A stretch of 62,807 nt of DNA, taken from IMG/VR virus record IMGVR_UViG_3300027732_000008. One strand, given 5' to 3'. The stretch comes from an uncultured virus (IMG/VR IMGVR_UViG_3300027732_000008) (lineage: Duplodnaviria; Heunggongvirae; Uroviricota; Caudoviricetes). The notes below the pieces were generated by a model, which did not search any database, was not told the DNA's origin, and was given only the letters and a program-made list of their open reading frames with translations. Shown here piece by piece: positions 1 through 62,807 of this stretch. Position 1 is the stretch's first letter; each line of letters begins with the position of its first letter. The translations under genes and the position numbers were made by a program.

Positions 1-998
1 ATTTCGTTAGCGCCTTTGTAACCAATTAGAACTGGGGCGGCATCGCCTGCGTAATGGTTAACATAAACACGAACTGAACTGTTTAGTGTACCAACAAACT
101 TTGTATTTGTAGGAGCTTCAAATGTACCTTCTGTTGTACGAGCAAATGCGCTGGTAGTAGCAGATTGTAGAATTGTCAATGCTGTTGGGCTAATAACAAT
201 GTAGTTACCAGCACCACGACGTGTACGGCTAGCGATGTCGTTAGCGGCACGGTTGATCAACACAGCCAATGCGGCGTGTTGGTCACCAACGAAGTTGGCT
301 TGACCTGATACTGCTGACTGGTCGTATGTACCAAATGCACTACCTGCTAAACCAATCAATGAACCAATGATTTCTTGGTCAATTTCAGCAGTAATTTCTT
401 GTGCTAGAGCGGCCATGATTTCTGCTTCAACGTCAACACCATGAATGGCTTGTGCGTCTTGAGCGGCTTCAAATGTCCAACGAGCTGATAACCTACGGCT
501 CTTAGCTTCTACAGTCTCTTTCAAGATCTGGATGTTCATTCTCTTACCAGCAGTACCTTCTAATGTACCTGTTGTTTCAGCTTTACCAGCTGAGCTACCA
601 GAATACTGAGTAGCAATGCTGAATGGGCTTAGAGCTTCATCGTTTGCTGTAACAGCTTTACCGATGTTGCCATCAGCGGCTGAACTTGCACTTACTGAAT
701 CTGCATAACGCACACGCAATGTGTGGATCTGAGATACTGGACCTTGCATTGGTTGTACACCAACTAATTCGTTGGCAATGGTTGTTGGCATTACACGACG
801 AATAACTGGTAAAATAACCTTGTTTAGAACAGCAACATTACCCTGTGCAGTTGCACCAGCAGTTGCAGTTTCTGTCAAATACTTTTTAGTATTTTCTAAA
901 CAGACTTCCATTGTGGACTTGCGTTGTCCAGTTAGGCCTTCTGTTAAAGCCTGCTTGGTAGCAGACCAATTTTTAGCTTCAAATAGAGCTTGTGACAT
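1..998 (-). CDS. gp23: Major capsid protein, T4 gp23-like (3' end runs off the window)
   Basis: Manually translated from ATG at 998 (SD AAGGAG upstream): MSQALFEAKNW...ILPVIRRVMPTTIANELVGVQPMQGPVSQIHTLRVRY...KETVEAKSRRLSARWTFEAAQDAQAIHGVDVEAEIMAALAQEITAEIDQE, which carries typical gp23 motifs. Missing from the ORF track because it is truncated. Confidence 0.95.
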   Translation of the reverse strand, partial: MSQALFEAKNWSATKQALTEGLTGQRKSTMEVCLENTKKYLTETATAGATAQGNVAVLNKVILPVIRRVMPTTIANELVGVQPMQGPVSQIHTLRVRYADSVSASSAADGNIGKAVTANDEALSPFSIATQYSGSSAGKAETTGTLEGTAGKRMNIQILKETVEAKSRRLSARWTFEAAQDAQAIHGVDVEAEIMAALAQEITAEIDQEIIGSLIGLAGSAFGTYDQSAVSGQANFVGDQHAALAVLINRAANDIASRTRRGAGNYIVISPTALTILQSATTSAFARTTEGTFEAPTNTKFVGTLNSSVRVYVNHYAGDAAPVLIGYKGANE

Positions 999-1015
999 TT
1001 TGTATGTCTCCTTAA

Positions 1016-2128
1016 TTAATTCTTAATTCCAGCGAGTTTACGAAGTTGCTGAATTGTTTCATCAGCTTCGGCTGGGGCAGTAACTGACTCATTAAGAGCT
1101 TTGTTACCTGTAACCACAGTCTTCTGTGATTGCTGTCCTTCAACTAGTTGTTTCTTCTCTCGACGAACTTCTTCGTTTAGAACAGATGGCAAGTATTTCT
1201 GGAATTGGTCTTTTAGTTTACTGGTATCAGTACCTTCTAATAACTCTTCCATAACGCCACGCTTGTCTTTTGACAATGGTGAACATAATTCTTGCATAAC
1301 GCGAACTCGCTGTGCTTGATCTTCCGCAATGCGCTGACGACGAAGCGACTCGCTAATTTGTACTTCTTTATGTGTTAGTTTTGTATTAGCCTCGGCCAAT
1401 TGGCCTTGAATTTCGATGATTGATTTGTTAAGCTGGCTAACGGCAGTGCCGTCTGCAAACTTAGATGCCATAAATTCTGCGGCAAAAGCTTCCATGATCT
1501 TACGACCAAAGTTGTTTTCTTTTGCTTCACGAATATCTGTTTTTAACTGTGACATTTCTTTCTTGAATGATTCTGTAACTAGACCGTTGATCTTGCTACT
1601 GGCTTTCTGGATGAAAGCTGTACGAGTTTCATTAATTGCTTTACGGCCTTCGGACACTAGTTTTACGCGAGCGTTTACCAATGCCTTGTGATCTTCATGC
1701 AATTCAGTTAATTCGCCTGTTAACTTGCGTAATGCAAATTCTTCTAAGCGAGAAATACTTTGTTTTTGTGCGTTACGATCGCCACGAAGTTCTGCAATTT
1801 CTTTGGCAAGTGTTTCCAGTACCAATTTTTGTAGCATTGTAGCATCTTCTTTGATCTTTGTAGCATACTTCACACGCTGAACAATTGCTTGTTCACGCAG
1901 TGATTTTAAATCTGTTGCTCCTGCATTGATAGTATCTTGCATTAACCTATCCATTGCTTCGATAAGTTGTCCTCTATCATGCTCGTAGCGTGAAGCAAAT
2001 TCTTCACGCAATTCTGCCGTTACAGTTTCACGGCTTTCGGCAATGTGTTTTTCCCAAGCGGCGTTGATATTCTCACGCACCTCTTCGGATAAAACAACTG
2101 AGCCCAGCATCTCTGTAAAATTACTCAT
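1016..2128 (-). CDS. Prohead core/scaffolding protein (gp22-like)
   Basis: 370-aa coiled-coil, E/K-rich protein located between the protease and capsid genes, as in T4. Confidence 0.8.
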   Translation of the reverse strand: MSNFTEMLGSVVLSEEVRENINAAWEKHIAESRETVTAELREEFASRYEHDRGQLIEAMDRLMQDTINAGATDLKSLREQAIVQRVKYATKIKEDATMLQKLVLETLAKEIAELRGDRNAQKQSISRLEEFALRKLTGELTELHEDHKALVNARVKLVSEGRKAINETRTAFIQKASSKINGLVTESFKKEMSQLKTDIREAKENNFGRKIMEAFAAEFMASKFADGTAVSQLNKSIIEIQGQLAEANTKLTHKEVQISESLRRQRIAEDQAQRVRVMQELCSPLSKDKRGVMEELLEGTDTSKLKDQFQKYLPSVLNEEVRREKKQLVEGQQSQKTVVTGNKALNESVTAPAEADETIQQLRKLAGIKN

Positions 2129-2138
2129 GGTTTTTTCC

Positions 2139-2780
2139 TCAGACTTTCTTTAGATTCGTAATGAATCTAGTAACCTCTGACTCGAGGTGTTTTTGTGCGG
2201 ACCTATCGTAGGTCGCCGCGTAGGCCACATCCATTAGAGCGGCACGTCTACGACTGCCCATTACTCTTTCATAAATTGGTGTTGGATAAGCTTCTGGAGC
2301 ACTTGGTTGTGCTACAACATCAACAGTGACAATCTCAAATTCAGAAACATTACCAGATTCCTGGACATTTCCTGAGCCTCGACTGCTGACGCCTAACTTA
2401 ACACCACTTTCAAGTAATGTTTTGATAATGTTACCCATTGGTGTTGGGATAAGTTTTAATTTACCATAACCATTGGGGCCATCCATCCACATCTCAGTGA
2501 CCATATGACTTACTCGGTCAATGTTCACTTGTAGATCGTCTGGATGATCTGCTTCTCCTAGAACGGAGAAACCACTATCTAATCGTTTACGAATGCTCTC
2601 TACAGCATTGGTGATTTCATTTACAGGGTAGATACGCTGATTGTGATTGCGTACTCCACCTTGAATAAAAACACCTTTCATGTAGAGATCCTTACCGCCA
2701 CTGGCTGTGTCTTTAGTTTCAAGAACCATTTGTGCTTGATCAAAAGATAAGTTTTCGCGTAGTGGCTGTAGGTTCTGCAT
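2139..2780 (-). CDS. gp21: Prohead protease, T4 gp21-like
   Basis: Motifs GVFIQGGVRNHNQRIYP, LGEADHP, VSH, LGVSSRGSG and DVVAQPSAPEAYP. Confidence 0.95.
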   Translation of the reverse strand: MQNLQPLRENLSFDQAQMVLETKDTASGGKDLYMKGVFIQGGVRNHNQRIYPVNEITNAVESIRKRLDSGFSVLGEADHPDDLQVNIDRVSHMVTEMWMDGPNGYGKLKLIPTPMGNIIKTLLESGVKLGVSSRGSGNVQESGNVSEFEIVTVDVVAQPSAPEAYPTPIYERVMGSRRRAALMDVAYAATYDRSAQKHLESEVTRFITNLKKV

Positions 2781-2783
2781 GGT

Positions 2784-3581
2784 TTAACCCTTAGGTAAGA
2801 CTGAAGGACTTGAACCAGCTTCGCGTCCAGGAGCGGCACCAGGTTTTGCAACCTTGCTAACTGCTGGGCGAGTTGTTCCGCCTAAATCTTGTGAACTTGG
2901 TGCTTTAGCTGGTGATGTACCGCTGGCAACGCCTTCCCCACTTGTGCTTCCGCCAAATGATGTTGATGGACGAGCCATCATTGGATTGCGTTTTGCAACT
3001 GGGCTAGTAGTATTAGTAGCACCTGTTACACTATTTGCACCTGAACCTGCGCCTACTGCTTGACCTTCTGAATTGGCATCTAGTTTTACTCGTTGTAATT
3101 CTAGAGCTTCTTCTAAAGACTCGCCTGTTGGCATTGGCATTTCTTCAGCACCCATTTCTGGACCCATTTCTGAATCCTGGTCACCTTCACCGGATACCAT
3201 CTCTTCAAATTCTGCTTTTAGTTTGGCTAAGGCTGATTCTACATCTAACATTGCGTCAGCAACATCAGCGGCATCAGAACTAACTGGTTCTGCACCTTCT
3301 TCGCCATTGTCCATGCCGGCTTCTAAATCATCAGCTGGTACTTCCAAATCTTGGACACCGGCTTCTTCATCGCCTTCGGCTTCTTGTGTTAAATCTGCAT
3401 CAACTTCGTCTACGGAATTGATGGCTTCTTGTTGTTGATCTTCTTGATCATCATCAGTCATAATGTCTTCATAGACCTGACGACCAACGCTTACATAGTA
3501 ATCATGTAACAACGCACTAGCTTTATCTTCTTCTTTATTCAAAAGATGATCTAATGCCTGTTCTAGAACTGTTTTACTCAT
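2784..3581 (-). CDS. Acidic prohead core/internal protein (hypothetical)
   Basis: Start re-assigned to ATG 3581 (AAGGAG SD). Very D/E-rich N-half and G/S/P-rich C-half; lies in the head module. Confidence 0.6.
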   Translation of the reverse strand: MSKTVLEQALDHLLNKEEDKASALLHDYYVSVGRQVYEDIMTDDDQEDQQQEAINSVDEVDADLTQEAEGDEEAGVQDLEVPADDLEAGMDNGEEGAEPVSSDAADVADAMLDVESALAKLKAEFEEMVSGEGDQDSEMGPEMGAEEMPMPTGESLEEALELQRVKLDANSEGQAVGAGSGANSVTGATNTTSPVAKRNPMMARPSTSFGGSTSGEGVASGTSPAKAPSSQDLGGTTRPAVSKVAKPGAAPGREAGSSPSVLPKG

Positions 3582-3712
3582 TATTAGTCTCCTTGCGCTA
3601 AGGGGCACACATAAGAATGTGCTTTACCAATAACTACTTACTATTGGCACATAATAATGAAGTTCATATGGTAGAAAAAACGGTGTTTTTCTACTGAAAA
3701 ATTACAATTTTA

Positions 3713-3925
3713 TTACATTGACTGCTCGACAGGGCGAGCATACATTTTTTTGACTAATTGTAATCGTTGTTTGGTTTCGTATTTCCGTAAATCTCTGATT
3801 TTTCTTAAACGATTCACATGTTCAAGCGTCAAACGCTTCCTACGCAAATCGCCAAAGAAAGCAACTTCAGGATCGATTTCTTTGTCGATCTCATCTTGGT
3901 TGGCCATTAAATCATTGAATCTCAT
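3713..3925 (-). CDS. Small basic head-module protein (hypothetical)
   Basis: 70-aa ORF between the portal and core genes, preceded by a late-promoter motif. Confidence 0.7.
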   Translation of the reverse strand: MRFNDLMANQDEIDKEIDPEVAFFGDLRRKRLTLEHVNRLRKIRDLRKYETKQRLQLVKKMYARPVEQSM

Positions 3926-3930
3926 AAGTG

Positions 3931-3937
3931 TACTTAT
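3931..3937 (-). promoter_or_regulatory. Late promoter -10 element ATAAGTA, 5 nt before ATG
   Basis: Minus strand reads ATAAGTA-CACTT-ATG; resembles the T4 late promoter TATAAATA. Confidence 0.65.
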
Positions 3938-3949
3938 CCAAAATGTAAT

Positions 3950-5632
3950 TTAAGTTCCAGGCGGTGCTGGTGGTATTCCTAGGTCTGCGGCAGGTGCTCC
4001 AGCGTCGGCTCCACCTTCTGGACCTTCTGCTGGATTTGCATCAAGTCCACCTGACAGGTCTAAATCACTGTCATTTGGTCCAGATACGCCGGTTGCACTA
4101 AATCCTGCTCCAGCTTCTCCACTCATGTCTACTGCTTCTTCACCTTGATTTTCTTCACGCCACAGCGTTTCGTTTTCTAACAGTTCGTCATCATCCAAGC
4201 CCAAGTACTTCTTCAGTTTGAATCTATGGCTTAGATATGGAATTTCAGCAAGTTGACTAAACACACCTGCACGAGCTCCATCAATTTCAATTTCACGGTA
4301 ACCACTGAAGTTTTGTGGCTCTAACAAATCAATGTCAAAGTCAGAACTGTCAAGATTTACGCCTCTATTCTTCATAAAAGCCTTGAATTCGCGGTCGAGA
4401 TACGGAGCAATTAGCCCCTGTAGCCTACGACAATATCTGTTAAAACGGTACTCTTGAATCATTGCAGTACCCAGTTTTCCATCTGTATAAACTGCGGCAC
4501 TATCGTCTGGACCAGTTGGCAAATAGCTACTTGGAATACGCAGGCCACGCAATAACTTGTTGTTAAAGTACTTTAAATCGTCAATTTCACCTAGACCGGA
4601 ACCACCAGGTAATGTTTCAACTTTACTTCCACGACCGTCAGCAGTGGTGGCAAAGAAGAAATCTTCCAGCATGGTCAATGGATTGTAACTTGCATCCATT
4701 GTTGCTCCGCCACCTGTGCGAGTTGGAATTCTACGCTGGTGAATTTCGTTTTTAACACGCTCAACAAAGGCCATGGCCTGGTGAGCTGGTAAATTACCTG
4801 TGTCAATATAAAATACTCGGCGTTCTGGTGCTCGTTGCACACGATAGATGATGACTGCATCTTCAAGCATTTCTTTTTGCTTGTAGATTTTAAACACGCT
4901 GTCTAATATACTATTGCCAAACGGCCAAGTTCCATCAAGTCCTTCGTTCAGTGTCATGTGAATTATATGTTCACTGTCAATGGCTACTTCCTCCACTTGC
5001 TGTCCTGCTTTTGAATAGTTTACGCCAGTTGCAGGATATGGACCTTGTGGAGTGGCACCCATGGTTGAAAGTGTTTTGACATTGTCAATGGGTTTTGTTG
5101 CAACCTTTGAAGCAAAGTTTGGATGCACATTGCTAATGACATACTGTTCAACATCTCTGCCTTCTGCTTCATTGATAACTGCTCGTTTGACATCTGATGG
5201 ATTTACCCAGTACAACTCAAATGTTTCTGGATCACGCATGAAGAACTGGTCTCCATACTTGATGGCACTACGGAACATTCTAAAAATACGCTGATCCATT
5301 TTATTAATTGCACACCACTTCTTCAGTGACTCTTGTACAATCTTGCTTTCGCTGTCAGTTGGATCTTCTTTCCACATGATTCGGAAAGGTAAATTTGTAT
5401 CTAGTTCTGCTTGTGTACAGAACTCGGCAATGGTGTCTAATGCGGCATTGACTTCTGAGTCCGCATCCATCAAATCATATTGACCATAACGATCAACACG
5501 GTTTGGTTGTCCAGTGTATACATCTTGTAGCCAAGATGAGTATTTGGCCGAAGCCGCAGATGATCCACCTCGATTATTTGAAGTAAGTTCGGTTTCTGGA
5601 TCCCAGATTTTAAAGTGTTTTCGCCATGACAT
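3950..5632 (-). CDS. gp20: Portal protein, T4 gp20-like
   Basis: Motifs LEDAVIIYRVQRAPERRVFYIDTGNLP, MLEDFF, GRGSKVETLPGG and DDLKYFNNKLLRGLRIPSSYL. Confidence 0.95.
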   Translation of the reverse strand: MSWRKHFKIWDPETELTSNNRGGSSAASAKYSSWLQDVYTGQPNRVDRYGQYDLMDADSEVNAALDTIAEFCTQAELDTNLPFRIMWKEDPTDSESKIVQESLKKWCAINKMDQRIFRMFRSAIKYGDQFFMRDPETFELYWVNPSDVKRAVINEAEGRDVEQYVISNVHPNFASKVATKPIDNVKTLSTMGATPQGPYPATGVNYSKAGQQVEEVAIDSEHIIHMTLNEGLDGTWPFGNSILDSVFKIYKQKEMLEDAVIIYRVQRAPERRVFYIDTGNLPAHQAMAFVERVKNEIHQRRIPTRTGGGATMDASYNPLTMLEDFFFATTADGRGSKVETLPGGSGLGEIDDLKYFNNKLLRGLRIPSSYLPTGPDDSAAVYTDGKLGTAMIQEYRFNRYCRRLQGLIAPYLDREFKAFMKNRGVNLDSSDFDIDLLEPQNFSGYREIEIDGARAGVFSQLAEIPYLSHRFKLKKYLGLDDDELLENETLWREENQGEEAVDMSGEAGAGFSATGVSGPNDSDLDLSGGLDANPAEGPEGGADAGAPAADLGIPPAPPGT

Positions 5633-5656
5633 AGTTGACTTACTTACCTTATTTTA

Positions 5657-8600
5657 TTAACTCAGTCTAACCGGAGTATTTGCTTCGGATCCGCGGGTAT
5701 TGCCTCGGATGGCATCTAGATCATCAACAATGGACGCCAGGTAACCCAGTGCTTGTGTTAATATTTCCGGAGTCAATGGAGTTGCATTTAAACGATTGGC
5801 CACAATTGACTCTCCTGAACTCAATGACTCTGCTGTTGGTACAGTTCCCGACACTCCGGGTATTGACATGTCACTTGAGCTTGGCAACTGAATTTGACCA
5901 GCATCTTTCATCTGTGTCATTGCTTGACCAATTTGAGTGAGATACTGTGCTGTCAATCTAACTTCATCGCTGGCACCGGCTTTGGCAAACTCCAACAATT
6001 GGTCTTTGAAATTGCCCAATGCATCTTTATCAAATCCTTTAAGTCCAGCATTGATGTCAATTAGACCTGTACCAAAATTCTTTATGCCGTTGCCTAACTT
6101 TTCAATTTTGTCTGCCATTGGCGCCATTTGCATGATGCGTTCTAGTGGACCTTTAGATCCAACCAGTCCCAACAATCCAGAAACAATTCCACCACCAGCG
6201 GCCACAATGGCCGCGGCAGCAAATGCTGTCATACCCAGTGCAATGGCACCAAGTCCCAGTCCTACCATCATTAAATTACTACCACTTACCTCACCAAGCA
6301 TTTTTAGTGATTCAGCAAAGGGTTTCATTCCAACGCTGGCAATACCAAGTGCTAGGCCCATTCCTGCGGCAGTTACTCCAAGTGCGGCCAACGCCACTAA
6401 TCCTGCACCAAACATTAATGCACCCACACCCGACATCATTATTGCGCCCAGTGCAAAAACTGCGGCTCCTAGTATACCCAGTGCAATGGCCCCTTTTGTC
6501 AAACTTGCCCAATCAACTTCATTAAATGTTTGAAAGCCTTTGCCTGCTACCCACATGGCGGCACCCAGTGCGGCAATGGCCAATGCTCCTATTAGAATAT
6601 TTGCTGACATACCACCCAGCAACGAAGCCGCTACACCCAGTATACCTATTGCAACAGCACCTTTGACCAAGCTTCCCCAATTTACTTCATTAAATGATTT
6701 AAATCCTTGACCAGCTACCCACATTGTGGCACCCAGTACACCAATGACCAGAGCACCTTTAAGTATTGAAGCAGAACCTTTGTCTAACAATTTGGCCATA
6801 ACCACTAGACCGCCTATGGCCAGTGTTCCTTTGACCAAACTACCCCAGTTGACTTCATTGAATACTTTGAATCCAATTGCTGACAATGCCAGCGATGCAC
6901 CCAAGATTGCAATGACACCTGCACCTTTTAGTATTGAATTGGAACCCTTGTCTAATAATTTTGCAATTCCTATCAGGCCGCCCAAGGCAACTGTACCCTT
7001 GAGCATGCCTTCCCAAGTGACTTCACCAAAAGTTTTGAATCCGTGTGCGGCCAAGGCCAAGGCGCCACCCAACAATGCCAGTGTGCCTGCGCCTTTGATG
7101 GTTTTGTTGTCTCCCAGCTTGCCAAGAAAGTCTCCAAACGAGCTCATACCACTGCTGGCGGCCCCGCCTAGCTTGCTGAACATTCCGCCAGCTTTATCGC
7201 CAACAGTACTCAATGCTCCGCCAACACCGCTGCCTGCGCCTTTGCTGAACACACCACCAACAATTTTTCCACCAGCACTTGCGGCTCCTGCACCTTTGCC
7301 AAGTGCTCCACCCAGTATGCTTCCAATTTTAGCAAGTCCACCGCTGCCGCCAAATAGTGCCATTCCTATGCCGCCAAACACCAATGGAGTCAACAAACCA
7401 AGTACACCAATCATAGTGGCATTCAACCATTGAACAGCGCCACGCAAACTGTTTAGAGCCATATCCAGTTGATTCATTGTTTTGATATTGCCAGCTTCAG
7501 ATGTTGTTCCACCTAAATCCTTTTTGGCCTTCTTTTCAGCTTCTTCATTGGTCGCGGCTTGACCTATTGTGGTGCCAAAATTCAACTGACGTTGTTTGGC
7601 TTCCATGTATTTTAGGTCACCAACATTATATGAAGATGCGCCGCCAGCGGCTAGTCCAGCGGCTTCTCGTTGCATTTGAGCAGAGTATGCCCCCGAATCA
7701 AATTTGCCATTTCTTCCGCCAGCACCACCTGCATCAGCACCTCGACCAATGGCATTAATGGTATCTGCAAATTCTGGACCCATCTTTTCAATTGCAAAGG
7801 CCATGCCTTTGTCTCGAGTCTGTTGATCTTGCATCAGCAATGCAATCTGATTGGCATCACTGTCGCTCATGCCAGTGCCTTTCATCAATGCCATCTTGAT
7901 ATCTTCTGCACCTTCAATACCAAGTGTACTTGCTGTTTGCCCTGCTAGACTTCTTTTAAAATCATTGATACTTTTTAGCACTTCCTCAGCACTTAATCCA
8001 AAAGTATTACTCAATTTTCTTGCACTTTCCGCAGTATCAGCAAATGCTTTGGCTGATGCCTTTACTGCATCGTCACCGCGTTTGCCACTGAGTGCTGTCT
8101 GTTGTGCAATGGATGCCATCAATGTGGCCTGTGCTTCTTGACTCATTCCCAATTCACTTACTGCAACTGATGCTCTATCAACATCTTTAACAAAGTCTTT
8201 GCCAAGACGATTGTTTAGGGTCCTGGTAAAATTACTGCCGTTACGAAAGCCTCTAGACAAGTCACTTAAATTTTCTATTGCATCTTGACTGCCATTGCCA
8301 AAAGATTTAAAGCCCTGATTGCTTTCAGCAATAACTTTTATAAAGCTATCTCCAAGTCCACTCATCGTTTTTGCTTGTCTAATTGATCCTACTTTGAATG
8401 CACCTAGGTCAGCAAAGCCGCCAACACCTGCGGCATCTTTGGCAAAGTCACTCATTGCTCCCAGTGCAAAACTTGCGCCAGCCGCAAAGCCAAACAACAT
8501 CTTGCCAACAACAGTATTGGCTCCTCTGAATGTCTCTGCTAAGCCGCCTAAGGATTGATGAACTGTACCTGTTCCAGTTAATAATTCTTTACCAAATCGC

Positions 8601-8950
8601 TTGACGCCTGCTTCCTGGCGTTCCATTTCCCATTCTAAATCTCTTGTGGCTTTGGCCAATTCATCTTGTGCGTCTATAGTGTCGTCGACGGAATCACGAA
8701 GCTTTTCTAATTTTTTTCTTAGCCTTTCTACTTCTTTGCTATTTTCACCGTGCTTTTTTGTTGCGGCGGCCAGTAGTTTTGCATTTGAGTCAAGAGCCTT
8801 GTCTAATGCGGCGCTGCCGGTGTTGGCTTTGCCAGCTTTGCCACCAGTCTGGCCAACAGAACCATCGCCTTTGCCTCGACCCAATTGTGAGGTCAGGCGA
8901 TTCATTGCGGATATCAATTCATCTATTTTATGATCAGCTATTTCAGCCAT
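5657..8950 (-). CDS. Tail tape measure protein
   Basis: 1097 aa, Ala/Gly-rich and helical, with a hydrophobic repeat region containing periodic Trp; adjacent to the tail chaperone-like genes. Confidence 0.8.
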   Translation of the reverse strand: MAEIADHKIDELISAMNRLTSQLGRGKGDGSVGQTGGKAGKANTGSAALDKALDSNAKLLAAATKKHGENSKEVERLRKKLEKLRDSVDDTIDAQDELAKATRDLEWEMERQEAGVKRFGKELLTGTGTVHQSLGGLAETFRGANTVVGKMLFGFAAGASFALGAMSDFAKDAAGVGGFADLGAFKVGSIRQAKTMSGLGDSFIKVIAESNQGFKSFGNGSQDAIENLSDLSRGFRNGSNFTRTLNNRLGKDFVKDVDRASVAVSELGMSQEAQATLMASIAQQTALSGKRGDDAVKASAKAFADTAESARKLSNTFGLSAEEVLKSINDFKRSLAGQTASTLGIEGAEDIKMALMKGTGMSDSDANQIALLMQDQQTRDKGMAFAIEKMGPEFADTINAIGRGADAGGAGGRNGKFDSGAYSAQMQREAAGLAAGGASSYNVGDLKYMEAKQRQLNFGTTIGQAATNEEAEKKAKKDLGGTTSEAGNIKTMNQLDMALNSLRGAVQWLNATMIGVLGLLTPLVFGGIGMALFGGSGGLAKIGSILGGALGKGAGAASAGGKIVGGVFSKGAGSGVGGALSTVGDKAGGMFSKLGGAASSGMSSFGDFLGKLGDNKTIKGAGTLALLGGALALAAHGFKTFGEVTWEGMLKGTVALGGLIGIAKLLDKGSNSILKGAGVIAILGASLALSAIGFKVFNEVNWGSLVKGTLAIGGLVVMAKLLDKGSASILKGALVIGVLGATMWVAGQGFKSFNEVNWGSLVKGAVAIGILGVAASLLGGMSANILIGALAIAALGAAMWVAGKGFQTFNEVDWASLTKGAIALGILGAAVFALGAIMMSGVGALMFGAGLVALAALGVTAAGMGLALGIASVGMKPFAESLKMLGEVSGSNLMMVGLGLGAIALGMTAFAAAAIVAAGGGIVSGLLGLVGSKGPLERIMQMAPMADKIEKLGNGIKNFGTGLIDINAGLKGFDKDALGNFKDQLLEFAKAGASDEVRLTAQYLTQIGQAMTQMKDAGQIQLPSSSDMSIPGVSGTVPTAESLSSGESIVANRLNATPLTPEILTQALGYLASIVDDLDAIRGNTRGSEANTPVRLS
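6470..7045 (-). repeat. Four tandem 168-nt (56-aa) repeats inside the tape measure gene
   Basis: FxxFxEVxWxxxxKG units, with Trp codons at 6509, 6677, 6845 and 7013 (exact 168-nt spacing). Confidence 0.85.
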
Positions 8951-8993
8951 GTGTTTTTCTTAATCTGGGTCATTAGGACATTAAAGTACCACA

Positions 8994-9033
8994 TAAATAG
9001 ATTATGCATATTATAGGCCTATGAACCTATTTA
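8994..9033. promoter_or_regulatory. Face-to-face pair of late promoter motifs
   Basis: TAAATA on + at 8994-8999 (towards the gene at 9052) and TAAATA on - at 9028-9033 (towards the tape measure gene). Confidence 0.55.
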
Positions 9034-9051
9034 CCGTTAAGGATTAAGTAC

Positions 9052-9945
9052 ATGGATAAAGAAAACCCACTCAAGAAGCCCGTTTCGCAGGCTACTGCCA
9101 ACCCGTTGGCAAATTTTTACCGTAGACCTGGCACCTATGTCAGTTTACCCAGTAAAGGACGATACTACAGATCAGCTATCAAACTGTCTGACAATGGAGA
9201 ACTGGCAGTTTATCCAATGACTGCCAAAGATGAACTAGCACTGAAGAACCCGGATGCCTTACTAAACGGCGAAGCACTGAAACAAGTGTTGGCCAGTGTA
9301 GTGCCGGACATCAGCAATGTTAATGAAATTCCAGCACCCGACATTGATATGATTTTGGTTGCCATGCGTATGGCCAGCTATGGCGATGACTTGGATCTAA
9401 ATGTAAATCACAATTGTGCGGCCAGTGAAGGTAAAAGTCAAAGTGTCACAGTTGGGCTAGGATCAATTTTAGGCACAATGAAAGAGATTCCAGACGGTTC
9501 CGGAGAAGTGGTATTGTCAAACGGTGTCAAAGTGCTGTTACGACCTTACTCACTGGAAAATCAAAGCAAGTTGTTGAGAGTACAGTTTACAACCATGCGT
9601 CAGTTGCAGGCCATGGAAGCCAATGAAAAGAACACCATTGATCAGAAAGCTGATGTGGCCAACAAAGGTTACGACATGTTGACCAATCTAAGCCAGGAAA
9701 TTTTAGCAGGCAGTATCATTGCAGTTGTACTGCCAGACGGAACTGAAGTGACCAATTATGGACACATTTATGATTGGGTCAAGAACTTGGATCGTGCCAG
9801 TGCCGATCGTCTAGATCAAGAAATGAAACTGTTTGCAGATTATGGTATTACACGCACATTGGAAATGACTTGCGACTATTGCAAGGAGAAGTATACCACT
9901 GATATGCTGTTTGACCCAACAAGTTTTTTCGGCGCAGGCTCTTGA
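9052..9945 (+). CDS. Baseplate hub assembly/tail assembly chaperone (T4 gp26-like)
   Basis: Motifs YVSLPSKG, VYPMTAKDEL, DIDMILVAMRMASYG, C-terminal CxxC and FDPTSFF; AAGGA SD. Confidence 0.75.
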   Translation: MDKENPLKKPVSQATANPLANFYRRPGTYVSLPSKGRYYRSAIKLSDNGELAVYPMTAKDELALKNPDALLNGEALKQVLASVVPDISNVNEIPAPDIDMILVAMRMASYGDDLDLNVNHNCAASEGKSQSVTVGLGSILGTMKEIPDGSGEVVLSNGVKVLLRPYSLENQSKLLRVQFTTMRQLQAMEANEKNTIDQKADVANKGYDMLTNLSQEILAGSIIAVVLPDGTEVTNYGHIYDWVKNLDRASADRLDQEMKLFADYGITRTLEMTCDYCKEKYTTDMLFDPTSFFGAGS

Positions 9946-9964
9946 TGTTAGGAACCAACGGAGC
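9924..9964 (+). promoter_or_regulatory. Putative -1 ribosomal frameshift signal (T TTT TTC plus downstream stem-loop)
   Basis: In-frame X XXY YYZ heptamer at 9924-9930. Stem GCTCT...GGAGC spans 9938-9964. The -1 frame is open into ORF 9945-10166. Confidence 0.6.
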
Positions 9965-10166
9965 AAAGATTAGACGCTTCGTTGAAGGTATCGAATCTGA
10001 TGCAAGAGCCCTGATCAAGGAAGTTACTACTTTGAGTGTTTGGGCAACCATAGACCCAGAAACCATTTGGAATATGACTCATTTAGAAAGAGTTGTGCTA
10101 TCCGAAGCAGTAAAAGAAAGAACAGAAGCAATGTATGGCAAAAAAGGATTTGCTCGCTCAAGGTGA
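9945..10166 (+). CDS. Tail chaperone second ORF (gpT/gp51-like), possibly a frameshift extension
   Basis: 73-aa ORF in the -1 frame overlapping the upstream stop (TGATG); contains an IWNMTHLERVVL motif typical of such C-terminal chaperone segments. Confidence 0.65.
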   Translation: MLGTNGAKIRRFVEGIESDARALIKEVTTLSVWATIDPETIWNMTHLERVVLSEAVKERTEAMYGKKGFARSR

Positions 10167-10184
10167 TTCATTTATCATCTTAGT

Positions 10185-10245
10185 AGAGCGATTCTATCGC
10201 TCTTGAATTTCGCATTGCTTCGCAATCGCTCATTCAGTTTTTATT
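10185..10245 (+). terminator. Tandem hairpins followed by a T-rich tract (probable terminator)
   Basis: AGAGCGAT-TCT-ATCGCTCT (10185-10203), then TGAAT..ATTGC-TTC-GCAAT..ATTCA followed by GTTTTTATT. Confidence 0.55.
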
Positions 10246-10815
10246 GTTTAAGGTTTTAACGGTAAAGTATTGTAATGCAAGTGATGAAACATTTTGATTA
10301 CTTGACACTGATGATTCAGTCACACTTAGCCCTGTTAAGGACTAAGAGAAAACTTGACACCGAAGTCCAAGCCACATCCAACTAAAGAAACTTGTTAAAG
10401 TAAGGGCGGTCACGCTGTACCCTTTTACACTCATCTTATATGACGCTACCGTATTGACCTAGTTGAAATCGTCGATACAGCATGTAGGTTGTAATAGTTC
10501 ACCAGAGCCTACTCATTTTAGCTTTCGTATACTAATCCCAGTTCTTTTCAAGCAATTGAACTTCGTCCTGTGAAGGATAGTGGGCGTTAGTCTCTGCTAC
10601 TGCACAGAATTTCCTTCCCCAGCGCAACCCTAGTGCCTGGTTTTATGGGTGTCTAAATATATCGGCGACACTGGCCTATCAGTAGTGATCTTGTCGTTGT
10701 GAGTTTGCTAATTGAATTTGCGAAATCGCTGTGAGTGTCTACATTGCGTAGTAAATTAGCCAGGATGAGTTATTGTACACTTTAATTATCAAATGAGCCA
10801 GGTGAGTTATAGCCG
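10185..10815 (-). ncRNA. Candidate large structured non-coding RNA (~500-630 nt; ends uncertain)
   Basis: No ORF of 60 aa or more in an otherwise gap-free genome. About 10 hairpins, a C(UUCG)G tetraloop, G-U pairs that work only on the minus strand, and a possible pseudoknot. Confidence 0.6.
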
Positions 10816-10818
10816 TTA

Positions 10819-11247
10819 TTACAGCTTGTTTATTATGTGTGAGCCATGTACACGAACACTAATTTGTCCATTGTAATAATCTGTCGATTCCAATACTTTT
10901 CTATCAAATTGTTCTTTGGCCTCTATGTAAGAGCATACAGCCTTTGAATTACAGTAATGTAGAATCTCTCTAATAAAGTTATCTCTACCAAGAGATTCTA
11001 CATCTTTGTTCAACTGATCGTTGCTACCGTAGTATTCTTTCCAGTCTGAGTCAATCTTAGAACGAATACGCTTTTTCTTCTTGACTCCATTTTTCTGTTT
11101 GACCACTTTATAGGTAGTCTTGGAAAACTTTGCTAACTTTTTGCCAACATACATCCGCTGGTCAGTTTTATTTGTTATAAGATAAACAAAACCAACGCAT
11201 TCTTCGGGAAGTACATCTACCACAGTACCTTGATACAGCCAAGTCAT
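10819..11247 (-). CDS. Minimal GIY-YIG (Seg-like) endonuclease-domain protein
   Basis: Motifs GFVYLITN..MYVGKK, REIL, E..EQ and YYNG, with a Lys/Arg-rich insertion and no C-terminal DNA-binding domain. Confidence 0.75.
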   Translation of the reverse strand: MTWLYQGTVVDVLPEECVGFVYLITNKTDQRMYVGKKLAKFSKTTYKVVKQKNGVKKKKRIRSKIDSDWKEYYGSNDQLNKDVESLGRDNFIREILHYCNSKAVCSYIEAKEQFDRKVLESTDYYNGQISVRVHGSHIINKL

Positions 11248-11435
11248 TACTTGGGAGTTGACAGGGCTTCTTTCTCGGCTGTAATCTCTTTACGGCGTTC
11301 TTTGATTGCTTTGCTCATTTCTTGTAATGCTTTGCGAGCACGAGCGGCCGCGGCTTTGACACCTTTTGCAGTGAACTTTTCGTTTTCGCTTTTGTAGTTC
11401 TCAAACTGCTCTAACAATGTTTCGTGATTTGACAT
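11247..11435 (-). CDS. Small basic protein, histone H1-like (Hc1-like)
   Basis: EKFTAKGVKAAAARARKALQEMSKAIKERRKEI pattern. Confidence 0.65.
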   Translation of the reverse strand: MSNHETLLEQFENYKSENEKFTAKGVKAAAARARKALQEMSKAIKERRKEITAEKEALSTPK

Positions 11436-11446
11436 TTAATGTCCCC

Positions 11447-13225
11447 TTAGTTAATTTCATTTACCTGTGTGTCAGTATCAAGCATGGTGAATCCGTTTTC
11501 TTTAACAACCATAAGCACATTGTTGACTCGACTGGCCAACTCATCTCTATGTGAAATTAAGAAAATGTTCCGATTCATTTCTCTTCCCATGGCTTTTAAT
11601 ACAGCCATCGATGCTTCAATACCAACACTATCCATTCCAGAATCTACCAACTCGTCGATAAACAACAAGTTCATTGGCTCTGTAAAGCTTTCATACACAT
11701 CTCTAAAACTCCAGCTTAGTGCTAGAATTAAACGATTGCGTTCTCCCCTACTCAAATTATCAAAATCAAAAGTTTGACCCAATTGACTGATATCAACTTC
11801 CAAATCGCTTCTAAAAGAAACCTGATGTGGCAATTGTAACTTATCCAAGTAATAACCCAATCTGTGATTCAAATACGCAAGATTCTGTTCAATAATGCGT
11901 TTTCGGACAAATGAGTCTTTGCTTGTAAGTAATTTTAGTAAAAATTCCTGATGCTCTAGAAGCTTACTTACACGGTTAATTTCATCCCAGCTAACCTCTG
12001 CAAGGGCTGTATTTTTAAGAGCACCAATTTGTTCTTGATAAGGATCATGTTCGGCGATCCTGGTTTCCAATTGCTTTTTTGCATTGTCAAGATTATTTTT
12101 ATGAGCCATGGCATCTTCAACATTGATATATTTTGTTGAAGGACGATCTGCAAGATTACCAATTTGTTTGACTGTGGCATTGGCCTGATCCAATGCTGTT
12201 TGTTCTTCGGCCTTTGACTTTTCAATCAGTTCGATGGCATCTTCTGCTTTTGAAATCATCACATCATGTGTTGAATCATGAACCTCTTGCCCACAGCTGG
12301 GACATTGATGATCAACAATGGCTTCTAAATTAGATTGAGCCAAGGTCATGGCATCTGCTAACTTTTTAATGTTGCTCTGATGCATGGCCAGTTCTTTATT
12401 GGCTAACTTTAGGCGACTTTCATTTTCTTTGAATACCACCAACGAGCGATGCGCTTCGAGTTCAGCCTCAATGTCTGTATTTTCTAATTCCGTGATGGCT
12501 GAACCAAAACTGCTGATTTCATCTTCCTTCTTCTTGGTCCAAATACGGCTTCTGCGTTCTAAGTCATCAATGCTGGTTTGTACTCTGACATTACTTTCTT
12601 GCAGAGCCTTGATGCGAGCATCTTCATCTCGAATTACTTCTTTGCTAGATTTAATTTGTTCTCTAAGAATTTCAGCCTTCTCACTCAACTGTGTGATGCC
12701 CAGCAGTTCTTCAATGATATCACGCTGGTCTCCACTCTTGAGACTCAGGAACGGTTGTGTATAAGTGTTCAATGCAACCAAGTGTTTGAACATTTCAGCA
12801 CTCATGCCAACAACTCTATCAATGGCTTCTTGGGTCACTCGGTTTTCGCCCGCACCCTCATCGGTACCTGCTTCACTTACTTCTTGGTCGTCAACAATGA
12901 ATCTCAGCAAGTTGGGTTTGCGACCACGCTCAATGGTATACTTGTTGCCGTTTTTCTCAAACTCAACTGTAACAATCATGTTCTTGGCATTGGTCTTGTT
13001 GATCAAGTTTTCTTTGCGTATGTTTGTGAGTGCAGATCCAAATATGGCATAACTGAGTGCATTGACAATGGTGGTTTTACCCACACCATTTCTAGCACCG
13101 TCACCGCCCAGGTCTAGATTGTTACCCAGTACCAAGGTCATACCATACTGATCCATACGAAGAGCTTGGGTAACATTACCCACGCTCATAAAATTCTTAA
13201 TGGTTATATTTTTAAACTTGATCAA
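11447..13225 (-). CDS. gp46: Recombination nuclease ATPase subunit (gp46/SbcC/Rad50-like)
   Basis: Walker A GARNGVGKTT, zinc-hook CPSCGQ, signature LSRGE, Walker B LFIDE and ISHR. Confidence 0.95.
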   Translation of the reverse strand: MIKFKNITIKNFMSVGNVTQALRMDQYGMTLVLGNNLDLGGDGARNGVGKTTIVNALSYAIFGSALTNIRKENLINKTNAKNMIVTVEFEKNGNKYTIERGRKPNLLRFIVDDQEVSEAGTDEGAGENRVTQEAIDRVVGMSAEMFKHLVALNTYTQPFLSLKSGDQRDIIEELLGITQLSEKAEILREQIKSSKEVIRDEDARIKALQESNVRVQTSIDDLERRSRIWTKKKEDEISSFGSAITELENTDIEAELEAHRSLVVFKENESRLKLANKELAMHQSNIKKLADAMTLAQSNLEAIVDHQCPSCGQEVHDSTHDVMISKAEDAIELIEKSKAEEQTALDQANATVKQIGNLADRPSTKYINVEDAMAHKNNLDNAKKQLETRIAEHDPYQEQIGALKNTALAEVSWDEINRVSKLLEHQEFLLKLLTSKDSFVRKRIIEQNLAYLNHRLGYYLDKLQLPHQVSFRSDLEVDISQLGQTFDFDNLSRGERNRLILALSWSFRDVYESFTEPMNLLFIDELVDSGMDSVGIEASMAVLKAMGREMNRNIFLISHRDELASRVNNVLMVVKENGFTMLDTDTQVNEIN

Positions 13226-14244
13226 TTGGTAAGTCCCTGATAGATATGTGCCAGTATTTGTTTGTCAATGTGAGCAGAGTCGATGGCCTGTATTTGATTG
13301 AGTACAATTGCATCAACACTTTCAAATTTTATCTCTCCACCAGTCCACTCTGTTGCATGTTCTTCTGTTTTGCCGGGACTCAGACTGAGTTCTCGCATGT
13401 TGTATGCGTCTACCCATTGCTCTTTGATGTAGCTGGCTTCTTCATAACTGATGTCCACATCAATTGTGACTCTGGCAAAGGTTTGATTGTCAAACAGTTC
13501 TGCATGACGGTCAATGGCCTGAGTCAATGTAAGTGTTTTAAACTTGGGTGCTGAAGGCCAGGTTCTAAATTCTGGCTCTCCGCCGTACTCCAAGAACATA
13601 CAGCCACGCTCATCATCCCAAGCATCTGCATAGTTGTGTGGAAAGCAATTGCCCATGTACACCACATTGCCTCTGCGCTGTCGTTTATGGAAGTGTCCTG
13701 AGAACACCAGCTCTTGATTGGGAAAGTGTCCTTCGTTTAGTCCACCATGGTCTGGCATTTCTACCATGGCATTCATTTTAAAGTGTGGCAGTTCAAAGTG
13801 TCCAAACACATAGCGACTCTTTAACTTTTTCATGTCCTCCCATTCACTGCCAACCAGCCAAGGAACAATGGTCATGTCACCAATGGTGGTAATTTCATCT
13901 ATTAAATTGACATTGCTCAAGTGTTTGGCAAAGGGCAGTGAATTGATCTCTCGCTTCTCTCTGTATGCTAAATCATGATTGCCCATGATAACATACACCT
14001 GTTCAAAGTTTTCCGACAGATACTTGATATTTGACGTGGTATAGTTAAGAGTACTGACATTGACAGCGGACCTGTTGTTGTGCCAATCGCCAAGGAAGAT
14101 GCATGTTTCAGCACCTGCTTGTTTGGCTTCCTGGGTCATCCACTTGATAAAGTTTTCACAATCATCATTATGGGCTCTGCTGTTGTTTCTTAGGCCAAAA
14201 TGAATATCTGTAAAGCATACGGCTTTTTTAAAAGGTTGGGTCAT
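13222..14244 (-). CDS. gp47: Recombination nuclease subunit (gp47/SbcD/Mre11-like)
   Basis: Metallophosphoesterase motifs TDIHFG, LGDW, GNHD, GHFE and SGHFH. Confidence 0.95.
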   Translation of the reverse strand: MTQPFKKAVCFTDIHFGLRNNSRAHNDDCENFIKWMTQEAKQAGAETCIFLGDWHNNRSAVNVSTLNYTTSNIKYLSENFEQVYVIMGNHDLAYREKREINSLPFAKHLSNVNLIDEITTIGDMTIVPWLVGSEWEDMKKLKSRYVFGHFELPHFKMNAMVEMPDHGGLNEGHFPNQELVFSGHFHKRQRRGNVVYMGNCFPHNYADAWDDERGCMFLEYGGEPEFRTWPSAPKFKTLTLTQAIDRHAELFDNQTFARVTIDVDISYEEASYIKEQWVDAYNMRELSLSPGKTEEHATEWTGGEIKFESVDAIVLNQIQAIDSAHIDKQILAHIYQGLTN

Positions 14245-14247
14245 CAG

Positions 14248-14439
14248 TTAGTGTAACATTTCTGCAAGTTTTTGTCTACATCTTTCTATTTCTTCTTTGA
14301 TGTATAGTTTCTTCTTTTTCATTTCTCGGATCGACAAGTTGTCTTTGTAACTGGCCTCCATGGCATGAATTTTACGATCCATTTCATTGTGCGAGTTTTC
14401 CAAATGACTAATGTGATGTATTAGACTATCAGCATGCAT
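14248..14439 (-). CDS. DUF465/YdcH-like small coiled-coil protein
   Basis: HLENSHNEMDRKI...MKKKKLYIKEEI pattern; AAGGAG SD. Confidence 0.65.
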   Translation of the reverse strand: MHADSLIHHISHLENSHNEMDRKIHAMEASYKDNLSIREMKKKKLYIKEEIERCRQKLAEMLH

Positions 14440-14451
14440 TGTTGACTCTCC

Positions 14452-14820
14452 TTATTGTTTTAAAAATTGAGCCAGTTGTGGTGGCTCCCATCCTACAGGT
14501 TTTAATACCTTGCCGTCTCTACGCTTACGAACCTTGCCGGTCTCTGAATCAATCTTGGCAAAGTTTGTTTTCATAACTTCTTTCCACGCACCTTCTGCAT
14601 CGGCACCCATGCTGTGTATGGTACCAATGGTGACAACCAATATATCAATCAAGGCATCAAGTGCTTCGACATTGTCATTCATGTCACATGCGTGTTTGTA
14701 TTCTTTATATTCTTCTTCAATCAGTTTTGAGTACAGCACAAACTGAGGTAAGTTGTCCTCACCTACAGTTTGATCGCATGCCCGCATGAACTTTTCTTGA
14801 TCACGAAATGGATTCGTCAT
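14452..14820 (-). CDS. MazG-like NTP pyrophosphohydrolase (PRA-PH-like)
   Basis: Motifs LIEEEYKE, EALDALIDILVV, EVMKTNFAK and RRDGKVLKP.GW; start re-assigned to ATG 14820. Confidence 0.85.
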   Translation of the reverse strand: MTNPFRDQEKFMRACDQTVGEDNLPQFVLYSKLIEEEYKEYKHACDMNDNVEALDALIDILVVTIGTIHSMGADAEGAWKEVMKTNFAKIDSETGKVRKRRDGKVLKPVGWEPPQLAQFLKQ

Positions 14821-15757
14821 TTGTTGCTTCCCCTTCATCTACTAGAGTTGCGGCCAATGCTTCTGCATCTTTGAGAGCATTCAGTCGTTCAACTTCCGCA
14901 TGGTGATGTTGCGAACTTTCCATCTGACGAGTCCAACTTGGCATTTGTCCTGAGTTCTGTAACATATCATCGCGAATATCACGCTGTCGTTTTTCTACAT
15001 TAAGCACACGAGTAAAGCTATTTGTTACTGCGGCAGTGTAATAAGCAAATGGGTTTTGACTTTTGCCTTCATCAAACTGTAGTGCAATTTGTGTCAGCTG
15101 AATCAATGCCTGTCCACGCATTTCATCCACATAGCTGTAGCCTCGCCAGTTACTTCGTAAACTATAACGCTCGCATAGCTTTAAGAACATGGCACCTAGT
15201 CGATTGGTAATCTGTCCGTGTTCAACAGAAAAATTACCAGTCTTTACATCGCCCTTCCAATGACTACGCAATACTTCTCGCCATGTGCCATCTTCGTTGA
15301 TTACAAAATGTTTGAATGGAGGAAAGTTTACTTTACTACGATGGTCAGCAAGACTTTTAGGATTGTTTTTACGACCTGGTTCCAGTGGAATATGTTCAAA
15401 TGTCATGAGACGAACAACCAAGTCAGCAGTGGGAATCTTCTTGGCTAAAATTTCAAACTCATCTGCCTTTGGCTTGGTACTGGCTTTGCCGCCTGCGGCT
15501 TCCCAATTGGCCAATCCTTGCTTGTGAGCAATTTGGCTCAGCCTGCTGGCTCTGGCTTCTTTGGCCAGATTAATTGCACCTTCGGGACAAGCTTTTGTTT
15601 TTCGGTTATGAAAACTTTTTAAGTCAGCAACGATGTAGTCATACTGTTGAAATTCCAGGGATTCCTTCCAACAGTAACTCATTTTGCTACGATGTATTTC
15701 TGCAAGAATATCTTTGTTTTTAAGATAAACTGTTTTTGTTTTTTCTTCTTCTATCAC
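14801..15757 (-). CDS. gp55: Late-transcription sigma factor, T4 gp55-like, with a large insertion
   Basis: YLKNKDIL at the N-terminus; LGAMFLKLCERYSLRSNWRGYSYVDEM and FDEGKSQNPFAYYT..NSF..EK match the gp55 core; near gp47/gp46 as in T4; GTG start with AAGGAG SD. Confidence 0.85.
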   Translation of the reverse strand: MIEEEKTKTVYLKNKDILAEIHRSKMSYCWKESLEFQQYDYIVADLKSFHNRKTKACPEGAINLAKEARASRLSQIAHKQGLANWEAAGGKASTKPKADEFEILAKKIPTADLVVRLMTFEHIPLEPGRKNNPKSLADHRSKVNFPPFKHFVINEDGTWREVLRSHWKGDVKTGNFSVEHGQITNRLGAMFLKLCERYSLRSNWRGYSYVDEMRGQALIQLTQIALQFDEGKSQNPFAYYTAAVTNSFTRVLNVEKRQRDIRDDMLQNSGQMPSWTRQMESSQHHHAEVERLNALKDAEALAATLVDEGEATNDESIS

Positions 15758-15776
15758 AATAAGCTCCTTATGAACT

Positions 15777-15805
15777 AGTATAGCAGATTCATTTTACCTT
15801 GTCAA
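15777..15805 (-). promoter_or_regulatory. Sigma70-type promoter for the gp55-gp47-gp46 operon
   Basis: TTGACA-17 nt-TATACT on the minus strand. Confidence 0.85.
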
Positions 15806-15857
15806 CGGTAAAGTAGGTACATAATAAGAACGGTAAATAGACATGGAGATACCATCT

Positions 15858-16505
15858 ATGAAGATTACCGATTTACAACCCCGCATCATTGCCATTTACG
15901 CAGGCCGCTTTCATCCATTTCATCGTGGACATGCTGAAGTGTTTCAAGAGCTGGCCTCCAAGTTTGGCATTAACAATACTTACATAACCACCAGCGGGAA
16001 GGTAGAGCCGAATAAAAGTCCGTTCACATTTGCAGAAAAATTAATAATGATGCAGGCGGCTGGTGTAACGGCCGATCATGTCACTGAAGAAACAACTCCG
16101 TATGCTCCTCAAAATTTACCGTCTAAGTTAAATTTGAACTCAGACAAAGACATTATGGTGTTTGGCGTTGGACAAAAGGACATGTCCGAAGATCCAAGAT
16201 TCACCTTCTCTCCGTTGAAAGACGGATCACCAAGTTACTTTCAGAAGTACACAGGTAAAAACATGATGCCGTTCAGCAACAAGAAAAATGATGATGGCAC
16301 TCGAGCCGGCCACGGATATGTAATACCAGTGTCCGATGTTGAATTCAGCATTGCTGGTAAAAAGATAAACAGCGCCAGCCAAATTAGAGAGTTGTATCAG
16401 AATGCAACCGATGAAGGAAGAACTGTAATCTTGAATGAACTCTATCCAAACGGTGGATCAGCAATCAAAAAAATCAAACGCATCTTTGATGCAAAATTAG
16501 GTTAA
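15858..16505 (+). CDS. Cytidyltransferase-like nucleotidyltransferase (HIGH family)
   Basis: GRFHPFHRGH, SPFTFAEK and SASQIR motifs; GGAG SD before ATG 15858; late motif TAAATA at 15834-15839. Confidence 0.8.
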   Translation: MKITDLQPRIIAIYAGRFHPFHRGHAEVFQELASKFGINNTYITTSGKVEPNKSPFTFAEKLIMMQAAGVTADHVTEETTPYAPQNLPSKLNLNSDKDIMVFGVGQKDMSEDPRFTFSPLKDGSPSYFQKYTGKNMMPFSNKKNDDGTRAGHGYVIPVSDVEFSIAGKKINSASQIRELYQNATDEGRTVILNELYPNGGSAIKKIKRIFDAKLG

Positions 16506-16506
16506 T

Positions 16507-17064
16507 ATGGCAAAAATAGCAACACCGGTCTCACTTTCATTCAAAGCATTTTCTTCCAACGGAACAGTGGAGTGGCCTGCTACGCCCAAGATCAATCAAA
16601 GCATTGAAGTAAACTACAGCACATGGGAACTTCAGCACACCAACTATCAACCTAGCGCATTTGGCAATCGTGCAACTCCAGTGATCAGCATCAGTGGCCC
16701 TTGGTTTAGTCGTAGTGCTGAAGAGGCAATTAGAACAATAAATGCCATTCACCTGTTACGAAGTGCCACCAGCATGTACTATGGCCGAGGTGACCCAAAG
16801 AAAGGTACACCTCCTCCCATTGGAAGATTTACAGCACATGGATTCTACAACAATACTCCAGTGGTGGTAAAAAGTTTTAACTATGATTTCCCCAACGATG
16901 TAGATTACATAACTGCTTCAGCATTGGGTGGAACAATGGCAGTACCGGTGTTGTTTGAAATGTCAGTCAGCTTGATTGTTCAAATTAATCCGCTGGAAGC
17001 TGTCAAAACCTACACGCTTGAAAAGTTTCATTCAGGTAAGTTACTTGGAAATGGATACATTTAA
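16507..17064 (+). CDS. Baseplate/tail-tube initiator-like structural protein
   Basis: Motifs WPATPKI, HTNY, GTPPPIGRF and PVVVKSFNYDFPNDVDYI; first gene of the baseplate cluster. Confidence 0.65.
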   Translation: MAKIATPVSLSFKAFSSNGTVEWPATPKINQSIEVNYSTWELQHTNYQPSAFGNRATPVISISGPWFSRSAEEAIRTINAIHLLRSATSMYYGRGDPKKGTPPPIGRFTAHGFYNNTPVVVKSFNYDFPNDVDYITASALGGTMAVPVLFEMSVSLIVQINPLEAVKTYTLEKFHSGKLLGNGYI

Positions 17065-17364
17065 ATGGAAACTGTTGGAATTAATCAGTACGCAAATACA
17101 CCAGTAAACGATTTTTATTTAGATCGCGCTGTATTGCCTGCCGCAGAAGACATGCTCAGAAATAAAACGCCTGAGCTGTTGGTAGTGGCTCCCAAGTATC
17201 AGTACCGCATGGATTTATTAAGTTATGATCTATACGGCACCAGTGAGTACTGGTGGGTGATTGCGCTACTCAACAGAGATCAGATCAAAGATCCTATCAG
17301 AGATTTAAAAATTGGAATGACATTGATAGTATTGTCTAAAAAAGATATTGCTGGAGTAACATAA
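17065..17364 (+). CDS. Baseplate wedge protein, gp53/LysM-like
   Basis: YRMDLLSYDLYGTSEYWWVIALLN..IKDPI.DL.IG motif. Confidence 0.8.
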   Translation: METVGINQYANTPVNDFYLDRAVLPAAEDMLRNKTPELLVVAPKYQYRMDLLSYDLYGTSEYWWVIALLNRDQIKDPIRDLKIGMTLIVLSKKDIAGVT

Positions 17365-19622
17365 TGGCAACCCGCCCAGGATTCGTTTCAAATGCCGGTG
17401 GCGCCGCATTCGGCAACCCAAACATCACAGCACAAGGACAGCGAGCAGGAGCCACACAGGCAATTCCTGCGCCAAGTGGTGCTGGTGCTGGCAGAGGAGG
17501 CCAAGGTGGCCCAACAGCCGCGCAGTTGGCATCAGTTGGCAACTCGACTCCACCATCTACTCCTTCCACAGGACCAAACACAAAGCCAACTTATAATGAT
17601 GACATAGGATTACCTGACACACATTATAATCCTTTGCAGAATTATAGGAATATGACCTATAACACTAGATTGACAATGATGCCACTGGCAGAGACCACAC
17701 TGACTAGACTAGAACGATCGTATGACTATAAAAATGGCATTGTAATGTGGGAAACAGGTGGTGCCGGATCTGTATTCCTAGAAGAACTACAAATAGCAGT
17801 AGCAGGAACAAAAAATGCCACGGGCAATTACTACACACAACAGCCAACCAGCATCTCTGGTAAAATAGTAGAACCAGTGGGTGGTAGACTAATTGAGTCT
17901 CTTAGCCTATCTGCAATGAATTTAGGATATTCCACCAATGGTATAGCAATATATTTGCTTGAAGTATGGTTTACAGGATACAATACTGATTCAGACATGC
18001 CAGAAGTTTGTAAAGGCTGGGAAGGCGAAGAACTAATTTTTCGTTGGTACATTCGCCTGGATGAGTTACATATGAAACTGGACTATAAAGGTGCAACATA
18101 TGATTTCAAAGCTGTGCCAAATGATGGCGCCGCAGTTTTGAATGATCACTATACATTAGAAGACGGTTTCAGAATGACTGACGGCCCCAATACAATTACA
18201 CAATTTTGTACATTTCTTGCAAAGGCGCTGAACGACAGAGAAGCAGAAAAAGTAAAAAGCGGACTTCGTTGTATTCCACACAAGTATGTGATCTCTGCAC
18301 ACAAAGACATTACAAACTTAACATTTTCTTATAGTCTATGGCAGAACGTCACTTCTCTTTGGGGTATGATACCCGGAGAAATACAAGGTACACCAGGACA
18401 AACAATACAGCAATTCATTACCAATTCAATGCCAAACAGTCCTAACTTATTAAAGTTTCTACATCGTGTTACTGATGGAAAGAAAGAGTACAATGCAACT
18501 GACACCAATCCAGCTTCAATTCATTTGCCAATGAAGACCCTGGCAATTATTCCAGGATGTAAAGACATTGCGTATGACGAAAAGCTAGGGCATAGTGCCA
18601 AAGAGGTGCATTACTTTTTAACAACTAGAGAAGATGCAACCGCAGTGGTCAGTCCACAGGAATACAAGGATTCTGAAGATCCTAAGAACAGGGACAAACG
18701 AGTTGACAACTGGATTAAAAAAGGTCTGCTGAGAAAAGTTTATAAGTGGATTTATACAGGTGAAAACATTGAAGTTATCAATACTGAAATTAAAATTGAC
18801 AACATGTGGAGAAGTGTTCGTCCATTATGGATTGACAAAGATGGAAAACCAATTCAAGGTACTGCCGCAACTTCAATACCAGGCAAGCAGTCAGCTGGTA
18901 AAAGCAGTTCAAAGACTGTAACCTGCGCCGCGGCACAAACAGTACAAAAGCCACCGGCAACAAAGGCAACAAGTTACATGGAAGATCTGCTCTATCGACC
19001 AACTGCACCACGAGAAGGTTGGCACCCAACGCAAGCACAGTGGTATCATATGAATACCACAGTACAACAAGGTTCTAACCAAGGTGCGTTATCTGTGGAA
19101 AATGCACAGGAGTACAGTATCTACCGGCAAGTGGCCAATGGCATGAGCGGTGGCGGCGAATTAGTTAAATTAGACCTAGAGGTAGTTGGAGATCCTTATT
19201 GGTTGATGCAAATACCCGGAACGCCAGGTAAGCCGCAACCATGGGAAGATGATGTTTGGGAATACGAAAAGGAACAATTGACAGAAGAGAAGATGGCTGA
19301 AAAGCGTAAATCTGCAAGTACACATACATGGCTAGGAGCATTTTACTTTGAGGCACAAGTGCCCAGTGCAGACAATGGCCCCGATGACACAATGGCCTTG
19401 CGTAAGAGTGATGCCATAACTGGAATATATTGGCCCTATACAATTGTAAATAGATTTCAGAAGGGAAAGTTTACAACAAAATTGACAGCAAATAGAGATG
19501 TATTGGCAAATCCATGGAAAAAAGATGTTGCCACAAGTAAACCCAATGATACCAAAACCGGTAAAGGTTCTGCCACCAGTGCCGGACCAACAACCGCTGC
19601 CACGCCAGGCGGCAGACCATGA
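17364..19622 (+). CDS. Baseplate hub protein (gp27/gpD-like)
   Basis: C-terminal LEVVGDPYWL...GIY..IVNRFQKGKFTTKL; located between the gp53-like and gp5-like genes. Confidence 0.6.
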   Translation: MATRPGFVSNAGGAAFGNPNITAQGQRAGATQAIPAPSGAGAGRGGQGGPTAAQLASVGNSTPPSTPSTGPNTKPTYNDDIGLPDTHYNPLQNYRNMTYNTRLTMMPLAETTLTRLERSYDYKNGIVMWETGGAGSVFLEELQIAVAGTKNATGNYYTQQPTSISGKIVEPVGGRLIESLSLSAMNLGYSTNGIAIYLLEVWFTGYNTDSDMPEVCKGWEGEELIFRWYIRLDELHMKLDYKGATYDFKAVPNDGAAVLNDHYTLEDGFRMTDGPNTITQFCTFLAKALNDREAEKVKSGLRCIPHKYVISAHKDITNLTFSYSLWQNVTSLWGMIPGEIQGTPGQTIQQFITNSMPNSPNLLKFLHRVTDGKKEYNATDTNPASIHLPMKTLAIIPGCKDIAYDEKLGHSAKEVHYFLTTREDATAVVSPQEYKDSEDPKNRDKRVDNWIKKGLLRKVYKWIYTGENIEVINTEIKIDNMWRSVRPLWIDKDGKPIQGTAATSIPGKQSAGKSSSKTVTCAAAQTVQKPPATKATSYMEDLLYRPTAPREGWHPTQAQWYHMNTTVQQGSNQGALSVENAQEYSIYRQVANGMSGGGELVKLDLEVVGDPYWLMQIPGTPGKPQPWEDDVWEYEKEQLTEEKMAEKRKSASTHTWLGAFYFEAQVPSADNGPDDTMALRKSDAITGIYWPYTIVNRFQKGKFTTKLTANRDVLANPWKKDVATSKPNDTKTGKGSATSAGPTTAATPGGRP

Positions 19623-19634
19623 TAAAGACAAAAC

Positions 19635-21779
19635 ATGAAAGCAACTAACCAAGGAGGCCAAGCACAACATCATTCAGCAGGTGGTGGTGGTGGCGCAAAA
19701 AACTTTGGCATCTACATCGGCAAGGTAAAAGATGCATCAGACAAAGAAGGCCTAGGAAGATTGCGTGTATGGATTTCTCAACTGAGCAGTACCGCAGAAA
19801 GCAATGAAAAAGGTTGGTTCACAGTAAGATATTGTCCTCCATTTGCCGGCGGCAGTAATACTCCAACAGAATCAAAATCAACCAGCGCAACAGAATTTGC
19901 TCAGACCAGTCAGAGCTATGGAATGTGGATGGTACCACCGCATCCAGATGTACAAGTAATTTGCGGATTTATCAACGGAGAGTTGCATCAAGGCATATGG
20001 TGGGCTTGCTTGCCATTTGATTCACATACTCATGCATTGCCTGGCATTGCATCTGGCCTAACACATAAAAATGAAATCAAACCCCTGGCTGAGAGAAACA
20101 GATATAACAAAGCTGATCCAAACGAAGAACGACGACCCAAGCATCCAAAGTCTGCACAAATTAATGTGCAAGGACTGGGCAACGATCTAAGAAGAGGCCA
20201 CAACAATGCAAGTCCTTTTAGAGCCAAGGGCAAACATCCAGGATATGCCTACGGCTTTTTAACGCCTGGACAAAATAATCTATTGTTGGACGATGGTGCA
20301 GATGGCAACGGTGGCAAGATACAATTTAGAACCCGCAAAGGAAATCAAATTCTATTGGATGCTGAAGAAGGATTTATTTACTTCAGTAATGCGTCAGGAA
20401 CTGCCTGGGTAGAAATCGAAGACACTGGCAATATTGACATGTACTGTTCTAAAAATTTCAGTGTTCACGCAGGAGAAAATATTAATTTTCATGCCAACCT
20501 GGACATCAACATCAATGCCGGCGCAGGGCTAAACCTAAGCGCCACCAAAAATGCAGTGGTAGAAGCATGTGAAGAATTTAACATAACTGGAACCACCAAT
20601 GTAAAAATTACATCAGCGGCCAATGTGCATATACTTGCTGACAGTCAAATGAGATTGAGTGCAAACCGCATTGACTTGAATGGACCTGTTGCAGACAGAG
20701 CAACATTGCCAAGTCAGAACAGTTTAATTACCAACAGTGAAGTTGGTAAAAGCGTTTCTGTTCGAGTACCTGAAGCAGAACCATATGGCGGCCATTCACA
20801 CAAGGGTGGCGAACAACCAACTGCTGGAGATGTGCCGTCACCAGCAATTGTTCCAACACCAGAAAGTTATAAAGATATTCCACCAGCTACAAAATCAGAT
20901 GCCATTGATTGTGTGCCAGACATAACAGAATATAGAATCAGCGAAGAAGCATTTAATGCAAATCTTTCCAGAGAAGCCTATAGAGGCATGCAATACTCAG
21001 ACTATCTTGGTTATAGTGTTGGCTACGGAACACGAGTAGACATTTGGGGTCCAGGAAATCCTGCCAGCAAATTAGATCCAAACATCAAGCAAGCTCTTAA
21101 AGATGGCCCAAGCGAAGCAGAAGCCAGAACAGCGGCACGGCAGATCATGGACAGACACATTAGTCCACCATTGGGAGCTCGACTTAAAAAAGCCATCGCT
21201 GGCGCCGGCAAACCAGTGTGTGTCACACAATCACAAGTGGATGCACTACATATGGCGGCATTTGGAAATCCATCAGCGGCATACGAAATGGCAGACCAAC
21301 TGGTTGCATCAGGAGCGGCAGCTTCAGATGGCAAGCCAACCAGAGAAGATATTGCTAAAATTTGGGCCAATGGTAAATTTAGCAATTCTGCTGAAGTCAA
21401 AAGCAAAGAAGCACAATTTGCAATGACTGGCGAGATAGAAGTAAAGAAAACTCAGCAAGATTTACTAAGCGAGGGTGTGAAATCAGACGAAGCCGCTGTA
21501 AGAAATAACAAAGCCAGAAACCCAGACGGAAAATGGGACAGTGAAGATGGTGGTGGACCAGCAGGCGGCAAACGACTGCAACCAGATTTAACAAAGCCAA
21601 CTGCCCAACAACAAGCTCAATATGAAAGAAGCAACTATCTCAACACTGGAAATGTACCTCCGGGCAGTAGATTAACCAAAGAACAACTGCAAGACAAGTA
21701 CGGATCTCCACACACTGGCGGCAATGCTGTGGCAGGAACGCCAACACAACCAGAAGCTAAAAAAACAGCCACCGGTTGA
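19635..21779 (+). CDS. Baseplate central spike, gp5/VgrG-like, with a C-terminal lysozyme-like domain
   Basis: OB-fold GKVKDASDKEGLGRLRVWI and SYGMWMVPP; beta-helix repeats; REA..YSD..GYSVGYG and TQSQVDAL, resembling a GH24 lysozyme. Confidence 0.8.
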   Translation: MKATNQGGQAQHHSAGGGGGAKNFGIYIGKVKDASDKEGLGRLRVWISQLSSTAESNEKGWFTVRYCPPFAGGSNTPTESKSTSATEFAQTSQSYGMWMVPPHPDVQVICGFINGELHQGIWWACLPFDSHTHALPGIASGLTHKNEIKPLAERNRYNKADPNEERRPKHPKSAQINVQGLGNDLRRGHNNASPFRAKGKHPGYAYGFLTPGQNNLLLDDGADGNGGKIQFRTRKGNQILLDAEEGFIYFSNASGTAWVEIEDTGNIDMYCSKNFSVHAGENINFHANLDININAGAGLNLSATKNAVVEACEEFNITGTTNVKITSAANVHILADSQMRLSANRIDLNGPVADRATLPSQNSLITNSEVGKSVSVRVPEAEPYGGHSHKGGEQPTAGDVPSPAIVPTPESYKDIPPATKSDAIDCVPDITEYRISEEAFNANLSREAYRGMQYSDYLGYSVGYGTRVDIWGPGNPASKLDPNIKQALKDGPSEAEARTAARQIMDRHISPPLGARLKKAIAGAGKPVCVTQSQVDALHMAAFGNPSAAYEMADQLVASGAAASDGKPTREDIAKIWANGKFSNSAEVKSKEAQFAMTGEIEVKKTQQDLLSEGVKSDEAAVRNNKARNPDGKWDSEDGGGPAGGKRLQPDLTKPTAQQQAQYERSNYLNTGNVPPGSRLTKEQLQDKYGSPHTGGNAVAGTPTQPEAKKTATG

Positions 21780-21804
21780 TAAAACCCAGTATAATACATA
21801 TTGG

Positions 21805-21810
21805 TAAATA
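21805..21810 (+). promoter_or_regulatory. Late promoter TAAATA, 5 nt before ATG
   Basis: GTAAATA-GGCTT-ATG (21816). Confidence 0.65.
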
Positions 21811-21815
21811 GGCTT

Positions 21816-22196
21816 ATGCCAACATTTACATCAAGATTTCGCGGGTACAGCACAGTAGGAACTACTTTTTTAAAGCCAGTTCGTTACGACATGGACTTGG
21901 CCAAACAAGACTTATTAAACCATTTTAACACCCGCAAAGGCGAGCGTGTTATGATGCCAACCTTTGGAAGTATTGTATGGGAAATGTTGTTTGAGCCCTT
22001 GGATGATGCAACAATTGCTCTCATCGAGGCTGATGTCAGATCTATTATTAGCAATGACCCTCGTTGGGCGTTGGAGAGCGTGACAGTCAGTGATGGACCA
22101 AATGCTTTAACCTTAGAGGTTATAGTAACCTATCGTCCGTCTGATGAAACAGTTACATTGCCCTTAACATACGATAAAGGAACGGAAACAAAATGA
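21816..22196 (+). CDS. gp25: Baseplate wedge protein, gp25-like
   Basis: DLLNHFNTRKGERVMMPTFGSIVWEMLFEPLD...DPR; start re-assigned to ATG 21816. Confidence 0.9.
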   Translation: MPTFTSRFRGYSTVGTTFLKPVRYDMDLAKQDLLNHFNTRKGERVMMPTFGSIVWEMLFEPLDDATIALIEADVRSIISNDPRWALESVTVSDGPNALTLEVIVTYRPSDETVTLPLTYDKGTETK

Positions 22197-25100
22197 GCCA
22201 GACTCGACGCCTTGGACAACTAAATGCCGCAGAGAGTTGGCTGAACAACTATAGGTATTTGGTCAATGCAGATTTTAAAGCCTACGACTTTGAAAGTCTT
22301 CGCGCCGCATTGTTAAATCACATACAAACAAACTACCCAGAAGACTTCACTGACTTTATTAACTCCAGCGAGTATGTTGCACTGATTGACTTGATGTCAT
22401 ATATTGGACAAAATTTAGCTTTCAGAAGTGATTTAAATTTAAGAGAAACTTTTTTAGAGACTGCTGAAAATCGCGGCAATATTTTAAGCATTGCCAGACA
22501 GTTGGGATACAAGCCGTTTCGTAATTTTAACGCCGGCGGCTTTCTTCGCATCTCTGCAATAAAAACAAGTCAAGATTTATATGACAGCAAAGGTGCAAAC
22601 CTTGCAAATACAACTGTGGTGTGGGCTGATCCGTTGAATCCTGACTTTAACGAACAGACCAGTATCATCCTCAATGAGGCATTTAATAAAGCTACTCCAA
22701 TTGGTCGTCCAGTTAGTTCGGCAATTACCAATGGCATTTCTAGAGAGCTGTATCAAATTTCACAATCGCAAAATAGAACAATGGTAGAGGCATTCAATCT
22801 CAACGGTCGCAATAGTACAAATTACAACTGCGAAATTGTACCAATGGTCATTGATGCAACCACACAGTTGGCCCTAGAATCGACTCCTAATCCTTATGGT
22901 TACATGACAATGTTGTTTAACAATGACGGAACTGGTTATGCAAATTCAACCAATGGTTGGTTCCTGTTATTCAAACAAGGCACACTCTCATATGAAGATC
23001 ATGTATTAGAAACCAGTATTCAAAACCGCGTGATTGATGTTGACGCCACCGGCATCAATGAAAGCGATGTATGGGTACAAAGTGTTGACGGCTCTGGTCG
23101 AATCATTGACAGCTGGACTAAAGTTCCAAGTACCGTTGGTAAAAATATTGCATTCAATGCAATCAATAAAGACACTAGAAAGATCTACGAAGTAATCACA
23201 AAAGAAAACGACACAATCAGTATCAAATTTGGTGATGGCACATTTGCAGATATTCCCACAGGAAATATTAGAATTTGGTATAGGCAAAGTGCAATGGAAC
23301 AAATTTCGTTTGTGCCATCTGATGTACTTGGCATGCAAGCCGCGCTGAGATATGTTGACAGTGAAGGAAAAGAACAAGACTTAGTTTGCACATTGCAATT
23401 GTCAGAACCAATAAACAATTCACTGAGCGAAACAATAACACAGATTAAAAATCGTGCGGCCAGAACAGCGGCCAGTCAAGATCGCATGATCACAGCCAGC
23501 GACTACAACATATATCCAGAAGGCCAGATTGGCGGTGTCGACAAGATCTTGTCAATCAGCAGAACCTTTGCTGGTCAAAGCATTTATGCTGACACACAAG
23601 ATCCAACAGCAACTTATCGTCCAGTGATCACATTGGCCAGCGACGGTTTCATTTACTCATCTGAAAATACAGTTGAAACAACATTACAAGATAGTTCCAC
23701 AACCGATGAAGTTTTAAGTTGGGTACAAGAATCATTGTTGAGCCGAAGCACACATCAGTTATACTATAAAAAGTATCTGTATGATGATGCCAGTGGTCTT
23801 TTACGAATTGGCAGCGACTCTTCATTGGTCTGGCACAAAGTTGACTATGCCAATGGAATAACACACGGATACTTTTATGATGTGGCAGACGCAGATAAGA
23901 AACCAGTGCGAGTAGGAAAAGGAACTGCAATACTAGAGAATCGAACACTAAAGAAAAATTCTCTAATCAAATTCTCATCTGACAAATGGGCAAAAATATT
24001 AGACATCTACAGAGAAGGTTTTGGGGTAGGTGACAATGACGGAAACAATACAGGACTCCGTGCCAATGGGCAAGGCGCTGTATTTGTCAATGGCACCATA
24101 GCCGACGGACAGTTGTTTGGATGGATTCCAAGCATGCGAACATTGTTTAACATCAACGAACTGTCTGAAATAGAAGAAAAAATCAAGGCCAAACAAAACT
24201 TTGGTTTGTATTACGATAACATTAAAGATCGATGGTTTGTTGTGTCAGCTGACTTGATCAATGATATCACAGGGCAAGGTCTTGATCTAACAACAGCAGG
24301 CACAGCAACCTTCAGAGGCAACAGTAGCTGGATGATTCGATTGGTACATAATCCTCTGACAAAAGTTTGGGCCAGTGTATTAAGAAGAGATCAAACAGCG
24401 TTTGGCAGTGACAGTGAATTGTCCTTTCATAATCAACGGTTTGGCAGTGCATTAGATCAAACAACTCGTCGTGTTATTAAAGATTCTGTTAAGTTTTTAA
24501 ATGTCAATGTTGGTTTAATCAATGAGCTAGAATTAGATGTGGTTGACTACTTTAGACTAGATGATGGTCGTTACGATCCAAAAAGAGTGCAGGTATTGTT
24601 GCCAGGACTACTAGATACATTGGTTCCAGATGATCCAACAATCATTGATTCAATTATCAACACAGGTACAAACAACACCAGTGATCACATTGTGAATTTA
24701 GTAAAACAAGAATTTACTGATGCCAGAGGACAGTACACACTGAAACCAACAGCTTCTGTCACAGTACCAGGCGACCTAAATGGAGTCAGTGGTAGACAAG
24801 ATTTAAAAGTTCAGTACAATCATGTTCCTCTAAGAGACAACAGAGTTGATCCAACAACTACCAACATCATTGATATGTTTGTGTTGACAACTGATTTTAA
24901 TCAAGCATTTAGATTTTGGGTAAACAACGGAGCCGCATCAGGTCTTCGTCCAATGCCATTGTCCAGCTACAGCTTGGAACAATTGATGCAACCTATTATT
25001 CCTTACAAAAGCATCAGCGACAGCATTGTTTTCCATCCAGTTGACTACAAAGTAATTTTTGGAGTTGGATCTGATGCTCGATATCAAGTGACAATTCGTG

Positions 25101-25414
25101 TCACCAAGAGTGACGGCACAAAAGTCAGCGATGCTGAAATTAGGAGTAGAGTCGTTGCAAGTGTCAATGCCTACTTTAACTTTAGTAATTGGGATTTTGG
25201 CGAAACTTTTTATTTTACTGACATGGCTTCGTGGGTACACAAGCAGTTGGGCGGCGTAATCAGCAGTATTGTTCTAGTGCCGTTGCAAAGTAATCTAACA
25301 CCAAATGATCTATTTCAAATTAAATGTGAGCAGAATGAAATTTTCATTAGTAGCGCAACTGTGAACAATGTAGAAATTATTTCTAGTCAAGTTTCACCAA
25401 CCGGAATCATGTAA
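22193..25414 (+). CDS. Baseplate wedge protein, gp6-like
   Basis: Motifs YDFESLR, DFINSSE, ETFLETAE.R.NILSIARQLGY, IKFGDG.F..IP.G and QDRMITASDY. Confidence 0.85.
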   Translation: MSQTRRLGQLNAAESWLNNYRYLVNADFKAYDFESLRAALLNHIQTNYPEDFTDFINSSEYVALIDLMSYIGQNLAFRSDLNLRETFLETAENRGNILSIARQLGYKPFRNFNAGGFLRISAIKTSQDLYDSKGANLANTTVVWADPLNPDFNEQTSIILNEAFNKATPIGRPVSSAITNGISRELYQISQSQNRTMVEAFNLNGRNSTNYNCEIVPMVIDATTQLALESTPNPYGYMTMLFNNDGTGYANSTNGWFLLFKQGTLSYEDHVLETSIQNRVIDVDATGINESDVWVQSVDGSGRIIDSWTKVPSTVGKNIAFNAINKDTRKIYEVITKENDTISIKFGDGTFADIPTGNIRIWYRQSAMEQISFVPSDVLGMQAALRYVDSEGKEQDLVCTLQLSEPINNSLSETITQIKNRAARTAASQDRMITASDYNIYPEGQIGGVDKILSISRTFAGQSIYADTQDPTATYRPVITLASDGFIYSSENTVETTLQDSSTTDEVLSWVQESLLSRSTHQLYYKKYLYDDASGLLRIGSDSSLVWHKVDYANGITHGYFYDVADADKKPVRVGKGTAILENRTLKKNSLIKFSSDKWAKILDIYREGFGVGDNDGNNTGLRANGQGAVFVNGTIADGQLFGWIPSMRTLFNINELSEIEEKIKAKQNFGLYYDNIKDRWFVVSADLINDITGQGLDLTTAGTATFRGNSSWMIRLVHNPLTKVWASVLRRDQTAFGSDSELSFHNQRFGSALDQTTRRVIKDSVKFLNVNVGLINELELDVVDYFRLDDGRYDPKRVQVLLPGLLDTLVPDDPTIIDSIINTGTNNTSDHIVNLVKQEFTDARGQYTLKPTASVTVPGDLNGVSGRQDLKVQYNHVPLRDNRVDPTTTNIIDMFVLTTDFNQAFRFWVNNGAASGLRPMPLSSYSLEQLMQPIIPYKSISDSIVFHPVDYKVIFGVGSDARYQVTIRVTKSDGTKVSDAEIRSRVVASVNAYFNFSNWDFGETFYFTDMASWVHKQLGGVISSIVLVPLQSNLTPNDLFQIKCEQNEIFISSATVNNVEIISSQVSPTGIM

Positions 25415-25416
25415 AA

Positions 25417-28400
25417 ATGGCGCAAGACCCAACAAAAATTAATCCAGTTAGCACATCTGTTAAAACCTATCCAGGCGAACGCTTGGATGAGTTGGCATTG
25501 CCAACGGTACCAGAATTACTTCCAAGTATATTCAGGACAGATACCAATAAAAAATTAATTGCGGCAGTAATGGAAGACATGTTCCAGCCGCATGCCATGG
25601 AAGATTTGAATTACTCCGTTGGCAGGCGCACAACAAAGTCGTTGGTCAATGACTACTTGCCGCATCCAACAGCAAAAAGACAACTGGAGCCAGGACTTTT
25701 AGTTTACCGTGCGGATAACTCTCCAGCAACATTGAGCGCAGATGAAGTGGCGCATGGCTGGGGATTAAACGACAGGACCAAAGAAACAACAGTTCCAGTT
25801 AGTATCTTAGATTTACCAATTGATCCGGACAAATTTATCAATTGGCCAGACTATTATTGGATACAGGAAGGAATGCCTGTGATCTTCATCACTGGAACCG
25901 AAACAGAAACTTTTGACATTCAAAATGACATTCTAGGAAAGCCAGCGTACACCACAGTTTTACAACGAAGCGGCAAACGCCTTGAACTGAAAAATGGAAT
26001 GCGGGTTGTATTCAACAATGTTCCGTCAGCCGAAGCTACCTTTAATAAACCAGCAAGAATTGGTACTGTACCAATACTATCTAATTTTGTAATCGACACA
26101 GTAACAAATGGAAAATCAAGTCTTGACATAGAATGTGACTTTGTTGCCTATGACCGAAGTAAAATTATTGTCACAGTTGATGGCATTGTAAAAACTTTTA
26201 AAGTTGATTATGATGTAATTGCAAATACCATACATTGGAATGGAACTGTTCCAAGCGTAGACTTACCAGTGAATTTAAACTGCGTTGAGTATTTTTTAAC
26301 AACTGATGAAGATTCAAACAAGGCCAGTCGACGATGGCAAATTGCCGGAGTAGGAACAGCCGGCGGCATTCGCTTGTTGTCTAGAACACACCAATACACC
26401 AACACAAGGTACAGTAAGGCAATTCAAACTCTATGGGATAAAACAGCAGTACCATGGGATAGTGTTGAGTGGGACGGCGCAATCAAAGGTATCAATGAAA
26501 AACATTATATCTTAGAAAAAGTTGGAGCACGAACTCGAAATACAAATAGCAGGGTTAATGTATGGTATCATAAAGACACCATACAAACTACTGCTGACTA
26601 TCTCAACATCAATTTCAATGATATTGTTACATCTTCTGGCTCAAACACAAATGCATTACCAGCACAAGCATTAAGACCCATTGTTGAATTTGATGACACA
26701 TTGGAATTGTTCAACCATGGAATCTTTTTTAGAGCATGGCCAAATTTAGTCACATCAATAGATGGTGTTGCTGTATCCGATTTCATCAATTTGCCAATTG
26801 TAGATCTAGATTTAGAAATTCTAAATTCAAAATACATAAGCACAACTCGAAAGTTACAAATAGAACCCGATATAATTGTTCGGGCACTGTCACAGGGCAA
26901 TAACATACAAACTGCTCTCAACCGGTCTAGTTTTACAATACAAGAGTTTGATGAATTATTAAACACAGTGAGTCAGAAAATTCTTTATGAAGTTGCCAAT
27001 GGAAAAATTATTTGGTTGAAGAACCAACCAGAACATTGGAGCATTACATACCGCATCTCCGGAGTACCAGTTGATAAATTAAGAATTTTATGGTTAGTCA
27101 ACGACATCTATAAAAACAAAATTATAAATGTTTTATCAAACGAAACTGTTACAAATGGATTCGTGCCTGAAACAGCCAGGAATAGAGATGCAGTATTAAT
27201 TGATACTCCTTACAGCACAGACGCAAATTACCTGTTGGAGTATCATTGGGTCAACGGTCAAGCAATTCTGGCACAAACCAGACTTTCTCGTACACAGCAA
27301 CCATTGTTTGAATTGTATGATTCAACAAATGTCAAACTGAGTAACAATCCAAATAATCCAGATATTAAAAGTTCTGCAATTATTGAAATTGTCAATGGTG
27401 ACAAATACGATGCAGAATCTGGATATAACTTAAAATTTTTACCTTCACAATTCAGTGAGTTGACAGCTGACAATACTGCATCAGATGCAATGTATGATAT
27501 CGTATATAATCATACATTACAAAATTTTGCATACTACAATCAAGGCACTGCCTCTAAAACAGTCAGCGGTCCATATCAATTCAGACGGGTGACTGATAAC
27601 ACTCCGTTGATCAATCAACTCAGCATTGGTTACAGCAGAGCATGGTTCCGTTTAAAGAGTTGGGCAATTAGAACAGTTGCCGACTTTGATAATTCAACAG
27701 TTGAATTGGACGCCACAATGTGGCCCAAGTATGACTGGGGCATTAAAGTAATAAACAATACTTTACGAGCAGTTTACCTAGACAACTTTAGTATTGTTGC
27801 CAAAAACTTGCCAAGGATTGCCGCTGGTGAATCTGCCAACTTTACAGTTTTCGTAGATGGTAATCCAAGCGTGGCAACAATCAGCGGCGTTGATATGACC
27901 AGCTTTGATGTTGATATTGTTAATAATTATTTTACATTTGTAGTTCCAGCTGATGCACCATCAAAGTTAACCATCACCATTGACGGAAAATCAATACAAG
28001 CAAAAGTCATTGATGTAAAACAAGATCCAAGAAATGTAAAAGTAAAATTAAACGGCTTGCCTGTAGACTACAGCTTCACAGTGGTACGAGATTCATCATG
28101 GGCCATTACATCGGTGCAACTACAGGCCGACGGCCAAGGCACCCTTGAAATTCAACATCAAGGCGACCATGCTGACAATGACCATATCACTGCAATTCCA
28201 GGGCTGGTATTCAATCCTGAACAAAACATCAACTTAGGAGAATTTACTCCAAGTCGTTTGGTGCATAATATGACATCAAGCATTAATGCCAACAAACGAT
28301 CAGACAGTCAAAGTTGGAATTCAGTAGACTATGTGTTTGACGCTGATGGTGCAATAATGGCAGATAACAGTAGCATGCGAAGTGCATGGACCAGCTTCCG

Positions 28401-31400
28401 TCTGTCGCCTACAATACAAGACAGCGTGATTGCAAGATCACTCAGTGGCTGGCGCTGGTGGAGGAAATTTATTTCCAAATTGGAATCTAATTTTAATTTG
28501 TTAGACTTTAATTTAAGCACTCCACGAGAAAATCTTGACCGCATCTTAGAAGAATCATTGCTGGGACTTACCTACAGTTCCCCAGATGCAATTTCTGGCA
28601 TGGCTGTTTCAACCAATGGTATGAATAAAGCCAGCTATGTTGTTAATAATGGCACATTGACATTTAATGTCAACACTGGTGGCAACGGAGTCGTATACTT
28701 GGACTTTTTTGGTCCGGATATTGTGTATGTTTACGCCAACGGCGAACTGGTATCCAAGAATGATTATGCAGTAGATGCCTACGCCGCTTTGGTCACATTT
28801 AAAACTGCACCAGCAGATGGAACTCAAATTGAAATTTATCATTCAAGTCAGTCTGGTGTATACAGTGGAATTCCAGCCAGTCCAGCCAAGCTTGGGCTAA
28901 GTGGAGTATACCAGCCTGGATTTGTCACAGAAACATGGGGTCAAAATACACGCAAGTATATTCAGCGACATGACGGCAGTAGAATTGCCATGTACGGCAC
29001 AGATGAAGATGACCTTCGTAATTTAGTAATCTTAGAGTTAGAAACTAGAACATACAACAACTGCATCCATTTGGTGGGCGCAGTAAATCAACAGCGACAA
29101 TACAGGGCGTATCGTAGCTTGCCAATATTAGAAGCACAGGCCAAAGCACAAATTGAATGGTACACCACAAACAACATTGACTATCAGGAGCGATCAGATT
29201 TTGATGCAGAAGATGCATGGACATGGAACTACAATGGTCTAAGCTGGAGAGCAATCTATATAAATGCATTTGACACTTATCAATTGGATACGGCTCCGTG
29301 GGAATCACTGGGTTACGATTCTGCGCCCACTTGGTGGAACAATTACTACTCTTGGACAGATGCAACAAAACGAAGTGCATTGGAAAATGCCCTAAGATTT
29401 GGCATTGTGACCGAGCCAGGAAAGCCAGTGACTGTGGCCGTCAGCTATCGTAGAAATTTTGACACATTTCCTGTGGATCAAGCTGGCAATCTAATAGATC
29501 CAGTGGCGTGGAATACACCTGCACCCAGCTCTGATGTTGCCCAGCAACCGTGGGAGATTGGATCATGGTCACCTGTAGAAGTGGCCTGGCGTCGAAGCAT
29601 TGCTGGCGCATGGGACAATGTTTTACATGCCATAGAAGATTATGACATTGTTCATAACTTCATGGATGAAGCAATCAATCCTTTTGTCAATGACACAGAT
29701 ACCAATAGTCCAAAACAAAAAGGAACCAATACATTGCCACCAGGACAGTTCTTTCAAGATCGTCCAACAATTGGTATGGGTTCAGTGTTATTTGAAGCTT
29801 ATAGAGAATTTAATTTAACTGGGCAAGCACCGTTAAACGAACTAATGTCATTGGACAGTCGATTACAATTTGGAGTTGGTGGCTTTAGTGATGGCGTAAT
29901 CACACTGAAAATGTATTACGCAAAATTTAAAAATGGATTCTACATTCCTGCCGAAGACTTCTTAATGACGTTGAGCCCCGGAGTCAGCACTTCTAAATTA
30001 AGATATAGTGCAGTACGAGTTGAAAAAGATGGTGACGGATTTAGAGTGTATGGTTTTGATCCTGGTCACAAATATTTTACAATTTTCAAACCATCTGCTC
30101 AAAGTTTAACAGAAAGCTATCCAACATCTCGTAGCCAGATAGTGACTCCAAACGGAACTTTTGTCAGCTACTCTGATTGGGATAATATCTCACATGAGTT
30201 GCAGTATGGATCTTATATCAATGATAAACAGGCTCTGTTTACTTTCTTTGAAGGCCTACAAAAATATCAAGAGTCACAGGGACTGATCTTAGATCAAGTC
30301 AACAGTCGTGGCACTATAACAAATTGGCAACAAGCTGGACTTGATGCACTGACATGGATCGCAGAAAACTGGGGAACTGATCACTTTTGTTTGGTTGGCG
30401 TAGCAACAGAAGACGGATTAAAATTTAGTCATGCTCGAGGAACCTTGGACAGGTTAGATGCAGACTTGGGTCGAACTGGTAAGGTATTGTTTTCAACTGG
30501 GCGTTCTGCGCTATCAAATGAATTACAAATCACAAGAGAGTATGAAAAGAATGTAGATAAGATTGTACCAACTGCTGGTCAACAAATTGTATTTGTCAAC
30601 TTTTCCACTAGAGATTATGATCATGTTGTGTACATTAATCGTAAAACCAAGTTTGGAGATTTGGTAATTGATCTGCAGACTGGAAATAGAATTGATGTGC
30701 TTGGGTTATCGGCTCGCCGAACAAATGGTTGGACTGGTCGTCCAACTGCTCGCGGTGTTACACTTACACCAGCAGGCCTAATTCCTGGCTTTGATGCGTT
30801 GGTCAGTGATATCGTAGACAGCCACAAGCCAGAGCAAAATGCATTTGACTCAATCAAAACTGACATTGCAAAGTCGGATGTTGTTCCTGCTAAATCAACA
30901 ATCATTGATCAGTTGATACAAGATAAAAGCACTCAGCATTTTTACAAGCAAGGCCTACAAACTGCCATGGGTACAAACCTGGCTGTGGATGCACTACTAA
31001 GAAATTCCAAGATTGATATTCCAGGCAGACAACAAGATATTGAATTGAATGAACAGTGGTTGATTACCACTGGCAACTTTGGCAATTTAGAAAGCGAAAA
31101 TATTTGGGAAGTTGAATTAAGACGACAAGATTTTACTGCAAGCAAGCAAGTGGTGCGTTTCCAACCACGCGGCTACGGTGGAATTATCAGCACAAATAAT
31201 GGATCTCGCCCCACATACCTATACGACAGTTTAAGTGATAACATCATTGATATCTGGGAGAAGGACAAGCGTTGGGTAACCAAACCACTTCGTCCATATG
31301 AATTTGCCACCATTGATCGCAGTACTCAAACTGGACTGGACGACACTAAGAATTGGTTACCAAATGCTGGTAATCCACAATTGTTCAATACTGACATTGA

Positions 31401-34400
31401 AATGCGTGAGTTGGGCAATTTAACACTGGCCAGTTTTATCAATGTTGATCAGACTGATAACTCAATCTTGGCCAATGTCACAGTTGATCCAGCAAATTTA
31501 TTAACCACATCAGATATTTTTTCAACCAACGGATTTAGCATCTACAACAATTATCAACCCAGCGACCTATGCTGGCAGGAAGGCAACTTGTACAGAGCCA
31601 AGGCCAAGATAACCGGCTCATCAACCAGTGTATTTGATTCTACTCAGTGGAACTTACAACCAATTGATGGCAGACTATTGCCAAATGTTTGGGTCAGCGA
31701 CTATGGCTTTAACATTAATACCAAATACAAAGGCAGTTGGACGGCATCAACATTGTACAATGTTGGCGACATCATTGATATAAATGGGTTTTACAATGTT
31801 TGTATCAAGCCGCACACCAGTGGCAGTACATTTGTTAACAATAGCATTGCTGAATTAAAAATTACACAAAAAGGTTTAAATTATCAAGTTGGTGACCTAA
31901 TCAAATCTGGATCAACCATTGTTGGAAATGTCAGCGCAGTTGTCAATGGCACAATTAAAACTGTCAATGTGGTAGATACGGTAGGTGGGTACAATCCAGA
32001 AACCACAGTGATTGCAGTGGCAGGTGGCAGTGGAACAGCACTATTAAGTGCAACATATAAGAATGATACAATTCAACAAACCATCACTGGTAGAATTGGA
32101 ACAGCTAATATGCCAACTGGTATCATTGGATTTGGCAATAACTACACCTTAGATAATACCATTGTAACAGTGAATGGCACTGGCACTGGTGCACAGATAG
32201 TTCCAATCATTGAAGATAACATTTCCAGCGGTACATTTACAAGATACAATGTAATCAAGACCTTTGGTTATTTGAATGCTGGAACAGGTTATGCGGTAGG
32301 AGATTTATTAGTTGCACAAAAAGATACAACCTCACAGTCTGCAACGGACGCAGTATTCAGAGTCTCTGAAATTAATGCGTTGACGTCAACACCGTTTGCT
32401 GTAAATTATACATCAGGCAATATTGGCCTATTTTCGCAGTCAACTCCACCATTGGTTGCTTGGGTCAGCGGAATTGACCAGGATAATTTTAAAATTTCAA
32501 CTGTTGAAAAGGCTAGCATTTTATCTGGTGCCGCTTCATTCTATACAACACTGAAACAGATAGTGCCAACTTTAACAAACGCAGATATACAATCATTTTT
32601 ATCTGAAGTGATAGACGATGTTAATACTGAAATAATTTCATACATTGGAAATAACAATGTGTATCTTGCAGGGCCTGATTTTGGTGTTGAGGGCGAATTA
32701 AAAAATGTCACAGGCGGCTCATTTGACATTGGTACCAATCGATATACTCGAGGCACACTGGCCAATGCAAATGTAAAAGTTACTGCCAGGGTCGTTCCTG
32801 ATCTAATAAGTCAAGTAGACTTAGACAAGGAAATTGACAATCTTGTTACATTAATAACCAGTAATGCGGCCTTTGCTGGATCAGTAACTACCGCACAAAA
32901 AGCACAATTAAAAACAGAACTAGTGTTAATTTTTGATTTAATAATTGCGATATTTGAAAATATTGAAGACAATGTCGACTTGTACAATTACAGCAAATCG
33001 CCAATAAGCAGTTTAGCAAATGCAAACAGTATTAAAAAATTAGTAATAATTCCAAACGATGCCACTTTGGCCTTGGGCGGCCAATCATATGCAACCAGAA
33101 GTTATAACCTTGTTAATAAAACAGGAACTGGTGTTGGCGGCTCAATAACTGTTACGGCAGTACAAGATGTAACACTTCCATCGCTTGCACGATCACAAAA
33201 TGGTGTAATCACCGGCTTTACAGTTACAACACCGGGCCAAGGATACACACAAGGTACAACAATATCTGTGACAAGACGAAACCCATCCAGGGCAACAGCG
33301 GTAATTACCAATGGCGTCATAACAGCAATTAATGTACTTCCAAGTGGTCAAGGTAGCAACATTTTAGTGGCTGCTGATATTAAAGTTGTTATTAATAGTG
33401 GTTCTGGTGCTGGTTTTACATACACTCCAAATATTGTAAATGGAAAGTTGACCAGCGTAACAGTGATCACAGGTGGTAGTTCTTATAGTGCTAACTCAAC
33501 AGTGACAATTATTGATCCGTATTGGACTGATGCAGATTCATCAGATGTAACTGTTGGCTTTTTGGCACCAGTTACTTTAACTGTAAACCGAATTGGAGTC
33601 ATTGATAAAATCAATGTCTTAGATGGCGGAAGTGGCTATACTACAAGTTCAATCATTACAATCACCGATTCAACTAGATCCACTGCATTGTTGCCTGCAG
33701 TCGCAACAGTCACTGCCACAGCTGGTGGTGCAATCAACAGCGTTGTAATTACAAACTCAAGTGCTGTATTTGATCAGATACCAACGCTGACAGTCACAAG
33801 CCAAGCAGGCTCTGGTGCTGAGATTACTGCATCAGTTACATCATATTGGAAATTAAAAACAACTGGTTATGGATGGAACATTCTACAAACATTCAGTCCA
33901 ATGTATGTTGAAGAAACTTGTCCAAATGCATTAGACACCTCTGCAAATGAAAGCAAGGTTACTTTTGCTGATCCGCATGGATTACGAGCACAAGACTATA
34001 TTGTAATGGTTGGAAACAATGACGGAAACTATGACAAAGTTCATAAGGTATTAAAAGTTGTTGACGATTACAACATCTTAATTCCAGCAAGAAGTAGCTC
34101 AGACCAAATTGTTTATAATACTGTTGCATTCAAACTGGCTCCGGTTAAATTTGAGACCATTGCTGAATACAATCAAAGTAAAACGACTCAAGCATGGCTA
34201 AAGGGCATGAGAGCATACATTGACAATACTGGTCAAGGATCTGTGCCATACAACAACAAGTTCACAGTAATTGTGTATGGCGCAACAGCAAACGATGACT
34301 TGGTGATTGAAAGTGAAGCTCGTATGACTGATCCATATGCTATACATAAGGTACAGATACTCGACGAAAAAACTGAAAATATACTTGGTACATTAGAAGT

Positions 34401-36507
34401 GTACGATCCGTTTAAAGGTGCCAGCATCAATGAGATGGCACAATATATTAACCACCGCCAACCAGTTGATCCAGCATCATATAATGTTGATGAACTTGGG
34501 GTGTTGAATAAATTTATTACCATGTCATGGGGTAAACAAGACATTGGAAAAACTTGGTGGGATACCAGCAGAGTTCGATACATTGAATATGAACAAGGCT
34601 CATTGAGTTATCGTGCAACCAATTGGGGCAAGCAGTTTGCCGACAGTGAAGTCGTAATTTACGAATGGGTTAGTTCAGTGGAAGAACCAACAATAGATAC
34701 TCCTGGCCTACGACTAGATGACAGCAGTGGCATAGAACAATTACGATATTCAATCATTGAAGAGCCACAACCAAACGGTGGCAAAATTGCAACATATTAC
34801 TACTGGCAACGAGGCGTAGCCAAACTGCCAACAAACATGGATCGACCATACACCTCTGCATCAATTGAATTTGTTTTAAATGATCCAGATGCCAATGGCA
34901 TTGCATGGATGAGTCCAATACAAGTAACATATGATGCAACTGGTGCAACATCGGCCAGTATCATGATTGCAAACATCAGTAAATTCTTTAGCGGTCGAGA
35001 CAAAGTAATTCTAAGAATTGAACAGAATAAGAAACCAGAACAAAAACACAATACTGGTATACTGTTAACAGAAGGAATGGCAGGCAGTGTGATTCCAGAT
35101 TATCCAGTGACCAGATTGCGTGACAGTTTGGTTGGATATGACAATTACAGAATGTTGCATGATGTAAGACAATTTGTTGTTGGACAAAGCTATGCGCCTG
35201 GCGAACTAATCACAACAATAGATCCTACCAGCATAGATTTTACATACACTAATGCATACGGTGGACTTGATATTCCAGTGCTACCAACAATCAATGCCAA
35301 CAGAGAAGAAGTTCAATTTGTCTGGCAGGATGATGGATCTGCATCGTTTGGAGTATTCCGAGTGACTCGAGGCTTCAGCAATGCAACATCATTTGATAGT
35401 ATTGTTAATAACCTTGCAAGATTTCAAACAGCATTGGTAAAAAATGTGCTGGAAGAAAACAAATACTATGCAGTTATTGTCAAGTCTAGACAAGTTCCGG
35501 ATATCAATTTACATCCGTTGAGAAGATACGGCAATGAATATAGTCCGTTGCCACAAAGCTGGTATAAGAATTTGCAAGATGCCCGTAGAACTTTTGTTGA
35601 TGTTGTCAATGATAAATTGGCACAAGTGAATGCTGTTGATAAATTTGAATGGGACAAATATCTAAGAATTTGGCAACCATTGCTTGGATCAAAAGCACTG
35701 GATGTAACTCAATACTGGTACTATGTAGATTACAAAGTAGATGATTATTCTCCGGGCAACGAAGAAATTAGAATTCGTTCGTTTACAGAATTGCTAAACT
35801 ATGTGAATCCAACAAAGTTTGCCTTGGTTGACAGCGATAACAATATTCAATCTGTTTATAGAGTTGACAATTTAGATACCAATCAGTTTACTCTATTGTA
35901 CAAGAAGAATGGTACTATACAATTCTATCCAATTTGGCGTACCAGCGGATGGGATGTCAAAGAGTGGGATGGTTATCCATGGGACGAAGGATTCACTGAT
36001 ATTTTTGCAATAATACTAAAAGCTCTCAGAGAAAATATCTTTGTTGGCGATGCTGTTGGTTATTTCAATCTGGTGTTCTTTGCAACGGTCAAAGAAGCAT
36101 TGGTACAAGATCCATTGGCAGATTGGATATTTAAAACTACCTATCTGACCTTTGACTCAACCAGCAACAATGACCTGGCACAAGTACCAATTTACTATGA
36201 CAAGAAAGATACGCTGATTAAAAAATACATCACTGAAGTTAAACCTTTCCACAGTGAAATGTTAGATCGCGGCACAGTCAATAAGTCATTGCAACAAGTG
36301 GCAGTTACTTTAGATGAAAACCTAGAGTTAACAATAGTAGAAAAGAACATCATTGGTGTTGAGCCTGGCTATATTCGACAGATTGATCGTAGACGAAATG
36401 GTACTCCGGAGCCAGTCATCACATACGATAAACTATCAACCGAGGATCTCCGTCCATTATTGATAAACATTACAACGATTACACAAGTATTAGTTGATGA
36501 AGATTAA
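25417..36507 (+). CDS. Giant virion structural/baseplate protein (3696 aa)
   Basis: A single 11-kb ORF after the gp6-like gene, with DKFINWPDYYW, WD-rich motifs, beta-rich GxGY repeats and C-terminal YITEVKPFH. Confidence 0.8.
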   Translation: MAQDPTKINPVSTSVKTYPGERLDELALPTVPELLPSIFRTDTNKKLIAAVMEDMFQPHAMEDLNYSVGRRTTKSLVNDYLPHPTAKRQLEPGLLVYRADNSPATLSADEVAHGWGLNDRTKETTVPVSILDLPIDPDKFINWPDYYWIQEGMPVIFITGTETETFDIQNDILGKPAYTTVLQRSGKRLELKNGMRVVFNNVPSAEATFNKPARIGTVPILSNFVIDTVTNGKSSLDIECDFVAYDRSKIIVTVDGIVKTFKVDYDVIANTIHWNGTVPSVDLPVNLNCVEYFLTTDEDSNKASRRWQIAGVGTAGGIRLLSRTHQYTNTRYSKAIQTLWDKTAVPWDSVEWDGAIKGINEKHYILEKVGARTRNTNSRVNVWYHKDTIQTTADYLNINFNDIVTSSGSNTNALPAQALRPIVEFDDTLELFNHGIFFRAWPNLVTSIDGVAVSDFINLPIVDLDLEILNSKYISTTRKLQIEPDIIVRALSQGNNIQTALNRSSFTIQEFDELLNTVSQKILYEVANGKIIWLKNQPEHWSITYRISGVPVDKLRILWLVNDIYKNKIINVLSNETVTNGFVPETARNRDAVLIDTPYSTDANYLLEYHWVNGQAILAQTRLSRTQQPLFELYDSTNVKLSNNPNNPDIKSSAIIEIVNGDKYDAESGYNLKFLPSQFSELTADNTASDAMYDIVYNHTLQNFAYYNQGTASKTVSGPYQFRRVTDNTPLINQLSIGYSRAWFRLKSWAIRTVADFDNSTVELDATMWPKYDWGIKVINNTLRAVYLDNFSIVAKNLPRIAAGESANFTVFVDGNPSVATISGVDMTSFDVDIVNNYFTFVVPADAPSKLTITIDGKSIQAKVIDVKQDPRNVKVKLNGLPVDYSFTVVRDSSWAITSVQLQADGQGTLEIQHQGDHADNDHITAIPGLVFNPEQNINLGEFTPSRLVHNMTSSINANKRSDSQSWNSVDYVFDADGAIMADNSSMRSAWTSFRLSPTIQDSVIARSLSGWRWWRKFISKLESNFNLLDFNLSTPRENLDRILEESLLGLTYSSPDAISGMAVSTNGMNKASYVVNNGTLTFNVNTGGNGVVYLDFFGPDIVYVYANGELVSKNDYAVDAYAALVTFKTAPADGTQIEIYHSSQSGVYSGIPASPAKLGLSGVYQPGFVTETWGQNTRKYIQRHDGSRIAMYGTDEDDLRNLVILELETRTYNNCIHLVGAVNQQRQYRAYRSLPILEAQAKAQIEWYTTNNIDYQERSDFDAEDAWTWNYNGLSWRAIYINAFDTYQLDTAPWESLGYDSAPTWWNNYYSWTDATKRSALENALRFGIVTEPGKPVTVAVSYRRNFDTFPVDQAGNLIDPVAWNTPAPSSDVAQQPWEIGSWSPVEVAWRRSIAGAWDNVLHAIEDYDIVHNFMDEAINPFVNDTDTNSPKQKGTNTLPPGQFFQDRPTIGMGSVLFEAYREFNLTGQAPLNELMSLDSRLQFGVGGFSDGVITLKMYYAKFKNGFYIPAEDFLMTLSPGVSTSKLRYSAVRVEKDGDGFRVYGFDPGHKYFTIFKPSAQSLTESYPTSRSQIVTPNGTFVSYSDWDNISHELQYGSYINDKQALFTFFEGLQKYQESQGLILDQVNSRGTITNWQQAGLDALTWIAENWGTDHFCLVGVATEDGLKFSHARGTLDRLDADLGRTGKVLFSTGRSALSNELQITREYEKNVDKIVPTAGQQIVFVNFSTRDYDHVVYINRKTKFGDLVIDLQTGNRIDVLGLSARRTNGWTGRPTARGVTLTPAGLIPGFDALVSDIVDSHKPEQNAFDSIKTDIAKSDVVPAKSTIIDQLIQDKSTQHFYKQGLQTAMGTNLAVDALLRNSKIDIPGRQQDIELNEQWLITTGNFGNLESENIWEVELRRQDFTASKQVVRFQPRGYGGIISTNNGSRPTYLYDSLSDNIIDIWEKDKRWVTKPLRPYEFATIDRSTQTGLDDTKNWLPNAGNPQLFNTDIEMRELGNLTLASFINVDQTDNSILANVTVDPANLLTTSDIFSTNGFSIYNNYQPSDLCWQEGNLYRAKAKITGSSTSVFDSTQWNLQPIDGRLLPNVWVSDYGFNINTKYKGSWTASTLYNVGDIIDINGFYNVCIKPHTSGSTFVNNSIAELKITQKGLNYQVGDLIKSGSTIVGNVSAVVNGTIKTVNVVDTVGGYNPETTVIAVAGGSGTALLSATYKNDTIQQTITGRIGTANMPTGIIGFGNNYTLDNTIVTVNGTGTGAQIVPIIEDNISSGTFTRYNVIKTFGYLNAGTGYAVGDLLVAQKDTTSQSATDAVFRVSEINALTSTPFAVNYTSGNIGLFSQSTPPLVAWVSGIDQDNFKISTVEKASILSGAASFYTTLKQIVPTLTNADIQSFLSEVIDDVNTEIISYIGNNNVYLAGPDFGVEGELKNVTGGSFDIGTNRYTRGTLANANVKVTARVVPDLISQVDLDKEIDNLVTLITSNAAFAGSVTTAQKAQLKTELVLIFDLIIAIFENIEDNVDLYNYSKSPISSLANANSIKKLVIIPNDATLALGGQSYATRSYNLVNKTGTGVGGSITVTAVQDVTLPSLARSQNGVITGFTVTTPGQGYTQGTTISVTRRNPSRATAVITNGVITAINVLPSGQGSNILVAADIKVVINSGSGAGFTYTPNIVNGKLTSVTVITGGSSYSANSTVTIIDPYWTDADSSDVTVGFLAPVTLTVNRIGVIDKINVLDGGSGYTTSSIITITDSTRSTALLPAVATVTATAGGAINSVVITNSSAVFDQIPTLTVTSQAGSGAEITASVTSYWKLKTTGYGWNILQTFSPMYVEETCPNALDTSANESKVTFADPHGLRAQDYIVMVGNNDGNYDKVHKVLKVVDDYNILIPARSSSDQIVYNTVAFKLAPVKFETIAEYNQSKTTQAWLKGMRAYIDNTGQGSVPYNNKFTVIVYGATANDDLVIESEARMTDPYAIHKVQILDEKTENILGTLEVYDPFKGASINEMAQYINHRQPVDPASYNVDELGVLNKFITMSWGKQDIGKTWWDTSRVRYIEYEQGSLSYRATNWGKQFADSEVVIYEWVSSVEEPTIDTPGLRLDDSSGIEQLRYSIIEEPQPNGGKIATYYYWQRGVAKLPTNMDRPYTSASIEFVLNDPDANGIAWMSPIQVTYDATGATSASIMIANISKFFSGRDKVILRIEQNKKPEQKHNTGILLTEGMAGSVIPDYPVTRLRDSLVGYDNYRMLHDVRQFVVGQSYAPGELITTIDPTSIDFTYTNAYGGLDIPVLPTINANREEVQFVWQDDGSASFGVFRVTRGFSNATSFDSIVNNLARFQTALVKNVLEENKYYAVIVKSRQVPDINLHPLRRYGNEYSPLPQSWYKNLQDARRTFVDVVNDKLAQVNAVDKFEWDKYLRIWQPLLGSKALDVTQYWYYVDYKVDDYSPGNEEIRIRSFTELLNYVNPTKFALVDSDNNIQSVYRVDNLDTNQFTLLYKKNGTIQFYPIWRTSGWDVKEWDGYPWDEGFTDIFAIILKALRENIFVGDAVGYFNLVFFATVKEALVQDPLADWIFKTTYLTFDSTSNNDLAQVPIYYDKKDTLIKKYITEVKPFHSEMLDRGTVNKSLQQVAVTLDENLELTIVEKNIIGVEPGYIRQIDRRRNGTPEPVITYDKLSTEDLRPLLINITTITQVLVDED

Positions 36508-36528
36508 AGCGGGTTATAAAAAAATAAC

Positions 36529-36534
36529 TAAATA
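36529..36534 (+). promoter_or_regulatory. Late promoter TAAATA, 5 nt before ATG
   Basis: CTAAATA-TTGAT-ATG (36540). Confidence 0.65.
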
Positions 36535-36539
36535 TTGAT

Positions 36540-37166
36540 ATGAATATACAAGAGTTACCAATCAGCATAGAAACTTTTATTACGATAAAAGACTTAAACA
36601 CCGGTAAGATTCTGGTAGAAGGCTCAAATGCTATCCACCAGGAAAATATGAGTGTGGCGCTGTCGCTTGCATTGGCAAGAAGTGCCGGATCATTTATCAG
36701 TGAAATGCACTTTGGTTGTGGAGCCGCCATCATTGCAACAGATGGCACAGTAACTTATAGAAAACCAAATATTGTTGGTATAGGTGCAGATTTGTACACT
36801 CCAACTTATTTCAGGGTAGTTGACGACAGTGATATCAATAGAATGGAAGAATCATCTGATGGTGTAGTTATTCAGCACAATGTTGGATCAAATTATTCTG
36901 ATACAATTGTAACTGCTACGCTTGCAAATGATGAACCATTGGCAGTAGATAGCACATATAACACATTTGATTCAACAAGTTCAAGCTTGGATGCAACCAC
37001 AATATACGATGGCGAATTTGAGTTCAATGAAATAGGTTTAAAGACCAAAGGGGACACTGGATTAAATTCAGGTACCTTGCTTTCGCATTTTATCTTTCAC
37101 CCGGTGCAAAAAAATGCAGACCAAACAATTCAAATTGTTTACACCCTCAGAGTCAGGGCTGGTTAA
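36540..37166 (+). CDS. Virion structural protein (baseplate/fibre attachment, putative)
   Basis: NAIHQENMS...FNEIGL...LSHFIFHPVQK...IQIVYTLRV, resembling tail-collar/fibre N-terminal domains. Confidence 0.65.
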   Translation: MNIQELPISIETFITIKDLNTGKILVEGSNAIHQENMSVALSLALARSAGSFISEMHFGCGAAIIATDGTVTYRKPNIVGIGADLYTPTYFRVVDDSDINRMEESSDGVVIQHNVGSNYSDTIVTATLANDEPLAVDSTYNTFDSTSSSLDATTIYDGEFEFNEIGLKTKGDTGLNSGTLLSHFIFHPVQKNADQTIQIVYTLRVRAG

Positions 37167-37216
37167 TGGATAAAACTAAATAGCATAATGGCAAATTAGC
37201 CAAAAGGATAAAAGAA

Positions 37217-38230
37217 ATGGCATACAATGTAACTAAAAGTGACGAAATGACACCACTGGTAACGCTACTAGACGGTGAAATTGACACTACATCAACTGAC
37301 CTAGTATTACTTGGTAAAAACTACCTGGGATACGGTGAAATTATTGCTGAAAACTTTGCCCGCCATATTGAAAACTTTGCAGGTAAAGCAAGAGGCGAGT
37401 TAAATTCGCTCAACGGTCAACTATACTTCAACAGGGACCCTGCAATGACACTGGCAGTTCCAATGTTGACAGGAACTCTTCCACCAACATTACAATTGCA
37501 TGTTGGTCCAGACTATCGCAACCGTCCAGAAGATTGGATGAACATCACAGCATTTAGCGATGGCAACGGAATTTTTGAAGTAGATATTAAAGATGCAATT
37601 CCAAATACACCGCCCCACAAGTGTATAAAGATTATGGTTAAGAATGTGTTAGTTGCAATTTTAAGTGTAGATGCAGATTTTGTTCCAGCCAGCACTGAAG
37701 GACTAGCTGTATTTTGCGGCGGAACTGTTGGCTCTCCCAATGTAGACGACGGTGACTACAACGATGCAGGAACAATTGGTCGCGGATTGAACTTGAATTC
37801 AAGTCAGGACTTTAAAATTCGCGGCGTTGCAGTTGAAGCTGAGTTTGCTGACGTTGCAGAAATTTATGTTGGCGATGCAACTTATGAAGCTGGTACTTTA
37901 GTAAGCCTAGGTGGCGAAGCAGAAGTTACACAAACCACCAGCATTGCTGATACCAATGTGTTTGGTATTGTTTCATCGCGTCCTGCTTACTTGATGAATA
38001 CTAGAAAGAAGAATGCTAAAAATGCATTGGCCATTGCTGTGGCTGGTCGTATTCCAGTAAAAGTCAAAGGCAAAGTAAATCGCGGCGACAGATTGACTGC
38101 TAGTGATGTTCCGGGTGTTGCACAAGCGGCATCAGTTGACTCTCCAGCATGGAGCATAGTTGGTCGCAGTTTGGCTAATTTTGATGGCGCAGGAATTGGT
38201 AAAGTTGAAGCAACAGTTGGAGTAAGATAA
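37217..38230 (+). CDS. Tail fibre/spike-like protein with a C-terminal chaperone/peptidase-G2-like domain
   Basis: N-terminal LVLLGKNYLGYGEIIAENF..ENFA; C-terminal ADVAEIY..YEAGTLVSLGG..FGIVSSRPAYLMN..IAVAGRIPVKVKG. Confidence 0.7.
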   Translation: MAYNVTKSDEMTPLVTLLDGEIDTTSTDLVLLGKNYLGYGEIIAENFARHIENFAGKARGELNSLNGQLYFNRDPAMTLAVPMLTGTLPPTLQLHVGPDYRNRPEDWMNITAFSDGNGIFEVDIKDAIPNTPPHKCIKIMVKNVLVAILSVDADFVPASTEGLAVFCGGTVGSPNVDDGDYNDAGTIGRGLNLNSSQDFKIRGVAVEAEFADVAEIYVGDATYEAGTLVSLGGEAEVTQTTSIADTNVFGIVSSRPAYLMNTRKKNAKNALAIAVAGRIPVKVKGKVNRGDRLTASDVPGVAQAASVDSPAWSIVGRSLANFDGAGIGKVEATVGVR

Positions 38231-39354
38231 TGTCAGTCAGCCGCAAAGATAAAATCACAGCGGATTACATTAACTCACTTACAGAATCTGTAAACGAGTT
38301 ATTTGGTGATACGCATGATAATCAAGGTCCAAGCAATGACGCATCGGTACAAGATGCAATCCGTTGGGGCTGGGGCGGCCAAAATGTTGACAATGTACAA
38401 CGCGGTGAAAAAATTACCGCAGATAAGACAAATGAAATTGTTGATCGCATCAACATCAGCACCTTAAGAACAAACAGCAGTGACATTGAATTAGTGGTTG
38501 TTGCTCGTGGAGAGAAAGTCACAGCTGACTTTTTTAATTCAGCCGAGTCATTATTAAATGGTGCCCGCAACTTGCGTAATGCAGTTGATCCAGCATATAC
38601 TACCATCAGTTCATTGGGAACATATTCAAAAGATATCAATTGGTCCAACCAGTTAGACAGCATCGTTGAGTTAGATTTTAGCGGTTATGAAAGTGCTCGG
38701 CACTTTTTTAATGCCGGCGGCGATATCCGTGTAGCATACAGTATTACAGGTGGATATGGTTGTGGTTACCATACATGGAGAACCATATTCATTGATATGG
38801 GCACTATTAAAATTAATGTTGAAGATACTGCAAGTTTGAATAATCGAGGAATTAGCCAGACTCTGGGCTTTAGTGAATTAACATCTAATGAAAAATTACT
38901 CTACACTAGCCCTGCCGGCGGTGGCGGCGGAGGTTATGGTGGTTATGGTGGTTATGGTGGTTATGGTGGTTATGGAGGCTATGGCGGATATGGCGGATAT
39001 GGAGGATATGGAGGCTATGGAGAGGACTGTAACGGTGGCGGCGGCGGATACGGAGGCTATGGCGGATACGGAGGCTATGGCGGTTATGGTGGGTATGGCG
39101 GATACGGAGGTTATGGCGGTTATGGTGGGTATGGCGGCTATGCTTCGAGCCGTTTGAAACTGTTTGGTACCATCAACGGGCAAAACTTAGAAATTAGGTC
39201 GTTGTTAGATAATGCCGGACTTGGCATTATGGTTAGAGGTTCAGTTGCAATGACTGTTACTATGACACATCCAAGTACTATTAGCGAACGCTCAGTAACT
39301 TTGGAATTACCAACGCCTGTAAGTCAGTTGACTCAAGACTGGCAAGAACTTTAA
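38230..39354 (+). CDS. Fibre-associated structural protein with a (GGY)n insertion
   Basis: N-terminal repeats of RG/KEKITAD, then ARHFFNAGGDIR, then the Gly-Gly-Tyr tracts. Confidence 0.7.
   Translation: MSVSRKDKITADYINSLTESVNELFGDTHDNQGPSNDASVQDAIRWGWGGQNVDNVQRGEKITADKTNEIVDRINISTLRTNSSDIELVVVARGEKVTADFFNSAESLLNGARNLRNAVDPAYTTISSLGTYSKDINWSNQLDSIVELDFSGYESARHFFNAGGDIRVAYSITGGYGCGYHTWRTIFIDMGTIKINVEDTASLNNRGISQTLGFSELTSNEKLLYTSPAGGGGGGYGGYGGYGGYGGYGGYGGYGGYGGYGGYGEDCNGGGGGYGGYGGYGGYGGYGGYGGYGGYGGYGGYGGYASSRLKLFGTINGQNLEIRSLLDNAGLGIMVRGSVAMTVTMTHPSTISERSVTLELPTPVSQLTQDWQEL
38917..39141 (+). repeat. Coding tandem repeat: (GGY)10-GEDCN-GGG-(GGY)11
   Basis: Read codon by codon. Gly codons vary synonymously (GGT/GGC/GGA/GGG) and Tyr uses TAT/TAC. 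Confidence 0.95.
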
Positions 39355-39368
39355 ACGGTTAATCGGTC

Positions 39369-39400
39369 GCAAACGCATCTATAAATAGTATTGCGTTTGC
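39369..39400 (+). promoter_or_regulatory. Perfect T4-type late promoter TATAAATA inside the loop of a 9-bp inverted repeat
   Basis: GCAAACGCA-tcTATAAATAgtat-TGCGTTTGC. Confidence 0.7.
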
Positions 39401-39432
39401 TAACCAATGGCAACAATTCAAAGGTTAAAAAT

Positions 39433-39837
39433 ATGAAAAAAATAATAGTTTCGCTTTTAGCTTTGAGTATGCTAAGTGGTTGTGCTCTAATTGATGCATA
39501 CTTAATGACCAAGTTTGACTCTGCCGAATATGGTTTAATTACTACAATTCGGTCCGAAGCACAACAATTCAAATCACAATGTGACAATGCACAGGTTAGC
39601 AAGGATAACGCAGTTAAGTTGTCAAACAATACTAGAACTTTTGAGTTATACAGCGAAAACATTCCCCGCAATGAAAATAGCTATAAGGCATCAAAATCAT
39701 TGAATGAAATTGCACAAGGATTAACAGTTCGATATCAAACTGGTCCAGTGAGTGTGGCATTTTGCAAGATCAAGTTTGAAAGTATTGAAAACAGCGCAAC
39801 AGTTATTCAACATACACTAGGAAATAGACCAAGATGA
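39433..39837 (+). CDS. Lipoprotein (signal peptide II)
   Basis: MKKIIVSLLALSMLSG|C lipobox; start re-assigned to ATG 39433. Confidence 0.75.
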   Translation: MKKIIVSLLALSMLSGCALIDAYLMTKFDSAEYGLITTIRSEAQQFKSQCDNAQVSKDNAVKLSNNTRTFELYSENIPRNENSYKASKSLNEIAQGLTVRYQTGPVSVAFCKIKFESIENSATVIQHTLGNRPR

Positions 39838-40091
39838 ACTTAGATGAAATCAGTCAAGCATTGGCAGAACTTGCCAATTGCGGAGACCCAGTATTTGCCA
39901 AAGCGGCAGAGCAAGTCAAGCAACAAACTCAGCAGACACTTATGGGACAACTGAGCAAAGAAGAATTGTGTGAAATACTAAGCGACATGCAAAGACAGTT
40001 GGATATTATCCAAGAGATGAATCAACTGGCTTTTAAAGAAAAGCTCAATGCTGTTATCACTGGAATAATTGCAATTGCCAGTGCAGTCTAA
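39834..40091 (+). CDS. Hypothetical helical protein
   Basis: 85 aa; ATGA overlap with the lipoprotein gene; hydrophobic C-terminus. Confidence 0.65.
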   Translation: MNLDEISQALAELANCGDPVFAKAAEQVKQQTQQTLMGQLSKEELCEILSDMQRQLDIIQEMNQLAFKEKLNAVITGIIAIASAV

Positions 40092-40101
40092 GAAGTGATT
40101 G

Positions 40102-40446
40102 ATGGATAAAAAATTAGAAGATGCATTGGCTTTTGCCAATTATCGATTAACTTTACAGGTTCAACGGCAAAACATCAATGCCCAAATTGAAGCGGCACTT
40201 TTGGTGTCACATCAAAGTGCGATCTTTAAATCTACGCAAGAGCTAATAGCGTTTGTTGGTATCAAGACAATCCGCAATGAGAAAGTTTTTGTTGAAGACC
40301 ACAGTGGCAACGTCATAACAATTGATGATGCCAACGAATTTCTAAATGTTCTGATTCAGGCTTATGATTCAGCCATGGAAACAAAACAAATTGAACAGAA
40401 AAAGCTGAAGTCAGCAAGGTCTACTGCAAAAATTGTAGGACTATAA
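40102..40446 (+). CDS. Hypothetical protein, possibly tail-fibre-assembly (DUF4376-like)
   Basis: ALAFANYRLTL...F..TQELIAFV...EDHSGN.ITI pattern; family call is by eye. Confidence 0.55.
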   Translation: MDKKLEDALAFANYRLTLQVQRQNINAQIEAALLVSHQSAIFKSTQELIAFVGIKTIRNEKVFVEDHSGNVITIDDANEFLNVLIQAYDSAMETKQIEQKKLKSARSTAKIVGL

Positions 40447-40448
40447 TC

Positions 40449-41327
40449 ATGAGCACCAAGGGATTCATGATGTTTGCTTACAACAATGAGCAGTTGGATT
40501 ATACGCAGTTAGCAATTGTTGCCGCGTATGCTGTTAAAAAATTCATGCCAGAGTATCCAGTGGTACTGGTTACCAATCAGCAAAGCATGGAGCATTGTAA
40601 ACAAACACATGGCATTGATATTATGAACGCCGCGTTTGACGACATTATATTAACCAATCCTGAATACGAAAGAAACATGCGTTTGCACCATGACGGTGCT
40701 TACCACAGCTTCAACGCACAATTTACCAACACCAACAAGCACGACATTTATAATCTAAGTCCATTTGATGAAACTATTTTAATTGACACAGATTATATAT
40801 GTGGCAACAATAATTTGGCCAAGCTGTTTGGTGGTCAGAATGATGTGGCCATGTACAGAGATGCTAGAAATTTAAGAATGGAAGAACCATACACCACAGA
40901 ACGCTGGTTGCACTATGCTGGTATTCGTATGTGGTGGTCAACTGTGGTATACTGGCGCAAGAGTGAAGAAGCAGAACATTTTTTTAGTGTTTGGTCAGCA
41001 GTAAAACAAAATTGGGAATACTATCGCTTCTTATACAAGTTCCCAGGCACATTGTATCGCACAGATTATTCAGCCAGCATTGCGGCTCACATGTGTGATG
41101 GTTGGTCAGATGGCGGCTTCATTGGACAAATTCCATATTATCTTAGATACCAAGACCAGCGAGATGACATTGTTGAAGTAGTTGATTCAAACCGCTGGAT
41201 CATGTTAAGCAATCTACCAGAAGAGTGGAAAAATATGGTGGTTGAAGTGGTTGGCGAAGATCTGCATTTAATGAACAAGAAAAGCATCATCCGCAACTAC
41301 GATAGAATCATGGAAGTGTTGGCATGA
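40449..41327 (+). CDS. Glycosyltransferase-like protein (GT-A, DxD)
   Basis: Motifs KGFMMFAYN, SPFDETILIDTDY, WWSTVVYWRK, YRTDYSASIA and DLHLMNK. Confidence 0.7.
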   Translation: MSTKGFMMFAYNNEQLDYTQLAIVAAYAVKKFMPEYPVVLVTNQQSMEHCKQTHGIDIMNAAFDDIILTNPEYERNMRLHHDGAYHSFNAQFTNTNKHDIYNLSPFDETILIDTDYICGNNNLAKLFGGQNDVAMYRDARNLRMEEPYTTERWLHYAGIRMWWSTVVYWRKSEEAEHFFSVWSAVKQNWEYYRFLYKFPGTLYRTDYSASIAAHMCDGWSDGGFIGQIPYYLRYQDQRDDIVEVVDSNRWIMLSNLPEEWKNMVVEVVGEDLHLMNKKSIIRNYDRIMEVLA

Positions 41328-42025
41328 CTGTACATATACTAACACTTCCGGGACGAACAAATCATGCAGACATCACCAAGATAGACACAAAGTTTGTTGA
41401 TGCAATGATGCCAATTAACATTGTAGACTTGCCAGATGATGCCTGGGAACAATTAAAAATATTGTCAACTTTAAAATTAGAATCTGGCGATATTATTTGT
41501 AGGGCTGGATTGTGTCCACGTCAAACCACTTTTGAAATTGCTAAAATTGCCGCAGCCAAGAAGTTAAATTTTATGCCGGGCACAGGCATGGATCATCGAG
41601 GACAGCCAATACCCCCTGGAAAGATACTGGAAAGGTTGCCCTTAGAAAAAAACGGCAATAACATTTGGACCTACCTATTGATTGTTGGAGATCCAGAATC
41701 TGCTCAATTGAGTTTTGAACTGGCATTACATCTTGACAAGAATGTGTATTGGAGAAATTACGAGCCAGAAGTTCCAACACTTGAACACATATTGGGTGTG
41801 GTATTTTCAACAGGCTATTGGCAAGCACCAGACTGGTTTAAAATAGTTGACATGAGTGTTAGAAATTTAGAGCTAGCACCAATCATGTATGCACATCATA
41901 TGTGGCATGACTGGATTGCATTTTATCCAGCCAATGGAAATTTTAAACTGGAAAATCACAGTCAAATTTATCCAGTGTGGCTAGCAGAAAGTGAAAAGCC
42001 ATTGGAGTACTGGCGCCGTGGATGA
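41324..42025 (+). CDS. Hypothetical protein, possibly a degenerate glycosyltransferase paralogue
   Basis: Translationally coupled to the previous gene; weak resemblance only (DHRG.., IWTYLL, LENHSQIYP). Confidence 0.5.
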   Translation: MTVHILTLPGRTNHADITKIDTKFVDAMMPINIVDLPDDAWEQLKILSTLKLESGDIICRAGLCPRQTTFEIAKIAAAKKLNFMPGTGMDHRGQPIPPGKILERLPLEKNGNNIWTYLLIVGDPESAQLSFELALHLDKNVYWRNYEPEVPTLEHILGVVFSTGYWQAPDWFKIVDMSVRNLELAPIMYAHHMWHDWIAFYPANGNFKLENHSQIYPVWLAESEKPLEYWRRG

Positions 42026-42992
42026 AATTCAATTTGAACTTCGTCCTAGAAAACGAAAAAGAGAAGAGTTTTGGTCAGTAGAATACGATCCTAGTTCTGG
42101 ACTTATCAATTCTATCAAGCCTGGACAATCAACGGATCCGTCACACATCACCCTATCGTATGCAAGAGTAAAAGATCTATTGTCTGGTTCTGCAAACCAA
42201 AATGATTATAAGATTGCATTCAATGAAACACTTGGAACATTGGACCTAGTAGACATTAAAAAACCCAGCAAGTTTAAAAAGAAACAGACTCGACCAGGCT
42301 GGCTCAGCACTGGCGAAAATCAATACGATCCTCGAACTCCTTTGCGTGTGTTATTGTTCAATGAAAATGGAATGATCAGAGTAGAAGCCAGCCGCAGATG
42401 GTCCACTGAAGTCAAAGAACGCCTTGACAAAGATACTGCATCCGAACAGATACCCATGTTTCTAACCGACGAAGAAGATCCTCATCAACTATTTGGAAAA
42501 ATTGATATATCTGTTGGAGAAATTGTAGAACGCGGATACTGGGAACAGCGTCTTTGGAGCTTCATGAGTCATGACACAGTGGTCAAGATATTGTATCAAG
42601 AACAGCGTATTAGAATTAACATTCCACCAGTTGCAGAAGATCTATCCTTTAATAGAGTGCAAAATTATCATTTGTTTTCTGGCGTCAGCGATGAACAAAC
42701 AGTTATCAGTCATATGGGTCGTGGCAAACACATTTCTCTCTTTAAGAAGGGCAATAGCATATGGGCACAAAGTCACTATGAGAAGGGATCCAGTATAGAT
42801 TCCGTGTTTGGAAATTTAAAAGTGGCAATATTAAATAATGATGATCCAGAAAATTTCCATTCTTGGTCAGAACTTCCGGCACTGATGCTAAGACAGCATC
42901 ATCCTTTTGAAATTGTTGCAGATTGGCCTTACCAGACCTTGCCGCAAGTGTTATATAAAGCAAGCAATATAGATATCGGAGTACTAAATTGA
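42018..42992 (+). CDS. Hypothetical protein
   Basis: Long ORF; GTG start at 42018 with an upstream GGAG. Confidence 0.65.
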   Translation: MDEIQFELRPRKRKREEFWSVEYDPSSGLINSIKPGQSTDPSHITLSYARVKDLLSGSANQNDYKIAFNETLGTLDLVDIKKPSKFKKKQTRPGWLSTGENQYDPRTPLRVLLFNENGMIRVEASRRWSTEVKERLDKDTASEQIPMFLTDEEDPHQLFGKIDISVGEIVERGYWEQRLWSFMSHDTVVKILYQEQRIRINIPPVAEDLSFNRVQNYHLFSGVSDEQTVISHMGRGKHISLFKKGNSIWAQSHYEKGSSIDSVFGNLKVAILNNDDPENFHSWSELPALMLRQHHPFEIVADWPYQTLPQVLYKASNIDIGVLN

Positions 42993-43960
42993 AAACCCCT
43001 ATTAGCGAATTTGATGTAGTGTTCATCAGCTACGATGAACCAAATGCAGATGCAAACTATGCAGACTTATTGGAAAAATGCCCCTGGGCCAAACGCAGTC
43101 ACGGCGTGTACGGCAGCGATGCTTGCCACAAGGCAGCGGCCAAGCTGGCAGAAACAGAACGCTTCATTACAATTGATGCTGATAATAAAGTTCGACCAGA
43201 TTTCTTTGAACTTGAACTAGATTTAGAAAAATTTGATCGCAGTGATGTGTTATCATGGTCCGGCAAGAACATTGTCAATGGATTGGTATACGGCAATGGC
43301 GGCGTAAAACTTTGGCCAGTCAAAGTGGTTGAGCAAATGCGTACACATGAAGCAGTTGATAGTGGCGCAGGTGCTGTGGACTTTTGCTGGGACATTCACT
43401 ATCATCAATTAAACAACATCTATTCGGATGTGTTTAACAATGCAACTCCATATCAGGCATATCGTGCTGGATTTAGGGAAGGCGTCAAACTGGCATTACA
43501 CAATGGAAAGCCAATGGACTGGCGCCAAATTGCAGACAAGAACCATTTTAAGAATCATCGCAGGCTACTGGTTTGGATGAGTGTTGGCATGGATGTGCAG
43601 AATGGATTATGGGCCATGTATGGTGCTCGCCTGGGTTGTTATCTAACTAACTTGCGTAAAGACTGGGACTACAAATTGGTTGCTGACTTTGAATGGCACA
43701 ATCAATACTGGGCCGAAGATATTATGCCACAGTTTGTTGGTGACGAAGAAACTTGTCCCAACAGCAAATACTCTTGGAGTCGAACAAAGCTGTTGGCTGA
43801 GACTCGTAAAATTGGTCGTATACTACAACAAGATTTAAGACTTGAAATTGCAGACTTAGATGAAGCAGGCAGTAAGTTTTTTAAAGCCAGTTATTTCAAT
43901 CCACATCGACTTGGTCCAACAGTGAAGGAAAGTGATGTTGAACAATTTATTGCGGAGTAA
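42989..43960 (+). CDS. Glycosyltransferase-like protein, paralogue 1 (GT-A/GT2-like)
   Basis: Motifs DVVFISYDEPNAD, HKAAA, FITIDADN, NGLVYGNGGVKLW and QAYRAGFREGVKL; TTG start with GGAG SD. Confidence 0.7.
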   Translation: MKTPISEFDVVFISYDEPNADANYADLLEKCPWAKRSHGVYGSDACHKAAAKLAETERFITIDADNKVRPDFFELELDLEKFDRSDVLSWSGKNIVNGLVYGNGGVKLWPVKVVEQMRTHEAVDSGAGAVDFCWDIHYHQLNNIYSDVFNNATPYQAYRAGFREGVKLALHNGKPMDWRQIADKNHFKNHRRLLVWMSVGMDVQNGLWAMYGARLGCYLTNLRKDWDYKLVADFEWHNQYWAEDIMPQFVGDEETCPNSKYSWSRTKLLAETRKIGRILQQDLRLEIADLDEAGSKFFKASYFNPHRLGPTVKESDVEQFIAE

Positions 43961-43963
43961 GCA

Positions 43964-44836
43964 TTGTTAGATGTTTTCTTTATCTCAATGGGCGAACAAG
44001 GCAGTGAAGCCAACTGGACACGCCTGTTAGAATTTGCGCCCACAGCAAAGCATATTAGCAATGTCAAGGGCATCTATCAGGTACACGAAACATGTGCAAA
44101 ACAAAGCACCACAGAAAACTTCTGGGTAGTTGATGCAGATGCATGGATTGTAGATGGATTTGATTTTAATTTTATTCCCAGCGCAGACACAATGCACTGG
44201 GGTATTCCAGAGAACGAATGCGTATTGGTATGGAATTCAAAAAATATAGCAAATGAACTAGAGTATGGCTACGGCGGAGTTAAGTTATTTCCACGCCAGC
44301 CATTCCTAGAAAGCCGTCCCTGGGAACTGGATCTATCAACCACAATTGGTCGTGCAAGTGTCAACATGTCCAGCATCAGTTGCGAAACTAGATTTAATGT
44401 CACGCCAGAATCTGCATGGATAGGTGCCTTTCGGGAATGTGCAAAGCTGTCATCGTTGTCAATGATTAAGAGCAGAGTCAACTCTGCAAAAAGAAAAGAG
44501 CGCAACGAGCTGGAACAGCTATCCATTTATATCACAACTCAAGACTGGCCGGATGAGAAAAAGGCAAACTATCGAAAAGCTCAAGGCATGCTGATTAAAG
44601 AAAAATATCTTAAAGAAACAGATATTTTTACATACTGGGAAGCAATTGAAAAGTGCAGTGAACGAAGGTTCATATGGTGTACGCATGGTTGGTTCTCAGA
44701 GAACGGAAAGTACATAATTGATGGGGCCAGGAACGGATCCAAATACGGCATGCGTAACAGCGATGACATTGAAAAACTAAATTTAATCAATGATTGGTCG
44801 TGGCTAAAAAAGGAATTTAAAAATGTCAATGTTTAA
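43964..44836 (+). CDS. Glycosyltransferase-like protein, paralogue 2
   Basis: Motifs DVFFISMGE, FWVVDADA, YGYGGVKLFP and AWIGAFRECAKL; TTG start with GGAG SD. Confidence 0.7.
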   Translation: MLDVFFISMGEQGSEANWTRLLEFAPTAKHISNVKGIYQVHETCAKQSTTENFWVVDADAWIVDGFDFNFIPSADTMHWGIPENECVLVWNSKNIANELEYGYGGVKLFPRQPFLESRPWELDLSTTIGRASVNMSSISCETRFNVTPESAWIGAFRECAKLSSLSMIKSRVNSAKRKERNELEQLSIYITTQDWPDEKKANYRKAQGMLIKEKYLKETDIFTYWEAIEKCSERRFIWCTHGWFSENGKYIIDGARNGSKYGMRNSDDIEKLNLINDWSWLKKEFKNVNV

Positions 44837-45791
44837 AGCAGTTAAGAATCCAATTATCTATAAAAAGATGTCAGATGTTCCAATAGTATTTTTAAGCTTT
44901 GACGAACCCAATGCAGATAAAAATTGGGAACTGCTGAAGTCAATTACTCCACATAAACGAATTGCCAGAGTACATGGTGTGGTTGGATTTGATGCGGCAC
45001 ACAAGGCCGCTGCCACTGAATTTGCCAGCAGTGAATATATCATCACAGTAGATGCAGATAACGAAGTTGATCCAGCTTTCTTCAATAAACAGTTGCCCGA
45101 GGGCATGGATGGAAAAGTCAGCTTTACCTGGGGCGGCAGACAATACACGAATGGATTGATGTACGGCAACGGTGGCCTCAAAATGTGGAGCACAGAACAT
45201 CTTGCTAACATGAAAAGTCATGAGCTGGCCACTGAAGATCGAGACGCAATAGATTTTTGTTGGGACTTCAATAGATACAAAGAGCTACCAGGTTGTTATT
45301 CTAATGTATACACAAATGCCAGCCCTTATCAAGCATTTCGTGTGGGATTTAGAGAAGGTGTCAAACTCTCTATGGAACAAGGGCAAGTGCTTGCATTTGA
45401 GGCCTGGCCAGAAATGATGCATGCCGCAAACTATCAAAGGCTATTGACATGGATGACATTGGGTGCTGATGTAGAGAATGGTATGTGGAGTGTGTATGGT
45501 GCAAGACTTGCTGTAAAAATGTTACAATACGACAACTTTGATTGTGTCAACATCAGAGACTATGCTTGGTTCAAAGACTTTTTTGCCTTGCATGCAAATG
45601 CAGATCCAATCAAGGCAAGCAAAAGTTTAGGCAAGAATATAAGTGAAGGATTGGATTTTATATTGCCGGACTTTGACGCCGAGCAAAGCTATTTCCTAAA
45701 GATGTTACAGCTACACCCTGCCAAGTCACTGACATATGATGATGTTAAATGGCGAACCAACTTGAATTTGTATGGATGGTTCAATGGATAA
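44823..45791 (+). CDS. Glycosyltransferase-like protein, paralogue 3
   Basis: Motifs IVFLSFDEPNAD, AAHKAAA, ITVDADN, NGLMYGNGGLKMW and QAFRVGFREGVKL. Confidence 0.7.
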   Translation: MSMFKAVKNPIIYKKMSDVPIVFLSFDEPNADKNWELLKSITPHKRIARVHGVVGFDAAHKAAATEFASSEYIITVDADNEVDPAFFNKQLPEGMDGKVSFTWGGRQYTNGLMYGNGGLKMWSTEHLANMKSHELATEDRDAIDFCWDFNRYKELPGCYSNVYTNASPYQAFRVGFREGVKLSMEQGQVLAFEAWPEMMHAANYQRLLTWMTLGADVENGMWSVYGARLAVKMLQYDNFDCVNIRDYAWFKDFFALHANADPIKASKSLGKNISEGLDFILPDFDAEQSYFLKMLQLHPAKSLTYDDVKWRTNLNLYGWFNG

Positions 45792-46962
45792 GAACACAGA
45801 GCTAAGATCTGCATTGCTTTATTTTGTTGATGAAGCAATTGGATTTCGCAAAAGCATACACCATTTTCATCGTTGGCTTGAAACTGAAGACGAATACGAG
45901 CTTACACAGTTGATTGTTGAAGTTGGAAGAGAGTATGCATTTGATTTATGGCCTTTGTTGAATGCAGTAAGAGAAGGCGATGACCAGCAAGGATTAATTG
46001 CGCTACAAGTGGCAATAGAAACCGGACTGTATGTTCCAACTGATTGGACCGACGATAAGATCATCAAGTTAACACCTTTAAAGGTCAATCTAATAGAAAC
46101 AGACTTGACTGGCATGGCCAATAAATTATGGACACTCAATGAGTGGAACAACTTAAACATTGAAGCATTTGAAACACCTGCCTTGCCTGTGCTGGCCCTG
46201 GCGCATCAATTGATAATTGATGCAAGAGAAGACTTTGACAAATTTTTTCAATTGGTTGAGATGATAATTGGTAAGGATTCACTGCTTTCCTGTGTAGTAG
46301 ATACAGATATAAAAAAATTAGGCGTTTGCATTGGAAACGAATACTATTACAATCAACGAGATCATATCAAAAGATTGGCTGTTGCAATTAACAATGATAG
46401 AGAATTGAACTGGAAAGATGCACTGAGTCGAAACCAAGTTAAAAGTAAAATTTGGCTGGTTGAAAAGCTAATAGAAAGAAATCTAATTCCAAAGAAACGC
46501 AAGATGGGCGATGTTGAAACTTCAACATTGGTTGTTGGTGGATGGGTTGGATTGTTACCATTTTTATCTAACATGCTGGGACAAAACTTAGATTCAGTTA
46601 TTAACATTGATATTGATACTTCAGTTCATTCAGCCGCACTAGAGTTAAATTCTGGATTTCACAATAATTTTAAAAATTCTGGAACAGATGTAAGAGAAGT
46701 ACAGCTTTCAAAGTACAAAAAGCTGTTGCTAATTGACACCATTGTAGAGCATTTTGAGGATCATGGCGATTGGGTAAAGTCCTTGCCTGCAGGAACCACT
46801 GTGGTGCTACAGGGCAATGACATGTTTGACGTGCCCGATCATGTCAACTGTCACAACAGTTTAGAAGAGTTTGTTGCATCCTCTGGCTTAAATACTATTC
46901 TATGGGCAGGAGAATTAAACCTGTACATGTGCAATAGATATATGGCCATTGGAAAACTATAA
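45784..46962 (+). CDS. SAM-dependent methyltransferase-like protein (C-terminal class I fold)
   Basis: Motifs QVKSKIWL, LVVGGWVG, INIDID, DT.VEH, VLQGND and DHVNC; start re-assigned to ATG 45784. Confidence 0.7.
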   Translation: MDKNTELRSALLYFVDEAIGFRKSIHHFHRWLETEDEYELTQLIVEVGREYAFDLWPLLNAVREGDDQQGLIALQVAIETGLYVPTDWTDDKIIKLTPLKVNLIETDLTGMANKLWTLNEWNNLNIEAFETPALPVLALAHQLIIDAREDFDKFFQLVEMIIGKDSLLSCVVDTDIKKLGVCIGNEYYYNQRDHIKRLAVAINNDRELNWKDALSRNQVKSKIWLVEKLIERNLIPKKRKMGDVETSTLVVGGWVGLLPFLSNMLGQNLDSVINIDIDTSVHSAALELNSGFHNNFKNSGTDVREVQLSKYKKLLLIDTIVEHFEDHGDWVKSLPAGTTVVLQGNDMFDVPDHVNCHNSLEEFVASSGLNTILWAGELNLYMCNRYMAIGKL

Positions 46963-47462
46963 TGCAACGGATCAGTAAAATACCTGGCGTAATTGACTTT
47001 GAAAGACTAAAAGCAGAAACACAACTGCTGATGTCAGCACATCCAAATGAAAGACAGCTGTCATTGCAAACAAATGGTTCAGCTGATTGGAATGCTAGCA
47101 CCGGCTCAAGACCAGGAGAAGGTGAAGGGCAATGGAATTCAATACACCCAGAACTTGCAGGCACTTGGTGGCAGGACTTTTTTAGTTCACTTCCAATTCC
47201 TGTTTTTAGATCCAGGATTATGATTATGTCACCCAGGGTGTGTTACAGTATACACACTGACGATAATCCTAGATTACACATTGCTGTCAAAACACATAAT
47301 CAAGCCAAATTTATTTTTACAAAGCCGCCTGAAATTTTACATATTCCAGCCGACGGCCGCATATATTGGGTCAATACAAAAGAAGAACATACTGCAATCA
47401 ACGGAAGCTTGGAAGATAGGGTGCATATTGTCATGTGCTTGGTAAACAATGATGTAGATTAA
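46962..47462 (+). CDS. Fe(II)/2OG oxygenase, Asp/Asn beta-hydroxylase-like
   Basis: RSRIMIM.P..CYSIHTD..RLHIAV...HTAINGS.EDRVHIV (HxD...H triad). Confidence 0.8.
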   Translation: MQRISKIPGVIDFERLKAETQLLMSAHPNERQLSLQTNGSADWNASTGSRPGEGEGQWNSIHPELAGTWWQDFFSSLPIPVFRSRIMIMSPRVCYSIHTDDNPRLHIAVKTHNQAKFIFTKPPEILHIPADGRIYWVNTKEEHTAINGSLEDRVHIVMCLVNNDVD

Positions 47463-47477
47463 CGGCTACATATAGAT

Positions 47478-48116
47478 ATGAATCTATCTATTTTCCATAC
47501 CAATGCCAGCGAGTTTGACCAATACGAATCTCTGTACAACGGATTCCTTTCAACCATTGCAGACACTGAATCACCTGCCCTACAAAACATGGGCGAGGCC
47601 ACATCAAGTGGATTTCTATTCTTGGTCAAACACAAAAAAAGATGGACCAAAGACAATGGACAAATTACATTTTTATACGACAAAGATGTAGAAAGTATTG
47701 TTGGTGTAAGCGCAGTCGAAGACTGTCCACTGCATGATCAATTGGGATCTGGTGGCAATCGCTGTTGGGTACTGCCACCATATAGGACTGATAATTCTGT
47801 TTCTAAATACTTGTTGTCTAGTAATTTAGAATGGTGTAAGTCCAGAGGCAAGCTTGGAATGTTACTAACATTCAATGATTACAACAAGTCAATCTATGAT
47901 ATCATTGTACGATTTTCCCAAGGCAAAGGATCTGCTCTGGGCACAATCTGGAGCGATTGGTGGAGCGATTGCATTCCGCTAGACACCAAACTTAGATTGC
48001 ATAACACACCGCAGTGGGCTGTGATAAAGCCAATGGTTGCTTATGACCAACTTGAACCAATTGCTAACGATCTAATAGATAAGTTTGGCGTGAGAACTGA
48101 ACCATTTAATGCATAA
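47478..48116 (+). CDS. GNAT-fold acyltransferase-like protein
   Basis: Motifs IVGVSAVE, RCWVLPPYR and LEWCKSRG..GMLLTFNDYN; preceded by TACATA-N5-ATG. Confidence 0.6.
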   Translation: MNLSIFHTNASEFDQYESLYNGFLSTIADTESPALQNMGEATSSGFLFLVKHKKRWTKDNGQITFLYDKDVESIVGVSAVEDCPLHDQLGSGGNRCWVLPPYRTDNSVSKYLLSSNLEWCKSRGKLGMLLTFNDYNKSIYDIIVRFSQGKGSALGTIWSDWWSDCIPLDTKLRLHNTPQWAVIKPMVAYDQLEPIANDLIDKFGVRTEPFNA

Positions 48117-49069
48117 TGAATTCTATTAGAAACACTGAAAATTATCATTTAAGGTATTGGTATAACGACGACCAGTCTAGCAAATGGCGCACAACTGACC
48201 TAGATTCAACTGCAATGAGTGTGGGCGGCTGTACCCGTACTCCAATGGCATTGCGAGCAGAGTTAATTAGAAACGCAAGATGCTTGTATAGAGATTTTCC
48301 AGACTTGACAATTTTCATGAGTGGTGGCCTAGACAGTGAGATAGCACTTCGCAGTTTTTTAGCCGCTGGTATTCAACCAAAATTGGTAACAGTTAAATTT
48401 GTTGATGATAACAACAACTATGACATTGGTCCCATGCTTACAATGGTTGAGAGAATGGGACTGACGTGCAACATAATTAATTTTGATCCTCAAGCATTTT
48501 TTGACAGTGGCGAATGTTATGACATTGCCAATCGTTATCAAAGTTACAGTTTCTATCAACAAATTTTATTGAAAGTAGCTGAACAATTTGCCGCACCAAT
48601 GATAACCATTGACGAAGTAGAATTAGAAAAAATGCCTCAGATTAATTGGGAAACAGGCGAACATAAATTTGAATGGTGCTTCTTAAAGAAAGAAGATCAA
48701 GACGGCGTGTGGCGCAGATTTGTTGACAAAACTGGAATACCGGCATTGAATAATTTTTATACTTATAGCCCAGAATCCATGTTGGCATTTTTGCAAGAAG
48801 AAACAGTTGCAAAGTTAATCAGAGACCAAATTCCAGGCAAGCTTGGCTGGACATCTAGCAAGATGAAAATTTATTCTAGCCTTGGCTATCAATTTAGACC
48901 AAGACCAAAATGGCACGGTATGGAAAACTATTACCATTTGTGGGATGCTGTACTTTATAATATATCTTATAATGGACCACCATACGAACCTAGACATTAT
49001 AAAGTTCCTGCTCTTGAGCTAGAACAAAATTTAATAAACGGAATACAAACAATATGTCAAGTCGCCTAG
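48116..49069 (+). CDS. PP-loop (adenine nucleotide alpha-hydrolase) ATP pyrophosphatase, asparagine-synthase-like
   Basis: IFMSGGLDSE motif; no glutaminase domain. Confidence 0.7.
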   Translation: MNSIRNTENYHLRYWYNDDQSSKWRTTDLDSTAMSVGGCTRTPMALRAELIRNARCLYRDFPDLTIFMSGGLDSEIALRSFLAAGIQPKLVTVKFVDDNNNYDIGPMLTMVERMGLTCNIINFDPQAFFDSGECYDIANRYQSYSFYQQILLKVAEQFAAPMITIDEVELEKMPQINWETGEHKFEWCFLKKEDQDGVWRRFVDKTGIPALNNFYTYSPESMLAFLQEETVAKLIRDQIPGKLGWTSSKMKIYSSLGYQFRPRPKWHGMENYYHLWDAVLYNISYNGPPYEPRHYKVPALELEQNLINGIQTICQVA

Positions 49070-49692
49070 TACCATTGACCTCAGAGCATCTAGAGCAATT
49101 GGTAACATTTGCCCTAGACATCTACGAAAATACAGATCCGGACAAGTATCCGGACTTTAAAATTTCAAATGACATAAATGACGAAATCAAGTTTCGTAAA
49201 TTCTTTATGACATTTTTACGCCCCAGTAGTTTTGTGAATTCTAATATACGACAAGTATATGCGCTAGAGGATGAAAACGGACAGTGGATTGCCGCTATTG
49301 GTGTGAAGCGCCATAATGTAATGCCAAGCTGGTCTGTGAGTTGGCTACTAAGTCCACGGGTTGGAGTAAGGTTTATTCCAACATTTAGAGAAATTATGGA
49401 TCAGCTCTGCACCATACATGAAAATGCTGGCCAAAATGAATTTTTTGTTACATATCCAGCAAGTCGTTGCGAAGCTTATAGTAAGATCATGCTTCCTTTT
49501 AGAGAACGATACTATACATTTGTAGAATGTATGGTTCCTGCTAAATCAAGAAGTCAATATGCATTCATACACGAACTAATGGGCAGTACAGTACATCCGC
49601 ACGACATGCACTTGAGAAGATATATACTTCGTAGACCAAATACCGAAGCACCGAGCGAAGGCGGTAAAGCAATTAGAAGAGAAAAAGCATAA
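49054..49692 (+). CDS. Hypothetical protein, possible GNAT fold
   Basis: LVPLT.EHLEQL N-terminus and VYALEDENGQWIAAIGV beta-hairpin. Confidence 0.5.
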   Translation: MSSRLVPLTSEHLEQLVTFALDIYENTDPDKYPDFKISNDINDEIKFRKFFMTFLRPSSFVNSNIRQVYALEDENGQWIAAIGVKRHNVMPSWSVSWLLSPRVGVRFIPTFREIMDQLCTIHENAGQNEFFVTYPASRCEAYSKIMLPFRERYYTFVECMVPAKSRSQYAFIHELMGSTVHPHDMHLRRYILRRPNTEAPSEGGKAIRREKA

Positions 49693-50586
49693 ATGAGAAG
49701 AGTATTAAATTGGGTTGATAACCAGGCCTCTTTATATAACAAGACCGGCCAAATTCCTTATATTATAGCAATATGGCTTCCTTACCATCTTGCGGCAATC
49801 ATTGCAATCATATATGCTGTAACAACCGCATGGTCGTGGTGGTTGCCTGTCACAGCCATTTGCGGCTGGATACTGCTAGATGGCGTCGGCAACAACCTAA
49901 CCTTGCATCGTTTTTTAAGCCATAAAAGTTGGACACCATACAAGTGGGCTGAACCATTTTTATTATGGGCCGCCACCATGGTAGGCGAAGGCAGTCCGCT
50001 ATGGTGGGCCGCACTACATCGCGGACATCATCATCGTGTTAGTGATCAACCAGGTAAAGACATTCATACTCCAGTGGAAAACGGATGGTGGCACAGTTAT
50101 ATGGGCTGGCAATTTGGCATTACACAAAATAGTGTCAGCTTTAGACATGCAGTTGATTTGCTCAGAGATAAACGAATTACATTCATTCATGAAAATTATA
50201 ACAAAATTATCTATATCACACTATTGTTAAGTTGGTTGTTGTTTGGACTTACTTTTACCGTTTGGTTTTTTGTAATAGGTAGCTTGATGAGTTTGCATGC
50301 CGACGGCATGGTCAACACATTTGGCCATGTGCCTGCCGCAGGCTATCAGAATTTCAGTAATAAAGATGCCAGTACCAATGTATGGTGGATTGGCTACTTT
50401 CATTGGGGAAGCGGTTGGCACAACAACCATCACAAGAAAGCAAGTAGTTTTGATTTTGGTACCAGTGTCAGCGGACGCCGGCACGAGTTTGATCCTTGCA
50501 TGTTATTAGTATTGCCGTTTGCTCCACCAAGTGAAGTAAAAAGATTGTGGTCTATTAGAAAAGATGCTATAATTAATAAACCATAA
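49693..50586 (+). CDS. Membrane fatty-acyl desaturase (delta-9-like)
   Basis: Three His boxes HRFLSH, HRGHHH and WHNNHH; D.HTP, GWWHSYMGW and VNTFGH motifs; transmembrane segments. Confidence 0.9.
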   Translation: MRRVLNWVDNQASLYNKTGQIPYIIAIWLPYHLAAIIAIIYAVTTAWSWWLPVTAICGWILLDGVGNNLTLHRFLSHKSWTPYKWAEPFLLWAATMVGEGSPLWWAALHRGHHHRVSDQPGKDIHTPVENGWWHSYMGWQFGITQNSVSFRHAVDLLRDKRITFIHENYNKIIYITLLLSWLLFGLTFTVWFFVIGSLMSLHADGMVNTFGHVPAAGYQNFSNKDASTNVWWIGYFHWGSGWHNNHHKKASSFDFGTSVSGRRHEFDPCMLLVLPFAPPSEVKRLWSIRKDAIINKP

Positions 50587-50600
50587 TTAAAGGAATTACA

Positions 50601-51266
50601 ATGGATGTACGATTACTCAGCTACTCAAATCCAACTAAAGAATTTGCAGATCTTGGCATCACGGATGCACAGGAACTCATTGCGTATTGCGCCCGTGTGT
50701 CCAATCCTGCCAATCAGCTTAACACTGAGACATCAGAAAAGCTTATCAGATACCTTATCAAACACAGCCACTGGAGCCCACTTGAAATGGTCAGTGCCTG
50801 CATTGAAATTACCACAACCCGAGACATTGCAAGACAAATCTTGCGACACAGAAGTTTCTCATTCCAAGAGTTTAGTCAGCGATATGCTGACCCTACTAAA
50901 GACCTGTCGTTTGTTACAAGAGAAGCTAGACTGCAAGACCCCAAGAACAGACAGAACAGCGTCGAAGTTGATGATACATTGTTACAAAATGAATGGTATA
51001 GAGCTCAACAACGAGTTATTTACGCCGCCAAGCGAGAATACGAATGGGCCATTGCCAATGGCATTGCCAAAGAACAAGCCCGAGCAGTTTTACCTGAGGG
51101 CTTGACTGTTAGTCGTTTGTATATGAACGGAACATTGCGTTCATGGATTCACTTTATTGAACTGCGCTCTGCAAATGGCACACAGAAGGAGCATCAGGAA
51201 GTGGCACGGGCCTGTGCTGAAGTAATTGCTAAAATCTTCCCAATGGCCTCCGACTTAGTCGTCTAA
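50601..51266 (+). CDS. thyX: FAD-dependent thymidylate synthase ThyX
   Basis: Motifs CARVS, HWSPLE, RQILRHRSFSFQEFSQRY (RHRx7S), ARAVLP and QKEH. Confidence 0.97.
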   Translation: MDVRLLSYSNPTKEFADLGITDAQELIAYCARVSNPANQLNTETSEKLIRYLIKHSHWSPLEMVSACIEITTTRDIARQILRHRSFSFQEFSQRYADPTKDLSFVTREARLQDPKNRQNSVEVDDTLLQNEWYRAQQRVIYAAKREYEWAIANGIAKEQARAVLPEGLTVSRLYMNGTLRSWIHFIELRSANGTQKEHQEVARACAEVIAKIFPMASDLVV

Positions 51267-52331
51267 TTCCTTTGTGGCAGTGAATGAACCATCTTCATTC
51301 TGCCACAAAAATCCCCAAGCATTGTTATAACGAGTGATACTTGGCAAGCTTGGCCACTTGGTTTTGTATGTTTGATATTCAGCATTAGCCCAGATATCAT
51401 TGATCAAAGCCTTGGCCGGAAGCTTATAAGAATTCCACTTGCCACCCACCTTCTGTTCACTTGTGTATAGTGCCCATTGCTGATAAGATTGACTGTCAAA
51501 AAAGTTAATGATATTGCCAGCAATATATTCTGCATCGCTTGCAGTTGGTGCATGCATTGCCATGCGATACTTGACAGCTTGCCACTTCATTGTATAGTTT
51601 AACCACCACAGAAAATCATGGTTACTACGAATATCAGTTGGTGAAGCATTGACCAAGTCATATAGCATTTGTTCTCGTTGATCTCTGTATAGATTAACTT
51701 TATTCAGCAACCAATTTAAACTGCCCTTTTCACCATCCCATGGTTCGTGGATTGCATTGTAGTTTAATGTGTTATCCATGTAACTTTTTAGTGCCAGACT
51801 ACCAAACAAGTTATCGGCACATTCACCGGTGATGCAAACATTTGTTGGATTGGTGATAATTCCATAGTAATTGTTACTGGGCAGTAGCTTTGTACCAAAT
51901 TTTGGCAATATAATCTCATCAAAGAATTTTGGATTTTCAAGTTGGCTATCTTCATTGATTGCTAACCAAACTTTCTCCTTAAGAGAATTCCAGTCTGGAT
52001 GACTGATCAACAAAGATACAATTAATGTAGAGTCAATGCCACCAGAGTAAAAAACAACAATCTTCTCTGCATTACGCTCATTTGCAATTGCAATACATTC
52101 GTCAATTCTGCTGTAGCTGGCAGATGAGAACGATGGAACTACTGATGGTAAACTTGGAATAGGACTATTGTTAAAAATTTCTACGCCGGGGATTTGAATA
52201 GTATTTGTTCTGTCGCTCAGACTAATCCAAGGGTTGAACATTTTAATAAATTCTTTTGTAACTGGGTTTACATCGTGCATTGAATTGGCACGATAAATTC
52301 TGTGTGGAATATAGTATAGTAATTTTTTCAT
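51255..52331 (-). CDS. Asparagine-synthase C-terminal-like PP-loop protein
   Basis: Motifs VFYSGGIDST, ITGECADNLFGS, FF.S..YQQWA and YK.PAK; no glutaminase domain. Confidence 0.75.
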   Translation of the reverse strand: MKKLLYYIPHRIYRANSMHDVNPVTKEFIKMFNPWISLSDRTNTIQIPGVEIFNNSPIPSLPSVVPSFSSASYSRIDECIAIANERNAEKIVVFYSGGIDSTLIVSLLISHPDWNSLKEKVWLAINEDSQLENPKFFDEIILPKFGTKLLPSNNYYGIITNPTNVCITGECADNLFGSLALKSYMDNTLNYNAIHEPWDGEKGSLNWLLNKVNLYRDQREQMLYDLVNASPTDIRSNHDFLWWLNYTMKWQAVKYRMAMHAPTASDAEYIAGNIINFFDSQSYQQWALYTSEQKVGGKWNSYKLPAKALINDIWANAEYQTYKTKWPSLPSITRYNNAWGFLWQNEDGSFTATKELDD

Positions 52332-52332
52332 G

Positions 52333-52953
52333 TTACATCATCATTGATAAAAAGGAATCTTCTTCCATATTGGCTCTAACTCGTGCTAGATCAAATTTAG
52401 TTGAGGCCTGACGTATTGAAATTTGATGTCGCATGCGTAGCCGCTCAAGTTTCCGTATTAGAAATTTTCTGTTCTGATACTTGTTCACAACCAAGCCAGC
52501 GACAACAGTTGTAGCAAGACCAGATTCTTCGGCGTAGTCTTCTATCATGCCAATGTTTTCAGTTTTACCATTGACAACTTCTACAGCTTGTCGATACTTT
52601 TCTTCGTATGCATCTTGTTGCCATTCAACCACAGGGCTAAACCTTTTAAACCCATGTGCCAATCTTTGATAAAGTTCAGCAGTTAATCCTACCCTGGCTT
52701 GCAGTACAGCACTCAATGCTATCACTTCATTGTCTCTATTAAATGATTCACAGGTGGTGTTTCTAGGACCATCAAATTTTAATTTGAAATTTAAATTGCC
52801 ATTGGCAAACTGATTAACAAACTGATCATCAACTCCGTAGATTCTGCAAATTGCTCGGAATTCTCCCGAGCATCCACTTTCTAAAATTGATAAGTCATTG
52901 GACCAAGCAAGAATGTCATTCTCGGCGGTACATGCAAGTGCAACCCAACGCAT
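52333..52953 (-). CDS. Hypothetical protein, C-terminus resembles tail-fibre-assembly proteins
   Basis: AYEEKYRQA..MIEDYAEESG....VAGLVVNK..LERLR....IRQA pattern; AGGAG SD. Confidence 0.55.
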   Translation of the reverse strand: MRWVALACTAENDILAWSNDLSILESGCSGEFRAICRIYGVDDQFVNQFANGNLNFKLKFDGPRNTTCESFNRDNEVIALSAVLQARVGLTAELYQRLAHGFKRFSPVVEWQQDAYEEKYRQAVEVVNGKTENIGMIEDYAEESGLATTVVAGLVVNKYQNRKFLIRKLERLRMRHQISIRQASTKFDLARVRANMEEDSFLSMMM

Positions 52954-52999
52954 AGCTATCTCCTAATATAATTTATGTATGCCAATAATCCGCTGTGGA

Positions 53000-53530
53000 T
53001 TACCCAATGAGGATGTCTTCAGTAAAGCGAACGCTCAACATCAATCTTGGTAGGTCACATTGATTTTCAATGTGGTGTGGAATGTTTATTTTAACAATGG
53101 ACGGCCGACTGATAATTTTTTCAACTGCAACCTTAGGTTCAGTGGTCCAGTTAATTTTTAGATACTTGATAGAGTTATGTGGGCTTTCGGTGAGATAAAA
53201 CTCTCCACTGTACCATTTCATTAGCCCAGTTTCACAATTTAGTATTGGCAAGTTAAGTGCGGTATTGCTGGCATTTGCACGATCAATTTGAAATCCGTCA
53301 ATGTGCATATCTTGTACAAATCTAGGCTCATTGATAAACATGATTGCTGTTTTAACTTTGACATCAATGCCCAATACTTCCTTGATATCTTTCTTCAACA
53401 GCAATCCAATGTACAGCAATTGCTCGCCTTGAAAAGTTTGACTTAGCGTGAATTTACCGGTCCACCGTTCCAGGCAAAATTTCTGAATTTTCTCCCAACT
53501 TGGAAGATTGATCTCTTTATAATATTCCAT
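53000..53530 (-). CDS. Cupin/Fe(II)-2OG oxygenase-like protein
   Basis: MHIDG...ALNLPI...IPHHIEN...RLMLSVRF; preceded by TAAGTA-N5-ATG. Confidence 0.7.
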   Translation of the reverse strand: MEYYKEINLPSWEKIQKFCLERWTGKFTLSQTFQGEQLLYIGLLLKKDIKEVLGIDVKVKTAIMFINEPRFVQDMHIDGFQIDRANASNTALNLPILNCETGLMKWYSGEFYLTESPHNSIKYLKINWTTEPKVAVEKIISRPSIVKINIPHHIENQCDLPRLMLSVRFTEDILIG

Positions 53531-53535
53531 TAGAG

Positions 53536-53576
53536 TACTTATTGGCGCATGGCCATATCAGTTTTTCTAATAAGTA
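53536..53576. promoter_or_regulatory. Back-to-back late promoter motifs TAAGTA
   Basis: TAAGTA on - at 53536-53541 (5 nt before ATG 53530) and on + at 53571-53576 (4 nt before ATG 53581). Confidence 0.65.
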
Positions 53577-53580
53577 AAGT

Positions 53581-54033
53581 ATGGAATACATTTTTTCTTT
53601 CTTGGCTTGGACCCTATACCTGTATGTAATACATCGTACTATACATTCAATAGGATTGAAATTTGCACCACTTGCATTTACAGCACATGCAGATCACCAT
53701 CGTTACATCAATACAAACAAACAAACAACATGGCATTGGAACAATTTATTCTTGTTCAATGATACATGGATGAGCACACTGGATTTGTGGATAACTGAGG
53801 TAATACCAACCTTGATCTTTTCTTGGGTAACTGGTTACTGGTGGCTAAGTGTGTTTTATTACTTGTGGGCCGCGCTGATACAAGAAGTCATTGAGCACAA
53901 TAAAGATTTTGATTGGCACCCATTTTTAACCAGTGGAAAATGGCATCTGATTCATCATCGAGATACCAGTTCCAACTACGGATTGTTTTTACCAATTTGG
54001 GACTTGCTGTTCAAGTCGCATAAACAAGTTTAA
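53581..54033 (+). CDS. Fatty acid hydroxylase/sterol desaturase family membrane protein
   Basis: His boxes HRTIH, HADHH, EH and HLIHH; NYG...IWD.LF C-terminal motif. Confidence 0.85.
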   Translation: MEYIFSFLAWTLYLYVIHRTIHSIGLKFAPLAFTAHADHHRYINTNKQTTWHWNNLFLFNDTWMSTLDLWITEVIPTLIFSWVTGYWWLSVFYYLWAALIQEVIEHNKDFDWHPFLTSGKWHLIHHRDTSSNYGLFLPIWDLLFKSHKQV

Positions 54034-54734
54034 TTGGCAATATTTAAACTGTATTGCTTTGCATTGCCGTGCTTCTCAACCCAATCGTAGAATTTAAAGT
54101 GCGCTTTCTTTGGATTTTCTTTTTCTAATTTTATCACATCTGGCCAAATATCAAGGAATCGTTTGGCAACTTTTATTTCTAAAAATGCACGGTCTGGCAA
54201 TGATGGCTTTAGTGTAACTAGGTCATTGGTTATAAAAACTCTACTTGGTCCGTTGATAATACCAGCGTCGTCTACGGTTTGAAAGGCTGTTTCAACATTA
54301 TTTTTAAACTCCGCAGAGTCTTGATCTTCTTGAAATCTAAAAATCTGTTCTCTTTTAATCATAACACTACAAAGTACATGACGACCTTTGTATGATAACA
54401 GATCAAGCATGTATGTACCAACTTGAATTTTTGGATCTACATGCAGACGCTGTCGATTGAGCAGTAGTTCTTTTGAATTGGACAATGTAACTTGGCCAGC
54501 AATTGAATCTAGAAAATCCTGTCCAGGTCGATTCCACGAAATAGCAGATGTAATTTGTAAAGTCTTATCCCATACAGATGTTTCTAAGTCAATGACTTTA
54601 ATTAAATTACGATCTAACATTTCAGCATTAAAGCGATCATGTGTGACTACTACTACCAAATCAACATCTTTCTCTAAGAGAGCAAAAATGTAATTCATTG
54701 CGGTATCAGGAGGGTTTACTAAAAGTAGATCCAT
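54030..54734 (-). CDS. Hypothetical protein, degenerate ATP-grasp-like
   Basis: GTYMLDLLSYKGRH and VDDAGIINGPS resemble ATP-grasp C-domain motifs. Confidence 0.45.
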   Translation of the reverse strand: MDLLLVNPPDTAMNYIFALLEKDVDLVVVVTHDRFNAEMLDRNLIKVIDLETSVWDKTLQITSAISWNRPGQDFLDSIAGQVTLSNSKELLLNRQRLHVDPKIQVGTYMLDLLSYKGRHVLCSVMIKREQIFRFQEDQDSAEFKNNVETAFQTVDDAGIINGPSRVFITNDLVTLKPSLPDRAFLEIKVAKRFLDIWPDVIKLEKENPKKAHFKFYDWVEKHGNAKQYSLNIAN

Positions 54735-54736
54735 AA

Positions 54737-55036
54737 TTATCTCTCAAAATGTGTTGCTAGCAATGCACCAACAAAACGAGTTACCCTAGATTTGATTAAC
54801 TCACTGTTCATCATCACTTCAAAATCAACAATACGATCTAGGTACTGTTCAAGTTGTTTTATTGCTAAAACTTCTTTGCTGGTTTTGATATCGGTTAAAT
54901 CTTCTTTCTTAAAAACAATTTCTGTACCATCATTGAGATAAACTTTAATCCAATCTATGTATTCAACAGGAACTTCTTCAACGCGAATATCTTTAAGCAT
55001 GTTCTCAAAACTTCTGTCCTTCTTTCGAATACTCAT
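54737..55036 (-). CDS. Hypothetical protein
   Basis: 99-aa ORF with GGAG SD; TAAATA upstream at 55077-55082. Confidence 0.7.
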   Translation of the reverse strand: MSIRKKDRSFENMLKDIRVEEVPVEYIDWIKVYLNDGTEIVFKKEDLTDIKTSKEVLAIKQLEQYLDRIVDFEVMMNSELIKSRVTRFVGALLATHFER

Positions 55037-55079
55037 TATCTACTCCAAAAAGATTTAATACGATCAATCATTCGTGTAT

Positions 55080-55673
55080 TTAAACCACTTGTACTTTTGC
55101 TGGCCGCCCTCGGCTTCGCTTTACCTCTTCTACGGCCACTTGTCCTTTTGGGTCAAGTTTCTCTGCCTCCTCTAAGAGCTTGCGAGCTTCAGCTTGGAAT
55201 GTCATAGCTTGCGAACGAAACTTTGATGCAAGTGCCGCATCGTCGAGCACACCGGGTGGTGATGCAGTTGATGTGTTGGCAATGTCTGATGATCTGGTGC
55301 CTGCCGCGGCGCTATTGTTTGCAATGCCCTTTAGTTGTTTGTTTAATTCAACCAAGTTAATTTCAACGCCAGGTGAAGGAATCATCAAAATACTTTTTGT
55401 AGGAACTTTGATCATCCAGCCTTTTTGATGTACGGTATTCAACATGTTAGTACCATCATGAAATGATTGTCGAAACAAAAATTCACTTGGGTCCATTGAA
55501 CTTTGGCAAGGATTACTTTCAATTGCTTTTATTAAATCATCATGATGATTTGTTGGCAATGATTCTGTTAGGATTACCAATGCCGACTCAGGCTCGCCTG
55601 GTACCTCTCTAAAAACAACAACTACTTTTTTGCCGTTAATGTTAACACCGACGTGTTTGATAAATTGTGCCAT
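55080..55673 (-). CDS. Hypothetical protein with a C-terminal AT-hook-like RGRP motif
   Basis: MAQFIKHVG...KRSRGRPAK; AAGGA SD. Confidence 0.7.
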   Translation of the reverse strand: MAQFIKHVGVNINGKKVVVVFREVPGEPESALVILTESLPTNHHDDLIKAIESNPCQSSMDPSEFLFRQSFHDGTNMLNTVHQKGWMIKVPTKSILMIPSPGVEINLVELNKQLKGIANNSAAAGTRSSDIANTSTASPPGVLDDAALASKFRSQAMTFQAEARKLLEEAEKLDPKGQVAVEEVKRSRGRPAKVQVV

Positions 55674-55688
55674 TGGTAATGTCCTTAA

Positions 55689-55982
55689 TTATTCAGCTGA
55701 AGTAGCAGTTTCGGTAACTTCTACGCCAGTGGGTGCGCCTTCGGTTGAAGCTGGTGCTTCTTCTTTTGGTGCATTGGCTTCTAAAAACTTGGCCAATTTA
55801 TTATAGGTTGCACCAATGACTTCCATCTCTGGTGCGCGATATGCTCCACGCTGTGCGCCTAGTTCAATTGAACCAGCAAGCACTCTTAAATCTTGTAATG
55901 TTAACCCTACCACTGCGGCTGGTGCCTCAGTTGCCGGTGCTTCAGTTACTGGCGCTTCATTTACTACTGTATCTTGTTCCAT
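55689..55982 (-). CDS. Hypothetical acidic protein
   Basis: LTLQDL...RGAYRAPEMEVIGATYNKL core; AGGAG SD; TATAAGTA upstream at 56021-56028. Confidence 0.75.
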   Translation of the reverse strand: MEQDTVVNEAPVTEAPATEAPAAVVGLTLQDLRVLAGSIELGAQRGAYRAPEMEVIGATYNKLAKFLEANAPKEEAPASTEGAPTGVEVTETATSAE

Positions 55983-56053
55983 TTAAAATCTCCTAGGTTA
56001 GAACGGAATTTGTCCTTAGATACTTATAGCATTAAAGAACCGGATGTTAGACC

Positions 56054-56080
56054 AAAAAAAAACGCACCGTAGTGCGTTTT
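56054..56080 (-). terminator. Intrinsic terminator
   Basis: Minus strand AAAACGCAC-TACG-GTGCG-TTTTTTTTT downstream of the VWA gene. Confidence 0.85.
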
Positions 56081-56095
56081 AAGAAGTGTGTAAAA

Positions 56096-57316
56096 TTAAT
56101 TCCGTTTTCTTGATGGTGGAACATAGTTGGCAGTAATGCCAAACGGTGCAGTTATTTCATTGCTTCCGTGTACCACAAACAGCGTGTCGCAGTAGTCTGG
56201 ATCGCCCCAAGTACCAAACGGATAGCCGTCTGTAAAGAATACCAACTGGTGCGGCAGAACTTCGTTGTCTTTCATCCATTGCCATACACAAGCAAAGTCT
56301 GTACCGCCACCACCGGCAACTTGATACTCGCCCATATTTCGGCCATCGTCACCGGTAAATGTATCTTCGTTATAGACGTCAGTGTCAAATGTAATGACAC
56401 GAACTTTATACGAAGTAAACTGATCCAACGAGCCCTGTACCATACCTAGAAAGTCCATCAACATACCTTCATCAATGGAACCGGATGCATCTAATGCCAC
56501 TACAATGTCAAGCTCTTCACCAGGCAATTGTCCAGGAAGTACTGCACCAGTATGCCAGCCCTTGCGGTTTGGACGCATCCAAGTGTAATCGCTTTTTACT
56601 GAACCACTGAACTGAATACGCAACAGATCTTTAAGATCCATCACAGGAGCAGTGACATCTCTAACCAAACGCTGTATTGCGGCAGGGGTATTGCCAGCGC
56701 CTGCCTGCTTGGCGGCCTGTATCACAGCCTCACGCCACTCATCTCGCAGGGCCTTCTTTTCTTCTTCTGACAGCTTCTTGAACTTGGGCTTGCCTTTGCC
56801 ATCTTTGTTGCCAGACTTGCCTTCACCCTCGCCATCTTCTCCGTCTTCGCCGTCACCTTCCATGTCCAGGTGATCATCCAAGGTAACTTGAATTTTCACT
56901 GCATTTTCAAACAAGTCGTCATAGACTTCGTCAGCAGTCTTGCCTTCATACTTGCGGTCTGCCAAGATTGGTACTGTGGTAATTGGAGTGCCAACACTTT
57001 CGCGGATTAACATGTTGTTGATAACATAGTCACCTGCCATGTTCCAAATTTGTGGCTGACGATCTCCACGGCGTGTCATGTGCTCAAATATAATGTGTCC
57101 AAGTTCATGACCAAAGCCAAAAATCATTTCACCATCACTGAGCTTGTCAACGAATGCTTTATTGTAGTAAAATTTACGACCATCTGTCGCAATGGTATTG
57201 CACCATTCAACTTCTTCAAGTTTAAGGCGTGCCGCAAGTGGACCCCAGAAGGGATACTTTAACAGCATAGCAACACGGCTTTTAATTAGTTTGTCTCTGG
57301 CAATCATCTTTGACAT
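56096..57316 (-). CDS. Metallopeptidase-like (HExxH) plus VWA domain protein (DUF2201-like)
   Basis: Motifs TIATDG, HELGH, DASGSI (MIDAS), GGGGTDF and FTDGY. Confidence 0.9.
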   Translation of the reverse strand: MSKMIARDKLIKSRVAMLLKYPFWGPLAARLKLEEVEWCNTIATDGRKFYYNKAFVDKLSDGEMIFGFGHELGHIIFEHMTRRGDRQPQIWNMAGDYVINNMLIRESVGTPITTVPILADRKYEGKTADEVYDDLFENAVKIQVTLDDHLDMEGDGEDGEDGEGEGKSGNKDGKGKPKFKKLSEEEKKALRDEWREAVIQAAKQAGAGNTPAAIQRLVRDVTAPVMDLKDLLRIQFSGSVKSDYTWMRPNRKGWHTGAVLPGQLPGEELDIVVALDASGSIDEGMLMDFLGMVQGSLDQFTSYKVRVITFDTDVYNEDTFTGDDGRNMGEYQVAGGGGTDFACVWQWMKDNEVLPHQLVFFTDGYPFGTWGDPDYCDTLFVVHGSNEITAPFGITANYVPPSRKRN

Positions 57317-57349
57317 TTTGGTGGCTCCAACTTGTTTGTATATGTATGT

Positions 57350-57378
57350 ATTATACTATGTATCTCAATCGCGGTCAA
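57350..57378 (-). promoter_or_regulatory. Sigma70-type early promoter
   Basis: TTGACC-17 nt-TATAAT with an A-tract upstream. Confidence 0.8.
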
Positions 57379-57706
57379 CCGTTTTTTCTACTTTATTTTG
57401 TGGTCCTGACAAGTCCCAAATCATTGCTATTTGTGGATCTCTAAACCAGACATTTTGTTTGGGAATAAAGTCCCAATCCAACCGCTTTAATCCTTGTTCT
57501 CTGGCCCATCTGGTAACTTCATTAATTGTGGCATTGGTTGGGTAAGATCGGACGGACCAGCTCTTCCTTTGTTCGCGGAGCCACTCGCTAACATCAGATG
57601 GGGTAGGGGGCTGGTCCATCCAAACTTGTTGGGCTTCTGAGCCGTACATTATTTCAAGTACGGCCCAGTTCCTTTGTCTCTTACTCGTCGGTGAGTAAGT
57701 TGGCAT
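57365..57706 (-). CDS. Hypothetical protein
   Basis: 113-aa Trp-rich ORF between the ATPase and VWA genes; start uncertain. Confidence 0.55.
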   Translation of the reverse strand: MPTYSPTSKRQRNWAVLEIMYGSEAQQVWMDQPPTPSDVSEWLREQRKSWSVRSYPTNATINEVTRWAREQGLKRLDWDFIPKQNVWFRDPQIAMIWDLSGPQNKVEKTVDRD

Positions 57707-58778
57707 AGCGTGTGAAGAACTGAGGAAAGTTCGTCATCTTTTTACGATCGAACACCACCTTGTAAGACTTCAATACAGTATGAGCACCCATGATAACCAT
57801 CTCAGGTTCAAAGTTCGCCATCATAAAACCCAGCCAGTTGTCTGCACTCTTGTTGAACTCGTCCAACTTGCCGGCTCGCTTGCCAGATTCATATCTGGTA
57901 CGAAGTTCATAGCTCAAGCTGGTGACCATTGCATAAGCGGCACTTACTTCTTTGCTCTTAAAAGTGGTAACTTTACCTGACAGCACATCTTCTGGCGCAG
58001 GCAAGTCTGCGGCATGTTTACGATGGCTCATAAACTTAATTGCCATACCCTCACCAACCAAGCCTGACACCATGTCTGTGTTGGCGCTGTCTGGCATGTC
58101 GTCATCAATCATGTCGCTTACAAAACTCCATGTACGAGGAGTAGCAAAGGCACGGTCGTGTTGTGTAGGATCAAAGTTGTACAGGTCGCCTTTGAACTGC
58201 TTCAAGAAGCCAACCACATGCGGATGGACTTGGTGCATGATGGCCCATTGTTCCCAGTCTTCAAAGTCTACACGGATTTCCAAGTGCATGAAGCGGTTGG
58301 CCAGTGGGCTAGGCATACGATAGGTAACACCCTTATCGCCCATACGGTTGCCCGCGGCAATCAGTACAACATTGTCTGGTAATTTGTATTGTCCAACCTT
58401 GCGGTTAAGGATAAGCTGGTAGGCCGCGGCCTGTACAGCAGGAGGAGCAGAGTTAAGCTCGTCTAAGAACAAGAATACAATGTCGTATTCTTTTGCAAAT
58501 TCCTCGGTAGGCAATTCTGAAGGGGTAGCCCACTTCATAGTATTGTCACCTGCACTATAATAAGGGACACCCTTAATATCTGTAGGATCCATCAGAGCCA
58601 TACGCAAGTCCACGACTGCGGAGTTGGGCCATTCTGCGGCAACTTGGTTGACCATGTCGCTTTTGCCGACTCCGGGAGGACCCCAGACAAAGACTGGGCG
58701 ACGCTTTTGTACTGCTCGGCGCAGGATAGGTTTGCACTCGCTAATCTTAACGGTGCGGGTTTCTACTTGATTTCCCAT
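57681..58778 (-). CDS. MoxR/dynein-related AAA+ ATPase
   Basis: Motifs GPPGVGKS, LFLDELN, AAGN, PLANRF and TPRTW. Confidence 0.9.
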   Translation of the reverse strand: MGNQVETRTVKISECKPILRRAVQKRRPVFVWGPPGVGKSDMVNQVAAEWPNSAVVDLRMALMDPTDIKGVPYYSAGDNTMKWATPSELPTEEFAKEYDIVFLFLDELNSAPPAVQAAAYQLILNRKVGQYKLPDNVVLIAAGNRMGDKGVTYRMPSPLANRFMHLEIRVDFEDWEQWAIMHQVHPHVVGFLKQFKGDLYNFDPTQHDRAFATPRTWSFVSDMIDDDMPDSANTDMVSGLVGEGMAIKFMSHRKHAADLPAPEDVLSGKVTTFKSKEVSAAYAMVTSLSYELRTRYESGKRAGKLDEFNKSADNWLGFMMANFEPEMVIMGAHTVLKSYKVVFDRKKMTNFPQFFTRYANLLTDE

Positions 58779-58814
58779 TTGGTGGCTCCTACTAGGGTTG
58801 TTTATGATACATGT

Positions 58815-58843
58815 AGTATAACAAAACTAGAGATTGTTGTCAA
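58815..58843 (-). promoter_or_regulatory. Sigma70-type early promoter
   Basis: TTGACA-17 nt-TATACT. Confidence 0.85.
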
Positions 58844-58860
58844 CCCCTAGTTTGCTATAA

Positions 58861-59217
58861 TTAGGCACTTGCCACAGATTCTGTAGCAGGGGCAACTTGT
58901 GCAACAAACTCAGAAGCATCAATAGCTTCTTTTGTCATTGCAAAGGGCAACTCGACAAACTTGACATCTGTGCAACCTGCACGGACCAGGGTACGAGTAC
59001 GGCGCTTGTCGTTGGTGTAACGAACTGCACCTTTACCATTTTTGCTGACAGCATACCCAACATGGGTAAAAGTCTCGCCATTGGTAACTGCTTCAATTGC
59101 GGCAGTGACAACAGCAGGCGCAACTGGTGCAACAACAGCAGATGCCATAACTTTGGCACGGGCACGAGCTTCACGCTTGCGGATTGCAGTAGGGGTCTGC
59201 GAAAGAACTTTAGACAT
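58861..59217 (-). CDS. Hypothetical early protein
   Basis: Start re-assigned to ATG 59217 (CAGGAG SD, downstream of a promoter); contains VRYTND..R...L.RAG.TDVKFVELP..MTK. Confidence 0.7.
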   Translation of the reverse strand: MSKVLSQTPTAIRKREARARAKVMASAVVAPVAPAVVTAAIEAVTNGETFTHVGYAVSKNGKGAVRYTNDKRRTRTLVRAGCTDVKFVELPFAMTKEAIDASEFVAQVAPATESVASA

Positions 59218-59272
59218 AAAAATACTCCTGTGTGTGTTTAAAAACATTGCAGAACCGTTCCGCAATATGTAT

Positions 59273-59301
59273 ACTATACTACAGACCCAGATCCTTGTCA
59301 A
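59273..59301 (-). promoter_or_regulatory. Sigma70-type early promoter
   Basis: TTGACA-17 nt-TATAGT, preceded by AAAAACAGG. Confidence 0.8.
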
Positions 59302-59443
59302 CCTGTTTTTGGTTCTTAGCGGTTCTTTTGTAGACTTTTTTGCTGTCCACAACTTTGGCCCTAAAAGGACTGTCAGCATGGTACAGCTCAATAGCTCTAC
59401 GCTTTGGCGCTTTAAACTTTAAAGTAAGGATCGTCCGTTTCAT
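59279..59443 (-). CDS. Small basic protein, ArfA-like motif
   Basis: 54 aa from ATG 59443: ELYHADSPFRAKVVDSKKVYKRTAKN. Confidence 0.6.
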   Translation of the reverse strand: MKRTILTLKFKAPKRRAIELYHADSPFRAKVVDSKKVYKRTAKNQKQVDKDLGL

Positions 59444-59452
59444 AGTGTTACT

Positions 59453-59481
59453 ATTATATGGCAACTAGAGCCAAGAGTCAA
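59453..59481 (-). promoter_or_regulatory. Sigma70-type early promoter
   Basis: TTGACT-17 nt-TATAAT, preceded by AAAAACAGG; ATG follows 9 nt after the -10 box. Confidence 0.8.
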
Positions 59482-59526
59482 CCTGTTTTTTAACTATTTT
59501 TGTTGTATTTTTACAACATCTATTGC

Positions 59527-59961
59527 TTAATTTTTAAGCAGAAATAGCGTTTTTGCTTGCTTTAGTATGGAACTCATACGCACAAAGTTAGTGCTCACTA
59601 ACTCTAACAGCTCGTCAGCTGGATTAGATGATGTACTGGCCATGCCAAATGCAATTTCTCCCATGTCAGCAAAGTATTTTGGATTTGGCCATCTTGGTTG
59701 CTTGATGCCCCATCCATCAATGAACAAGCATTCTTCTCCAATCTCTCGCATTATTGGTTTTCGCTTGATGCCTGGCAAGGCCTGTGCGCTTAGAATTTTA
59801 ATGGCAATTGGTTCGTTCCAAATATCAGTGCGTTCCATTGTGCGAGCAATGGTGTGAACTAAAAATGCCTCTATATCAGGCTCTAAAAAAGTCTGACTAG
59901 CACCCTGGGCTTCTACAACAATTTCCCACCCGGCTCTAACATATGGTTGCCAATTTTGCAT
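59527..59961 (-). CDS. Hypothetical protein
   Basis: Start re-assigned to ATG 59961, which is 5 nt after TAAATA (59967-59972). Confidence 0.7.
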   Translation of the reverse strand: MQNWQPYVRAGWEIVVEAQGASQTFLEPDIEAFLVHTIARTMERTDIWNEPIAIKILSAQALPGIKRKPIMREIGEECLFIDGWGIKQPRWPNPKYFADMGEIAFGMASTSSNPADELLELVSTNFVRMSSILKQAKTLFLLKN

Positions 59962-59996
59962 GTTGATATTTATTGGATGCAGAGAAGTTACCGGCA

Positions 59997-60380
59997 CTAA
60001 CCTTTGCCTTGTGCTTTTCGACTCAGCCCATCTAACCATAATATGATATCTTCATTGACCAATCGAATTTCCATTGCGTCTTGTTCTCCAAAGATGCGAA
60101 AGTAGCCGGCACCATGATAGTATGGCCAATCGAGATGTCGCTCTAGACCTATTAGGTGACCAGGCTTGGGACTCCAACCAACAGGACATTGATAAGACCA
60201 ATACCTAAAATGAGGCCGCATCAGTTCCCAACCGAAACTGGTTAACCGAAGTCCTTTTTGACGGCCTGGTTGATAATTTTTAAACACCGTGTAAGGCGTT
60301 ATCTTAGTGCTTGCCCAAATGTGCGGAACAGGGTACTGAGCCAGGTACTCAGTGATCTTTAAAGGAATTTCCTTGCTCAT
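59997..60380 (-). CDS. Hypothetical protein
   Basis: 127 aa; GLRLTSFG...LERHLDWPYY. Confidence 0.7.
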   Translation of the reverse strand: MSKEIPLKITEYLAQYPVPHIWASTKITPYTVFKNYQPGRQKGLRLTSFGWELMRPHFRYWSYQCPVGWSPKPGHLIGLERHLDWPYYHGAGYFRIFGEQDAMEIRLVNEDIILWLDGLSRKAQGKG

Positions 60381-60660
60381 TGATACGGCGCCCTTGTTTT
60401 AATTCAACAACTGAAAAATCTTCAACTTTGAACATTTTATTCAAACGATCGGCAAGGTTAAAAGCATGACCTGGATTAGAGAAGCTGACTTTTTTGTATT
60501 TAGGCCCTGGATAACTTACCAGGCTATTTAGAGTGCGAAGATTGATGGGCTTATCTTTGTAGAATACAGCATAGATAGCATCAGCCGCAAGCACTTCCTC
60601 ACTCTTGTATGTGCGAGGGTTTGTATTGGTTAGGAGGATGGTTGGCTTGGGTCTGGACAT
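60349..60660 (-). CDS. Hypothetical protein
   Basis: MSRPKPTILL...YPGPKYKKVSFSNPGHAFNLA; ATG 60660 is 5 nt after TAAATA (60666-60671). Confidence 0.75.
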   Translation of the reverse strand: MSRPKPTILLTNTNPRTYKSEEVLAADAIYAVFYKDKPINLRTLNSLVSYPGPKYKKVSFSNPGHAFNLADRLNKMFKVEDFSVVELKQGRRINEQGNSFKDH

Positions 60661-60708
60661 GCAGTTATTTATCAAAACAGCATATTTAATGACTGGATAA
60701 ACTACCGC

Positions 60709-61074
60709 TTAAATGAATTCTTTGGCTCTGAAAGATTTTAGATTTTTACCAGTTAATACCATACAACTTATACTGGTTTTACTTGCATCTGCTGTCATTC
60801 CAGATGCAACTATAGTCCAATTGCCTGTAGACTTACTGGCCCATATGGTCATTAATAAATTTAGTGTGTCAACTTCACCGGTAACAATGAGCTCTTCGCC
60901 AACACTGGCCAATGCACCTATGACTTCTTCGCTGGTAGAACAAGTCCATGGAACATTGGTTTGAAAGGCTGCGGCCAACACTGGCAAGCACTTTAATGCT
61001 AGGTATAGTACCAGTGCAATTACTGCAAACTTAGTTATAACTGGCCGCCAGCCAGTCTGTGTGTTGTTGAGCAT
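60709..61074 (-). CDS. Membrane-anchored/secreted hypothetical protein
   Basis: N-terminal hydrophobic segment; C..WTIV...C...G pattern; start uncertain. Confidence 0.6.
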   Translation of the reverse strand: MLNNTQTGWRPVITKFAVIALVLYLALKCLPVLAAAFQTNVPWTCSTSEEVIGALASVGEELIVTGEVDTLNLLMTIWASKSTGNWTIVASGMTADASKTSISCMVLTGKNLKSFRAKEFI

Positions 61075-62014
61075 TATCCGAAGCCTTCTGTAAACCATAT
61101 TTACCACAGAACTTCATAAAATGCGGCCCTACACTGGGATACTTTTCTTTTTGCACAGCTTCGGCAATACCTTGATCCAGTACAGCCTTGATGTTATCAG
61201 GTTGTGCTGTTAGGTCAATGATGGCTCGGTTTCGTTCGTAATCATCTCTAACCAAGTGTTCGACTTCTTCATGGTCGGTCCAACGCTGAAGCATGAGATT
61301 GTTCCACATGAAGCCTTTGTTATGACGATCTGCAAAAGCTTCTATTAGACCAACTTTATTCTTTGAACCTTTTGTACGCACTCCAGGAAACGCTGAGAAG
61401 ATGTTGTCACTGGTATCACCACGCATGCACTTTTCAAACAGCAACCATTCTGGATCAGGAGCAGGCTTTACTTCTTTGGTCTTTTTATCAACAATGGTCT
61501 TGCCCTTGTCATCAAAGTAACCTTCGTGCGTGGTCAGCACTCCGGCAATGCCATTATATAACTGAACATTGGGAGCCACCAACTGTTCAAAGTCGCCATC
61601 ACTTGAAACAATAATATGGTTGTCACTGGGATGCAGTTGTATCCAACGGGCAATAAAATCATCAGCTTCGCATACAGGATTACGCAATACTGTCACATTG
61701 GTGCGAGTACTGATGTATTCGTAAAACTTATCAAAGCTTTCCCAGAAGAGTTTTTCTTCTTCGGCTTCCTTGACTGTGTGCTTGGCTCGGGCATCAGACC
61801 GTTGTGCCTTGTAAGGTTTATAAACATCCTTACGCCAGCTTCTTCCTTCGAAGCAGAACACCACATGCTGTCCCTTGCGCTCTCGCCACTGTTTAAGCAC
61901 AGCGGCCAGAATAATATGATAACTCATGGCAACTCGTTCTTCAGGATCACCAGAACGGATCACATGACGGGCACGGAAGAAGAGATTAGCGGCATCAACA
62001 ATTAAATAGCTCAT
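61031..62014 (-). CDS. rnh: RNase H / 5'-3' exonuclease (T4 Rnh-like)
   Basis: Motifs LIVDAANLFFR, SWRK..Y..YK.QR, EADDFIA, VSSDGDFEQL and GDTSDNI; start re-assigned to ATG 62014. Confidence 0.9.
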   Translation of the reverse strand: MSYLIVDAANLFFRARHVIRSGDPEERVAMSYHIILAAVLKQWRERKGQHVVFCFEGRSWRKDVYKPYKAQRSDARAKHTVKEAEEEKLFWESFDKFYEYISTRTNVTVLRNPVCEADDFIARWIQLHPSDNHIIVSSDGDFEQLVAPNVQLYNGIAGVLTTHEGYFDDKGKTIVDKKTKEVKPAPDPEWLLFEKCMRGDTSDNIFSAFPGVRTKGSKNKVGLIEAFADRHNKGFMWNNLMLQRWTDHEEVEHLVRDDYERNRAIIDLTAQPDNIKAVLDQGIAEAVQKEKYPSVGPHFMKFCGKYGLQKASDNAQQHTDWLAASYN

Positions 62015-62020
62015 GTAGTT

Positions 62021-62049
62021 ATTGTAGCAGATGCTACCCTCAAAGTCAA
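62021..62049 (-). promoter_or_regulatory. Sigma70-type promoter, 6 nt before the rnh ATG
   Basis: TTGACT-17 nt-TACAAT-AACTAC-ATG. Confidence 0.75.
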
Positions 62050-62369
62050 GATTGATTTTTTGTTTTTTCGTTTGTGGCAACACGGCCACCGTCTGCTATA
62101 AAATCAGTAGTGGCTTGTCCGTCTTGACCCACATTACGACATAGGTCCGTGAACCATGCATCTACAATTTCTTCAGGAGCCATACCAGTATACCCACTTT
62201 TTCTAAGGAATATAACAAAGGCAGGATTCCATTCCAATTCAAAGTAACCTGATTTTGGATTATTTGGATCCACATGTGCTTTGATAACATTCACCCACGG
62301 CTCGGTACTATCACGCATTGACTTTGCTGTGTCTTTACTTTTAAATTTACTTTTTAACCAGTTAAACAT
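62046..62369 (-). CDS. Hypothetical protein
   Basis: EPWVNV...GYFELEWN..F...L...GY.G..EEIVDAWF.DLCRNV. Confidence 0.75.
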   Translation of the reverse strand: MFNWLKSKFKSKDTAKSMRDSTEPWVNVIKAHVDPNNPKSGYFELEWNPAFVIFLRKSGYTGMAPEEIVDAWFTDLCRNVGQDGQATTDFIADGGRVATNEKTKNQS

Positions 62370-62574
62370 ATTTTTCTTCTCGTTCTTTTAATTTAATCAA
62401 AACTTGTTCTCTCCATTCAACTGTTTCGCTATACCAACTAATTCGTTCTTCGTCGGTTCTAAAACAGCCAATGCACATTCCTTCACCATCTGTTGCACAA
62501 ATGCCTACGCATGGGTTGGTGTTGTTTGCATGCTCATCCGGCCCTGTCGAGGTAGTCATGTTGGTGCTCATCAA
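62362..62574 (-). CDS. DUF1289-like Cys-rich (Fe-S/Zn) protein
   Basis: NPCVGIC...CIGCFRT.EE...W. Confidence 0.75.
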   Translation of the reverse strand: MMSTNMTTSTGPDEHANNTNPCVGICATDGEGMCIGCFRTDEERISWYSETVEWREQVLIKLKEREEKYV

Positions 62575-62782
62575 TTGAAATCTTCTTCTTTGGTTTAAAT
62601 AATGCGGCTAACTGGTGCAACTTAGAATCAACATTCTTAGGCTGAATCAAGGACCTTGGAGCATAACCGGCGTATCTAACACTTTGTAAAGCATTAGATA
62701 CACCACAGAGTTTACACACATCTTCCAATTGGAGGGTGCTAATAACATTGTTAGAAAAACAAAGATGTTTCCAAGTTGCCAT
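62534..62782 (-). CDS. Hypothetical protein with CxxC
   Basis: 82-aa ORF with AAGGA SD; HLC..CKLCG. Confidence 0.55.
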   Translation of the reverse strand: MATWKHLCFSNNVISTLQLEDVCKLCGVSNALQSVRYAGYAPRSLIQPKNVDSKLHQLAALFKPKKKISIDEHQHDYLDRAG

Positions 62783-62807
62783 AATGTTATATATCCTTAA
62801 AATGTCA

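Follow-up and report, generated by a model that had tools for sequence, protein, structure and literature searches.

The described system closest to the locus reported here is the replication origin of plasmid ColE1. In the passages of PMC5043065 on this plasmid, RNA II enters a persistent hybrid and acts as the primer for synthesis, and the part of PMC4412123 that deals with it requires a run of rG in the RNA to pair with a run of dC in the template. Extension of the primer exposes a site where PriA is loaded (ColE1 sections of PMC3167613 and PMC5778457). The T4 origins oriF and oriG are treated in PMC4412123, in the part that covers them, as a promoter and a downstream unwinding region that lead to a persistent hybrid. 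For jumbo phages, the passages on origins and replication in a 2026 review (PMC13282480) name no origin.

Part of the RNA studied here has been catalogued as Rfam RF01718 (Polynucleobacter-1), which appears in the table of Weinberg et al. 2010 (PMC2864571) with 16 members and is marked there as a likely cis-regulator. The RF01718 model has no assigned function and covers the 5′ third of our RNA alone; the 3′ 240 nt lie outside it, as do three of the pseudoknots, the repeat pair R1/R2 and the DNA hairpins. To our knowledge, nearly all large ornate bacterial RNAs are without an assigned function. In the open literature beyond PMC2864571 (subscription papers fell outside the search), we found no account of the full RNA, its repeat or its multi-copy form, and no description of a GIY-YIG gene with an RNA, of Rak2-type repeats or origins, or of the islands that we describe below.

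The locus and its genes

We analyzed a 62,807-nt stretch of DNA from an uncultured virus of the Caudoviricetes (IMG/VR record IMGVR_UViG_3300027732_000008), which we call the window and which is part of a 125-kb phage contig. Its gene set is T4-like, with portal, tape measure, baseplate hub, gp46, gp47 and a gp55-like sigma factor. Judged by the baseplate hub, the nearest cultured relatives are jumbo phages of the Rak2/GAP32 type (25–36% identity), and relatives carrying the window-type RNA are giant freshwater phages with genomes of 233–374 kb. The original prediction pointed to a large ORF-free gap here, and this held up: the gap is 653 nt long and is the largest of its kind on the 125-kb contig. 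The features that we found in and around it are given in Table 1.

Table 1. Features in and around the ORF-free gap of the window.
Feature	Position	Strand	Basis or comment
Upstream run: Hc1-like, gp46, gp47, DUF465, MazG-like, gp55-like late sigma	11247..15757	-	
GIY-YIG nuclease, single-domain (PF19835, phrog_447)	10819..11247	-	neighbour, probably a resolvase-slot gene
Lineage-specific spacer	10684..10818	-	missing from most homologues
Conserved structured RNA, ~385 nt, four pseudoknots	10300..10683	-	covariation, 117 homologues
5′ domain	10599..10683	-	covariation, max z 20, 20, 12, 17
RF01718 Polynucleobacter-1 match, 5′ third of RNA	10531..10676	-	90.8 bits, gathering 37, E 4e-18
Long hairpin 10480-10449, loop 10468-10462 pairs with 10382-10376	10376..10480	-	7/7 pairs change on both sides
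Most conserved core, stem 10428-10400	10400..10446	-	95-100% of cells paired
R1, internal copy of direct repeat (GTGTCAAGT)	10352..10360	-	proposed DNA-pairing segment
Final conserved hairpin, separating R1 from R2; not followed by a U-tract	10325..10346	-	covariation
R2, second copy, 10 nt past conserved AAGTGTGAC	10300..10308	-	proposed site of pairing between R1 and the template strand
AT-rich spacer, possible unwinding region (inferred)	10236..10299	-	
Two DNA-type hairpins, proposed helicase/primosome loading signal	10185..10235	-	window by eye; homologues compared

The RNA had been predicted to be about 600 nt long and unannotated, and both points have to be corrected. The conserved part is about 385 nt (10683–10300, minus strand); the rest of the claimed length is the lineage-specific spacer on one side (10684–10818) and AT-rich DNA with hairpins on the other (10299–10185). 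RF01718 matches the first 146 nt of the RNA, with its covariance model aligned over the whole length (positions 1–141), and the family cut-off was also passed by 16 of the 20 homologous loci that we tested. On the strength of this match, the window RNA is a member of RF01718 through its 5′ third. Rfam searches agreed with the prediction that it is not a tRNA, tmRNA, RNase P RNA or known intron. In most homologues no more than about 55 nt separate the upstream stop codon from the start of the RNA.

We made some observations on the neighbouring genes that stand apart from the RNA. A phage-encoded histone H1-like Hc1 protein (PF07432; 11247–11435, minus strand) sits between gp46 and the nuclease. 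The GIY-YIG protein (10819–11247) is labelled "NAD synthetase" in phrog_447 and in many GenBank records, a label that Pfam does not support. An extra ORF of 230–340 aa lies between GIY-YIG and the RNA in L018, L029, L066–L069, L075, L078, L080, L222 and L238, and neither is disturbed. On the plus strand there is a T-TTT-TTC slippery heptamer (9924–9930) in the last part of the "baseplate hub" ORF (9052–9945), and the -1 frame of a small overlapping ORF (9942–10166) is already open ahead of the heptamer. We take these to look like the programmed frameshift of tail-assembly-chaperone G/GT beside the tape-measure gene. An A-run matching the heptamer was found in 35 loci, with the full stretch present in 77.

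Structure of the RNA

Starting from the GIY-YIG gene, we kept 80 loci out of 267. Full-length copies of the RNA came from 65 of the 80, while contig ends truncated 6 and the 5′ pattern was missing from 9; these 9 include divergent forms and three loci without an RNA. A scan that started from the RNA gave 120 matches, all homologous. A pattern scan of GTDB was too loose, with 4 real matches in 120. In all there were 169 full-length copies, which reduced to 117 non-redundant ones at 93% identity.

Mutual information across the 117 homologues gave about 15 helices and four pseudoknots between 10683 and 10325. In an alignment of the 3′ domain (36 sequences), 86.5% of cells were paired and 34 of 46 pairs changed on both sides; none of 500 shuffles reached this, and sliding the structure along the alignment dropped the paired cells to 37–46%. 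At the 5′ end, 10683–10680 pairs with the loop 10602–10599, and the domain also has the stem 10640–10619 and a hairpin (10671–10649) with a small pseudoknot (10675–10673 with 10666–10664). A helix closing the 5′ and 3′ ends, which we had seen by eye, was dropped because covariation pairs the 5′ end with this loop instead. The loop of the core stem is contacted by 10446–10440 as two crossing helices (with 10415–10409).

The structural elements that had been listed from the single sequence are all present at, or within 1–2 nt of, the places given for them, and eight of the nine covary. These are the stems at 10619–10640, 10567–10578, 10541–10562, 10484–10512, 10449–10480, 10400–10428 and 10325–10346 and the pseudoknot of 10468–10462 with 10382–10376 (maximum z 20). 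The exception is the C(UUCG)G hairpin, which is confined to the subclass of the window, shares positions with the internal repeat and is not supported by covariation. The minus strand was also confirmed: in helices of at least three pairs we counted 866 G-U cells and 101 A-C cells, an excess which places the RNA on this strand. Folding energy, which had been suggested as a check, was no better than in shuffled sequences for the gap (z -0.03 and -0.55) or for the core (z -0.1 and -1.2). Since folding energy gives no signal, it is covariation that makes the whole case for the RNA. What stands of the predicted large, pseudoknotted, minus-strand non-coding RNA at the end of the gp55-gp47-gp46-Hc1-GIY-YIG run is its fold and its position; it is shorter than thought and partly in Rfam.

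Part of the stretch is present in 18 metatranscriptome runs. We examined four of these RNA runs, all as contigs, and found patchy cover, no enrichment and no joints, which is not evidence of expression. A promoter scan of the window found no sigma-70 promoter just upstream of the RNA, and blastn of the window or of the RNA from L017 against cultured phages gave no match.

There are also divergent classes of the RNA, in which the 5′ half is different and the 3′ end is the same, and which have matched repeats of their own (L050:1976–2400, L033:3680–4070, L053:1119–1460, L216, L248, L210, L245, L255 and L233).

A repeat that changes in step

Among the strongest covariation signals (z 11–20) were identities, rather than pairs, at a fixed offset. 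The 7-mer of R1, behind a conserved CTC (10360), is the same as the 7-mer of R2 (10308) in 106 of 114 loci, after 3 of the 117 rows were dropped for gaps. When the pairing of R1 and R2 was shuffled 2000 times over these 114 phage loci, the mean was 18 and the maximum 30. Along a spanning tree with 113 edges, 81 site changes occurred in both copies, 79 of them identical, and 13 in one copy. The copies are 47–65 nt apart with no helical phasing, and R1 is unpaired in the covariation map. This matched repeat, with one copy inside the RNA and the other just past its end, is new here, as is its change in step.

Between -1.5 and +1.2 kb, we found no fixed position at which a complement or a third copy of the repeat occurs. 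With matched change and no complement in cis, both copies must read something complementary to them, and this is either the template DNA strand or a product copied from one of the two. R1 should therefore be able to pair with its own DNA template strand. Leaving out the misaligned row L257, six of the nine mismatches between the copies are G in R1 and A in R2, and one is C/T. A G in R1 opposite the template of an A in R2 is a wobble, so these mismatches fit template-strand pairing. The base next to the repeat is G/A in 80 of the 114 loci.

Other origins for the repeat were considered and set aside. R1 lies at a fixed place within a conserved RNA, which does not agree with a target-site duplication, and the sequence varies too widely for a Shine-Dalgarno or promoter element.

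DNA-type hairpins downstream

Across the homologues, the 50 nt from R2 are 69% AT. Past this spacer, the first hairpin of the window (10235–10205) has a stem closed by GA/GA and an apical c(GAA)g triloop hairpin, and the second (10203–10185) is perfect. GNA triloops are stable in DNA. The pattern GA-RC-GN(1-3)A-GY-GW lies on the RNA strand no further than 200 nt from R2 in 68 of 112 phage loci, compared with none in seven other stretches taken from 76–114 loci and a background of 12 sites in 1.36 Mb of jumbo-phage DNA. It is also present in 10 of 11 of the islands described below and in 11 of 28 Rak2-type copies. The strict pattern misses the window's own hairpin, which has the extra apical hairpin, as well as 44 of the 112 phage loci and 17 of the 28 Rak2-type copies. 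We looked by eye at seven other sites with the pattern in four jumbo genomes and saw no second RNA there.

ColE1 has a single site with this pattern in the whole plasmid, at 1332 on the RNA II strand. This is presumably ssiA/pas, which lies past the origin. As a separate observation, the hairpin behind the K64-1 RNA (L419:2040–2070) has an exact 11-letter match to ColE1 just past its origin (L391:1320–1330).

Related RNAs in cultured jumbo phages

In Munch and XaC1, the same genomic slot is an unannotated gap that holds another RNA, which we call Rak2-type. We found this element at 274 places in 62 phage records; there are five copies in Munch, BF, GAP32 and XbC2, and four were found in 121Q and XaC1. 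All copies are on one strand, about 50–85 kb apart in the five-copy genomes, and most of the copies listed have an extended -10 box just upstream. The element has no Rfam match. Its covarying helices follow the order of the window family, including three pseudoknots and the core motifs, and the repeat rule is kept in 27 of 28 copies (1 of 29 dropped; 12.7 expected from shuffles). The repeats of the Munch paralogues differ in step, and in BF, GAP32, XbC2, XaC1 and 121Q, five of the six multi-copy genomes, one hexamer is common to all copies.

The two classes have the slot and the repeat in common. Model searches from one class to the other scored weakly (E<0.05 in 2 of 22 loci, and one reciprocal match at E 0.26), and a profile search gave no match. 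Common descent of the Rak2-type and window RNAs, as suggested by the shared layout, is thus likely and not proven. We found no plasmids with Munch-type RNA. In two relatives, Atu_ph07 and Vibrio 2.275.O, the slot contains no gap.

In PA5oct (L396:7560–9070) and RsoM2USA (L398:6792–8194), both on the minus strand, the slot is an ORF-poor gap of 1–1.4 kb that our models did not recognise. These gaps may be further RNA classes. The one in PA5oct has a perfect sigma-70 promoter near 8935 with hairpins downstream. It is not among the four ncRNAs reported for this phage in Table 1 of PMC7318152.

Integrative islands

The RNA is also present, free of GIY-YIG, in islands of Polynucleobacter chromosomes. 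In the genus of the Polynucleobacter record G011, 13 of 121 genomes pass the Rfam cut-off. The 11 chromosomal copies that we fetched are all in one kind of island, with DUF6641, the RNA, a short tyrosine recombinase and two further genes, of which one is weakly primase-like; a clamp-loader-like ATPase is found in 10 of the 11 and an integrase within range in 7. One of two island proteins tested had a primase-like match (E 0.003). None of the 11 has a GIY-YIG gene.

The islands keep R1=R2 with new sequences: the match is exact in 8 of 11, a number reached by 1 of 5000 shuffles, and is 6/7 or better in 10 of 11. In G122, the repeats of the copies differ in step. The RNA, the matched repeat and the DNA hairpins move as one cassette through jumbo phages and islands, without GIY-YIG. 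One E. coli island, at ffs, carries the Rak2-type RNA.

The islands L467–L477 look like an undescribed family of low-GC integrative islands with two tyrosine recombinases, a clamp-loader-like ATPase and DUF6641, and they are candidate satellites of these jumbo phages. For the 303-aa ORF that precedes the RNA in the E. coli island, the sole match was a weak one to Lin1244_N (E 0.02). About 400 nt behind the main RNA of this island there is a second weak model match (L449:12957–13125, E 0.012) with the look of repeat, hairpin and repeat.

The GIY-YIG gene is a neighbour

The original prediction placed the RNA directly downstream of the GIY-YIG gene, and a tie between the two did not hold up. In the 68 RNA-first loci with enough upstream DNA, GIY-YIG is adjacent in 60, further off in 2, inverted in 1 and missing in 5. 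Its slot is taken by a PD-(D/E)XK nuclease (PF24608) in L216 and L227, the gene is inverted in L210, and L248, L257 and L278 have none; in cultured relatives an endonuclease VII or a RusA-like resolvase occupies the same slot. Conversely, the GIY-YIG protein family is present in 420 cultured phage records, and the four that we inspected had no RNA gap beside it. A PDB sequence search with the protein gave E 0.07 at best. The window-type RNA is single-copy in each of seven metagenomic genomes searched, at a fixed locus, and is not mobile. With the gene replaced, inverted or missing in phages and the RNA carried by GIY-free islands, the gene order looks like synteny and not partnership.

It is highly improbable, then, that the RNA is a cofactor or guide of GIY-YIG in an OMEGA/HEARO-like RNP with R1 as the guide, even with the gene next door in most phage loci: such a partner would not be absent from all 11 islands, occur in so many phages without the RNA gap, or leave its RNA as one copy at a fixed, immobile place.

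Proposed function and alternatives

To the reading that we prefer, which draws on the comparison of sequences, we give about half of our confidence: the locus would be a cis-acting R-loop primer and origin cassette that resembles ColE1 RNA II. The original prediction offered a replication origin as the alternative to an RNA; in the best explanation that we have, the two are not alternatives, and the RNA would be the working part of the origin. RNA polymerase would make the RNA, which would fold during transcription with R1 kept unpaired. As the polymerase passes R2, R1 would pair with the template DNA strand and the bubble would stay open, so that a persistent R-loop spans the AT-rich spacer. 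The displaced strand, of the same sense as the RNA, could then fold into the GA/GA-closed GNA hairpins, and these would load helicase and primase through host PriA or a phage loader. The 3′ end of the RNA, either trimmed by RNase H or left by the polymerase, would prime leading-strand synthesis. Rak2-type phages would keep four or five such origins round a 350-kb genome, and each island would have a single origin next to replication-like genes of its own; the islands may be satellites of these phages. Some results do not help this reading. Fourfold-site skew showed no switch at the RNA in five genomes, with raw GC and AT skew following transcription; a 7-bp hybrid of R1 and template is short; and a primer does not account in detail for the large conserved fold.

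Other explanations have to be weighed against the primer cassette. We think it unlikely that this is a trans-acting ornate RNA, either a scaffold like GOLLD and ROOL or a protein sponge, with R1 and R2 both bound by a single protein and the hairpins acting as terminators or having nothing to do with the RNA. The size, the four pseudoknots and the presence on phages and mobile islands would suit it, and a hexamer common to all copies in five of the six multi-copy genomes is what a protein partner would give. However, a protein that shifts its specificity would hardly give as many as 79 identical double changes on 113 tree edges, the paralogues differ in step within Munch and within G122, an RNA-RNA contact has no complement to use, and the hairpins that travel with the RNA have GNA loops and no U-tract. 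A role in templated priming, where R1 of the folded RNA is the template for a primase or polymerase and the short copy jumps to R2 to prime the opposite strand, also needs R1=R2 without a complement in cis, and the epsilon-to-DR1 transfer of hepadnaviruses is a precedent. Here the unpaired R1 and the weakly primase-like island gene are favourable, but a copied primer is suited by one of the nine mismatches (C/T) and template-strand pairing by six, and no RVT_1 reverse transcriptase was found in five of five genomes, in a search whose control matched in 3 of 14. We regard this jump as quite improbable.

The same R-loop might be formed for recombination-dependent replication or for packaging cuts, with gp46/47 and the nuclease of the resolvase slot and no direct priming. 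One copy is always beside these genes, and a GIY-YIG like the Ssn proteins could cut the displaced hairpin strand; in the part of PMC11893778 that describes them, single-domain Ssn proteins act on ssDNA, which they cut at hairpin repeats close to the genes that encode them. We have strong doubts about this version since three or four of the copies in Rak2-type phages and 11 of 11 island copies have no such neighbour and the nuclease is exchanged among unrelated folds. A self-splicing or self-cleaving ribozyme, group I-like or a permuted intron, is very unlikely: GAGACUA and UAGUCC in the window resemble P7 of group I, and the core is a compact double pseudoknot, but the P7-like words lack conservation and form the arms of other hairpins, there is no Rfam intron match and there are no exons, and no joints were seen in the contigs of four RNA runs.

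If the primer cassette is the right reading, the ColE1 principle, hitherto a special case of plasmids, would reach giant viruses and their islands, and there would be a compact RNA that makes a site-specific R-loop. The orphan motif RF01718 gains its full length here and a probable link to a multi-copy RNA outside the catalogue, carried by jumbo phages of E. coli and Klebsiella that can be cultured. A bolder extension is tentative, and we lean away from it: this may be a widespread family of pseudoknotted RNAs of 400–600 nt in which a reprogrammable 7-nt segment invades its own DNA, serving as protein-free replication initiators for a clade of jumbo phages (whose Rak2 group would have multi-origin genomes) and for the satellites that exploit these phages, and the core might process its own primer end.

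Comparison with known systems

Like GOLLD, ROOL and OLE, the RNA is large and pseudoknotted and is found on phages and mobile elements; none of these families gave an Rfam match. We know of no repeat matching their own DNA, and of no DNA hairpins, in GOLLD, ROOL or OLE. OMEGA and HEARO likewise have a structured RNA beside a nuclease gene, and bridge RNA includes a part that runs in the same sense as the DNA at its flanks. In contrast to all three, our locus is fixed by synteny and has no obligatory protein, no transposon ends and no variable guide taken from new flanks. We did not find the obligatory pair of nuclease and RNA on a mobile element, with a variable guide, that membership in OMEGA/HEARO implies, or the P7 G-binding helix and P3-P9 core of a group I intron.

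The T4 origins are similar in belonging to a T4-like phage, in the persistent hybrid and in being several to a genome. As described in the sections of PMC4412123 on them, they differ in having no large conserved structured RNA and no matched repeat.

With ColE1 RNA II, the window RNA has in common a long folded RNA with an internal segment of the same sense as the DNA near its 3′ end, followed by a GA/GA-closed GNA hairpin on what would be the displaced strand. Comparison of the homologues points to a segment inside the RNA that could pair with the template near the 3′ end, as in systems of the ColE1 type. In ColE1 the same-sense runs are two G6 runs (928–933 and 1175–1180) that are 247 nt apart, whereas the window has a mixed 7-mer about 52 nt from its partner. 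The window RNA also differs in its many pseudoknots and in being carried by lytic jumbo phages and islands rather than plasmids. We saw no counterpart of the antisense RNA I or of Rop, and a plus-strand promoter scan of the window was empty. The profile and model of the window gave no sequence or fold homology to ColE1, so the RNA is not a member of the ColE1 family. By analogy, the window RNA most likely works like the ColE1 primer.
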